From Klebsormidium nitens (taxonomy: Eukaryota > Plantae > Klebsormidiophyceae): a stretch of DNA of 64,000 nt. Below the pieces are notes generated by a model. That model was not told the origin of the DNA, searched no databases, and saw nothing but the letters and a program-made list of their open reading frames with translations. Below are positions 1 through 64,000 of this stretch, piece by piece (position 1 is the stretch's first letter; each line of letters begins with the position of its first letter). The stretch spans positions 70,995 to 134,994 of the forward strand of contig DF237176.1 in NCBI GenBank assembly GCA_000708835.1. The letters run 5' to 3'. The position numbers and the translations under genes were made by a program.

Positions 1-3000
1 TTGCAAATGAAGCTGCAGCCACTCCGCTATCACTATTAGTAAAATGGTGGTCAAAAGCTAAAAGGCGAGGAATGTCTTGAGGACCAAGGAAAGACGGTAG
101 AGAGAGCAACGGTGAAAGAGGGAGACAGTTGGGGTGGTGGCAAGCCCTTCTTTATTAAAGCTACTTGGCTTACCACCACTGTGTGGCATTCAGGCAGGTG
201 ATGGCAGGAGCGTATGGGGAAGCGGAGGTCGTCCCCGTCTCGCCTTCAGGAGAGTATCCCGATGTCGAAGCTGTTGGGAGTCTGGCGAAGGTAAGTAGGT
301 TCGTCACACCGACATGTCGCATGAGGGAATGATGCATGATCGCCTTCGAATGAAGCAGCGGACTGGTCAGACGGGATTCGTTCTTGAAAAGTGATGAGTG
401 AGCTGCCTCTCTGGATCTGGCAGTGCTGCCGTGATCCAGCTGCATGCATGTCAAATGTTGTATCAGCTGACTTTGGTTGCGGTTGTCAATAAAGTTCCTA
501 GCCACTACTGCAGTTCTCCACCGTCAAAATCCCAGGCAATGGCAAATCAGGGACAGAAGTTGCAACTATGCTGGCGCGATTATTTGTATCAGCTAGAATT
601 TTGTCAAGATTCTCTGGTTCAGGTCCTTCCTAACAAGGCAAAGTGAGCTTTTGCAGGCAGCCATAGAGATGCGAGCTGAGCGGGAAGTCCTGGATAAGAA
701 GCACATTGAAGATGGTTAGTTTTCAGTGTGACAACTGATAAGCGGCCGTCGTCAGCTGGCATCCTGCGGTTGCTGACTGATTGTAGAAATGGTCGTTGTC
801 ATGCTGCCTCAATCTCTTGCAATCAGCTCACAAGTCCTCAATCTCCTGCATTCAGGCCACGAAATCTGGTTATGCTTTCAAACGATGCTGCGTCCAGCTC
901 ACTGACTCACAGGGATTGAACGGTTCACATGCTTAAGGACTCAGGTTGCGTCCCAATGTGTAACATGCCGCCATCGAGAAGCAACACCAGATCTTACGAT
1001 GCCAATCACTCAGGACCTTAGTTTTGGACTGAAGCTGCTGATGATATAAGATCGACGACATGCATTCATAAAGCTTTGCCGATGCGCATAATCAAGACTA
1101 TAGGATATTATGCTGCAGGTTCGCTGGACAAGATGAAGGCTGCAGTGGGGGAAGCAGTCCTTAGAAATCCGTATGTGGATGAGCAGTGGTAAGTGATCAG
1201 GGGCATCATGTGAGTGCTTGTCCTTTTTTCGATCTGGTCCTTCATCATCTTTAGTTTGTCCACGGCTCGTTCCAAGGGGTTATATCTCGAGCAAAGCTTG
1301 AACAGTCTTCGAAACGGAATCTCAACGAGGGAGAATGTCTACAGCTGTAGAGATTTAGGGCGGCAGATCCTGCATCAAATCCCTGCAGTGACAATCGTTC
1401 CTCCAATTGTACCACCCCTGTCCATGGACGAAGATATCTGATGCGAGTGCGCCGCTAATCCTTTCCAGCAACAATCTATATCCTGACAAGTTAGGTAATA
1501 TTTGCATAGCCCTTTCGGTTTCAACATTCAATCCCATGTTTTCCTTCCGCAGTCTGCTGAGGTTCCTGCGGGCAGATCTTGGAGACGTCAAGAAAGCGTC
1601 TAAGCGGCTCACGGCTTGTTTGGAATGGAGGGTGAGCTCTTCATTGTCCAGTTGTGTTTTCTAAGTCGTCTTCACTTCACTGACGCCTTTGTTTAATGAA
1701 AAGATCATTCAAAGTTAAGGTTGCACGGTACTACCAACCTGGCAGAAGAACAAAATTCCCAGTCTACTTCAGCATTACAGGTGGCTTGAAGAAGTTCTTA
1801 GAAAACATGAGTTCACATTTAACTTCGATTCTGCTTTCAAAAAAGCTGCTTGCAAGAATGAGTGTATACAACAGCCTGCAAATACTTATAAAAAGCTCAC
1901 TACCTTCTGTCCCTTCCGTCCCTTGTTCACATTTGCCTGTCAACTCAGCGTCTAGCTAGGGAGGATCCGATATGTCACTGCACATCTTCTCTTGACACTT
2001 TACTCTGGTACTTTGGCAGGAGAAACGGAAGCCAGAAATTGCAGTGTGTCCTTCTTGTGCTGCAGACCCTTTAGCACACTACGTTGTAAGTCCTTCTTCC
2101 CAGAAATCTCTTCACATGTAGTTAGATGCACCTTCAGTTAGTCCTTTGGAGAGGCCATATATGCCTGCCTTTTTTGCTAACATAGGTCACTCAGTGTCAA
2201 CTCCTAGCCAGACCCAGATGTCGTGAATTACTGGCAAATCAACACTTCTCTCCAAGAAAGCTTGCTGCCACTTAGGATTGAACGATACAGCAACAGCTTT
2301 GCATAGGAAGCCATAGGGTGGAATTTGCCATTTCTAACCAGGCGGTTAGCTCAGTAGCTAGTGCATATTCCTCATGCTCCGTAAGCAAGCCTGAACCAGA
2401 CGGATAAGCCAATGACTAGACGTGTCATCATCGTTTCAGTCGTGAAGAAACTGATGACGAGGTAAGTATGCAACTTGCGAAACCTCGTTTTCCGTCCGTG
2501 CAGCACTTCGTGGGCTTCGACAAATTTGGGAGGCCAGCACTGTACTCGTGCTTTGGACTTGGGGTAGGTCAACTTTCTTATCACAAGCTTCGGTCGTGAT
2601 GATGTCATCAGCCCTCCATTTCTTCTTAGAGTCTCGTATTTACAGACTCCAACATCTTGATCCTCCCTGCAATGCCAAAATATTAGGTTGGTCAGTGCGA
2701 TTGTTTGGCTGCCCTCTGTACCGTGGTTAGTGTAATTGTTGAATCTGTATGTCGGGCCAATAAACGTTCCTCTGCAAAAACACCCCTGGACCTTAACAGT
2801 TCCGCGGTTGGATAAATGTGATGATTGCCATGTTCTGCGTACATCTGGACTTCACTTGCAGACACCGTACCTAATCGATGATTTTGTGCCGTCCAAAATC
2901 TGAAGTGATGTCTAGCACGCACTCCAGTCCGCGTCGATGCGCCCCGTTTTTGAAACTACAAACGGTTGCGAAACAGTTGCTCTATAAGTCCGTTGCTCAC

Positions 3001-4870
3001 GTCTGTCATTAACAACGTATGAACATCAGTGGAAGTATTCGTGGCCGGTCATTCTCGTCTTTTGACGCCAAACTTCCCAGGTCGCCGTGACACGTTCGTT
3101 GCTCACTTCTGTCAATAACAACGTACGTACATCAATGGAAGTATTCGTGGCCCGTCATTCTCGTCTTTTGACGCCAAACTTCGTCGGTGTCTCTTGCAGA
3201 AGGAGCACATTGTCGAACACAACATCCAACATCTCGTTGTGGTATTGGAGGAAGTCATTGCCAAAATGCCTCCTGGTGTTGAAAAGTGAGCTGGCTTTTC
3301 CTTCATCTCCCGCGATTGCCTTTAGAAAGAATGGCTCGCTTCTAACCGGATGTGAGATTCTGCTTGAACGTGTCTTTTGGCTTTCCAGCTGTGCTTGACA
3401 AGGGACACCGCTTGCTGGACGGCGTTGTTGTCAGCACGGCCTTGTCACTTAGTTGATGACGTGGCATGTCATACCAGAACTCCTTTGGCATCGGCCTTGT
3501 CTGCCTCTGCTAAAATTGGTTTGGCAGTCTTCAACCAGCTGTAAATGCAAAGGGATCACATCTGACGGCTTGCTTTTGAAACGTTATCCGTTTGTTAATA
3601 TCGATTCCTTCACTTACAAGTTCGCTTTCATTCATGTGTTCCCTTACGAAAGGGCTCTCGTTCTGTCCCTCTCGCCTAAGTCCGGCTTTCTGCGGGTTGC
3701 ACGAAATTGAACACCGTGTTCTGGAATCCGGAAGGTGCTGATTCCGCTGGTCCATTCTCTTTGTGACGAGGCAAGCAAGATCCTCGGTCCGTGTCTGTTT
3801 GATTGAGACAGCCCCTCCACAATTACATCCCATCGGTACCTTCTTACTAGAGCTCGAGGCAGTTTTGAAATACTGCGCTGTCTTCCGTGCAGCTACGTTT
3901 GGGTAACGGACTTTCACGGTTTCGGCATGGTGGACTGCAACCCGAAGCTCCCGCTAGCATCGAACGAGGTCTTTGGCAAGTGAGTACGCTCATGCGGCGA
4001 CGAGTCTCCTTCTGAACAGACCGCGAGACTGTGACCCTCCTTTTGGTCATTTCTTGACTCTCTTCTTACGTCCTACGTCCATTGGACTGGCGCTTGGGTT
4101 TTTTTGACAAATTGAAGCCCGAAATTCTAGAGCGGGTTGATACTTGCTCTTCTACAAAGAATTTGTGAACGCCTTGTTCGAATGTCCTGCCGACAGCTAC
4201 GAAGATAGCTTCAACATCAGCCAGTGGTAAGTGCAAGTTGCAAGCCAGTCTCCCGAGAGGATCAGACCACGTCCACTGACCGCCAGCTTTGAAAAAGTCC
4301 TCATAGATTCTCGCTGCCGATTTACTATTTCTTTGTTCTGTGCAGACATTACCCGGAACGAGTGGGCACGTACATATTCGTCGAAGTGAGCATCTCCCTT
4401 AAAATTTGCTCTGATTGTCGCAGAGTTCCAGGCACAGCCCTTAGAAATTATAGTTGGCAGTCTTGTGAAACCTTCTTTGGAGGGGGTTCCCGTTCGTAGC
4501 CTTCCTAGCACGCGTCTATCGGGTGCTAGCTGTCTCCTGGCGGAAAGCGTACAACGAGTAAGGTGCAGGCAACGTTTGAAGGTAGAGGTACTGCTCTGTA
4601 GGGATTGGCATCCCGCCTTGTCACGCAATTTGGACGCATTTGTTCTCGCCAAGAGTCATTTTCTGGCCCCCTGGCGATCGGTTCTGCGCTTCTTTAAACG
4701 GCGGCCGCTTTAGTGCGTCGTTGAGACTCTCCAGAGAAACCCACATGAGGCGGTCGCATCGAAGCGCGTCATATTGTGCAATTTCGCAGGCCTTGAATCT
4801 CGGGTACGCTCTAGAATCGGCTTCGGCCGCGGTATTCGTCGCCCTAGTCCTTCATCACTGGATATAAAGT
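1..4870 (-). mobile_element. Highly decayed Mutator-like (MULE) transposon relic with Ulp1-like protease remnant
   Basis: Minus-strand frames, broken by many stops and shifts, give in order: RLPTIISKGCAW (~4430, like the WRKY/GCM-type finger of MULEs), ILDGTKSSIRYG followed by AEHGNHHIYPTAELL (~2900-2790, like the MULE first-Asp motif), PKSKARVQCW (~2550), and PTYLRQTPNSFDIGIL (~300-255, like Ulp1 PxQxNxxDCG with the Cys lost). No TIR pair is visible; the left end may lie outside the window. Confidence 0.4.
2991..3182. repeat. 86-bp imperfect direct repeat, two copies 106 bp apart
   Basis: cgttgctcac...gacgccaaacttc at 2991-3076 and 3097-3182, differing by only a few substitutions. Confidence 0.9.
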
Positions 4871-5030
4871 TGCACGGATTCGGCCGAACGACCGTTTCTC
4901 CTCATGCATGCCGGGGCGCCGCTGCAGGCCGCCATAACAATCCGTGAGATTCTCGAAGCAGATCTCCAGACAACATGACGTCATGATACGCGTGGGCCTT
5001 GTCTAAGCTCTATCTCGTGCAACTCTGCAG

Positions 5031-6306
5031 GCCCCAAAGATCTTCAGCGGGCTCTGGAAGCAGATTCGGGTCTTTGTCGACAAGCGGACGTACCGGAAAG
5101 CCCAATTTGTCGAAGGCCCGAAGAAGGAGAAGGGCGCGAAGCTGCGCGCGCGGCTGGCCGAGATCTTCGACGAGGAGCTCGTGGACTGGCTCATGGTCGA
5201 GGTAAGTGGACTTTCGTGTCGAACTGCTGCTACGTGCGCACCGTATGTCATTGATGGTTGGCAAAGCAGGGTTTGTTTCAACTAACGAGACTTCGGAGGG
5301 GCTCATTGGCTTGCTGTTTGGGTTCACTAGAATGCGGTGTATCCTGGACAAAGCGGGTGCCTTGAGGTGGCCAACTACCTTTGAAAAAACTCAAAGACCT
5401 GCGCATCGTTAAAGTGGGCGTTCTGTTCCGCGGAACGCCGGACGTCCAAGGTTAGCGGCAGGGGGTCTCACGCAAATTTGAGTGAGAATCGCGAACGTCA
5501 AGTACCGGGTTTCGTGCCGGTAACCAGCGCAGCGACGGCCGAAGTCCTGGCTCAGTTTCAACTTTATCGAATCAGTCGCCGTGACATGACGTCAGTGCTG
5601 ACATTTTGAAACGCTCACTTTAACGCGAGCCCCTTGGCCACCACGGTAAGCTCTTGGAGGGGGCCAAAATCGATTGGCAGAAATCGTCATCACGACCCTC
5701 GGCAGTGCGCTCAGACCCTTCGCAGATGTTGAATGAGAATGGTGCGCTCGTTGTCGGACGCTTCAGATTGCTGCCGGTCAGAATCTGATTTGGGACTAGG
5801 TATTCCACTGTTCGGCTGCCCAAGTGCGCCGTGAAGCGTGGGTTGCGCACGGCTCGTTTCTTGGTAGTACATTGCAAGGCGACTTTAAGAAGCGTTTGTG
5901 CTCCTTAGAGAACTTGATTGCAGCCAAAATCAGATCCCGAAGTTGAACGTTCGCAATCAAGCGTCGGGAATTGGGAGCATCAGGCCCGGAGAAAGAAATG
6001 CTAAAACCGGGCTTTAGTTTTCGGTTTGCTGCCGCCGTTCTGAGTGGAACGACTATGCGTTGCCTGCTGTTGGTAAAGCTCCGTGCGCTTTGCGACGTCG
6101 CTGACCTTGTCTGCTGTGCATTGCAGATGGTAGAAAACCGGGATAAAAAGAAGGCGAAGGAGAAGCATAATCCGGAGCTTTACTCGTACACTGCTGAAAG
6201 CTTAGAACGCGCCTTAGCGAGCAATGTCCACGATCCGAGGGGCCCAAGGTCACACTTGCAGCGGTTGCTCGAGAGTGCACAGGGGAAGGGCTTAACAAGG
6301 ACGTAA
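5031..6306 (+). CDS. CRAL-TRIO (Sec14-like) lipid-binding protein, last two exons (5' part outside window)
   Basis: Exons 5031-5201 (ctgcag| ... |gtaagt, 57 codons) and 6127-6306 join in phase 0 to give APKIFSGLWKQIRVFVDKRTYRKAQFV...LAEIFDEELVDWLMVEMVENRDKK..., a typical CRAL-TRIO C-terminus. No upstream exon was found in 1-5030. Confidence 0.8.
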
Positions 6307-7049
6307 ACGAATGTAGATAGTCAGTTATGAGATAAACGATGCGAAGTCGGCTCTGCATTTTGCTTCCGGTTCTTAATCAGGTTCGAGGAGCCATGCATGC
6401 AATCTCAAGTGTCATGTCCAAGTGGAGAGCGCGCGCACGAATGGAGCCCGCTGCGCACGCGCGCGCGCTCAGGGCTAGTTCTTCTGCTGTTTGCTTGCAG
6501 TCCTTCACAATTGATTGGCTGCATATGTATGTACTTGCAGTGGACTTTCGCAAATGACGCATCATAGCAAACCGAGCAATCCACAGCGCAGTGCGTGGTC
6601 CAACGCATGGGATAATCATTGTTCCCCGCGGCGCATGACCCAATATTTGTGCGGAATGCAGGCTGAGGCAGACTCGGACTCGGAGCTATACTAAGCTACC
6701 CAAGCAATGGATTGCATCTGATTAAACCGAGTCACTGCATGCTTTATCGCTAATTAGTCAATTAGACGCTTGGCTGTACATCATTGACCTGCCAGTGTAG
6801 GCAGTTGGCAAGTGCAGCGCAACGCCACTCAGTCAGATGTCTGCCCGCTGCCACTGGAGATGTCGCAGGTCTGGAGACAACTCGGACAGAAGAACGTTTG
6901 AGATGTAATCATGTTGAATTTTGTGGAGCTTCGTTGGAACTTCATGAACGTTGATGAATTATGGATCGGACGGTACCAAACCCGTATGATGTTCGTCTGG
7001 ACATTGGACTCTGGAGTCTGGACAGTGGAAGTGTATCCGCAATCTGCCT

Positions 7050-7058
7050 GCCACGTGG
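7050..7058. promoter_or_regulatory. G-box/ABRE-like element (GCCACGTGG) upstream of paralogue 1
   Basis: TGCCACGTGGAAGTCGCC about 580 bp before the ATG, retained in both duplicated promoters. Confidence 0.45.
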
Positions 7059-7631
7059 AAGTCGCCTGGTGCGCGCACAGTGTGCGCTGCACTCTTGCAC
7101 TGGCAGAGGGAACCCCCAACTTTGCCCCCATGTGCAGTGTGCACAGCTTCTGTCGACACATTCTGGCCATATCCGAGCAAGATCAGCTTGATGCAGTCCT
7201 TCCAGCCAGCTGGCAGATGTCAGCTCATATTCCCTCTCTTCGTGGCTAAAGTTTCCCAAATTTCAGAAGCAAAGCAGGAATCAGGATAGACGAGCAGTCC
7301 GCGAATCCTAGCACTACCGAAGACATTCCCCTTCCTCAAGAGTGGGCGGAGCTTCAAGCTGCATCAATCCACCATTTGAACCATTGAAGCACCCGACGCG
7401 CTCCTTGACGTATCAGACGGCGGTCTTTAATTTTAAAACGGCCGAGTTTGTGCTTTTTGACTGCACACAATTTCTAGCTTACCAGTCAACCTTAACCCAT
7501 TGCCATTCTCACTCCACCTTCGCAACTTTCAGTGAGCTGACCTCCCTTTCTGTGCCTCTGACTTTATCAGGCCTGATCGCCACTGCTCATCTTTTGCTTC
7601 TACCTCCATACAATTTCCGCCACATCTTTTA

Positions 7632-9465
7632 ATGGCGCAACCTTCCCACTCCGAGATCCCAATCGCTAGCGCCGCCCCCCCTCCGGCGGCATACGGTGAG
7701 AACTACAAGCAGGAGAAGCAGTATACGGAATATGCAACGCCTCCGTATGGCCAACAGTACCCCCCCCAAGCGGTGCCGATTGCGCAAGGGCAGCCAGCAT
7801 ATTATGCACCTCAAGGGCAGGGTTATTATCCCGGTCAATCAATGCCTGGTGGAGGCGCATACCCCCCGCAACAGCCGAGCGCTTTCCATGTGGTTCAGGT
7901 AAAGTGACGATGCTCGTTACATGCAAAACCCTCATCAGATGCTTCAAAACCGCAAATTAGAGGTACCCCCATCCCCTTGAACGGAAACGGGCTGACAAAA
8001 AGTCTTCTATGAAGGTTTTCAGAAGGCGTTACATGTGAGCGCAATTGCATCGCCCTGCTTCGCTGTGAGTGCATGCACCAGAAGTGAATGGGTACACAGG
8101 GTTGGGCAGTCCCCTTCAGCCGCTGAAAAGTAGTTAGAATACAGGGGGTGTATCCACGCCCATAATGTCAACATTGCTCTCCTGATTGTACTTTGAAGTC
8201 TATTCCTTTAAGCTGGCAGTGCTGCTTCAATTGTTGTCCACTTTAGGTTATCTTTAACAGTAGCTATAGTACACTTAAATTATGAAAGAAACGAAGCTAA
8301 CATAAAAGAGGCTAATGGCAAACCTCTTCCCGCTCCGTAGCTGTGCAAATCTAAACCCCCTTATCAACCCCAACCTTTCCCAGTATTGTAACATGAGTAT
8401 ATTATGAGTGAGCTCGAGGCAACTCAAGTTACTCAGGAGAGGGGTCATTTTGTCCATTGACTTATGTCGAGAAAGGGCGATCGGTACAAAGTGGTAAATG
8501 TCATAACTTGCTGCGTCTACAGCGCAACAAATCTTTAGCAACGAAGGAGCCTTCATTTTTGACACATCTGCTTGTAAGTTTGACCCGCTTTCAGTACGTA
8601 CATTGCACTCCTTATGTCCACATAACCAGAAGCCGAGCTGACTTCCAGCAAGCCCGCCACTCCCTTGAAACCAATTATCTCGAGAAGAGGCTGCATTTCA
8701 TGGGCGCTCAAGAGGGATCCCCGATGCACTCAAAAGCCCCCCTGTTACTTGCAAGGAAACTGTTTTTTATGTGCTCTAAAAGCCGTCGTTCCAGAGTTGA
8801 CCATTTAACATTCCCAAGCCCGACTCTCGTCTGCAGGTAGTCCTGATAAACCGTTTGAGAGCGACGAATTGAGGAAATGCAAATGTCGATTTTAAAGTTC
8901 AGAGGCCTTTTGGCAGGGTAGCAAGCTTTTCCTTGCTCTGCCGGTGGAAGCAGTTCTGCTTGACTGTCTTCATATCACGGATGATCTCTTGTGAAGAAAA
9001 GAGAGTAGTGCAGCTCGCACCAACCTTTTTCATCTGATTCTTTTCAAGTCTGAACAGGGTGGATCAAGACCTGTGATCTTCACGCAGGCAGGGAAACCGG
9101 GCCCGTTTTCTCCTCCACAAACCTGACAGGTCCCCCAGAACTTCCGACAAGCCATCCAGTAACTAGAACGGGAACTTTCTCTGAACCCACGCTGTTGCTC
9201 CTTGCAGGTGCCGCCGCACCAGCCGTCTCGCAACCAGCACTGCTGCGCAACCCCTGACTGGATCTTCTTCATTCTTGGATGGATATTTGGTATTTTCTGG
9301 CCTATCGGGGCCCTGCTTCCGCTTTGCCGCACACCCAAGTTTGCAAACCCCACAGTCAAGGCGGGCTGGGTTGCCAATTGCATCGGGACGGTTCTCCTCA
9401 TCGCTGCGATCATAGTTATCATCGTCGCAAGGCCCAAGTCGGATGATCCTTATTACAGGTACTGA
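7632..9465 (+). CDS. Pro/Gln/Tyr-rich, Cys-motif multi-pass membrane protein, paralogue 1 (174 aa; resembles the plant 'L18a-like' membrane family)
   Basis: Exon 1 7632-7898 (MAQPSHSEIP...FHVVQ|gtaaag) and exon 2 9208-9465 (VPPHQ...HCCATPDWIFFILGWIFGIFWPIGALLPLCRTPKF...), phase 0, with 2-3 hydrophobic segments. Confidence 0.85.
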
Positions 9466-10519
9466 CCACGGTTAAGAGGAACCCGCTGTTTACCTAGTCC
9501 GGTTAAGCGGCGATTGATGGTGGAAAGTGGTCAGAGACGTAGTCCGGATGCTTCATTGTTCTGAAGTAATGACGAGGAGACGCAAAGCTTTGCTGCTATT
9601 CGGGAGAGTAGTGGTCAGAGTGTTGAGAGAGTGTCCGGGGGCCAATCAGTGCTTGAAGCTGTCGGGTGCTGCCTTTGATAAGCTTTTATTCCAGCGTGGC
9701 GATTGCCTGTTGGCGCTTCCGTCAGTCGCTCGATCAGACCGGCGACTTGTATATTGGATTGATTAGATCGTACTTCACAGCCAGGTAGTCCACGTAGCTA
9801 GCGACGTCAACTGCATGGACGTAATGTCCAGCCAAGAATCGTTTCCTTACGATCCGGCCTAGGTTTACAAAACCCATGTAAGGAATAGTCGCTTGTATAG
9901 GTGTCGTTGGAGAAGAGTCGGCGAAGATGCAATCGACGCGCATCTTAAGCATGCCAATAGATTGTTGGATAGCACATCTTCTAAACCACGTATCGATTGC
10001 TGGAGCTCACTTGTAAGCTGTCGGAAGCGCCGCCATCAGGCGTTTACAATGAACGCAATCCTGCAAACAAACCATTGAGCAGTGCATTGTCCAACGCATG
10101 GCATGATCATTGTTCCCGCGCGGCGCATGACCCAATATCTGGGCGCATTGCAGGCTGCATGAGGCAGCTTTAGTAGTTTAAAATTGCGTTCTGAAAGGAA
10201 GTGCGTTAGTCAGTTAGACGCATGGCATACATCATTGATCTGTAACTTGTATTAAGTATTCAATACTAATACAAGTTCGATCGAGGCAAAATGATTTTGC
10301 CTCGATCGCGAACTTGGCCGACTGGACTCTGGAGACTCTAGCTCTAAGTTGACTCTGGAGTGTGAACAGCGCCGTCAACGAACTTTTCGGTATGTCTCCT
10401 ATAGGAGCTTCAAGGACGTCGATAAGATGGATCGAAGTCATCGGACGGTTCACAAACCTGTATAAACAGTACAACATCGACGTTTCTCCGTACAGTGAAA
10501 ACAAACTCGCGGAAGGCTT

Positions 10520-10528
10520 GCCACGTGG
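10520..10528. promoter_or_regulatory. G-box/ABRE-like element upstream of paralogue 2
   Basis: TGCCACGTGGAAGTCGCC about 590 bp before ATG 11111, the counterpart of 7050. Confidence 0.45.
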
Positions 10529-11110
10529 AAGTCGCCCGGTGCGCGCACGATATGCGCTGCACTCATGCAGCTAGTAGTAGAGGGAACCCCATCATGCGCA
10601 CAGCTTCTGTCGACACCATCGGCCGTATCCGGATCCCTGGGCCGAGGCTTAAAAGTTAAGATTCAACCAGCTTCCAGCCAGCTGCAGCAGATGTTACCTA
10701 GCTCATAATTTCTTCTCTTCACAGAATTTCTCAAGTCGAATCTTGAACATAAGAATCAGAATTGACCGGTCTTTAGCGCTACCAAAGACGTAGGCTTTCG
10801 ACCTCCTGAGGAGTGGGGCGGAGCAACAAGCTGCATCATCCACCATTCAAAGAAGGCACGCGCTGCGCTCCACTTGCAGCATCAGAAGGCGGTCCTCCAA
10901 AGGCGGCCCAATTCACGCTCATCAGGTGTGTACTGAGCTCCTTTACCCATTGCCATCCGGCCCACTCCACCTTCGCACCTTCTAGTGAGCTGACCTCCCT
11001 TTCTACACAGCTGTGCCCCTGACTGTAACACGGCCAGCACACGCTGCGCATCTTCTGCTTTTACCTCTTAGGTACATTATTCGCGCAACAACTTTCGGTT
11101 TTCCAAATTA

Positions 11111-13117
11111 ATGGCGCAACCCCCCCACTCCGAGATCCCTGTCGCGAGCGCCGCCCCGCCCCCGGCTGCATTCGGTGAGATCAACAAGCAGGAGAAGCAG
11201 GATACGCAGCACACAACTCCGCTGTTTGGCCAAAAGTACACCCCCGAGGGGGTGCCAATTGACCAGGAGAAGCAGAATAAGCAATACACAACTCCGCCAA
11301 CGTTTGGCCAAAAGTACACCCCCGAGGGGGTGCCGATTGCCCAGGAGAAGCAGCATACGCAATACACAACTCCGCCGACGTTTGGCAAACAGTACACCCC
11401 CGAGGGGGTGCCGATTGCACAAGGGCAGCCGGCATATTATGCACGTCAGGGGATCCCTGGTGTTCGCGCTTTCCATGTGGTGAAGGTGAGCTGACGATGC
11501 GCACCACATGTTGAAACCTCATGAGACGCATCAAAAACTGCAGGTATTTCCATCTCTTTTGATAAGAATGCACTTACAAGAAGTCGAGATGGAGCTACTT
11601 GGGAGGCATTATGCAAGCGCGAGTGCATCGCTGTCTATGCAGCTTTGAGAACTCTTACTTTACTATGAGTGGATGCACAAGAAGTGGGTTATTCACAAGA
11701 TTGGCCACTCCCCTTCAGCTTCTGAAAGTACTCTGATACACTGGATTCTTTTCACGCCCGGTATGTTGACATTGCTGTCCTGATTTAACTTCAAACCAAC
11801 GTCACATGAGTGGCAAGCGAAGGGCTGCTTCACCTTTCTCTGCTTCTGCTAAGGTTATATGAATATACAGAATCCCTATAGTAAGCTCAATTTAAAATCA
11901 CAACAAAGCCAACACTAGAAACTTAAACCCAAACCTCTTTCCATTCCGTACGCGTGCCCACTCTAGAACCCTACTAAAACCACCCTCCCGGTTTCATAAC
12001 TTGAGCTGATTGTGAGCGATCTGGAGACAACTGAAATCACTTAGCCGGAGGGCTCCAAGCATTATATGATAGGGGGTCATTTGTCTATAAGACTCATGTC
12101 GAGAAAGGGCAATCAGTCTGGAAATACAGAAGATTGGTGTGTCTACATGGTGACAGATTGGAAAGGATGGGATGAAGGTTTTTGAATCATTCTTTATTGC
12201 GCGGCTCTTCAGCGCATATTTGCACTCCTTCTTGTCCACAATCCCAAAAGCTGACCTGATATTGGCAAACCCGCACCCCCTAATATAACCAGCTGCGTGG
12301 AGAAGAGGCTGATATCATGTATCCTCGAGAGGGATCCCCCTGGTTACTTGTTGGTAATCAAACCGATTGTTGTCTCAGGTGCTCGTTAACAGACAGGGTT
12401 GACTCTTTACCAATGTCAGGCCCGATTCTTGTCCTCAAGCACTGAGAGAGGATCCTAAGAATGACGGGTCAAAGGATATCCGGAGGTCGAATTCAAAGAC
12501 CAGAGCCCCTTGACAGGAGAACATGCCGTTCCTCGTTCATCCATAAGACGCGCATCTGCTTGACTGCAGTCTGTATCACGTTCATTTTTAACAAAAGGAG
12601 AAAGCAGGGCAACTGAAATCGTTTTAGTGAACCCCATTTTACTCAGTCCCGTTTCAATCAGTCTCCTAGACTGAAAAGGGCCGATCAAACCCTGCGATGA
12701 TTCTCTCATGTAGACAACATTCTGCCCGGTTCTTTCCCACAGTTGCGCTCAAAGCCACAAGCCTTCCAGTACTTCGACATACCTAACAAAAAGTAAAACA
12801 GGAATGCAGTACAGAAACAAGAGCGGGAAACTTTTTTGAACCCACGTTGTTGCTCTTTGCAGCAACCGCACCGGCAGTCTCGCAACCAGGACTGCTGCGC
12901 AACCCCTGACTGGATCCTCTTCGGCCTTGGCTGGATTTTTGGGATCTTCTGGCCTATCGGGGCGCTGCTTCCGCTGTGCCGCACACCCAAGTTTGCAAAC
13001 CCGACCGTCAAGGGGGGGTGGTTTGCCAATTGCGTTGGGACGGTTATCTTCATCGTTGTGGTTATAGTCATCGTGACCGCACGACGCAAGTCGGATGATT
13101 CCTATCACAGGAACTGA
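11111..13117 (+). CDS. Pro/Gln/Tyr-rich Cys-motif membrane protein, paralogue 2 (209 aa)
   Basis: Exon 1 11111-11485 (|gtgagc) and exon 2 12863-13117 (QPHRQSRNQDCCATPDW...LPLCRTPKF), phase 0. Confidence 0.85.
11189..11419 (+). repeat. Three in-frame coding repeats of 75-78 bp (QEKQxxQYTTPPTFGQKYTPEGVPIA)
   Basis: Units start at 11189, 11264 and 11342; paralogue 1 has a single unit. Confidence 0.9.
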
Positions 13118-15208
13118 TCACGGTTAGGGGAACCCGCTGTTATTCTAGTCCGGTTAGTACTGCATGAGTGCTGGACGATGGTCAGTGACGTAGTCCGCGG
13201 ATGCTTTACCGTCCTGAAGTTCTTATGAGGAGACGCAAAACTTTTCTGTCTATTCGAGATAGTATTGGTTAGACTAGAGTTGAGAGAGTGTCCGACTGGG
13301 GGCCAGTCAGTGCTTGAAGCTGCGGGTGCTGCCTTTCGATAAGTGTTTGACTTCAGCGGCGATTCTCCGTTGGCGCTTCTGTTAGTTGCTCGATCAGACC
13401 CGCAACTTGTAACGGGTTCGATCATTTAGAAACGAATCAGATCATATATAGCCAGGTGATTCACGTAGTGACAACTGGACGTAAGTTTCAGCCGAGATTC
13501 GTCTCCTTATTTGGGCCTTTACGGGAACATGTGAGGACTAGTCGCTTGTATAGGCATTGGAGAATTAGATTGAGAAAATGCAAGACGCTCTTTGAGCATG
13601 CCAGTAGATTGTTAAGGATAGCAGACTATCGAACCCATGTTTATTGTTGAGGCTTGTACACAGTCAATCGAGACCCGGTTGTAAGTACGCTTCTCTGTAT
13701 AGGCAGGGAAGATTGAGTCTATCAATGATCTGGAAAAAGGAAACCTTTCAGACGATCTTGACCTTAATTACGATCTTGTGTGAAGTTTCAGAGCGCATGT
13801 GTCCTTAAATAGGGGACTTTTAAGTCGGAAGTGTTCTTAAAGTCGTTTGAAGACCGTGATCAACGATCGGGGTTTTCATTCTTTGTGCTTATTGAGCTGT
13901 ACGGTTGGAAGCCGCCATCAGGCATTTACAATGAACGCAATCCTGCTACGATTACATCGTACGTACTGTACAAGCTAGAGGGTTTTGAAGCTAGTCCTAT
14001 CAATCACAGGATCGCGCGCCCTGAGTCTTCACATGCACACGGTCAGGGTCATTGGTAACGTGCATCACTGATCGGCCTCGGTTCTAGCGGCCTCCTTTCA
14101 ATGCTCTCGCACAAGCTTGTGAATTGGTTGTATTCGATCCGGCAAGCAGGCCAGTCCTGTCCGTCGCGATCGCGTTGCACTATCATATTTGAAAACAGTC
14201 CGAGTCATATTATTGTGTAGACCTGCTCTACAGAGTTATACATAGGCGCTCGAAAGGCCGGGGTCCCCGCGCGGTGACTCAATCCAAATCAGGCATTTGC
14301 ATGAATGGATTTGCGACATGCATGATAAGATAATAGCTCGCTGGTTATGTTTATTGCATGTGTACGAGCTTGAAAGCTTAATCGAATCTCAGTGCAATTA
14401 TGCCATGCATCTAGCTCGATCAGTCTTGCTTGGCACTTCGAGCGCCTGCAGAGACGGTCCCTACAGCTAAGTCTTGAACGTCCAATCGCTTATACAACGC
14501 GGTCGATTCGGATCTCGTGCAGAATGAGACGTGCCATTGTGCTCGGATCTATTCACGGCAGCGTGGCTAGTACTACCTTCCATGAAATAAGGCGGCTGCC
14601 GTGCCAGCAGGGACGTTATACAACTCGCGTCATCGGATTGATCGATGATTTATGTACGTGTGTACGAACTGCTTCATAAGAGTGCGATGATCAGACATGC
14701 AGATGTTGCAATGAACAGCGACGGTAGTCCCGGCCGGCCGGCCGACTCCTCGACTGAACATCAATTAATAGGTGGGATGCTCAACGTCATGCTCAGCTAG
14801 ATTATGTCTAGATGCATTTTCAAAGGGCCTAGGCAGATTGATGCGGCCGCGGGCCGGGCACTGAACCTCAACCTCAACCAGACATGAGCCATAACCACAG
14901 CAGTATAGCTATTAAGCGCTTACTCTGGAGTGTTCTCAAGTCAGCTCGAGCAGTACGTCGCAAAAGCATTCGAGCCGACGTTTCTCTTTGCCCCGCGTCA
15001 CTGTACCCAATAACAAGGCTCCGATCTTGCGAGTTACACGACAGATTCCGGCCCGCCGTTCCGGAGTTTCCAACCGAACAACCAAGAATGGCACTGACCT
15101 TACCGCGTCCAGTTATTGGAAGCAGTTATGACATCAAGGGTAACAGTTCCTCTGCTCTACTCCAGCTCTCTCATATAATTTGACGTGCATTCTGCTGACG
15201 CACCAGTA

Positions 15209-17485
15209 CTAAGCGTACAAAAACAGCAGGACTACGACGATATAAACAACTATCATGACGCAATTGGCGACCCAACCCGCCTTGACGGCGTTATTCGCAA
15301 ACTTGGGGGTGCGACACAGCGGTAGAAACGCCCCGATGACCCAGAAGACCGAAAGCACCCAGCCGACGCCGAAGAAGATCCAATCGGGGGTCACGCAGCA
15401 GCCCTCTTCCCGGGGGGGGGTTTGTGGGGGTACCTGCAGAAACAAAAGGTCGTTATCAACAGATCTTCGCACTCGCTGTTTGATTATTGAAGCGCAGCGT
15501 CTGTCTGAAGGGGCGTGACTCAGTTACCTGCAGAAAGAGGGGCAAGGAACTTTGGGGGGGCGCGTCGTCAATCGGTCGATCCTTTGTACCACGAGAAAGG
15601 GGCTGGCGCAAGCGCCCAGGCTTCTGGGCACCTTGTCCCTGCCAAGCTGACGGGCTGGGTCCTTCCAGTTTACTTCGTCACGAATACAAATGATCGTGCA
15701 GATCTCGATATTAAGCGGAGAGCAAATGGAGGAGTTAACCGAGAACGGAGTCGGGGTATGTGGGGTGGTGCCTCGAAGAGCGGGGACGTTCCGAAACTTC
15801 TTGTCGCTCTAGTTCGTCTCTTCATATAGACGAGAAACCGGACGTGGTCCAGCTCTGGCTTGTGAAGCGTCCTAAGGGAGTGTTTGCCGAAAGCAGGACC
15901 GCACGTGAGAGCTCGTCGCGCCCTGGTGCGATTGAAGGAGAGCGGGGCAAAAGCAAGGCGGAGTCATCGGATGGAGTAACCGTTTTGGTTTCCTGAGCTG
16001 AGTTCCTTCAGAAAAGCAGGGGCGTTCTTACCGTACTCCAAGTACGGTAACCGATGCTTTGGGTTTTGGCAGAAGCCTGTCCTGCTAGAGTTTTTCCAAA
16101 GCGCGAATCACTTTTCCCAAATATAGCGAATAGAAGCTTGCCAACTTAGTTGTTCGAAGCTTCAGACGACTCTGTACTTCAGGCGCCCAGTGGAACCATT
16201 TCCTTCAATAAGTTATGCCACTGTTCTGCAAAGGCTCTGATCGAGAGTAATAGTATTTTGTTCAAAGTACTCTCCTCCAAAGTCCTTCCGTGTCTTGGCA
16301 GACGTTCTTGAAGGGGCGAAAAGTTCCGACGCACTTCGACGATCTGGAGCGTCCTCGAACAATTCATGACGTGAGTTTTACATTCAATCCCTTGAAATCG
16401 CACCAAAGTTCAAGCGACCGCTTACCAATTGCTTTCAGGCAGTTGCGAGCCTTTTTAATCAGGCTCTTCACTCACGTGCCGCATTTTTGTTGCCTTCTGG
16501 TTACTTCCCACGTTCCCGCTTTCAATTGAGTGCGATCACCCGAAACGTACTGGAACTTTCGTGTCTGATAAAAAGATGAACTTGAACCGAGGAGCTTCAT
16601 GACGAAAGACAGATCAGATATTTCAAACTCCCCAGTTCGAATCAACGAAAGCTTTTACTTCAGCATGGTGTCCTAAGCTCTCTCCGTTCTTGGAACAGCG
16701 GTACTCGTTGCAGTGCTTTCCCAATGAATCGAAGCTTCGATCGTTTGCCACGGGTTATCAGACCACATAACGAACCGGAAACTTTAGCCTATCGTTCGTT
16801 TTATGTCTTGCCCATGTGCTGGCAACGATTTAATCATCAACGTCCTGGACTCTCTCTGAAAGTTGGAATAAGTGTTCGAAGCATATCTCGTGACAGTTTA
16901 TGTCTGATCCTGGTTTGGTTCACGGTTATCATCGAAATACCCTTGAAAATCTTCATAAGTCCTGGAGGCAGCTTGCGCTTCTTAGTTGGGAAGACCCAGC
17001 AGCCTTCTGGTTTTAGTGCAGTGTACGGAAACAAAGGGGGCGTGAGGTATTATCCCGTCCTCGATCGCGGGCCAGCCCCGCGCGACAGCTCCCTATGTTT
17101 TTGATGCTTTGTGGCACACTTATGAGCTCGAAGAGGCAAAAAGCAAGCTCACCAGCCCTTGTTCTTAGCTATCTGAGCTGCCCCTCGAGGTACTTGTTGC
17201 CTATAAGCGTCTGCTCACCTGTACCACATAAAACGCGCCTGGCTGCTGAGGGGGGTAGCTCCCAGCGACCGGCTGCGCCGAGGGATAATATCCTTGCGTC
17301 TGTGGGGAAAAGTAATATGTGGGCTGCCCTGGAATCGCCTGAGGAGCATATGCCGGTTGCTTATAAGGCGATGACGTGGCGTCTGCGTTCTCATACTGCT
17401 TCTGTGCATATTCGTTCTGAGGACTTGGCGAAGCGGGCGCCGGCGCAGGGGCGTCAGCCTGCGGGGTGGTGTCGGGAATCTGCAT
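15209..17485 (-). CDS. Pro/Gln/Tyr-rich Cys-motif membrane protein, paralogue 3 (163 aa)
   Basis: Exon 1 17485-17219 (...AFYVVQ|gtgagc) and exon 2 15433-15209 (VPPQTPPREEGCCVTPDWIFFGVGW...LPLCRTPKF), phase 0. Confidence 0.85.
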
Positions 17486-19117
17486 TGTGAAGCCCCCTCT
17501 GCCAGTCTCAGAGATCGATTAAGCAGCTCGTATCGTGGCCCAAACAGTGGCCAATGAGCGACTAGAGGGGCGACTAAAGGAAGGACAAAGGGTTACACTG
17601 AAACACACTACGGATAAATTTGACAGGTGTGGACATAAGTAGCTTTCCGTTCTGAAAGTCATTGGCGTCCTTCTTAACTGGACAGAAGAACCAAGTCATA
17701 CAGCTGAAAGGAGGTCATACGGATCTGGAGTTGCATATATAAGCGGAAGTCGAGGGGGGAGCACTTATTCTATGAGCTGGTCTAGCTCTGACATTGCCTA
17801 TGACTTAGTACCGCGCAGCAGCCAGGATCCGAAGACGACTGGCTCTGATCACTTGATGCCAAGCAGCATAATATCACGTTTTACAGAGCCCAAATTGCGG
17901 TCTGAAAGCAGCCGCAGCAGGAATGCCTCCCATGAGCATGCGGCGCTCACTGATTGAATCAAACCTTGATCAGCAAGCCGAGCTTTTGAGATCTGAAGCA
18001 AACGGAGGAGGTAGGTACTATCAGAAGTCATTGAAGGGCTACTAGGTACACAGAAGCAGCTGATTGAGAAAGGACTCCGAGACCTTCAAGTCTGATAATG
18101 TGTCAGGTCTCTCACTCTGAGTCTCAGGCTCTGCCAATGATACTAACAATGAGAAGTGCAAGGGCATGAGTTTCGGCATCTACCGTACTTTAGCCGCCTG
18201 TAACTGTCGTCTCGACCCAATCTTGAACGTCGATCACAAGGATTGTCATCTATAACCGTCCGATTGAATGCGCGCGGAGTTGAAGTCATGCCGCCTGGCC
18301 GGCCGGCGCGGCGATAGGTATCAACTGCTGGAGTTGACTACCGTACTACCGGTACTAGAGTCAATTACCGTACTAGGGCTGCGTGCTGTGACTCACAGCC
18401 TATCTCCAGTCCCTTTCAAGTTTCACCCTTTACATCTGCTCTGTACAAAGCGCCGCACTATTAATTTGAGCAGTGGCCAGTATCTGGTACACGTCATGAA
18501 GTACTTAGGTGCCGGTGAAGGCAAGCCTGAACCAGCTTATATAAGTACCGTGACGTCGTGGGATTCCTGCCGAAGCTAGAATGCATTGCGCAAGCGCACA
18601 GCTGGCAGCATAATGAAAGAGCTGCAGCTGCAAGGTGAAGTTTGTTCGCCAGGCTGAGACCAGCAATTAGGGAGCACTTCGGAAGCACAACAGCCGCTAC
18701 ATGTACAGACAAGGCAACCTAATTTCTACTGTGATTTCACCAGATTGCCACTTTTGACACGGGACACTGCTCTTCTACACTGGAGCTCACGACGTAAGCG
18801 CTGCAATCGAACTTTGCTGCCCGGCTATATATGCTGTCCTTACCGTCCTCTTCTAGCACAGCGGTGATTTGGTTTCCTCTTCGTGGCACAGAACTTGCGC
18901 CAACAGAGGGGCTGTGCCAGTGGCTCCAATATCTTCATGTTTCAAATCGAACTGATCAAGCTATATGGAGGCTCAAACCTTTATCACACGCAGCAAAAAA
19001 GGTATCCAACGGTAGCAAGCTGCAGCTGTCGAGCTGATAGATACCGAACGTTTGAGCCAAATGCGAAGAGGGATTCTAGCAAATTAGGTTGATGCGGACT
19101 CAAAGCTCAGTTTCACG

Positions 19118-21234
19118 ATGCCGCATCCAAGCACCGTGATCCCTCTACCGGTTAGCGGGCCCAGCCCATCTACTGCCTTAGAACCTGGACAGAAGCAATA
19201 CGAGGCCAACGCCATGTCTCCACATGCGGCGGACCTGTCCCCAGGGCAGGCTTTCAGTGCATCAGCAGCTCATGCGCCATTTGGTGGAAACGCGTCCCCG
19301 CAGCAGCCTGTCGCGTACTATGTCCAGGTAAGTAACTCAGCTTTCAGCAGGAGTGACATGTGTCTAGACCAGCTTTTGATTCGGCCCCCTTCATTCATTT
19401 AGGTTCTATTAGTGCAACCCAACTCTAAGCTTTACTTTTGCTGGTCTAGTTGAGCTCTGTAGAAGGTAAGGGCGGCCCACTATCTGAAATTTCGATGCAG
19501 GTAGGTCAGGTGAGTGTACCCTTGATGGAGTACTTGGCAAGGATCTTTGTGGGTATATGCTCCCCTAGATGATCGTATATGGCAAAGTGGTCGCGCTTGC
19601 TTAAGCGCGACCTGAAGAGGCTATTCTGGAATGATAGAGAAAGCGTGCTTACTAAGAGATGCACCAGCTAGAAGAAGCACCGATGATCAGAATTACTGAT
19701 GCCGAGATTCAGCTTTCACCTTCCGCTGAACGCTCGCCTGCCTTGTAAAAGCGCCCTATTCTGAGCAGTAACGAGGTGAGGTTCGCGATGCGCGGTGGGC
19801 CCGTTCACTGAAGTGCCTGCGTTTAAAAACAGGTTTGCGAGCTGGGTTTCCAGGCTGTTTGCAGAAGGCACGGTCTGGGCTGTCGTCAGAAGGAGGGTAA
19901 AGGTCGAGTTTTTAAATACGCGGGGTGAGCTTGCGGGCAGAACCTCTAGGGGTCCTTCCAGGGGTCCCCATAATGCTACGGTTGTTTACCATGGTATTAG
20001 TAAGCGGGCACTGGACAGAATACAGAAACATGCTCCCCCAAAATCACAAGGAGACGTTTGTCCAAGAAGACGGCCATGCAAACTCCACACGAGTAACCCC
20101 GCGATTGGTCTCGAGGACAAACTTCCCTTAATAGGAATCCTTCAGCGGAGGCTTTTGCTGTAAAAGAAGCCTGATCATTCAGAGGGCATCAAGGCGCAGA
20201 TCTGGCAGAAAGGAACGAACCCACGACTGGCGGCCGGGGCGCTTAATTGACGGTCGAGAAACGGATCCTAAAAAGCAGCAAAGTCTGTTGTGATTCCGAG
20301 CTCAGATGGCGACGAGACTCTCTCGACATCTCGAAACGTGTCCTCGTCAACAAAATTAGAGCCCTAATAGCTTGTCGCCTTATCTGAGGACGTCAAACTT
20401 TCACCTTTAAAGCCAGGCGACTTTGGGCCGGACAAACATTGTTTCTAGCTAAGAGCGAGCGAAAAACCACCCAACTTTTACCACGCTTCCAAGAATAGTG
20501 CCAATCCAACGTTGAAGAGCGACACATTCGGCAAGTCCGTAATCAGCAAGAAAACCCCGATACGGCGCATTGGATCTTGAAGAAACTGCCGCTGCAGGAA
20601 CCACCAAGCCTATGTTCGTTCACAGCTGCTGTGATGGACGTAGGTCCACGAGACAGGGGAAATCGTGGATCTTGCCTTTAGAAACTGATTGCCCAGCTAA
20701 TTCGATTTCGTGGCTCTCGCCTTAAACCCCATTTTTCGAGCTTGGATTTCGTGGGTCTTGCTTGAACTCCAATCTCCGAGCTCGGAACTGACTCCTCAGA
20801 ACGCCCTCACGAGCGTGCGATTTATAAAATCGTCCTTCTCAAGGGCCGAACCGCGTTGGCGCTTGCGTTTAGCCCTCTTACTCAACCCACAAGGTCTGCT
20901 TCTATCAAGCGCTTTCCAGTCAGGTAGGCATGGTTAAGCAGAAGATTCTCTGCAGGTTAAGAAAGAGAATTCTCCGCAGGTACCCCCCCCTGGGCGTCCC
21001 CGGAAGGACGGGTGGTGTGCGACCCCCGACTGGGCCCTCTTCTTCATGGGCTGGTTTACCTGCGGGGTTGGCTGGATCGTGGGGGCGTTTCTCCCGCTCT
21101 GCCGAACCCCCCGATTCGAGAACGGAATGATTATGGGTGCATGGATCGCCAACTGCGCTTGCGCTTGTGTAGTGACGACTTATTTCTCGTTGATAGCCGT
21201 CTTTTTCACGGGCATCGCTCTCTATGGCATATGA
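19118..21234 (+). CDS. Pro/Gln/Tyr-rich Cys-motif membrane protein, paralogue 4 (154 aa)
   Basis: Exon 1 19118-19327 (...AYYVQ|gtaagt) and exon 2 20980-21234 (VPPPGRPRKDGWCATPDWALFFMGW...LPLCRTPRF), phase 0. A second in-frame acceptor would start the exon at 20956. Confidence 0.85.
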
Positions 21235-21399
21235 GCAGAAAACTCTCATAGGTTTTGAGTTGTAAAAGGGTAAGAGGAGAAAGCTGCAATTCATCGCGGA
21301 TAATTACTTCGGATTAAGTAGTCAAATCAGCAGCTGCATTTGAGCTTAAGTTTGAGTCCACAAAGAGAGCTATGCATCTGAGATAGTCTTATCGATATT

Positions 21400-23148
21400 C
21401 GACGGTTGTTCTGGACTTGTAAGCAGAGCAGGTTAGTCGCTCAACTGTAGGAACGGTGCTCAGCCCGCTGAACACATATTGAGAACGTCCGAGAAAAGTG
21501 TCTGTTTGACAAACCCGTGACCGTCCAAGTTTGTACAATCTTATGAGTCTAGGAACACCCTCGGACTTCGCAGTTTCCGCAGGCAGGTAAAGATGCCATC
21601 AGGCACGTAAACGACCCTGGAAATGAGTGTAATTTCGTCTTAAAGTAAGTCCAAAACGGCAGCGCTTCTCTGTGTCGTGTTATGTGTCGTGTTATCAGAG
21701 ACGTTTTTGAGGGACTCTTCTTCGGTTTCACCAGTCCAGTCAAAAAGGTATCGCCTCATTCCATAGATTCCTCGAGATGAATCAAGGCACTCCTAAAATG
21801 TGGGATATGCCAGGTGGGTTCCAAGCTTCGACACTTTGAAGACTCGAAATCGAACCAGAAGAGTCTTCTGTTACACAATCATTGCACACAAATACAACCG
21901 GGTTCGATGGATTGCTTGCGTTCGTACAACACGACGTTCCAAAAGTATCGATCTGTTTCATGAAAGACTGACGAGAAGAAGTTAGCGACTAGAATTACTC
22001 GGCAGTCTTGATGCATAGACAACATTAACCGCAAAGTATTGTTGAACCCTTCAAATGTCGAGCGACGCAATGAAGTGGGCGCTGCTCGCTTTACAGCGCG
22101 GCAAGATGGTCGGGAGAGTCTCCCGACCATCTTGCCAGTTTTACTCACTAAATTAGTCGGAAAGAAGTTGAAAGTTGAAAATAGTGCTACATTAGTCGAC
22201 ACTAAAACTGGCAAAATGGTCGGGAGAAGAGGCTGTAGCCAAACGCTTGAAAGTCCCAGAAATCAAAGACCTTTTTCCCCAAGTGTACAGAATCTTTACG
22301 CACATCTACGTCATTAGCACTGAGGTTCTGGACGCCGCCGTTATCATGTAATGATGGTGCCTGCAACTTTCGAAATTTAAAAGTTGCCTTAGCCACCAGC
22401 TGGCCTGAGGGGAGGCCGACTTAATTCGGTGTTGAAGCCTGCACTTCAGTGACTTCAGAGCTGCATGGATTTCCTTGCAGGAGCATCATCGTTGGAGCTT
22501 CGCAGTTCAGCTCCGCACGTGTATAAATAGATGAATATCGACAATGATTTTCGCCCTTTCTTCCCGTACCAATTGTATTGTGACGTCGGCCGGTACATGC
22601 ACACGGAGTCTTGTCGGAGTATATATAGTGCGAGGTACGTTCTGACAAGAAATGAAAGACTAGGCCCTTCAGGGAAGATTGTGCGGTATGCTTCTGGAGG
22701 GGCTTCCTCATGATTCATGAATCTTCCGGAGGAGTCCGTCATGTCGACCGATACCACTCCGCTAGATGATCGACCGTCCTCCTGAGATTTTCGCTTCGAG
22801 AATATGGACCTGGCTCCATATTCTCAATCATAGAGTCGATGCACATCCAGCTGTTTTGAGTCCAAATGGTTCAAACTTCCGGGCAGTAGAGTATCAAGTG
22901 CAGACCTCCGAAGGAGCGCGCCTTTGCACCCAGACAAGTTTCGAAAGCAGAAAGCAGTTAATCCTGGAACTGCTCGATCGATCCGCGAATCGAGGGCTGT
23001 AGCTGTAGTCCATGAAGCTACAGCTCTGATCGAGCTCAATATCAGCATGTGCCAGTCGTTAGAACTCGTGGTTTACTACGGGTTTAGAGAGCTGGAGAAT
23101 CTGGTCCATGCAGGGCAGCGCAGCCGGCCGGGACCTCAAAAGCCCTAG
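21400..23148 (+). pseudogene. Decayed intronless reading frame ending in a J-domain-like remnant
   Basis: ORFs 22039, 22531 and 22924 share one frame interrupted by stops. The end reads WFKLPGSRVSSADLRRSAPLHPDKF...AVAVVHEATALI, with an HPD motif and a helix-III-like segment. Confidence 0.3.
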
Positions 23149-24910
23149 TACTCAGGACGTCACTATAGCATCATGGTCTTGACGGCGCATGTGATCATAC
23201 TAGGCGCATCACTGCAAAGATCATGATGAGTACATGCATCTAATGGCCAATCCAGTGAGAAGCTGATGAACGCGTCACAACGAGGTCTTGCCAGCCACAT
23301 ACGTTACAAGCCTGCTAGACTGCCATAAACTAATATTGGCAATTGAGTAGCTGTATTTGGTCTCCAAAACGCGCACAGCGTTTCAGAATCAGTATCCTAA
23401 TATTGATATTCGGAGGGAAGGCATAGATGCAGCTTTTTTGAGCTGAAAGTTCAACCCCTGGAGTCCGTACATCGTGCAAATCCTGATGAAAACTCTCCTG
23501 GCTAGGTGCAACCAATAATCGTTGTGCATATGTCCGAAATTCAGAAGCAGCTTGGATCAGATCTGGCATTCGATATCAGTGTGCGTGCGTTGCCACAGTG
23601 CATCATCATCGGCAGAGATCTGTTCCGTTGACTTCAGGCTTAACTTATAATCCCATCGGTTGACGCAATAGAATCAGCCGTTGACTAGCTGCCAATATAA
23701 TGGTTGTAACTTTTGCCCAGTCCTCACATGAGTGCTTCGGTCTTGCGCCCGAGTCTGCAGACGCGTGACTGAGGTTCGGAGTCAGCGAACTTTCAATCCG
23801 CTCGCGCGAATGTCCACACATGATCATCCGACCGTCCATGAAACCATCGAGGGTGAGTCGCGTACCGGAGCGCGCGCAGAGACTGCACCAGATCCTAGGT
23901 GCCGTCACCTACTCTAGGCGTGAAGCGGCAGTGCACTCCCGGGCCCCACGTACCGTACGCTCTTGTAACAATGTATCGGAAGGAGCATGGCAGCAGGATG
24001 GCAGCTCACTTCTGCGGTGGTCAGATTACCCACACAATGTACCCTCTAGAATTGTACCTGGCTTGTGTACTCCTCAGTCTGCCCTTACTGCAAGCTGAAC
24101 TTCTACATCCCGGGCAGTTCCTTCTGCAGCATGCACTGATGTACTACTGTAGTACGCAGCCCCCTTTGAACCTTTGACCCGGAAATCATTCAAGCTCAAA
24201 TCTGTGGTCAAGATTCTGCTGGACAAAAACATTCCGAGCATCTGGGAAGAGTGCGGCTATTTGACACAGTCACTGCATGTTTTTAAAGCTTGTGAGACCA
24301 AATTAAGTAAACTGTGTGTCAAGACCAAAGCTCGTATTTTCATACGTGAAATCATGCAGCCGCTTCTATACTTGCATCAAGTGACCGTTGATGATTTGCT
24401 TTCTTGGGTGGCATTGATGGTCTGCTCATCAAAGAGCACTGGTGTCAATGTAAGCGACAGCCTCACATAGCGACTTGAATCAGGAAGCAACGAAAAAGTC
24501 AAGCTGGTTTCAGAATTGCAAGCAAAAGATTCCTTCAAAAGGGGAAAATCTTGGCAGAACGTCATTGCGAGAGTCAGCATTGCGCATATCACTTTGTTAG
24601 AGCAGAAAGAGAAGAGGAGCATACAGCAGATCCTAAGACACACGCAGATCCAATAAAGGCACGCTCTAACGCGGCGACCCAACCGTTGGACAATGCTGGC
24701 GTCTGCTTAAGACTCTGCTTTTAGCATCACGTTTCTTCTTCAGCAGAGTTCAATCCAGGCGTCTGTGCTTTCCTGCACAACAACCTTCTCTGCACAGTTC
24801 GCCATCTTCTGTTAAGATCTGTTTTCACGCAGGCTTTCTGGGACAGGAGGCTCTGAGGCTTTTCTCCACAGATCGCCCGGTGCGGGCGGCGCCTCACTCT
24901 AGTTCTGCTC

Positions 24911-27900
24911 ATGGCGATCCTGATGGCTGAGGAACCGGAGGCGCAGTCTGCGGTGCCTCCGGAGGCCAATGGCTGTGTCAAGCCTGACGTCACTAAGGGT
25001 GTCAGCGGGAGCAAGGTGGTCTCATTTGGCATGGCTGCCCCCGTGGAGTCTCTGATGGAGAAGAACCTTAAGAAGGGCAAGGCACTGTCCCTGGCTGAGA
25101 AGGAAGCCAAGAGCTTCGCCAGCCTGAATGAAGTGCTCTATGATCTGTCTCTGCCGCCGCTGATTGACAACACGGCGAGGCCGAAGAGTGTTCCCAAGGA
25201 TACTGTGACGGTGGTTATGCTGACCGAGCCGGAGAACCGGGTTTCGGTGTGCATGGAGGGGGCCAAGCAAAGCAGGTGAGGGGTCAAGTGCAAGTAATCC
25301 CAAGCTTGGATCGATTCTGTCAAATTGTGACTTTTTCGTTTCATTTAGGTACCAAGAGGATTGAGACCGATAAACCATGCTGATTGATATGGGCCACAGA
25401 AGGGTATATGAAGAGCGCCTTTTGTGTATCAACAGATTGGCGAAGGCTTGCAAAGCAGGCCCCTGAATAAATCTAGAAGATGGACATTCTCATTCTTGGA
25501 GCGGTGGATCCGCTGGGTTTGCAATTGGAGGGCCTTGTTCTTTAGATAATAATTGCAAATGTTTGATCATTTTCCAAGGCAACTGGACTAGGAGGTGTCT
25601 GTGCACAGGTGTGAAGAGATGGAACGAAACTGGCAGGCATTGTCCCCCTTGCTGCAGTGCAAGGAATTTGTCTCAGGACGCACGAGCCTCTGATTAGACT
25701 GCAGCTACTTACCTAGGATCTTGTTTTCTGGGGATAATACTTACCATCAAGGAGCAATTTTGACCTACATAAAAGCTAGCCCTGATACTCTCCTGTGAAA
25801 GGGTGTCTGGTGCTTGCACCTGGCCCTTCGAGGACCGCTTTGGAAGCAGCTTTACCCACACAAACAGCAATGAGCACCTGCAGTGGAGTATAACGGCTTT
25901 CAAACCTCTCACGAGAGGTTTGCCGGCTCCTGCTGCTCTACTGCGAAGTGTAGAAGCGGTTCACAATACGAAGTGAAGGAACGGCTTAGTATGGACAGGT
26001 GTCATCATATGCAAAACAGATATTCACCTTGAGCAACTCTCTCCATAGCTTCTACGTGCCTTTCCGGAAGCGCAGTCTCTGCGTAGCTGCAAGCCCACTT
26101 ATCTAAATCCCCTTTCTTAGCTGACGTCATCCCTTTCTCCCCCACAGGGGCAACGTCCTGATGGTGATCAACCCCGCCTGGCTGGAGAAGCGCCCCATCG
26201 TGACGTCAGACGTTAACGTCACCCCTCCAGCTGGCGCCACACACTCGCTGTTCGTGCACAAGGCCGTGTGGTTCGATACCAACGGGCAGGCGTACCTGGA
26301 CCGGTACGAACCCCCGAGGAAGGTCACGTACCTCGCCAACTTCTTCACGCTGCCTGGTGAGCTGCCGTCGGCAGAGAAACCTCAAGCAGGATATTGACAG
26401 CTGTCCAGAGACGTTGGCAAGGTTTGGAAGAGCTCAGCTGACTACTTCAACAGCTGTTCCCTGATTATTCTCACGCAAACCGTTCTGTTTCTCACACCTG
26501 TTTAGAACTCTTCTCTCTCGAATCTTAACCCACAATCTAGCCAAACCCTCTTTCAGACCCCTCTTTACCTCCTGCAGACCCCCTCTCAAAAGCTTCCTAA
26601 TTTCGCCACAGAACCTTCTTCAAAGACCCAGCCAGCTGCGAATCTAGACCTTCTCAGAAAAACATCCCTTGAACTCTTCCAACAGTTTTCCTCATATCTG
26701 CCTTACAACTCTCCCCTCAAACTCCAACAAAATCCCTCATCAAATCGTCTTCAAAACTCCTGCCAATTGGTACTCAATCGATCTTCAAACCTCCCTTAAA
26801 CCTCGCCCCCCAGGCTCGGAGGGCGACCGCGACGACGGCGTGCCGCTCGAGGCCGGCCTGGACTGCCCCATGAGCTCCTCGTCGGCCCTCGAAAAGATCA
26901 CTAACGACAAGCTGCACACGCGCCTGCTCCTCTCGCGCGCGCGCGTGGCGCACCCCCAGTGCGTCGCCTTCACCTTCAAGTGCCCCATGGTCTACAACAC
27001 CTCCGGTGAGCCGCCGCGCTTCAGAACCCGTCTTCAGAACTTCGTGAAAAACTCCCCGCAGTGTCTCTCGTGCTCAACTCTTCTTCCTGCGATTTCTTTC
27101 TCGGAGGTCTCAGTTTTGTAAACAATGCATGCAGATGCTTGGCAGATTGATGGGCAAGGGCCGAACACGAAAGCAAGGTGCTCACGACGAGCAGTCCCTT
27201 TACCAAATGAGGTCTGTCGGATGAAGGCAAGTAGGGAAGTGAAATTCCCCCCAATCGAAGTCACCTGACTTCGTTCCTGCGCCCTTCTTCCCCAGCAACT
27301 ATCGAGAAGAAGGTCAGCTGGAGCGTCTTTCTTTGTCCCCCCTTTTCCTCACCTTGCCAGAACGCCCTCCGCTTACCCATACGCTATCCCCTCGCCACAG
27401 GCTGCACCGGCACATACGCCGTCCACTCCCTGTCCGACCGCGCCGGCTACGAGGACCTCTTCCGGCGTGAGGCGGAGCGGTTATGCGCGCGGTTAGCGCG
27501 TGACCAGGTGGTGGTTAAGCCGAGCGGGCCCATGTGGATGGGCAGCAACGGGGTGTCGTTTTGGAGCCGGAAAGACGTCGACGGAATCGTGGGCGCCGCG
27601 ACGGCGCTGCTCCAGCGGCTGTGGGACGGCGACGCGATTTTGCTGGAGGAGTTCCTGCCGACGCTCGGCCCGCACGACATCAAGCACGGCAGCGACGTGA
27701 GCTTCCAGACCTTGACATACTTCAGAGATGGGTTCAGTGTTCCCTATCCATATGTCGATGTAGTGATCTCTTGATCGTTGCGGTTGAAAGATTCAGGTTT
27801 TTAGGGGCTGAGTGCCGGCTTGCTGAAATTGGGGCCGCATCAAATCACGTTTGAGAGCGTTACGCCAACATCGTCGAAGCGTGGACAGGATTGGAGCCAC

Positions 27901-30900
27901 CCAGGAAATTTCTTTCCCCCCTCTTCTTATCTTGGATCGATCGGAAATGAATCATATGACTTCTGACCCCTTCCCTTCTGATATGCGCAGGTGATGTCAC
28001 CCACACACGCGGCGCTGGAGGTCGGGGCGGTCGCCGGGAACCCGTTCGCGGAGAACATTGTGCCGCGCTTCGACGACTCGGACCTCTCGGAGGGCGACGA
28101 CGAGGCGGAGCAGGAAGAGGCGCTCAAGAACTGGAAGGTCGCCCCGCAGGCCATTGCCGGTGAGGATTTCGAGCGCTGCGGTTTGTGTTGTTTCGAAAGA
28201 CTGCGAGATTGCCTTCACGCCTTGCAGAGAAAAATTTGCGAAGCTAGCGGAAATGTGTTGATTCTTTGATTCTCCTCAGAGTCGAGTACGTCCTTGGCTA
28301 AGCAGCTGGTTCTCGTACTACCCTTCGGCTTTAACAACCAAACCGCGGTTATGTGACCCAACATGTGGTTCGTTTCACGAGCATAAAAGTAAGCCAAGAA
28401 GCGGGGCTCCTGAGACCCCCGGAACTATGAACGTAATCCGAATCCTAACCAAGGGACACTGGTAGCCGACAAACTTCTGCTTAAGACCAACCCACCACAA
28501 ACCCTCGTTTCCAATCATTAAGCAGGCCAGAATTTCTGGGTTTCCGTCTGCGCGTCATGGTGGCACGTGCCCCCTGGGGCGAGCCTTTGGTAACCATCTT
28601 TTTGACACTAACTCGCTCTAAAGTAACCCGCCACAAACCCTTTCTTCCCAGGCATCAAGCAGGCCAAGAAGCTGGGTTTCCGGCTGCGCGTCATGGTGGC
28701 TCGTGCCCCCTGGGGCGAGCCGGTGGTGACGAAGATGGTGGCGGGCATCGGACGGCTGAGCGCGCCCATCAACGGCTCAAACACGATCCCGATCAGCTTC
28801 GACGCCGTGCTGGAGCAGTGGGGGATCGTGACGGTGGAAGGGAAGCGGAAGGTCACGGATACGATATCGAACGAGGCGGGCCGGGTTATGAAGGTGGGTT
28901 CGGTCGATCCTGCAATTTGCAGGTAGTTAAGCCGTACACATTGAAGCTGTGAATGCTGCTTGGACGAATGTTTAGCGTTGTCAAGATGAACTAGGTGATT
29001 TCAAGTTTAGGGGCCCACTCTTGTGCAAGGGAAAGCAGCCAAAGTCGTAGCGTAATCGCACTGAAAGAGTTGACAGATCTGGTCGGATAGTCGGTAAGGA
29101 TTGGGAAGAGCTGGGCACGCTTTCTAAGCGGTAACAACAATTTGTGTGAAACCGAATGACTCTTCAAAAGTGCTGTACAGTTCTTTCTTTGCTTCTCAAA
29201 GAGTGAAACAAGCCGCACTGCAGAGAAACAAAGTTCAGGAGCATTCCTACCGCGCCGATTGACTTTCACTTTTGTTTTCAACCGGATCAATATTCGATAT
29301 GCGCAGGCAATCATGGACTACGAGGCTGGGATGCCGATCGAGGAGCGCGGCGGCGCCAACTGCCAGACGGACCTCATCGGAATCGACTTCATCGTTACGC
29401 CTACCGGAACCGGAATCATGCCGTACGTCATTGAGGTGAGGAGTGACTTCAGCTTTTAGATTCTTTCCTGTTGGAAGACCTTCATTGGCCTTCATAAGTC
29501 AGCGTAAGCTTGATGAAGCGGATTCTCATAACGAAGCGGCTTTGATTGGCTCGTCCTTGCCATGATGCTTTTAGAACACGCAAAGTCTTTGGAGAAGCGC
29601 ACCTCACAAGAATCACTTTCGTGAAGAGACAAGGTTTGAAGACTTGGGCTTCGAGTCCTCGGGCTTCAATCTGTACAAGCTCAGCCAAAACCGACCGCTC
29701 AACCCCTATGCCTGTGACGTCAGATTTTTTAGCCCCAAGCCCCAAGCTCGAAATGCTAAAACGCGCGCCCGCCCTCCCCGCAGGTGAACGACCACGACTG
29801 CAGCCTGCAGGCGCAGCAGCTGGAGTGCCTGCTGCCGGAGACGCGCTTCGAGAGCGTGCGCTGGTGGGTCGCCACCATGATCTCCCGGTCCGAGACGTAC
29901 CTGCTGGGCGGCCGGCGCATTTTAGTGGTCGGGGCAGGTGAGCCGCGGCGACCAGATCGGATTGTGAAAAATGGTATTTCGACGGTTGTCGGGAAGGTCG
30001 TTCGGGAATAAGCTAGGAAGTATGGCCCGACTGTACGGGCAGCGCAAAGGTGAGGCCGTCAGCGTCGCGAGAGAGGAGGTATCAAGTTTTGCCAGCTTTC
30101 AGATATTTGAACAGGCAACCTGCTTAGGTGATTAACACTCGTGTTCGGTCGACACATGATTCTGTCGAGGCTATTGTCAAAGAATGCGTGCATCACTGTA
30201 GCATTGCGGGTGCGAAAAATCTCAACGTAGAGCATACGTCTCACTCTTTTCTTTCACCGGGCTGAAACACGCTGCAAGAATGGCACGAGTAGTGGAGTGA
30301 TCTAAAATTGGTCGTCGCGCGCTCGCAAGTTTTGCAACTCGCTTCAAATTTCAATCTCTTGTTTCAGGGGGGTGGAGCAAGCGATGGGTGTGGGGGGGGT
30401 CCCGCAAGCTGGGCGTGCAGTGGTACTGGTGAAACATTTGACAAGCACTCTGCGCGCGCGCTCAAAAGCTCTGAAGAAACTGCAAGTCTCAAATGTATCC
30501 ACGTTTTCTTTTCAGGGGGGTGGAGCAAGCGGTGGGTTTGGGAGGGGTCCCGCAAGCTGGGCGTGCAGGTGGTGCTGGTGGAGGAGTTCGACACGCACTT
30601 CGCGCGCGACCTTGCTGACGTCTTCATCGCCTTCCCGGGGCTCAGCGACCACACGCGCGACGAGGAGCACGCGCGCAGAATCGTGGGCGCGCTCAAGGTG
30701 AGCGCGTTTGGGGTCAGAAAATAGGATTATGAGAGGAATTTCAAGGGTTTTGGGAGCGTCTTTTTGGATTCGCGTCTTGACGGGGCTGAGCAACCACACG
30801 CGCGACGAGGAGCACGCGCGCCGAGAATCGTGGGCGCGCTCAAGGTGAGACGCGGACGCGCGCGCGGCGTCGCACTCTGGTAGTTATGCAAAGGTTTTCG

Positions 30901-33900
30901 ATGCGCTTTTGCAGGCGCGAGCAGTATCGCGGCCGCGCTCATGGTGATGCGCGCGCAAAGTTTTGGGTCAGGTTTAAGGTTAAGTTACGTTTTTGATAAG
31001 GTTACGAAAGGCTTGTGGGTGCGCTTTTGACCACACGCGGGACGAGGAGCACCCGCGCAGGATCGTGGGCGCGCTCAACGTGAGGCGCGCTACAAAAGTC
31101 CAGGGAGTTTGCGTTTAGATGATAGGATTCTGACAAGTTGATGGTCGGGCGAGACTGGCTGCAGTTACGGCCTTCGACGGCTTTGAACAGTTCGGGGAAA
31201 GGGCTAAAGATTTTCTCGACTTCTGCGGCAACGTGTCGGCGAGCTTCAGGAAGACAGAGAAGGGTTTATCAAAGTAGGCTGGAGAATTGTGGAGGATACG
31301 TTTCAATGGACGCAGATGTAAGGTTTTACTAGCCCAATTCTGTCATATACTGCCTTTCTGTCAGTCTAACCTGCTTTCAGCCACCTTTCAGCCTGAACGT
31401 CTGCACAGAAGTATGGCGACGTCAGCCTTTGTGAACCGCCTAACGTTCGCTGAATGAATCTCGTTCCGTTCCTTCCTCGCAGGAGCGGCAAATCACCGTC
31501 GAGGGGTGCCTGACCTTCTGGGAGGACTGCGGCCCGCTGGCGAGCCTGGTGACCAATCTCTTGGGGACACGTGGCAACAGCTTCTTGGCGCAGAGCCTGG
31601 CCAAGTCCAAGTTCCGGACGCAGGACACGCTCATGAAGGACAACCGGGAGTACCAGCACAAGCCCACCACGTCGTTCTTCGCGTCGAAAGTGAGCGCCTC
31701 AGAGTCGCTGTATGGATCTTCGACACGCAAGCCAGTGTTGGTCTCTTCCTGTCTCAACTTTCCAGTATCCTATTTCAGAAGCAGTGTTGTTGCGTGTTGA
31801 AGGCAATCATGGGCGAGATACTCGAAAGGTACAAGTCGACCGATGACACTAAAACTAAATCTCGAAACTAAATCTCGAGCGCGCATGGAATCCATCCTCA
31901 CTCACTCATCAGCATCTGGAGGAAGTTCAAATCTCAAACAACCCATGAGGGAATCTTATGCTTTCATATAATTCACGGCTTTTAATCTGGGACGCTCAAC
32001 TCCTCTTTGCAGGCGTACAGATTACAATCCGAGGCAGATCTAGAGCGCGCGTGGGAGGACCTGGGGGGCATGCCGGCTGTGCTGAAGCTCGAGTACGGCT
32101 CTTCTGCGTGCGGCGTCGTTTTGGTGGCCACGAAAGAGGACGCGCTCGCAAAGTTCCGGCAGATCCGGTCGGAGCTCAGCAGCGAAGGGGATCACGGCGG
32201 CGTCGGGCTGGGCTTCGGGTAAGGATCAATAGACCTGAAGTTTGATTTCGTTCGCGTCTCTCCTCTTTACTCTGCGCAATCAACCTCAACTGTCTCGTTC
32301 GATTCCCTTTGTGTTTGCTTTTACTGAAACTTGGAGCTCAGCAGAAGGTAAACAAGGCGGCGTCGGGCTGGGCCTCGGGTAAGAGCAAATGTCTCTGCCT
32401 TTTTTCCAATTTTGCCTGATTTTTGGGTCGTTTTTGAAGTTCCTTCCTTTCATCTCTTGTTCTTTCTTTGCTTCTCCGAGCTCAGCAGCGAAGGGGACCA
32501 CGGCGGCTTCGGGCTGGGCTTCGGGTGAGAAGCTGAATCCACCTGTTTCCTGCTATTTTATGTTCCCCCTCTTCCGTTCTTTCTAGCTTCTATTGTCTCG
32601 AATCTACTTCGGCTGTTTTGTGCAACTCTTAGAGAAGGGTTTACATGATTCACGGCGGCGTCGAGCTAGCATTGTCTCGAAGTGTTATGTATTTGTAGGA
32701 AGATCGCGAGGAACTCGCAACGTAGATTGGCTGCCGTTCAGATCTACCTTGGCTCGACTGATTCCCTGAAACCTCCAAGATGCTAAATAAAAGAATTCGC
32801 TCAATTCTTGTCCCCTTCTTCATTTCTTTGTCGCCACCGCAGAAGTCCGAACAAAGTCGCGCTCAATCCTTCCGACCTTGGTTGCACGATCCTTTACCCC
32901 CGTTGGTCTCCCTTAAACGGCACTGAACCCGCTGAATTTCTTCCTAAACCCCTCGCTAACCCTCATTCCGCAGGTCGTCTCTCGTGTTGATGGAGTTCAT
33001 CGAGGGCAGCGAGCATGACGTGGACATCGTCATGTATGACGGCCAGACTGTGGCCGCTTTCGTCACCGACAATGGGCCCACCCGCATGCCCTACTTCAGT
33101 GAAACCGCTGCCGCCATGCCCAGCCGGCTGCATCGGTAAGCGGATTTTGTAAGCAACGTTTCAGGGGTTGAATAAACCCGATGCCAGGGCTTAGAGTTTG
33201 ACCCGTTGCAAAGCGTAACTACTTTTAAATGCGCCCACCGGTAGCTTGGGCACGTCTCAAGCTTACCAAGGAGATAGTGGATGATGGTTCCAATCCCAGC
33301 ACCCTCATGAGCTCTTCTTGCACCCAATCAATTTAAGATTAGTGCGAGCGTCTGGCTCTCAGATATCGAGGTCAAAGAAAAGAGTCTTTCTTCTTGCTCA
33401 TGTCGCCATGAAATTTTTGCTCAAAGTTCTGGAGATCTTGCAAGTGTGACTATACAATGCTCCGAGTTCCGGAGATTTCCTTGTCGGTAATCTCCTTTTA
33501 TTCCTTTGCTTATTTCGCAGTGATTAGTCGAGACTTCCTTACCCTAGTTCTCGCTTCTCGCTCCAGGGACAAGCAGATGGTAATGGTTGCCGCGGCCGCG
33601 CAGTGCTGCGCGTGTCTGGGTCTGCAGAACGGCGTCTTCAACGTCGAGTTCAAAATGACGGGCATGGGGCCCAAGCTCATCGAGATCAACGGCCGCCAGG
33701 GGGGCTTCTATATCCAGGTAAAGCAACCCCCCCCCTGAGCTAAAAAAGGTGCAGAACCCAATACACCGCACTCTGCCCTGAGAAGACCGTTTGGGTCAGC
33801 GGGCGCCTTGAAGCCGGGGGGCTTGGATTGGTTACAAGTTCAAAGCGCAAAGTCAAGTTTTGTTGGTTTTGGCTCGAGATCCCCGACAGTCCATCATCTT

Positions 33901-34793
33901 CGCGTATTGCAATTAGGTGTATCCCGAAGATTGACCTGTCTTCTACGCCTTTGTAATGAGGTTACTCTGCCCATTCGACCTAACCCCTCCTATCCCATCT
34001 TCTCTTCTCTTTCAGGACTGGATTGAGCGGGTTTGGGGCGTTAACCTGCTGAAAGCGAACATTCTCGTCGCACTCGGCGTGCGGCCGTCCGTCTTCCCGG
34101 CGCCCAAACCGCGGACCCACATTGTCGGCCGGATGATCTACAGCTCCGTGTGCTCGGTAAGTTCCCCCGGGCCCTTTACTCGCCCTTTCACAGACTGCTT
34201 CTTGTGCCCGCTTTATTGATGTGCAGGGTACACTGTGTGCTTGTTTGGGAATCACGCGGGGAAAAATCACGCTCACTATTGTGCCCCAACGTCGGAAAGT
34301 ACCGTTTGGCGGAGCCTCATTGATGAACGAGATGAGTCGCCTCGAGCTTTGCACTTCCACCTTACATATCATACAACCGGCTTCGGAGAACTTTTTCCCT
34401 GCTTTATTGAGCAATCTGCAATAGGAGACTTTGAAGGTTGTGGTGAGCTCTGTTCCAATCGTAAGTATCTCCACTAGCATCGTCTGTGACTTGGCCAAAT
34501 GAACAGCCCCCGCGACTCGTTTTCGATACGACATCTCTTCCCCGCAGAACGCCCTCAAGACGACGTGCACCGTCGAACGCCTGCACGAGCTGCACAACCA
34601 GGGCGTCATCGTTCTGAACCAGTTCGAGCCGACGGTTCCGGAGGTCGAAGAGTTCGAAGAACCATTCGCGAGCGTGGGAATAAAGAGCGCGAGCAAGGCG
34701 GGCGCAAAGCAGCAGCTTCAGGCGCTCTGGAGCATTTTGGGTTTGGAGGATAAGGACCCCAAACCCTGCGGCTGGTATCTGAAAAACCTGTAA
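24911..34793 (+). CDS. CARNS1: Carnosine synthase 1-like protein with two ATP-grasp domains (1016 aa, 15 exons)
   Basis: Exons 24911-25275, 26148-26356, 26814-27005, 27401-27696, 27991-28159, 28652-28893, 29307-29435, 29784-29937, 30516-30697, 31483-31689, 32013-32218, 32974-33135, 33567-33717, 34016-34156, 34548-34793. All introns are GT-AG and phase-consistent; total 3051 nt. Motifs PPRKVTY, LDCPMSSS, ERGGANCQTDLIGIDF, RRILVVGAGG, LSDHTRDEEHARR, GCLTFWEDC, VLKLEYGSSACGV, DHGGVGLGFG, LMEFIEGSEHDVD, DNGPTRMPYFSETAAAMP, GVFNVEFKMTGMGPKLIEINGRQGGFY and EEPFASV follow the order I recall for vertebrate CARNS1. Confidence 0.92.
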
Positions 34794-37007
34794 ACCCTGG
34801 GCGCGGAACGGCGGCCGCGACGGCGGCCGCGTGTACGAGAGGCGGAAGAATTCAAAGAATTGAAATGGGGTTCGCGTGAAGAAAAAGAAGCGGGTTAAAG
34901 GAAGTACTTGGAAAGTTTCGAAGTTTTTGAGAAGCCCAAAACAAATAACTGATCAGGAGAGGCACGCGTAGGCTTAAGATGAAATGCAGAGAGGTAGGAC
35001 TGCGACTATGGAGACGGAACTAGAGACGCGTTGTACAGCTAGCAGAATCGAAATGATGAGCGCACTTCTGTACAGCACAGTTGAGAGGGATCACCGTAGA
35101 CAGATCCGCATCAGCCGCTACCGTTCTTTATTTTGGTGGGATCGCAGCCCAGGCGTGGGCTTCTAGCGCGCTCTTGAAAGATGAGCAGACGTCAGAATAG
35201 ACAATCTCGTCACTATATGCGCTTAGTTGGCATAAGAGAAGCTGCCTTGAACAGACTCAATTTTTTTGACCTCACTCAAGCAGAACAGTCATTCGACTTT
35301 GTTTCTTTCGGAAATCTAAACGTCCACATCGCTGGAATCATGGACATGTAACTCAGAATGTGTGACAAATTTACGGTCTTCCAAGATGACGTTTGCCATT
35401 GGTTCACGTCACTCAGCTCGTCCCACTTATCGATAAGAAGTGTTGAATGACCATTTCGCCCTCGAATTCGATGAAATGAGCGCACAAGAATTTCTGCGTG
35501 CAGTGATTCTGCAAGCACCGTCTATCAAAGTTGACGATTCAGGTTAAATCTAAGCCATTCAAATCCAAATTCGAATCCTCACGAAGTTCGTCGTCTCCAA
35601 GGTTATCATGGTGAGCTGTCTTTTTGAACTGATCTCAGACCTGAAGTTGAAGCAAGGTAGACATGATAAAGCCCCTCGGTTCTAACGACACCAACATTGT
35701 TGACCAGTCGAATCCCAAACAGATTTCATCGTCTATTGTGACTCTGTGTTTACAACTCTCCGTGATGTCCGGTCCGATCGAAGGAATTGGTCTTGTTGAG
35801 ACCGTTTCTCTTTGAGGATTGTTGTGAGCTCCGAATTCCGGAGCACGTTCACCGGAGCCTCGCGAGTCGAAGTTAGCGGACATCTTAATGAGGCATACCC
35901 CAGGAGCTCCATGATCATGTAGCAGCTATGAAAATGTTATTCAAGTCAATCAGCTCACTGTTTCAGCTTCGTGAATGTAATACTCAATCGACTAGTTAAA
36001 GCTTCTGGATATCAACCAATCAACCGGCTTCAGTGCGACATTGAAGCCCCATTTGACCGGACTCCTTGGACTCATCCAAGTCAGTAGCCAAGATCTCGAC
36101 ACTGAATCGCACATGAGTTACAGTATACTTTGTTTTCTCTCAGGTTTTGAGTTGGAAGATAGTCTAAAGTTTCGCGATCGGTCCCTCTATCATGGCAGCG
36201 GAGCAAATAAGAGCTCTTCTGTCCATGAAAGAGAGCCTTGTTGCAAAGCAGGCAGCCACCCAGTGCGCGTGCATGGGATTTTTGCTGCTGAGACGGTCTA
36301 CAAATTTTGGCGCAGTTGAATGTACGTACCTACGCACGAAGGCCAAATACTCGTTCAGTCTCTTTGGCAAGCAGAATTACAGAGTACATTCGATTGTTAC
36401 AAATTCTGCTCTTAGACTGGTACAAAGCATTCTCGTGCGTACATCTTCACCGTTCATCAAAGTGTTCTTTGCATTCCTGCACCATTTGAAGTTCGAGCTT
36501 GCATTTTGGGTGATATCAACATAACGTTTGTGACTATCAGTAGCTAACAACTTACCTTGGGTCACCCAACGTGGATCGAGAGACTCTCGAGGTCTGTCTT
36601 GGTCAGCGTTGGACTCTGTCGCCGCACGGAGCGCCCCACGTTGTCTTTGACGAACGTGCGTAACCAGTAAATCTGTCGCAGCGGAATGTCAAGAACGAAG
36701 ATCTGGGTGCATGGACTGGTAAATGAGGTGGCCGACTTTTCGTTTTTCAGTTACTCAGGTACAGGAAGAGAATTCAGTCTTCTGCGGATCAACTGTGATC
36801 CTTTGGCACGTGCTTGGCTTGAACGTCCGCATATCCAGTTGTGACGAGTGGCAGAAGAGCATGCTGCAGCAGATCAGTCCCCACTTTATCTGCTCTCGTT
36901 AGTAGATGCTGACGTCATCTGACATGTGTCTCCAAACAGAGATTTGATTGGTTCACGGAAACGACAAGAAAGCTTTGTCAGCAAAAGTAGAACCGAAACA
37001 AGGCTTA

Positions 37008-37498
37008 GGGGCTATTCGCATGCCACCGCTATCGCTACATTATCGCTACATTCTGGCGGAAAACCGAGAAAATTACCATCGCATGCACCCTTTTCCGCTT
37101 AAACCAAAACTTTCGCACGCACGGAATCCCGCTACATTGTAGCGATTCCGCTAAATTGTATAACCGGCCATATACATTCTACAGATTGTAGCGGGTTCCG
37201 CTAAAAGCCGCCGTGGCACATCGAACGGCCACGATTCAATAAAGTTTGTACCCCTCCCTCGCCTGCCAGCCTCCCAGGCTCTCCGAGTCTGTTTCCAGCG
37301 GGGCTGGTCCACCCGGTGTCCGGGACCGGCCGGCCGGCCGTGCACGTGGAGCTCCGGAATCCCGGAGGTTTGCGGTAATGTCCAATTCGCGGAAAGGCAT
37401 GCGGCCGCTGTTCCGTTACCCGGGCTCGGATGAAGAGTTCCGGGTTCCGCTAAAGCCCCGTTAAAATTTTAGCGGAACGGTGGCATGCGAATAGCCCC
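37008..37498. mobile_element. Tourist-like (PIF/Harbinger) MITE, 491 bp
   Basis: Perfect 21-bp terminal inverted repeat GGGGCTATTCGCATGCCACCG (37008-37028) and CGGTGGCATGCGAATAGCCCC (37478-37498), flanked on both sides by TTA (37005-37007, 37499-37501). Many subterminal CCGCTA/TAGCGG motifs; no recognisable transposase ORF. Confidence 0.9.
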
Positions 37499-38916
37499 TT
37501 ACAAACTCTAGAAGGGTTTTCCTAATCAACCCCTCGGGAAATGTGAAGCAGGCGCATGCTCCAAAGCAATTGATGACTCCCGCATGAATGTGCGGGCCTG
37601 GGGTGAAGTTAGGCGAAGCGCAATCCGAGGAGGGGCCAGAAAAACGACAAAACTTCAATCGAGGTGTTGTGTGGTTCTCTTCTCTTCCGCGAGTTATTCG
37701 TTCGTCAAGTCTTCACGTAATTATAGATCTTAGCTGGCACGGACTTTGTAGTAAGATTCACGAGAGAAGCCCACATGCACTCTTAGGGCGCACGCCAAAA
37801 AAGCTGACTGGAGACGTGACCACCCGTGCGGAGAAGATATGCCGCTCGTCTCTCGCGTGCGGCTTGGGCCTGCGCTCCAGATTCCTTAAACTTGCAAGAA
37901 GCTGCCTCCTCAAAGACGTTGGATCCAAGCAAACCAAGGATCTTCTTCCTGCGCGGTTTGCAACAGGCTCATGAAAAGGTCATGCTTAGGGCGCCCTTCG
38001 TGTACGAGCGCGAGGAGAGAGGAAGCAAGGAGCAACCTGGAGCTTTGCCTGGGGGGGGGTTGCAACATCGAATTTTGTCAAAGGCACGGAGAAGAGTTGA
38101 AGTGGGAGGCGCACATTTGCTTCCGATCCTTTTTAAGCTTTTCAGTGCTTCGATTGACATCCTTCCCTACTACGGAAAGAGAGAATCTATTTGAGAAGCT
38201 CTGAGCATCTTTTCAAGGGTTTGTTTGGCACGGGAGCATCTTGCCATGGGAGTTCTTGCCCAGCAGTGCTTCAACCCTAACTGCCGAAGGAGGTCCCCTG
38301 GGGATGGACCGTGAGCAGAGTCTGCCAATTGAACCTCTCATTTCTTGGGACCAAATCATAGTCATGATGATCTCCTTGAAGCAAGGTTTTGATTTGGAGG
38401 GAGGACTTTCAGTGTTTTCAAGTCGTTGCATTGTGGCATCCTTAGTTGCGATCCTGAGCTGTTTGTCATTCAAATGAGCTTTCTTCCTTCATCCTTCTTG
38501 GAGGAAGTTCAGTTCTGTCTGCAATTATTTGGATGCTGGATACAAATGTTACTGTGACGTGCCCTCTACTTCAGAGCTTCGTGGGGCTTACTTTTGCTTC
38601 CTTGCTGTGCTCCATCATCTATAAAGTTCTTTGCTTCAATGTCAATACAAGCATCTCAACCTTGCAAATTCATCTGATTCAAGTCTGATAATTCCCGGCT
38701 CTTCCAATCTAAAAGTTTGAAAAATATATGCATCTTGGAAATAAAATCAATCCAGGGGTAGTAATCTTTTTTCAAAAAGATTGGGGTTGTCTGGTGTCTC
38801 TCTTCATTTAATCAATTTTCGAATTGAGAATTTACTTGGAACAACCTTACACCAGACTCCGCATTTAGTAACGCCAAAGACATATCGATTCTCTTGTCGT
38901 AAATTTCAGGTACCGA

Positions 38917-41900
38917 ATGGAAGTAACTGTAGCACTCTCCCGACTTATTCTTCCATTGGTGCACTGTTTGCTGAAACGATCGCACAACCGCAGCCCTAAC
39001 TTCTAAAAGTTCAATGTATCTTTCTGACTATCTTCAAGTCACAGCGCCAGGATTTGTACCCATGCATTGTTTTTAGACATCCTCCTGGATTCGTGCAGAA
39101 ATATACCCCCTATCTCTGCAGCACTTGCCGATGGCACGTTCGAAACTACGGCTCTGAGGAAGAGCCGCAGAATGTGACTCTCTGCAATGCGTGCAAGATC
39201 AACTTTGACCAGGTGAGACGCCTTGCATCCAGAACCTATCGCAGGTCTTCAAAGTGATACTGGAAACCAGAGCTGTCCTGAGGCCAGCAGCGTTATCCAG
39301 GGGGGAACTCTATAACATCTCGATTTCAATGCAGAAGCATTTCTCGTTCTCTGCAACTTTGAGGAACTGGGATGGCATTGAGCGAGCGAGCTTGAAGGCA
39401 GGATTTTGGCTGCTGACGGATGAGGAGCTTCGTATCAACATGAAAGAAGCTTCGAACGCAGAAGCCCCTGACAAGACTGTCTTTCTCTCGACCGTTTCAC
39501 TTTTTTCAACACGAATCTTTTCAATCCTTTGCGAACCGCCGCCATCCACTAATTCCTTGAACTGCAGAGGAAGTACTGCCCTTACTGCGTCCAGATCTAC
39601 CGGGACAAGGACCCGGACAACTTTGACGGCAAAGAGGTGAGCAACATTCCGACAATGTAAGTCTCAGATAGATGTCTCTGATGAAGGAGAAACTGAAGCA
39701 CTTCGGTCGGCATGCTGCAACCAATTGGAGTGGACTAGTGTCTACGATCGCAGCCAGGTACAGAGCACCACCTGGTTTCAAGGATTAAGCCACCTTGCAT
39801 TCTTTATTCTCAATTATTCTCGATAATGTGAACAGATACGAGATTATGATGCTGACTGTTCCTTTGCTCTTCAAAACAGTGGCGCGGCTGCGACACGCGC
39901 AGCTGCCGACGGTGGGTCCACGTTGAGTGCGAGGAGACGGCCGCCGGGGGACCGCTAAACCCTCGCGAGGTTTACATCTGCCCCACGTGTCAGCAGGTGA
40001 GGAGAGGCGCGCGGCAGCATCCCGACGAGTCCAAGTCTTTCCTACTTCTCAACCGGAAGGGCTCAGTTCTCGCAAGAATCAATCTGCGGTTGCAAACTTC
40101 TGGAGTGCAGAAATCTAGTTCAGATCACGTGCTTCAATGTGAGGAGACAGCCACCTGCCTCTTGGAGCAGTCATGTTCTGGGTCACCAGATCCTCAAATG
40201 TACGACCTGTTTGAAAGCAAACTCTTGTTGATAAACCTGAAGATGTTCAACCTGCGCTCCAAATTGTAGCGCACGTTTGGTACGAACATCCTTGGGCGCC
40301 TCCTCGTTGTCGCGAATCTGTGACCTCTTTCTTTATCAGACGTTTCCTCTTACTCATATCTTTCTTCTCAGTATTATCTTAGCCCTACCTATTGTATCTT
40401 CTTCTTGTTTCTATTTCGACTCCGTCAAACTTATAGCGCACTCTACGCAGAACAAGTGCGCGACGCGCAAGCGCGACAAGCGCCCTGCGCGCAGCTCGAT
40501 CAGCCCGCGCTCTTCGCTGCACTTTCCGGCGGCGTTCAGCAGCGACGAAGGAGGGAGCCGAGCGACCGGCGCCCAACGCGCGGACTCCGAAGAGGTGACG
40601 TCTCCTTCGAAGCTGACAGAAGGGCATGAAAATGAGAAACTCAGTTCTCATCTGAGAGCGCACCTGAAGCTTGTTTCAGAATCGTATCGCCTACCAGATC
40701 TGGGACGGCGCTTTTGGTGACAAGGCCTCGACCGGACGGTCGATCTTCTCTGCCAAAGGAACAAGGATACTTAGTAGCGAGTCGTGGCACGCTTCTGTGC
40801 ATCGTAGAATGAGACTTTGACGGGACAAGTATGACCACTTAAAGGAAACGTTTGCTGCGCCATGCACTTGATTGTCGCGGAGCTTTCAAGTCAGTGACGG
40901 CGATTGCTTCATTTTGCAGTTCAACGAGTACAGCAAGAGGTCTCCCGGCGTCGACCTTTCCAAGCTCGAGGTGAAGAGATTCCTTCAATTTTCTCTCGAT
41001 GCCGCCTATCTCGACGGCTCAGCCGCGAGCCACCAGAAGTCTGTGAGCCCTTGTTATGGATACTCCGCGTGTGGCGGGGTCGCTCTATCCTGTTGCACCG
41101 CGGACTTGGAGATTTGATGCAGCAAAATTCTTATTTTCCCAGGCGGACCGCAGACTTCTGTGATTGGCGTGGGATCACTAAGTAATCGTGTCTCCATATT
41201 TAGAGTTCCAATCACCCCCGTTTGGCTCGAACCCCATCCAAAACTCTGTCCTCACGCGATAAAGCTGCCGTAGGTTTCTGCACTGCGCCTGTTTTGAGTC
41301 CTTGGTCAAGCAACCATAAAAAATAGCCTTTCGTAATCCTTTCCAGGCGTCCTCTCTGAAGCGCTACAAGCGCACGTTCCGGCTGGTGGAGCCCCCGGCC
41401 GGGAAGGACAGCGAGCGGCTCATCCCGGTCGTCGAGGAACACTTCGCGGCTCAGGTGAAGCTTCCTTCTTCTTGCGGCTCGTTTTCAAATATTTGACGAA
41501 CAGAATTGGGATTAAGGATGCGTGCGGCACGGTTTTAGTCTAAAAAGGTGCTAAACGACTCTCAGATTCGCTCAGAAGATCGGTGACAAGTGAGGAGAAG
41601 AGTGCGTTCGTATCATGCAGACAACGACTTTGTGCATAAAGTGACATTCACGCGCAGGGCGTTATGAGGATGCCCATTCACGCGCAGGGCGTTATGAGGA
41701 TGCCCATTCCTGAGGAACTGGTGATGCCGACCACGATACTCCTTCAGACTGGATTTTCGCATCGTGCAGGAAAGTGGACAGACAGGCTCCCTTGCGAAGC
41801 AACCGTGAAAAGTCGTTGAGCAAAGTCGATTTAATCGTTTGTTTGATGAGCGTCTGATTGGTAGTAGAATGGAGATCGGACGTTTTGTTCCCCTTGGTCA

Positions 41901-42019
41901 TTCTTGGTGACACTGCCGATTATTCAATCCAGGTTGTTCAAGAAGCCGAGACCCTTCTCTCGTTTGCACATTCGGTGAAGCTCAGGGCAGCCTGCCGAAC
42001 ACCCGCTGACGACGAATAG
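38917..42019 (+). CDS. GATA-like zinc finger + PHD finger + SAP30 Sin3-binding domain protein (~250-300 aa; 5' end uncertain)
   Basis: Exons 38917-38922 (tentative ME), 39045-39212 (CSTC-x18-CNAC), optional 39335-39478, 39568-39636 (KYCPYC), 39880-39996 (WRGCDTRSCRRWVHVEC...YICPTC), 40451-40594, 40920-40970 (GVDLSKLE), 41347-41454 (ASSLKRYKRTF...VVEEHFAAQ), 41933-42019 (VVQEAETLLSF). All joins are phase 0. Confidence 0.8.
41645..41709. repeat. Perfect 30-bp tandem repeat, about 2.2 copies, in an intron
   Basis: cattcacgcgcagggcgttatgaggatgcc twice, followed by cattc. Confidence 0.9.
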
Positions 42020-44281
42020 GGCCATAAGCCGGCGCCTCACACGCGCGGTTCTGTACCATAGGAAAACGTGAATGAAACTCGCTCATTAGAGCATGTTTTG
42101 CTAGGGGGCTGATACTTGTGTGGAACATAACATAGCTTATCCTGTACAACATGTGTCTGTAACGGACTGTAGAGTACGAGTTGAGACTTGCCGGCGTCAG
42201 AACGTGGAGCTAAAGAGTGGCGGTTTGGGCGGTCAATCAGACGGACCAGATCGGCAGGAAAAGCGTTCTGGCGTGCAGAATAACGGTCACAAAAAAGATG
42301 CGCAACTACAACACGACCACTTAGTGACCCTGGCCTTGAGCCGACAACTTTGTATTGCATAAGAGGCGTGCCGCTCACACGGAGGGTGTAGCTTGTCGCC
42401 AAGAAGTCAATGTCAGACTGAAAGCTGATTTAGCACAATATTCTTTTGTTCTTCGTAGATAGGCTGGAGGGTCAGAGCTGTAGATCTGGAAACCGTTAGT
42501 ACTTGTGTGTGCTCTTTTAACAGCGGGTCATGCAAAACGTTTTATATAGCTGCAACAGAGCATTGGCATAATGTACTAAAGAGGATAATTAGGGAGCATG
42601 TCGCGAGAATCGAGAACTAGTGAGAATCCACAGGATTTGATGGATCAAACCCGTACGTATTGTTACTAGTTTGTTGCTAACGAGCTTGCTATATTGGTCG
42701 AAGAAACAAAATTGCAAGTTGCCGCTTAAACCTCAGATATGATGATGATGGATCCAGGTCCACATTGACGACTCTGAATGTGTGGACCATTGAAGAATTA
42801 TAACCAAGCTTTAAGTTTGACTCCTCGGATGACGCCTGGCGCCCCGGGGAAAGAGGGACGGTGCTTCCCAATGCTTGATGACGAAACATGGATGCAGGCT
42901 TCGGTAATGTCATCACGCTAGTGCCGCAGTGCGGCCCGATCAAACTTTTGATTTGCAATCTCCGCCATGTGGAGCATGGCATGCGATCATACTGTGAAGC
43001 CTGTAAGTTACACGTATACTCAACATTTGCCCAAATTTGGCGTCTCAAATAATACGTATATTCACTCGTGCTGCAAGCCGGCCCGCGCGGCCCGGCCTGC
43101 GTTACAAGTTAGCTCTAGAGCTACACGCTTCAGGGGCGCGCGGCCTGCGACGATGCCTCCGACACCGTCTGAATTGTAGGGGTGCACCCATGTGCACCCT
43201 TCAAGTTCTGCCATTTAGGCTTGCAATGATGATCATGTCTAGAACGATTGGATTGGTCAATTGTGAGAAAACATCGTCGTAAGATGGCGGATCGATCCAA
43301 TATTGACGTACGATCGGACTCCGGGATCCGTCAACAGTGCCACACAGCGATTGCACATGGCGGCAGGCGCAGCAAGCTATGCCCGTGCCGCGCGCACTGA
43401 TGGGCAGCCTGCACAAGGGCGGTACGGTCACGTTTTCCATGTAATTGCATGTCGATCTGATTCGTTCTGCATCATGTTGGCCGGCGGGCCCGCGGCCGGC
43501 GCTGTCGCGTTGCAAAGCCACGATCATTCACGTGCATGCATCACTGACAGTGAGCCAATGAGTCAGACGATGCGAACATTGGACCAATTGGTGGGTTCAA
43601 GAATTCGGACTCTTCATGCAACATTGAACTTATCGACACAACCATGTTAACCGGCCTGACATTGTACGGTACAGTCACTACTCAGGACGGAGCTGAAAAG
43701 GTACTAGCTGAGGCATATGTTGATCAGGGGTACTTCAGGCTCGGCGCAACTTGCAGTGCATCATGTCGGCCGGGAAGAAGGTCGGCAGGAGGCATGTCGG
43801 ACCACTCCTAGATTGGGGTCTTCCGAAACACTTCGAGCTCCCAAACGAAAGAGAGGCAATTAGCTTAAGCGTCATTTGCCCTTTCTAATCAGCGCTCATG
43901 GTTCACCCGTCCTTAATCCTGACTATTGTTCCAACCCAATGGTCACCCACTCCATTCCCTGACAGTCCTCGTTCCTCCTATTCAAATCAGCGGCCGCACA
44001 GCTCCGCCCCGTCCGGTCAGTCCAACACTTACGCCCGATCCAGTCCTTAATACTGCAATGCACATGCAAATGCATGCTCTTCTGAGTCGACGGTCGTTCC
44101 TCAACCCCTTAAAAGCTATCAAAGCAACGGCTGCCCGTTCGCACCCCTTGCCCGCTTACCCGTTTCCGGGCTTCGTAAGCCAGTCTCGGCCGTCTCTGCC
44201 CCTTTCAAAGCAACGGCAATGCACGTCCTCATCCTTCGTTGCTTAACCTTCTAATCCTTATGGCCCGACTTCCCCCCTTCG

Positions 44282-46952
44282 TCAATCCAAAGGGACCACG
44301 GCCGCCGCCGGCAACCGCTCGACCGTCGCAATGTACGCCCCGTCCTCCTCAGGTCCTTCCCCCAATTGTGCCGTCAGATCGATCGTCACCTTCTCCCTCG
44401 GGCCTGTCGGTCTTTTCCGCTTCTCGGTGAAAATACCCTCCCGCTCCGCTGCTCGTTTCTTCAAGCTCGACAAACTGAGGGGCGCCCGTCCTTCTCGGCA
44501 GGCAGCCGCCAGCGCCCCCCGGGTGCGGTTGACCACCGGGCCGGAAGCAAGAGCGGCGTAGTCATCATATTCTGCATCACCCCGGGAGGTTTGACACTCC
44601 CGGTCAGCTCCACTGGAGGGGTGATTACCGTTTTCAAAGCGCGGTGCCAATGCAGGTATCCGGTGCCCTTCCGAAGCGGCACCGGTCGTCTGATCAGGCA
44701 TTTGTACGAAGCTTAAAAGCCCCGTTCCGCTTTGGACGGGCTCAAGGGTGGTGTGAACAGGCGCCTCGTGGGCAGATCGTCCGAGGGATCCCCCTCGACC
44801 GAGTCCATTTACACCAGGCAGCCCGTCACTAGCAACATCATGATCGGCTGCAATCCCATTCTCAATCGTATCTGTTCCCATAAGTTGCCCCCCGACAAAC
44901 TCTCGCCCTCTCTGGACTTCGTTCCCCGGAGCCGAAACGACCTCCAAATTGTCACCTGGCAGGGGGTCCGATAGCTCAGCCCCGTGGACCCCCCGTTGCG
45001 AGTCCAGCCTCCCCGCAAACAAGTTTCTCCGTTCAGGGGGTCCCAACGACGTGCTCGCAGCTGCCACCCCCGACAAGGATGCGCCGTTCCCAAGGTGTCT
45101 GTAATTCTGAGAGGGAGTGGTGGGAGCATACATGGGGCCTGCTTCTGGGACCGTTTTCTGGAGGCGGAACTTCGCCTGAGCCGACTCGTAGATCGCTTTA
45201 TGGGAAGGGTTGTCGAGGTTCAGAATTTCGCGCAGTCTGAGGACGTCGGCCGTCTCAAACCTGGGAGGAAGAAGGAAACAACTTTTTGTCGAATCAAAGC
45301 GTGTGAGACTGGGTGCCGTCAAGAAAACGTCTTACCGCAGCCGCCGGAATGAGTCGTATAAGTCCGCAAGGGATCAGAAAAGTCTGAGATGCGTGCAAAA
45401 AGCTAGTGTTTCCACCCTCCTTTTATGCCTGCACAGTTTCAAAAGTTGATGACTGCAGCAGAAGCAGGTGCAACTGGAAAATCAGAACTTTGGGAGCTGA
45501 GAAATGGTCAAAAAAGCAGTTTTTAAGACACCAGCAAGGTTGACTTCTGTCTAGTCTAGCCTTCTAACTCGAGCACAAACAACCACCTTTTCTATCCTAC
45601 TTGCAGATAGTTCGAGACGCCCAAGCAGAACCAGCTGTACGCACCAATCTGCCAGGTCGTGTTTCAGTCTACGGAATACGTGGACTGCCTTTGTCTATAA
45701 TCTTCTTATGTCTGTAGGACTTTAAACCGTCTTTGTCTATAGAATACTTAGACTGTCAACCTGCTTCTCTCAGCTCACAAAGTTACCAGCTTGCATGAAG
45801 ATTACAATAGCCAAGAGAGTCCAGCGGATCTGAAAGAATCGAACTAGAGTGAAACCAGGGACAGCAGAGAGAGCGATGAATCCCACCTACAAAAGAGGTC
45901 CACTGTCTCGTACTTCCTCCGGACCGCAGCCTTTTGAGTGGCAGATGCCTTCGGCCCCTTGCTGCGCGTCAACTCTCCCTCCCCCGCCCGCAAGCTCGGC
46001 TTCATAAAGTGCTTCACATCTTCCGCTTCCAACACCAATCCCTCCCCCNNNNNNNNNNNNNNNNNNNNNNNNNNNNNNNNNNNNNNNNNNNNNNNNNNNN
46101 NNNNNNNNNNNNNNNNNNNNNNNNNNNNNNNNNNNNNNNNNNNNNNNNNNNNNNNNNNNNNNNNNNNNNNNNNNNNNNNNNNNNNNNNNNNNNNNNNNNN
46201 NNNNNNNNNNNNNNNNNNNNNNNNNNNNNNNNNNNNNNNNNNNNNNNNNNNNNNNNNNNNNNNNNNNNNNNNNNNNNNNNNNNNNNNNNNNNNNNNNNNN
46301 NNNNNNNNNNNNNNNNNNNNNNNNNNNNNNNNNNNNNNNNNNNNNNNNNNNNNNNNNNNNNNNNNNNNNNNNNNNNNNNNNNNNNNNNNNNNNNNNNNNN
46401 NNNNNNNNNNNNNACGCCCTTTGATTGCCCCCCCTGAGAGCTCTCTTCTTCGGCCCCCCCCTTGCCGGAGCCTGATTCTGGCCCCCCTAAAGGGCCAAGA
46501 GACCACCCCCCGACCTCCCTAAAGCGCACTACAATTGTCCCCATTTCAGAATCGGCAAAAGGCAGCACGCGCGTGCCTGGTTCGTTTCTGTGCCGAGTTT
46601 CCGGCACCGCGAATGTGAATAGGCTCTTGTGGTGGTCCCCGTGCGCCTTCCCCCTGAAACACACGCTCTCGCTGGCCCCTTCCTCAACCCCTGAGATGTT
46701 ATCCGCAACGTAGCAGAGCTTAGTGTACCCGACAGACTGGCCGTCTACTTTGGCAAAGACTTTGAACTGGGGCTTGTTGGGGCGGGCTAGCGACGACGAG
46801 TTGCGGAAACGCACGCGTGCTCGGATGCGAAAGACCTCCCCTGGGTGGCCAATGATGTATGTTGTTCCCTGGTGTTGGATTTTGGGTAGTGGTTGATTCG
46901 CAGCATCCAGAAGCTCAGCGGAGTAGACCAGCTGCTGGGAGATGGTCTGCAT
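44282..46952 (-). CDS. Uncharacterised DUF7918-like protein, paralogue A (spans an assembly gap)
   Basis: 46952 ATG (MQTISQQLVYSAELLDAANQPLPKIQHQGTTYIIGHPGEVF...KVDGQSVGY...FTFAVP...MGTIVVRF), gap, then ...KHFMKPSLRAG...VDLFCR ending 45887 |gtggga; last exon 45260-44282 (FETADVLRLREIL...KRKRPTGPREKVTIDLT...). The phase-2 join matches paralogue B. Confidence 0.75.
46049..46413. other. Assembly gap (365 N)
   Basis: Run of N flanked by C-rich sequence that codes Gly/Ser/Glu-rich peptide on the minus strand. Confidence 1.
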
Positions 46953-47465
46953 TGTGGTGGGGGAAAATGTGCCAGAGTTTTGTCTTCCACCGCATCCGGA
47001 GAGTCCTTCCGTGGGAAGTGTCGGCAGGCGCTATTCCTAGATGTGTATGAAGCACCCGGAAAGAGAAGGCGTAACTCGCTCTCTTCAACAGAGACACATG
47101 ACGCACAAAGAGCTAATGGTCAAACACGTGCCTGCGATCTTTGGGCGGCCTGCATTGGCGCACCCTTTTGCAAGGACCGAGCAACGTGCCTGCTGGATCC
47201 CTGAGAAGCCCAAGAGGAACACGCCAGCAGCCGATCTGCAGCCATCCGGCCAGAGCTGTGTCTGCAGCCTGTCTGCAGCTCTGCTTTCTTTGATTTGCCT
47301 CTTGACGTCCTTGAAGTTGATCTTGAAGTTGAAGTAGGTACTGGAAATGCAGCAATTTCAAGGTGGAATTACCTATGTGACCGCCATGGCAGTTCCTGCA
47401 TAGGGTTTGCTTAACCTTGGGCCAACCCCCTGCGCAAACCTTGATAGTTAGTCTGTCACAATGCC

Positions 47466-47482
47466 AAACCCTAAAACCCTAA
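47466..47482. promoter_or_regulatory. Telo-box / two telomere-like units (AAACCCTAAAACCCTAA) in a divergent promoter
   Basis: Lies between ATG 46952 (-) and ATG 47704 (+). Confidence 0.35.
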
Positions 47483-47703
47483 TAACTCGTCACTTCTCCG
47501 GAAAATCATACGTGACCAATTTATGGCTGCATTTCTTAGAGTCAGACTACCGGTTTGGCTCTTGCCACCGTTCACTTCTGATCGCCACCCTTCAAGATGT
47601 CACATTTATGGTCTCTCGATCCTGTGTAAGCGCTTTGAAGGAAACAAGACAGCCGCCCTGAACGCAGAGGATCTACCTTTCGTGCCTCTTTGCGTGGAGC
47701 AAG

Positions 47704-50700
47704 ATGTCGGGCGCGGTGGCTTGCAGGTGCAGAGCAACCTGGCGCGTGCATGCAGCAGTGGACTCTGTGGGGAGGAGTGCGACAGTCATTTCAGGTCCCC
47801 ATCTTCCCATCAGGCGCGCTCCATGCAGCCAAGTGGGGGCTGCTATGCACCTTCCTGCAGTTGGACTGACAAATGCTGCAAAACTCAATGGCCTCAGAGG
47901 CGGGGGACGCTGCATGCACAGCAAACGAGAGAAGCGTTTGTGCGTGCATGCATCTGCTGGTGACAGCGGTTTGCAAGAGAGTGCTCCTGCCGCAGGAAAG
48001 AGTGCAACTGGGTCTCCGAATGGTGGTGTCGATTGCACCAGTGCACAGGAACCTGTTGCTAAGAGTGGTCAGACAGACACTGCCACAAATGGCGTCAATG
48101 GAGCCAGTACGGTGGAGAAGGTTGCCCAAAAGAGCGGAGTCGCACACCAGGGCAGGTTGGCGAAAGCGTCAGACTGGTTTCACGAGGCCGCAGAAGAGGA
48201 GGCGTTTACGAAGTGGTTACCGGTGGTTCAAGAGAAAGAGCGGGAGCTCCCTCTAGTTGCAGGTGAGCAACATCAATGATTGATAAAGTGAGTTGATGAT
48301 CAGGTGATGAGTGAATAAGCAGGTGAGCAACACTCGGCGATAACAAGTAATAACAAGTGATGAGTTGAGAGCAACGGGTGGATGTCTCTCATAAGATGGT
48401 GTTATTACAACTATCGCCTTAAAGTGATCTTTTGAGACAATAGTTGGTGGTACTGTGGTGTGATCATCACAGCGATGACAACAAGTGGTATGGAGAGGCC
48501 CTCTGAGAACACTAGTCGGCCTGCTGAGAACACTAGTTGGCGGAGGTTCGATTTAGCTCCATAAAGGACAGTACTCGAATGTGATCTTTTGAAATGCAGC
48601 CCCAGTGCTTTTGTGATGTCACAGCGCATGTCTGCTGCTTCAAGCTTGTGTTTATCAGCTTGTAGGGACTGACTGCTTGGCCCTGTGAAAGTCTCTCCGC
48701 TTCCTATGAGGCATTACTTTATAATGGTGGTAAATGATATAAACGGGAGGAAACCTGCCATATGGAAATGCAGTAGGAATCTTGGAGTTTGCGCTTGCAG
48801 ACGTAACATTGCCTGGTTTGATGTGTTCTGGCTCCTGAGTGTTCTCAGAACTGCAGTCTGATAAGCATTTTAGGGGTTAATCGCCTGAGCAAGGAGTGGT
48901 GGAAAGCGCGGGGTTACATTTTTTCAAGACTGATCATTGATATGCTCACGATCTTCATGGATTGTTTGTGGTTGTTAATTGGCGAGTCCACCAGATTCAG
49001 ACCTTTGGACGTCCTTGATATCGGAAAGATTTCGGATTATGTGCTGTCTTCAATGTTCATTCATTGCTTTCTGCTCTGCAGTTGTGGGACTGACTGCGGG
49101 GGGGCTCGTTCTGGCGATCGTTCTCTTTCTGCAAGGCTGGAGCAGGGTACAGCACAGGGGTGAGGAAAGTCGGACCCTTTTGACCTTTTAGGAACAGTAG
49201 CAGGTCACAACATGAGCAACTTCGACTGATGCACTTGTGACAATTAGATCTCTAAGGAGCGCAGGTGCTTTTCTGGTCGTTGTTTACTGGGTGAGACAAG
49301 TGATATACGAGGAATCTTCATGAGCCGATCTTGCACATCTGTGCGATTGATCCCCAAACAAAAGGAATCGGCGATCACCGGAAACACCCTGCAGATTGTG
49401 TGTCCTGTTGTGTTCTGTTGTTTCTATCTATGGTCCGCTATTGATGAACCTGGAGATCCTCAAATGACATCCAAGATCTGCTGAACATCCGGACCATGTG
49501 GATCTCAAAATTGCTCTGCCAGAATCAGGAATCTCTGTGAGTGTGGTTTCCTTGCATGTTTGTTTGCATGGCATTTTATCAGTGTCTCCTGCTTAAAGGT
49601 GACTTACTTGCAAATCAAAGAAGCCCAATGGATCTGAAACACGTTCACCTCAAATTTTGGCGTGTCGATTCCTTTTCAAAGGTAGCATGCATGCGCCGAT
49701 TCCGGTGTTGTACGTAGTACAGACATTTTCAACATACTTGCTTCTAAGACAAAGAGGACTGTAAATTTTTAGCCAGCTTTCTTTGCAAATGCTGCAGTTC
49801 CGGGGCTCCCGCGGCTGCCGTTCTCCGTCCACAAGCCGCACCACGGGGCGAAGCCCGAGGAACTAGGCGCGGCGGAGAAATCCAGGACGGAAGCTGAGCC
49901 GCAGGGTACGCAGGGACCTACTGCTTCTTTGTCCTCAGTGCACAGAGAGACGATGGCTGACACGGCACGTGCTGAACCAGTTGAAAGTGCTCAGTCAGAG
50001 AAGAAGGACGAAAGCGGCGGGTTTGGGAAGTCGGTTTTCAAGAGCGTCGCTTCTTTGGTTCCTGGCTTCAAGCATAAGAAGGCAGATAAAAGCACTGAGA
50101 CACCAAAGGAGGGTGCAAAAGGACCAGTTGAAAATGCTCAGTCAGAAAAGAAGGATGAAAGCAGTGGTATCGGGAAGTCAGTTGTCGAGGAGGTCTCGGC
50201 TCTGGTTCCTGGTTTGGATAAGAAGGGGGACGGTAATGCTGAGGAGGGAAAGAAGGGTGCAGAGATGGAAGAAGTTGGTGGTGGGAAAGAAAAGAAGGGT
50301 TTGGAGATGGAGGATGTTGCAAGGCAGCAGGGTAACACGGGTGAGAAGGATGGTGGGGAAGGCGAAAGCAAGCCTGTCGATCATAGTGGAGACGCGCACC
50401 TGGAAAGCTCTGCGGTTTCGGAAGCGGAAACGAAGAAAACACTCCAGGACAGTGCACGGCAAAGCCTGATCGAGAAGCCAGACATCCTGATATCCCCCAT
50501 CGGTGCAACAGACACCATAGAAGCAGAGCGCCCGTCTGAGAAACCCGCAGTTCAGCCAGCGCATGAGGAGGCAGCTCAACCCACAGTCCAGTCGGTGCAT
50601 GATGATGCAGCTCAACAGCGCCAAGTGGAAAAGCCTGAGGGGGCTGCAACTAGATTGAGGGAAAACGAGCCAGCCCCGGTTGTGCTTGAGCCTGCTGTGA

Positions 50701-53700
50701 ATGTAGTTGTTCTGAGGGGGGGAGACGGACGTAGGGCGCCTCCTTCATCCCCTGCGCTGATGGGGGGGGGCTCGCCGACCGCCGTGGAAGAGAATAAGGG
50801 GGCGGTGCCGGCAGGAATCTTAAGAGCGGCGGCGGATATGCTGCGCTCCAAGGAGCTGGTGGATCTAGATCGAGGGGAAGATGCTACTCCAGGCGAAAGC
50901 GTGTCTGAGAAGGGGGAGGGAGTTTCCGCGGAAAGGGAAGGGGTCTCTGAGGAGAAAGCTGCTTCAAAGCTGGAAACGGGGGAGACTCGAGAAGGGGGCG
51001 AAAAGAACCAGTTGCTTCCTGAGGGGGGGAATGATGGTCAGGCCAGCGAAGCGCGGGATAGCCCCCAAGAGGGAATAAAGTCAGCGGTGAAACTTTTGGG
51101 GGGGGAGCCAGGCCACGTAGAGCAGGAAGGGGGGGTCACGAAGGCTCTGGCTCTGCCCCCCCTGCCGAGCCCCACGCCGTCTCTCTCTTCTACTGAGGAA
51201 GCAACCCCTGCCCAAGATGACGAGCGCCGTCCTTCCCTTGCAGGGGGGGAAGGTGCCACTGCCAACGAACCCCCTGCAAGGGGTGAGCCGGCCGCGAGCG
51301 GGGGGGGAATCGTTCCAAGACTGGTACGCTAAGCAAAAAAGTGGGGCGGGGAAAAGTGACGTCAGCGCCTCTAGTAAGCGGCCTGCCGGCGATCTGAAGC
51401 CGTCCGCTTATGTCGACAAGGCTCAGCTGCAGGCCCTCCAAGCGCTCCAGAAACTCAGCGTGAGTGCGCGTTCGCTTTTTGGACCACTTTGCAATCCAAG
51501 TTATGGTCTTTCCGATGTGTGGCGCATGGCGGACTCTGGAAATCCTTAATACGTCACGAACTGGCAAGGTTGTGAAGCCGGATTCTAGCACAAGGTTGAT
51601 CAAGCTCGATCGACTTTCTGGCTCAGTTCAACATCTCCAACCCGTAACTTTCTGCTTCATTTCATGTGGAAATTAAGTGCAAAGGGAAGATTTGGCAGAC
51701 CGAATCCGGAAGAAAATCTGTTTTGAACCAGCCGCTCGCTCGCCACTGATCACAACCGGATTCCTGAAAGGTCATTCTGTGTGGGCTAAGTCGGCCTTTC
51801 GCTGATGGCCAAACGGAAAATCGCCAGAGAGCATGGAGACGTTGAGGTTGTGTCTACACGCTCGAGAAATGTGAAGTAAACTCGCTTCGGAACGAGGCTT
51901 ATCGAATCTGGTTCGGATGCAGGTGGTGGAACCCGACGTCCAGCCAACGGCCGTCTGTAGCCGGAGGGATTTTGCGAGGTGGCTGTTGTCTGGAAGCAGC
52001 GTCTTGACAGGGTAAGCATCTCTAGCTTGGAACAGTCTCTTTCAACCAGACACTCATTTTCTGCTCGGAAACGCCAATCTTTGCACAGATTTGCTTGTGC
52101 TTGCGATGTTGACAAGTCCAGTGTCTGATAAGATGAGGAGTAGAGACTTGCGCGCCGTCTTTCGTCTTTGAGTACAGCTGCCCTTGAGACGCCTGTTCGG
52201 GCGACTGAGAGTTTAATGTATAACTTTGCCATGTCCTTTTGCTGATATCTCGTCTCTACTATAACGGTCGGTTCTTGTGCGTCTTGTCTTATCTTTTCAA
52301 TGCCGAAACCCAGCAGGATAGGATTCGGACCACAAGGGTGCACAAGAGGACGGAACGGTCAGCAAGGAGACCATAGGACTATTTCTTGTCTCTTCCGATC
52401 CCTTTTCTGAGAAGAATGGACAATCGACTGCTGTAGCAAGAAACTTGTGTTGTCGAACTGGATCGAGAAACTGAAAGATGATCTTTTCTTTCGCCCATAT
52501 GCAGAACCCCGGGAGTACACCCGGTCCCGAGCGAGGGCGTCACTGATACTGCCTTCGATGACGTCACTTTTGACGATGAGGACTTTGCTGCCATCCAAGG
52601 TTCGTTGCGGTTTTCGCTTACAGACTGTTTCGTTTGGCTGTTGCCTCTCTCTTACACTGCCACTGGGCATGCCCCAGTTGCCATCATGATTCCACTTTTA
52701 TAAAGCGCTCAGATTATTTCTGTTCTTCAGAAGATAAACACGGAGCTTCTGTTTGAGCGCCCGGTCACAGCATCACGCTTCTCAAAGCAGGAATTGAAAG
52801 TCTTCATCTATCTTATGTACAGCCCACCTCTGGTGCAGCTTTTGGGAATACCAGCCTTGACTCTGGTAATCGGACGAACGACCCGGGCTCTTGACATTGT
52901 GATTACCAGCCGAGTCTGTTTGTTGTTTCAGAACCAGCTTCAAGCCTGTAACCGACGATGCTTAACCACCAAAAACTCTCTGTTCCTTTCAAACTAAGAA
53001 CGAGCCCCTCCTGTTTGCTTTCCTGCAGGCCTTGCGGAAGCTGGCATCATCCCCAGCCGGTTGTCTCACGGCTCCGCAGCCTCCAGTGACGGCCAGTTTC
53101 ACCCCGACGCGTAAGTTTTGCCCGGCCGTACTTGATCTGTAGGGGTGTAGAGAACTCGCTTGCATAGGGTCACCACAGAACTTGCTCATCCTCGCAGATT
53201 CCCCTTGGCAAACTTTCCCAACTAATAACTGTTTTCGTCGAGGAATGGGGAAAGGACGGGGCTCGAACGCAGTTAAGTAGTAGCGAGAGTTACTTGCGTC
53301 GGCGGCATTCATGCAGAGCAAAGTGTTTCACCCCGAAGCTTGCAATCCTTGGAGTCTTCTGGTCGCATCCTGACTGCCCTTTTTCCTGAAACGGAGAGTT
53401 GAGAACTTGCCGTGTTTATCATGATACCTATCTTACTGATCGCAGACATTGAAGGGAGCTTGATCTATTTTGGTTTATTCAGATCTTTCATATTTTCCTA
53501 CTCTTTTATCGAGGTCTTTGGTTTAAGTTGCATTCTGTTATTCCGTACAGGCCGTTGACCCGGCAGGACTTGGTCCGCTGGAAGATGGCCCTCGACCGGC
53601 GGCGCCTGCCGACGGAAGCGGATCCCAAAACGGTGAGGCCCGACTTGCGACGTTGCCGTGTGTTAGGTCGCAGACATCCGGATAAGCAAGTGAGGTGATT

Positions 53701-56576
53701 GTCATCGAAACGGAAACGAAAGGAGTTGAGCGGAAAGAGTCTGCCCTATCTTGATAGAAGGGTCCTAGAAAACATGATCAGCTTTTTCTATCAAGAAACT
53801 CGTGTTGACGGTCCGGTTTGCCTTCATCTCCTGCGCCGCCATTTTATTGCTTGTGGATCTGTTTAACCCCTGTGCGCCGATCCGCTAGTTGGAGAATTCC
53901 AGTCCTCCAAGTCGGCAGAGACTTTGTCTCTCCTGGGATCTCGGTCTGGTTACTGCGCAAATTCTTATTGAGGCAAAGCTGTGCTTTCGCCCCCTCTACC
54001 GATTCGATATTCGCTAGCTTTGACATGGCCAGCGCGGATAAAAAGTCTGTATCAAGATTTGTGTCAACGTCACATACTACCAGCAGGAGTATGGAAGGTA
54101 GGATTGGCGGCTGAATTCGTTATTCACTTGGCAGAATCCTAGCAAAGCCCTTAGGGCCTCAGAAAACAAACACCAGTGTAGTGAGTAGCAGATGCATCTC
54201 GCAGATTAAAGCTGTCAACTGCCAACAAACCTTATATTCCTGTGCTTCTTCGCTTTGCAGGCGGTACTCGAGTCGTGGGGCTTTTTGGACGCGGAGCTCG
54301 TCCACCCCGCTACTCTTCCCGCCATGATCGCCGACTTCCAAGCGGGGGACCAGAGCGTGATTGCTCGTGCCTTCGGTAAGACGCCACCTGTTTCTCGTCT
54401 TTCTTGGATCTCGATGCGGTCTTTCAGCGACGCTCTTCTTCCTGTAAACTCTTCGATGTGTTCCCAGGCTACACGCTGCGCTTCCAGCCCCACAAGCTCG
54501 CCTCCATTTCGCAAACTCTGCTCTAACCGGCACGCTGCTGGATCCTTTTCCTGCTTGGTGTCTACCACTTTTTCTGCCTTCATGCAAGCTTTCTCGACCT
54601 CGGCCTTTGCGAACGCCGTAACAACCTTTCCAAATCTCTGTTCCTCATTTCTCTCCTGACATGTTCCAGGCTACACGCTCCGCATCCAGTCCACAAGCCC
54701 GTGTCTGTCGTGCAAGTTGCGGCGGCGCTCGTATTTTAGCTTTTGAACATGCTTACTTTTATAAAGTACGCGTTTCGGTTTTCAGGTCTACCACTTTTCT
54801 TCTGTTCATCTTTGATTCTTTCGGATCTCAGAGCCTCGATTTGCGCGAACAAACATATCATACTCCTTTTCCAATATTTTTCTTGACCTCTTTCGCAGGC
54901 TACACGCTCCGCTTCCAGCCTCACAAGCCCGTCTCCGTAGCGCAAGCCGCGGCGGCGCTCGCGGCCGGCTCCGCATCCGAAACAGTGTCCGAGCGCGTGT
55001 CCGAAATGGAATCGTACCGGGCTGCGGACGAGGTGTTTCGGGAGGAAGCGCGCGAGCAGCGGGAGATCATCGAGGCGGTCGCCGCGCGTGGGGAGGAGAT
55101 TGTAAAGCAACTAGAGGCGGACAAGGGGGCGCTGGCAGAGACGAGGACGACGGTCGACGAAGCAATCAAGGTGAGGAGATTCGGCGAAGTGATATGGAGC
55201 TTCATGTAAGCACTTGAGATTGTGGCGGCACGTTACGAGGAGATTGTGAAGCACATAGAGGAGGGTAAGAGGGCGCTGGCACAGACAACGACAATGGTAG
55301 AAGAAGCTATCAAGGTGAGGCCATTTTGTATGATGTCCATTGATCTTACAGATGACTCAAGGCGGTCGCGGCCTGTGGAGAGGAACATGTAAGAAGCAAT
55401 TAGGTTGACAGGAATTGGTGGTATGAATCGATGAAGCTTGCTGTTCTGAGTTGGTGGAGGCAAGAGGAAAGGGGAGGAAGGTTCATGAGGGACGCTAGCA
55501 CGGACGAGCATCGCAGTCGAAGAAGATCATTCAGGTTAGCGGGACATGCAATCACAACTTGCCCAGGGCTTTTCGATTGTGCCGCCGGATAGCACCTCCT
55601 CCCTGGCAAAGATTAAGAGTGGATGTAAGCCGAAGTCATTTCTTCTCTGAGGAACGAGCAGCAACAGTCGAAGCGGTCATTTCAGGTGAGCAGGATTGCA
55701 GAACAAAGAACCGAGGGCTTTCCGTTTGTGCCACCAATTTCACCTCCTCCATGGCGAATGCAAGCGAAGGATGTAAGCCGGACTACTTTCTCCTCGCAGG
55801 AGCTGAACGCGCACCGCGACGCAATCCGCGCGGAAAGTGCGCAGCTCGCCCAGTCGGTGGAGCAGGCGCGTTCCATCATCCTGGAGCTGTCTTCCGGCCG
55901 TTCCGTTTCGGAAACGGAACGGAACGCGCTGCAAGCGGAGCTCCAGAAGCTCGAGGATCAGCGGGTCGCGATTGAGGCAGTGACGTCAGAGGCGGAGCTG
56001 CACATCGGGGCGGAGATCAGAAAGGCGCGGGCGGCAGTCGAGGGCTTAGAGGGGGTCCGGGAGGTGCTTCAGAGCACGAATACGAACGGACGGGAATCTG
56101 AGTCTGAGCAGAGACCGGATTCCGCTCTTACGAACGGAAAGCCCCTGGTTGACTTATTCGACGAGAGGATGGAGTTGGCGGATGAGAGGGCGAGGAACCC
56201 GCTGAAGCACGCAGTGAGAGTAGCGAGTGCGCACATGGACGCGGCGAAAGGACACGTGGCAAGGTTGAGCAGGAGAGTGAGGAGCGACGGCGGCGACGTC
56301 ATGGACTCCCTCCGGGAGAAAACCGGGCACGTGGCAGCTGCCGGGTCGGAGTTTGTGCGTGACGTGCCGGAAAAGGTGCGGCAGACTGTCCCGTCGGACG
56401 TCCAAGACAAGGTGCGGACGACTGTGGAAAGAGTGTGGGCACGCGTGGAGCGCTTGCTGCTCCTTGCATGGGAGACGCTTCTTCGCGTTTGGTACTTTGT
56501 CCTGGGATATCTGCGAGTGGGCACCGAGCGCGTAAAGGGCGTTTTGGCTAGTGTGCAAAATGGGGGTCGAAGGTAG
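47704..56576 (+). CDS. Plant-type S-layer homology (SLH) domain protein, probably plastid envelope (~1269 aa; one +1 G frameshift at 51300-51307)
   Basis: Exons 47704-48262, 49082-49159, 49798-51459, 51923-52011, 52505-52599, 53029-53110, 53551-53632, 54261-54375, 54899-55170, 55800-56576. Layout: transit-peptide-like N-terminus, TM helix (VVGLTAGGLVLAIVLFL), long acidic region, SLH-type motifs (VDKAQLQALQALQKL, VCSRRDFARWL, AFDDVTFDDEDFAAIQGLAEAGII, FHPDAPLTRQDLVRWKMALD, AFGYTLRFQPHKPVSVAQAAAALAAG), then coiled coil. Confidence 0.88.
49974..50225 (+). repeat. In-frame internal duplication, period 147 bp (49 aa)
   Basis: EPVESAQSEKKDESGGFGKSVFKSVASLVPGFKHKK versus GPVENAQSEKKDESSGIGKSVVEEVSALVPGLDKK. 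Confidence 0.9.
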
Positions 56577-57702
56577 CGGTCCACGCATTTATCGTCGACC
56601 TGATCGTGTACGATCTTTTAGGCTAATGCTGGGCCTTCGTTGGCACGTTTCAAAGGATGTTGAAGGTAGTGAAGCTATTGTTGAGTGTCTACGGACGACA
56701 GGTACTTGAGGAGCTGGTTGGAACTTCATAGTTGGTGTGCCAGCAGTTTGTGCAACAGCGATCCTTGGGAAAGTTTCTCTAGCACTCATACATTCTATCC
56801 ATTAGACTGCATACGGGTCCTCACTGGAGTTGTGGCCGTAGAGCCATACATTTTGAAACTCGATTGTTCGGGATCACATCAATGAACCTTTGTTGGACGA
56901 CCATCCCTCGCATGTCGATCTGATTCAATTGAAAAGAGCATTGTGGGCCGTCCAATGCTTATTACACGGTTCTAATCATCACCGTACCAGCGGTTCAAAC
57001 AAACTAGCTATGCAGTGCGTGATGTCAGTACTGGTCTAGCTGGCCCATGTCACCTAGTGTGCATGCGTCGGAGTGGCGTGTCGCAAGTCTCTATGTTGGT
57101 TGGCAGCGAGCATAGAGCCTTTGGATCTTGAAGTCCGGTTGCTAGCTCAGCGCAGAGCTGGACTGTCGATCAGACTTAATTTCAACGTATGGGCATGCAT
57201 GCAAGGCGCCTTCAATCACCGCAGCTAGCGCTATCTAGTTATATTTACAGAATCATCGCGCCACATCATTCGAATTCAAATGCCGCCGCGCCACTGCCAC
57301 ATTCTTAACGTGCGCACGACATGCCGAATCAGTACATGCGGTGCCACTCATGCCCGGCCACATGAAGATACGTGCATGAGAGGCTAATTGTCCTTGACAT
57401 TCACACAGAACCTTCAGGCTTGCATGTTACATCATGCGTCGGATTACTCAGCAAGTTGCACACTTGCAACAGTGATCCTGGTTTAGTATTGAAAACGAGG
57501 TGACCATTGATCAAATCATGTAGTGAAGGTATATGCACATGTCCTACACGTTACGTTACACCCTGTCAACCGGCACCTTGGGTGCTAATCAATGAGTGCA
57601 ACCAAAACCCATATTAACAGGCAAGCCTGAAAAGCGAATAGAAGCCTAGCTAGAAGCATTGCTCTCCTCTTCCTCTGTCATTGAAGAGCATCAAAGTAGG
57701 AC

Positions 57703-59052
57703 TTATGCCCTACGCCAAGCCTTGATCCCCTCTGAAGTCACATGTATGCACTCCTCCAGACTGGGTTGTCCAAATTTGAGAAACCTCAACACTGACTTTC
57801 GTGTGCCGTCTGAAGCGAACTTTGTCATCTCATCAAGCTCTTGAAGGACCGAGCGCTGCATAGGCACAGCTTGAGCTTCAGTGGTTCGACTCCAGGATTG
57901 AGCAAGTGCAGCAGCCCTCGAAGCGGCAGCAAACACATCCGTCTCTACCAAGCCAGCAACAGCCTTGAACCCCCGTTTGATGCTCCGTTCCTTGACGACA
58001 AGGTGGCCGTACAACATACGGATGAGTGGAAACGCTTCAATGGCCAAGTTCTCCCCAGTGCCATGGGCACAAGCGCCGTCCCACTCCTCCTCAACCCCCT
58101 CAATTGATACAAAAGCAAGGAGAAGGTGTCCCCCTTCACAGACACGCCCAAATGTGTAGGCGTCTTCTAGCTCCTCTACCTCCTCCCTCACTATCTTGAC
58201 GCTGTGGTAGTCGATTGGATCCCCCCAATCGTCCACCTCTTCGTCGTCCGACGAGTCCGTGCTGGACACTTGACATGGCCAGGTCCCCAGCAGTTCGTCG
58301 AAGTCATTGTACTGGCGATCAATGTATTTGAGAACGGACTTGTACGAGGTGGGGACTTTGAAGAACTTGGCCGCATCAAGCACAGCCGTCGCACCCTGGC
58401 AATACGGACAGCGGCTGGGCAAGCCTGCACCTACAGCATCTCCCCCAAAAGCATTCACCTCGCTAAGTGCAGCGCGGATTCTGGAAGATGCAAAGTCTTT
58501 GATGATCCCCCTGCACCCATACTCCCGGAACTCAACCTCGGCGTTGAAAATGCCAGCAGCGTCATGCGCACACCGCACCGAAACAAAGACCTGGTCACTT
58601 TGAAAGTGCTCCTTGAATTGCAAAACCTTCATCACACTTGGACCTGTCCAAAATCCTTTTGGACTCCATTCTACATGTCCCAGATTTGAGATGCGGAACT
58701 GAATCAGAGTCTGCTTGAGTTCCTCTGTCAGGCTGGGGTGCAGCCCTGGGCAATAAGTTATCAATTTGAACAGCCCCCGCCAGCCCCCTGGAGGAAGTCC
58801 ATGGTCTCCATACCCAAGCTCTTCACACAGGCCGCCAGCGGACCGGAAGCACAGGTCCCTCCAGGTGATTGTCTCTGTAATGGTCCTCCAATCTTTGCAG
58901 ATGACAGACACGGCTGCCAGATCTTTGGGGCTGGAGCCTAGCTTGATGAAAACCTTGCTGAGCAGGTCAGAACCTAGACAGGAGATGCTGAATGAGCCGG
59001 CGGCTTCCGTCCTTGCCGAAGGCTGTGCTCGTTTACCCTGACCCACATTCAT
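57703..59052 (-). CDS. EID1-like F-box protein (449 aa, single exon)
   Basis: F-box (LGSDLLSKVFIKL...LAAVSVICKDWR...WRDLC), then GGWRGLFKLITYCPG, DQVFVSVRCAH, RGIIKDFASSRIR, CPYC and VCEGGH, matching the EID1/EDL pattern. Confidence 0.85.
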   Translation of the reverse strand: MNVGQGKRAQPSARTEAAGSFSISCLGSDLLSKVFIKLGSSPKDLAAVSVICKDWRTITETITWRDLCFRSAGGLCEELGYGDHGLPPGGWRGLFKLITYCPGLHPSLTEELKQTLIQFRISNLGHVEWSPKGFWTGPSVMKVLQFKEHFQSDQVFVSVRCAHDAAGIFNAEVEFREYGCRGIIKDFASSRIRAALSEVNAFGGDAVGAGLPSRCPYCQGATAVLDAAKFFKVPTSYKSVLKYIDRQYNDFDELLGTWPCQVSSTDSSDDEEVDDWGDPIDYHSVKIVREEVEELEDAYTFGRVCEGGHLLLAFVSIEGVEEEWDGACAHGTGENLAIEAFPLIRMLYGHLVVKERSIKRGFKAVAGLVETDVFAAASRAAALAQSWSRTTEAQAVPMQRSVLQELDEMTKFASDGTRKSVLRFLKFGQPSLEECIHVTSEGIKAWRRA

Positions 59053-61923
59053 GCTTGTTCCCCCCGATGTAAGAATGCCCCGTAGCTCGTCTCCCCAAAT
59101 GCGGCCCCAAAGAAAATTCTTGGAATTGTAATCCTTCTATATTTTCTGAAGCCTGTCAACCTTGAGGCTTGAAGTTGAGTGAAGCCTGAAGCAGTGAAGG
59201 CGCCCTCATTTCTCCATTGCACGAAGACCGGTACGTGTCTTCAAGACCGTTCTTCACAGTCAGAGTGGATCTAGGATTTGTTGAACGGGATATCCGCCCA
59301 GATCTTTTATAAATGCCTTGCCGAAAGTTTGGATATACTGTATACACATATATACGACAATGATCAGATATACCATTGAATACACAGACATAACCCTCTG
59401 CTGGTCAGAAGCAGACAAATGGAGAATCATATTATCCTTGAAGAGAGACATATTCCCGAATTGAGAATCTGGTGACCTGTCCAATATGCTCAGCTTATAA
59501 ATCTATACGTGAAGCAGCAGGAGTCAACTTGCAAAGACGATCAACAAGATCTCTTACACTGAACATTACAGATCTCAGAAGCAGAACAGCAGAAGGGAGG
59601 CCGGGCAGCAACTTAGCAAGGGAGCGGGGTGGCAGCTTTCCAGCCGCGCTCTGGCAGCATCTTCTTTCAGCAAGTCCATGGCGAGATTAGTGGGGCTTGC
59701 GTTTGGTGCGGTGCATGGGCTGGCTACTCTTTTAGGGTATGCAGTCCTGTTGACAGTTGTTGCCAGTGAGGTGGTGGACGCACGAAGAAAGCGGCAGCCA
59801 GGGACGGCTAAGCCAACGGAACTCAAACCTGCACATTTTGGCCAATGACGGAAAGCAGCTTCAGATAGTCAACTAGCTTCAAGCGCGATGTTGGATCCTG
59901 TTAGTGTTTCATGGCCACAATTCAGGCCATCATAAGTCAGACCCTTCTTTCTATCTTCTAGTAGGTCTGCATTCTTACTGTAGTCTGCCACAGCATCAAC
60001 AGGTTGCCATATTAGACTGTTGACGGTTGGGTAACTTCCCCGGGGTTGTTTCGGTGGTGTTAGCTACATAGAATCGTGCTCAAGCCTGCTCAACACTTTG
60101 AGAGCTGGGAGCCATTGCAGATGTGTATGTATATTAGCTGACCGGTGGCTATGGTACACAAGTTGGGACTGTATATAAAAGCAATTGGCTTAAGGTGTTT
60201 GAGAAGCCCTTCTGCCGAATGGCGGACATCAGAAACAGGGAAGGTGAGAAACCTCATGTCCACTTCCATCTTCATTTCAAATACAGTAAGATTAGAAGAC
60301 TTCTCAGAATTGTCGGAAAGCATGTGCGCAGTCTTAGGTGGAGAAATCTTCAACTGTTCCACGCCGTCGATTATCGTATCGCAACTCCAAAGAGTCTAGA
60401 GCCTTGCAAGACCCAGAGGCTTGTTCTTTTTAGGATCAGGAAAAACAAGAACCTTCTGATCTGACTCAGAGAAGCATACGGTGCTGGAAAGAAGAGTTTG
60501 GGGAGAAGTGGATTGGCATGATGACAGTTCTTCACGCATCATTCAAGAGGACTGCAAACCGCCCTTTGGATGTGCCCCTCATCTAAAGCAAATTTTGTTT
60601 TAGGTGGCAGGAAATCAGCAATCTAAGAGTAGATTCACACTGGTCAAAGTTGAGCATGCCAGACTTTGGTCTTGCTAACTTGTTGAACGATAACTTGCCC
60701 GCATTCGATACAATCTGGCTATGTTCAAATCTATGATTGTCTAACAAAGCGCTTGCATCTGTTGCAGGGGGGTGATACTTTGTACATAGCCAATTCTTCC
60801 GCCTTAGTTTATGTGATCACGTGTATCCAGACAGCATGAAGGTTCAGGATTTCAAATCTTCGACGATCCAAGTACATAGATCATAACAGGGAGAGAACGA
60901 TCTGTTGGAGTCATGAATTGCTCTTGAGGTGCCGTTTCCTTCCAAACTGTCTCGATTCACTTGCATCATCTTTCATCGATGAAATGTTGGAGCAAAGGCT
61001 CTCAGTTCATTCCACACTTCAGCGCCGGCGATTGCTGAATTCTGGCATCACAGTTCGCAAGTTGCGAGAATCCGTTCATACATGTATATCGTTTATTCAT
61101 GAAGTCCAGATAGATTGAAATGGGTAAGCGATTTTAGATCAGTGAGATCGAGTAATAGGCTAGATCAAACCTACTCACATTAGATAATATTATCATGATT
61201 CCCTCAAATCTCAGATCTGGCATAGCATGGCGCATCAACAACGCAAGCTTACGGCGGCCGGCATGTCATGCACATATTGCCAGAGAATGCGAACATGATC
61301 CAAATTAATGGATTGATCCGGCTTACTAGGTACTACACTTTTGTAGTATGGTACGTCGACACATGATCATGCATGATTCTTGCGCCCCGCCTCTTGAACC
61401 TTTGAAACCAGGCCCAGGAGCAACTGCCCCCGGGCCCCGCTTTTCCTGATCTTTCATGCAATGGGCCTATGTTTCATTGCACATGATGATCGAACTTTGA
61501 TACTAAGTAGCCGCGCTCTAGTACCGCCGGAACTCTTATCGCGTGACAGGTCAAATGTGCTTATAAGTCCAATCGACCTGGCCTTTAAACAGCATCCAAT
61601 ACATCCGGTCGATCATTTTGATTGTATCGTATAAACCATGGTGTGGACTGATTGCCGGCAACAGCGGTAAGCCACTTTCTTGAGCGCGGGCTTTCACAAA
61701 GACTTTCCTGGTCTTATGAACGAATCTTGACACACTGCGTAATTCTGCCATCAACTTTGAATTGGGCCGGGGATTACTTGAAGCTACCTTTTATCCGCCC
61801 TGGGAAACCGTTTTTGTACAATAGGATTCTGGTCGTCCACTCAATATAGGATCACAAGAAGACGCTTTGTAGGCATCGTCGCTAGATGCAACGCTTGCAG
61901 TGCACCATGTCGTATGGTGCAGC

Positions 61924-63839
61924 TTAGTGTCCAAGGTATATCTGGGAGGTCTGTAGTCGTGTAAACAGTAAATCTATTTGTAACATCACACCCTCCAGCT
62001 TTGGTCGCTTGGCCACCGTGTACATCATACAATCTTGATCTTCACCCGCGTCTTCTGTCAAGTCCACCGTCTCAATGAAGGTCGACTTTGGACCTTGCCT
62101 CTTCTCTTTCTTGACAACTTCCTTCTTGAGTACAGGAGAGTTAGACGTGCTGCTCTCACCAGCCTGCAGATAAACAAGTACGTGAGATTGCAGAAGCAGG
62201 CGCAAGGTCGAGCTTAGCCTTTGTCAAAGTCATCGCGACGGCTGTAAGACTTTCAAAGATTGTAGGATACTGATCAGGATGCCTTGAGACTTGGTGATAA
62301 GTGAATAACGACAAGTGTTTGATGCTACAATGAGCCTTTTCCTGCAGCGCCCCCCTAGTGCCCCATATTAAGACCAGCTTGTCTGGCTTTGGGCTAGTAG
62401 AGACTTGTGTTGACCAAATCTTTATGCGCGCCCCGCGTGGTTCCATTATAGTACACTTGTGACCTTTGACTTGCCTTCCAGCATCTCAAGCATATTAGCA
62501 GGACCTGATTACAAATGTTCAAGGCCCCTGTTTGTAATCCCATCTTTAAAGTGGGCGTAGGACATGCATGTCCACTCCCGACCATCGACGGTGCAGCGAG
62601 CCCAAAAAGGCCGTAATTTCGATCTGGTCCGTCTCAGACTCAGACTCACTAGTGTGCATTTCCCGAGCTTTGAAACCCGACGCCCACTTTAAGAGCCAGG
62701 GCATCAAAGTATGGGTAGCCCAGATCCGGTTGTTTAACATTTGAAGGCCAAACAAACATACCAGCACTTGATTTGCAAAAAAGCGAAGGCTACTCACCTG
62801 TCGCATCGGTCCTGCCACAGAGTTTTCTGCAGCTCGTTGCCTGGTATTCGAGCTTGCTGCTATAATCTGAACGTGAGCAGCTTTTGAAGGGTCCAGGATC
62901 TTCCGGAGCTGAAGAATGGGGGCTGTTTCAAAGCGCAGCTGCATTGTGCATTTCTTGCCACCAAGCTTTTCTCTGTTGTGATAATCCCTTCTCGTGTAGG
63001 CCTCCTGGTCTACTCTGGCTCCTGCCTTGGCACCCAAAGATGGCTGGAGGAAGAATTTCTTCCCTTCAGCCTGCAAAACACAGCGTTGCTCATAAACCAG
63101 CAGCTCAAACAGCATATACGGCAACCACCACTTATTGTGTTCATAAACTTAGACGTGCTGAAAGACTTTCACTGGGGATTCATCAACCTTTGGATCAGGA
63201 GACGAATGGTCTTTGTTTCTAGTTGCTAGAACTCTAGTAGTATGTTGGAAGAAAGTGTTGCAACCACATTCACTGTTGCTGCATTATTCCTCCTATGGCC
63301 TCCTGCAATGCTGAGAATACTCTTGGAGTACTTTGGCTGACCTGCTTGACTGATGTGGCTTCCTCCGGGGCAGTACGTGTCACAGTCTTTGTTCCATGGC
63401 CCAAAAAGTTGCACTGAGAGCAATCGGCTCCTACCAACGCGGGACATGAAAACTCCTCAGTCTCCCCAAAAACAACCTTGATCATACCAAGCTCAGGACT
63501 GTTTGCGACTCCCTGAAAGTCCCCTTCCATCGCTGGAGGTGCGCTGAAAACAAAGGCTTTCTTTGTTTTGTGATCAAGCCACCAGCCATTGTATGTTTTG
63601 CTCGGATGTCGCTGCTCGAGAACGTGACAATACCCACAGCAATTCCCGTCAACATACACGCGGGCTTGGAAAGTCTGATCGGGGTGCTGCAAAGGTTTGC
63701 ATGACACTTGCACCCTGAACTCCTGTCCCGCACTGCAGACAATGTATGTTACGCCCTCGTGGACAAACTCGGGCAATGGCTGGCCGTTGGCATCAGTAAC
63801 GACGACTCCAAAACTTAAGTCCCCCTGTCTCTGGATCAT
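61924..63839 (-). CDS. Uncharacterised DUF7918-like protein, paralogue B (~336 aa)
   Basis: Exons 63839-63342 (DANGQPLPEFVHEGVTYIVCSAGQEF...VYVDGNCCGY...FVFSAP...LGMIKVVF), 63070-62798 (KKFFLQPSLGAKAG...LRFETAPILQLRKIL), 62163-61924 (KKEKRQGPKSTFIETVDLTED), all phase 0. Confidence 0.8.
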
Positions 63840-64000
63840 TTTTCAAGCGGAACTCCCACCTGCTGTTGAGTTGGAACAGTCCGTTCAAATAAGTCCTCAG
63901 AGAAGCTTCGCTTTGTCTCGGAGTCAGAGTCAAGCTTTTGTTTGAAGGTTCAAGCTCTACCTAGAACTACCGTACTACCAAGGTATGATTCCGAATAAAT

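Follow-up and report, generated by a model that had tools for sequence, protein, structure and literature searches.

The locus at 24911-34793 of the window (the window being the whole 64,000-nucleotide stretch of contig DF237176.1 of the alga Klebsormidium nitens that was analysed) raises the question of whether a streptophyte alga carries a working carnosine synthase, and if so what such an enzyme would make. From the analyses described below, we consider it quite probable that the locus is a functional nuclear gene of K. nitens belonging to the CARNS1/ATPGD1 family, encoding a protein of about 1000 aa with two ATP-grasp modules. The reaction that this protein would catalyse is a separate matter, to which we return at the end.

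An intact and transcribed gene of 15 exons

The sequence-only reading had proposed a full-length open reading frame of 1016 aa spread over 15 exons. Our gene model, rebuilt independently, gave a product of exactly 1016 aa with GT..AG at all 14 introns, and RNA contigs from four independent studies supported ten of the 14 junctions. From exon 4 through exon 12, all eight junctions are present as joints in RNA contigs (X5, X6, X11, X13), and junctions 3/4 and 12/13 were derived from loose-end letters of the RNA, which agree with exon 3 and exon 13 respectively. We find the gene intact and its splicing in line with the model, the remaining four junctions (1/2, 2/3, 13/14 and 14/15) being placed by profile-HMM scoring of canonical splice-site combinations only. 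It is also transcribed in many independent cultures. The gene and its exons are as follows.

24911-34793, + strand: CARNS1-family gene of K. nitens, 15 exons, stop included
24911..25275, + strand: exon 1 (aa 1-122); start ATG at 24911; homologues align by tblastn; donor by HMM score
26148..26356, + strand: exon 2 (aa 122-192); tblastn homologues; boundaries by HMM score only
26814..27005, + strand: exon 3 (aa 192-256); tblastn and HMM; 3' end set by RNA loose-end letters preceding exon 4
27401..27696, + strand: exon 4 (aa 256-354); RNA joint 27696/27991 in 4 runs; VVVKPSG (K295) and LLEEF
27991..28159, + strand: exon 5 (aa 355-411); RNA joints on both sides in 4 runs; acidic, poorly conserved linker
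28652..28893, + strand: exon 6 (aa 411-491); RNA joints; FRLRVMVAR
29307..29435, + strand: exon 7 (aa 492-534); RNA joints; N-half D518 and start of the VIEVNDH motif
29784..29937, + strand: exon 8 (aa 535-586); RNA joints; final part of the N half, with the connection to the C half
30516..30697, + strand: exon 9 (aa 586-646); joint 29937/30516 in X5, joint 30697/31483 in 4 runs
31483..31689, + strand: exon 10 (aa 647-715); RNA joints in 4 runs
32013..32218, + strand: exon 11 (aa 716-784); RNA joints in 4 runs; ATP-binding VLKLEYGSS (K740)
32974..33135, + strand: exon 12 (aa 784-838); joint 32218/32974 in 4 runs; 3' end from loose-end letters; MEFIEGSEHDVD
33567..33717, + strand: exon 13 (aa 838-888); start from RNA loose-end letters; donor by HMM score; Pfam ATP-grasp matches; FNVEF (E865) and IEINGRQGG (E877, N879, R881)
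34016..34156, + strand: exon 14 (aa 889-935); tblastn; boundaries by HMM score only
34548..34793, + strand: exon 15 (aa 936-1016); tblastn and HMM score; stop codon 34791-34793

In exon 14 an alternative donor at 34147 scored 7 bits below the chosen one. Loose-end letters of the RNA at 32513 and 33054 had no match in the window or in the paralogue locus. Every conserved exon aligns in order with homologues in tblastn searches, exons 1-8 aligning to their N halves. Homologues do not align to exon 5, and the matching region of the model of the Chlorokybus protein is a low-confidence loop (pLDDT <50).

Four of the introns contain local copies of exon boundaries, all of them unused. A separate repeat search found these duplications, and Tandem Repeats Finder did not detect them.

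28499..28594, + strand: copy of the exon 6 start, upstream of it in intron 5; repeat families D4 and D5
30362..30420, + strand: copy of the exon 9 acceptor and start, upstream of it in intron 8; repeat family D3; 95% identical
30794..31084, + strand: two copies of the exon 9 end with its GTGAG donor, in intron 9; repeat family D1
32329..32529, + strand: two copies of the exon 11 end and donor, in intron 11; repeat family D2

The copy in intron 5 belongs to a local tandem duplication whose unit measures about 137 bp; it has no RNA depth, and the homologue P0007 aligns to it as well as to the start of exon 6. The only junction observed at the acceptor of exon 9 uses 30516 and not the copy in intron 8, RNA depth is absent over 30750-31349, which covers the copies in intron 9, and the donor of exon 11 is used at 32218/32974 (4 runs) and not at the copies in intron 11. 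A low-depth RNA contig touches the third copy of the exon 11 end and then continues in unlike sequence.

Such duplications of exon boundaries could signal instability, and the locus might then be a decaying or non-functional copy, the real enzyme being the annotated paralogue on another scaffold (GAQ84768.1, DF237154.1, with a gene span of 11,655 bp), which carries the GenBank name "carnosine synthase [Klebsormidium nitens]". We regard this as highly improbable. The reading frame of the window gene is open and the duplicated pieces are unused in the mRNA contigs, and the comparison of the two copies points the other way, with 99 of 105 conserved positions matched by the window gene against 66 of 105 by GAQ84768.1, and branch lengths of 0.22 and 1.62 respectively. 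The motif losses also sit in the paralogue, whose N half lacks the VVKPS and E-x-N motifs and whose C half has an incomplete EHDVD motif. An annotation error in the N half of GAQ84768.1 could be part of the cause of its divergence. Both belong to the same family in the same genome and are sisters in the tree (100/99), but their C halves share only about 49% identity, and as judged from these residues and branch lengths the window gene is the conservative one of the two.

Conservation and fold of the two halves

Database searches were done with exon 11 and with homologues as proxy queries for the spliced protein. The closest relative was found in Chlorokybus atmophyticus (Chrsp10S00051, EukProt EP00898_P003065), with 53% identity over 974 aa or 59% over aligned columns, followed by three protist transcripts at 44%. 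Identity to the CARNS1 proteins of a lizard (Zootoca) and a turtle (Caretta) was 36-37% over 957-960 aa (BLASTP, E = 0), and mollusc CARNS1-like proteins gave the same value over about 957 aa. In another comparison, 94 of 98 family-conserved columns were kept. Among positions at least 90% conserved in 21 animal sequences, the window gene keeps 54 of 70 in the N half and 85 of 102 in the C half (77-83%), and homologues from the bacterial group Elusimicrobia keep about 60%. These comparisons show that the predicted protein can be aligned collinearly with animal CARNS1 from end to end and that both halves retain almost every family-invariant residue. Like the animal enzyme (EC 6.3.2.11), it has two modules, a similar length, the same C-terminal ATP-grasp catalytic motifs and the same family-specific N-terminal module; it differs from it in the extra acidic linker of exon 5.

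The catalytic motifs KLEYG, MEFIEGxEHDVD, FNVEF and EINxR had been described as intact from the letters, and all four were located in the C half: VLKLEYGSS at 738-746, MEFIEGSEHDVD at 790-801, FNVEF at 862-866 and IEINGRQGG at 876-884. Their putative ATP- and Mg-binding residues (the lysine of VLKLEYG, the acidic residues of MEFIEGxEHDVD, the glutamate of FNVEF, and E-x-N-x-R) match family-invariant columns. The C-half exons match Pfam ATP-grasp_4 and ATPgrasp_Ter weakly, as does exon 9, the pre-ATP-grasp (ATPgrasp_N-like) part of this half, with PF18130. Pfam, run on single exons and on N halves, gave no match in the N half. Exon 4 carries VVVKPSG, an N-half ATP-grasp motif. NCBIfam gave sub-threshold matches only, one exon used as query had no match in a PDB sequence search, and no solved CARNS1 structure was found by PDB sequence search.

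The presence of two ATP-grasp halves, also claimed in the sequence-only reading, was borne out at the level of fold. Structure comparisons used AlphaFold models of the Chlorokybus orthologue, whose public gene model lacks one catalytic segment, in place of the K. nitens protein. The N half of that model matches DcsG, D-Ala-D-Ala ligases, VanA, synapsin, TTL and RimK. The C half is closest to the bacterial L-amino-acid ligases YwfE/BacD and BL00235 (PDB 3WNZ, 3VMM, 3VOT; E ~1e-17), which are also its best match by PDB sequence. The models thus support a predicted ATP-grasp fold for both halves of the window gene. L-amino-acid ligases are ATP-grasp enzymes that produce dipeptides through an acyl-phosphate. 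They share the fold of the C half but are single-module proteins with 14-18% identity to it, and the NCBIfam model AAntcapLigBacD scored 35-42 bits on the homologues against a cut-off of 850, so that the window protein is no member of the BacD/YwfE group and the likeness is one of fold only. Aligning the profiles of the two halves with hhalign returned nothing beyond the trivial overlap between the cuts, and so no detectable internal sequence homology. A profile of the N-half module (about 500 aa) found only CARNS1-like proteins in 5.8 billion clusters.

The public Chlorokybus model is longer than the window protein (1422 aa, with a 494-aa N-terminal extension), and it lacks the segment bearing the E-x-N-x-R motif, probably through a gene-model error.

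Relatives, introns and ancestry

The enzyme had been described as one regarded as an animal enzyme in the first assessment of this locus, and this overstates the case. Full-length homologues were found in Chlorokybus, Euglena, Petalomonas, the diplonemid Lacrimia and Ancyromonas, and further members in a few unknown protists, giving a very patchy distribution; the K. nitens paralogue had already been named carnosine synthase. Two-domain relatives also occur in Elusimicrobia, with both modules in the same order and 28-33% identity, although these bacterial proteins often carry additional domains and reach about 1600 aa. Searches with exon 11 and homologue queries found no homologue in land plants or chlorophytes.

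In a maximum-likelihood tree the window gene groups with GAQ84768.1, and the clade obtained when Chlorokybus is added is supported at 100/100. Animals form a separate clade (100/99), and the eukaryotic sequences are divided from Elusimicrobia, used as outgroup, at 100/100. The window gene thus lies inside the eukaryotic CARNS1-like clade, apart from the bacterial relatives. The algal sequences are not nested among those of animals, so "animal-type" can only mean a common family and not an animal origin. Intron positions were compared on a full realignment: nine are identical in position and phase to those of GAQ84768.1 and three more are near, and none of the 14 is shared with the CARNS1 genes of alligator and scallop.

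These data bear directly on the possibility that the locus reflects contamination, a chimeric assembly or recent gene transfer from an animal, an idea suggested by the family being best known from animals, and one that the sequence-only reading had itself considered unlikely. The gene has 14 spliceosomal introns with GTGAGC-type donors, and RNA of four studies, labelled with two organism names, contains the same spliced form. The paralogue with common introns sits on a different scaffold of the K. nitens assembly, and Chlorokybus holds the nearest relative. Lists of open reading frames in the flanking DNA told nothing about the neighbouring genes. As the streptophyte clade is fully supported and separate from animals, contamination and recent animal transfer are excluded, and we give them a negligible probability.

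The older history of the gene is less clear. Since the gene occurs in Chlorokybus as well as in Klebsormidium, it can be placed at the streptophyte base or close to it, and it would already have been present in the common ancestor of these two algae, with a DNA-level duplication later in the Klebsormidium line and, given its absence in land plants, a probable loss there. The streptophyte gene might instead have been acquired horizontally long ago, from another eukaryote or from a bacterium, and not inherited from an early eukaryotic ancestor. The patchy spread over animals, two classes of streptophyte algae, Euglenozoa, Ancyromonas and a few unknown protists is consistent with such an event, as are the lack of introns in common with animals and the bacterial clades interleaved in the tree of C halves; against it stands the gene's presence at or near the streptophyte base, and no donor lineage was identified. 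We see this as a plausible course of events, somewhat short of probable. A clade of bacterial single-domain proteins is interspersed with the eukaryotic C halves, so the trees do not establish vertical descent, and because they do not resolve the branching order between eukaryotic groups, even with the streptophyte and animal clades each well supported, the backbone favours neither vertical descent nor transfer.

Predicted reaction and significance

By homology, the C-terminal module would use ATP to form an acyl-phosphate and would then join histidine, or some other basic amino acid, to a small one (beta-alanine or GABA, for example), releasing ADP and phosphate. The reaction of the animal enzyme likewise yields ADP and phosphate. 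The product might serve as a cytosolic buffer, a carbonyl quencher or a metal chelator. The N-terminal module keeps a lysine and a set of acidic and asparagine residues that resemble an active ATP-grasp site. Judged by homology, K. nitens may synthesize carnosine or related histidine dipeptides. The substrate and product predicted for streptophyte members are an extrapolation across about 36% identity.

A different chemistry within the same family has to be weighed here, in which the enzyme accepts other substrates (another omega-amino or acidic acid with another amine), or in which both sites carry out two successive ligations, and the product is neither carnosine nor homocarnosine. Identity to the characterised type of vertebrate enzyme is modest, the streptophyte clade stands apart from animals, the full ATP-grasp-like residue set of the N half is kept throughout the family, and the gene context of the Elusimicrobia homologues holds no obvious beta-alanine or histidine genes and, with an adjoining M28 peptidase, gave no hint of function. 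Yet 83% of the near-invariant animal positions of the C half are kept, above the level of the bacterial relatives, and the animal enzyme itself reportedly takes several substrates. On balance we take a different chemistry to be a serious possibility, though not the likelier outcome, and we retain the carnosine-type reaction as the working prediction.

A more far-reaching view would make carnosine-type synthesis an old eukaryotic trait that persisted in the earliest-branching streptophyte algae, Chlorokybus and Klebsormidium, but disappeared before the origin of land plants. K. nitens would then accumulate histidine dipeptides, and the conserved N module would be another active site or an ATP sensor, which GAQ84768.1 would have lost on taking up a new function. 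Taken as a whole this is speculative and rather unlikely.

A carnosine-synthase-like gene has reportedly been studied before in the green alga Monoraphidium. With the family already recorded outside animals as well, the claim that can be made for this locus is smaller than the one first made for it, and given that homologues occur in further algae and in protists, and that a sister copy already bears the name, the finding, though solid, is only a moderate surprise. The window gene nonetheless deserves to be called carnosine synthase more than the divergent GAQ84768.1 does. If the predicted function is true, the gene would offer a distant and tractable orthologue for probing the role of the N-terminal ATP-grasp half of CARNS1. 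If carnosine-like dipeptides are indeed made, the plant lineage would gain its first example, and a stress-protection chemistry based on buffering and on the scavenging of carbonyls and metals would be counted among the traits of early streptophytes that land plants have lost.

Structure and expression of the gene

ATP-grasp pieces could be recognised in stop-free stretches of the window's + strand from 24.9 to 34.8 kb, and ten long homologues align there as blocks in collinear order. Four different studies, filed under two organism labels, supplied RNA contigs that were placed on 27350-33340. Their eight GT..AG joints define exons 4 to 12, and the letters at their loose ends agree with the last bases of exon 3 and the first of exon 13. 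For the remaining four junctions, every canonical splice combination that kept the frame was scored against a profile built from 20 homologues, and the choice was made on these scores. The resulting model has 15 exons and encodes exactly 1016 amino acids, so that the structure proposed in the sequence-only reading was reproduced independently, and its proposed RNA check gave the joints of the central exons. The lengths of RNA contigs beyond 27350-33340 fit the outer exons and UTRs, a fit that does not prove the outer junctions.

A low-depth RNA contig of 217 nt from run X6 lies at 27720-27936, entirely within intron 4, and is a retained intron or unspliced precursor. About 70% of the words of the gene are present in runs X1-X4, which indicates that these runs contain intron sequence as well. 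RNA contigs from three runs match up to 32513, in a third copy of the end of exon 11, or from 33054 on; the approximately 255 letters that continue them are absent from the window and from the locus of the K. nitens paralogue, and these contigs may have been chimerically assembled or may stem from an unknown transcript. An assembly gap of 365 N (46049-46413), 11 kb downstream, leaves the gene unaffected.

Four exon boundaries are duplicated in the adjoining intron, in copies 69-95% identical and 136-235 bp away which carry an acceptor or a GTGAG/GTAAG donor.

Intronic copies of exon boundaries in the gene (+ strand, window positions)
28499-28594, +, copy of exon 6 start
30362-30420, +, copy of exon 9 start
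30794-31084, +, copy of exon 9 end
32329-32529, +, copy of exon 11 end

The pattern resembles tandem duplication on a local scale, in units of about 140-160 bp that span splice junctions, and none of the copies is used in the mRNA contigs.

Conserved residues, fold and predicted reaction

The protein is 53% identical to that of Chlorokybus atmophyticus over 974 aa, about 44% identical to three protist transcripts, and 36-37% identical to reptile CARNS1 and mollusc CARNS1-like proteins over about 957 aa. Of the columns with 85% or higher conservation in 49 family members, it agrees at 94 of 98 or 99 of 105, depending on the count; among the agreeing columns are the lysine, the acidic residues and the E-x-N-x-R of the C-terminal ATP-grasp. 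Of the positions with 90% or higher conservation in 21 animal sequences, 77% are kept in its N half and 83% in its C half, as against about 60% in Elusimicrobia homologues. The gene is an intact, expressed family member with strongly conserved residues, and the CARNS1 homology first proposed from the sequence is borne out.

The N half occurs in the CARNS1 family only (profile search, 5.8 billion clusters), has no Pfam match, and shows no profile-level homology to the C half; the VVKPSG lysine, an Asp and the E-x-N in it are kept across the whole family. An AlphaFold model of the Chlorokybus orthologue, rather than of the window protein itself, is confident (pLDDT 88), and the best matches of its C half are the dipeptide-forming L-amino-acid ligases YwfE/BacD and BL00235. 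A separate N-half model (pLDDT 81) matches DcsG, D-Ala-D-Ala ligases, VanA, synapsin, TTL and RimK. By these matches of predicted models, both halves are ATP-grasp folds. The C-terminal module would join beta-alanine or GABA to a basic amino acid, histidine or another, in a ligation that forms ADP. The actual product is quite possibly carnosine or homocarnosine, at slightly under an even chance; that it is a related but different compound is a more tentative reading, though one to be taken seriously.

Distribution and origin

In an exhaustive HMMER search of 1.84 billion representatives, exon 11 matched only 35 proteins, several of them 950-1050 aa long. Full-length homologues were found in animals (molluscs, a brachiopod, an echinoderm, vertebrates), in the streptophyte algae Klebsormidium and Chlorokybus, and in the protists Euglena longa, E. 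gracilis, Petalomonas, the diplonemid Lacrimia and Ancyromonas. Two-domain relatives are present in Elusimicrobia, and stand-alone proteins of about 450 aa resembling the C half are bacterial by gene context; those on contigs L010 and L012 are 37-44% identical to the eukaryotic C half. The description of the enzyme as specific to animals was therefore overstated. No embryophyte or chlorophyte protein was found in word-indexed searches of 5.8 billion clusters, which score only 8000 candidates each, or in the exhaustive search; part of the material searched was assembled from public RNA runs, where plants are heavily represented. Fakhri et al. 2024 reportedly describe a carnosine-synthase-like gene in the green alga Monoraphidium; no Monoraphidium protein was among the homologue matches.

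The nearest non-streptophyte relatives, P0036 and P0037 (44% identity), are very AT-rich transcripts with GC3 of 18-24% (Logan contigs L001 and L003; runs SRR17973843, SRR17973836 and SRR29457753). The public model of the Chlorokybus protein (P0038, Chrsp10S00051) has 1422 aa with an unrelated N-terminal extension of 494 aa, omits the segment bearing the E-x-N-x-R motif, and is probably fused or mis-spliced.

The maximum-likelihood tree joins the gene to GAQ84768.1, a second K. nitens protein, with support 100/99, and both to Chlorokybus with 100/100. Eukaryotes are split from the Elusimicrobia clade at 100/100, which upholds the eukaryotic CARNS1-like placement; the animals form their own clade (100/99), the streptophyte sequences fall outside it, and the backbone among eukaryotic groups lacks resolution. 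When a tree is built from the C half only, a bacterial single-domain clade sits among eukaryotic sequences, closer than the two-domain Elusimicrobia proteins, which hints at exchange between bacteria and eukaryotes. Alligator and scallop CARNS1 have three intron positions in common, and a comparison of positions found none common to the window gene and either of them. Taken together, tree, distribution and introns exclude contamination, already judged unlikely from the sequence, and also a recent animal-to-alga transfer. The gene is at least as old as the split between the Chlorokybus and Klebsormidium lineages; for its deeper history, vertical descent with many losses cannot be distinguished from old transfers.

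The second K. nitens copy and the place of the gene in its family

The gene for GAQ84768.1 spans 11,655 bp on DF237154.1 and is taken as a paralogue. Nine intron positions and phases are identical in the two genes and three more are near; the duplication therefore took place in the DNA and postdates the introns. Its branch is much longer (1.62 versus 0.22); it agrees at 66 of 105 family-conserved positions, with 38 lost, and the VVKPS and E-x-N motifs of its N half are gone, as is part of EHDVD. Some of this divergence may be gene-model error; the protein may have taken on a new function, may be a pseudoenzyme, or may be modelled wrongly in part. The window gene is the conservative copy of the pair.

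Our literature search found no link of carnosine synthase with streptophytes. Outside metazoans, human CARNS1 had its best match in Perkinsus marinus at 151 bits (Salzberg 2017, PMC5422933), so that strong algal and protist homologues had gone unnoticed in 2017. Metabolic-model papers have inferred the carnosine synthase reaction for some algae (PMC5988327; PMC10629481), and a 2026 diatom metabolomics study, which cites Fakhri et al., reported carnosine under high light (PMC12916786). GenBank already names GAQ84768.1 "carnosine synthase [Klebsormidium nitens]", and the novelty as originally framed was too strong. The window gene adds a well-supported new member to a known family; its lineage already has an annotated sister copy, and the biochemical question that it poses is genuine and readily tested.
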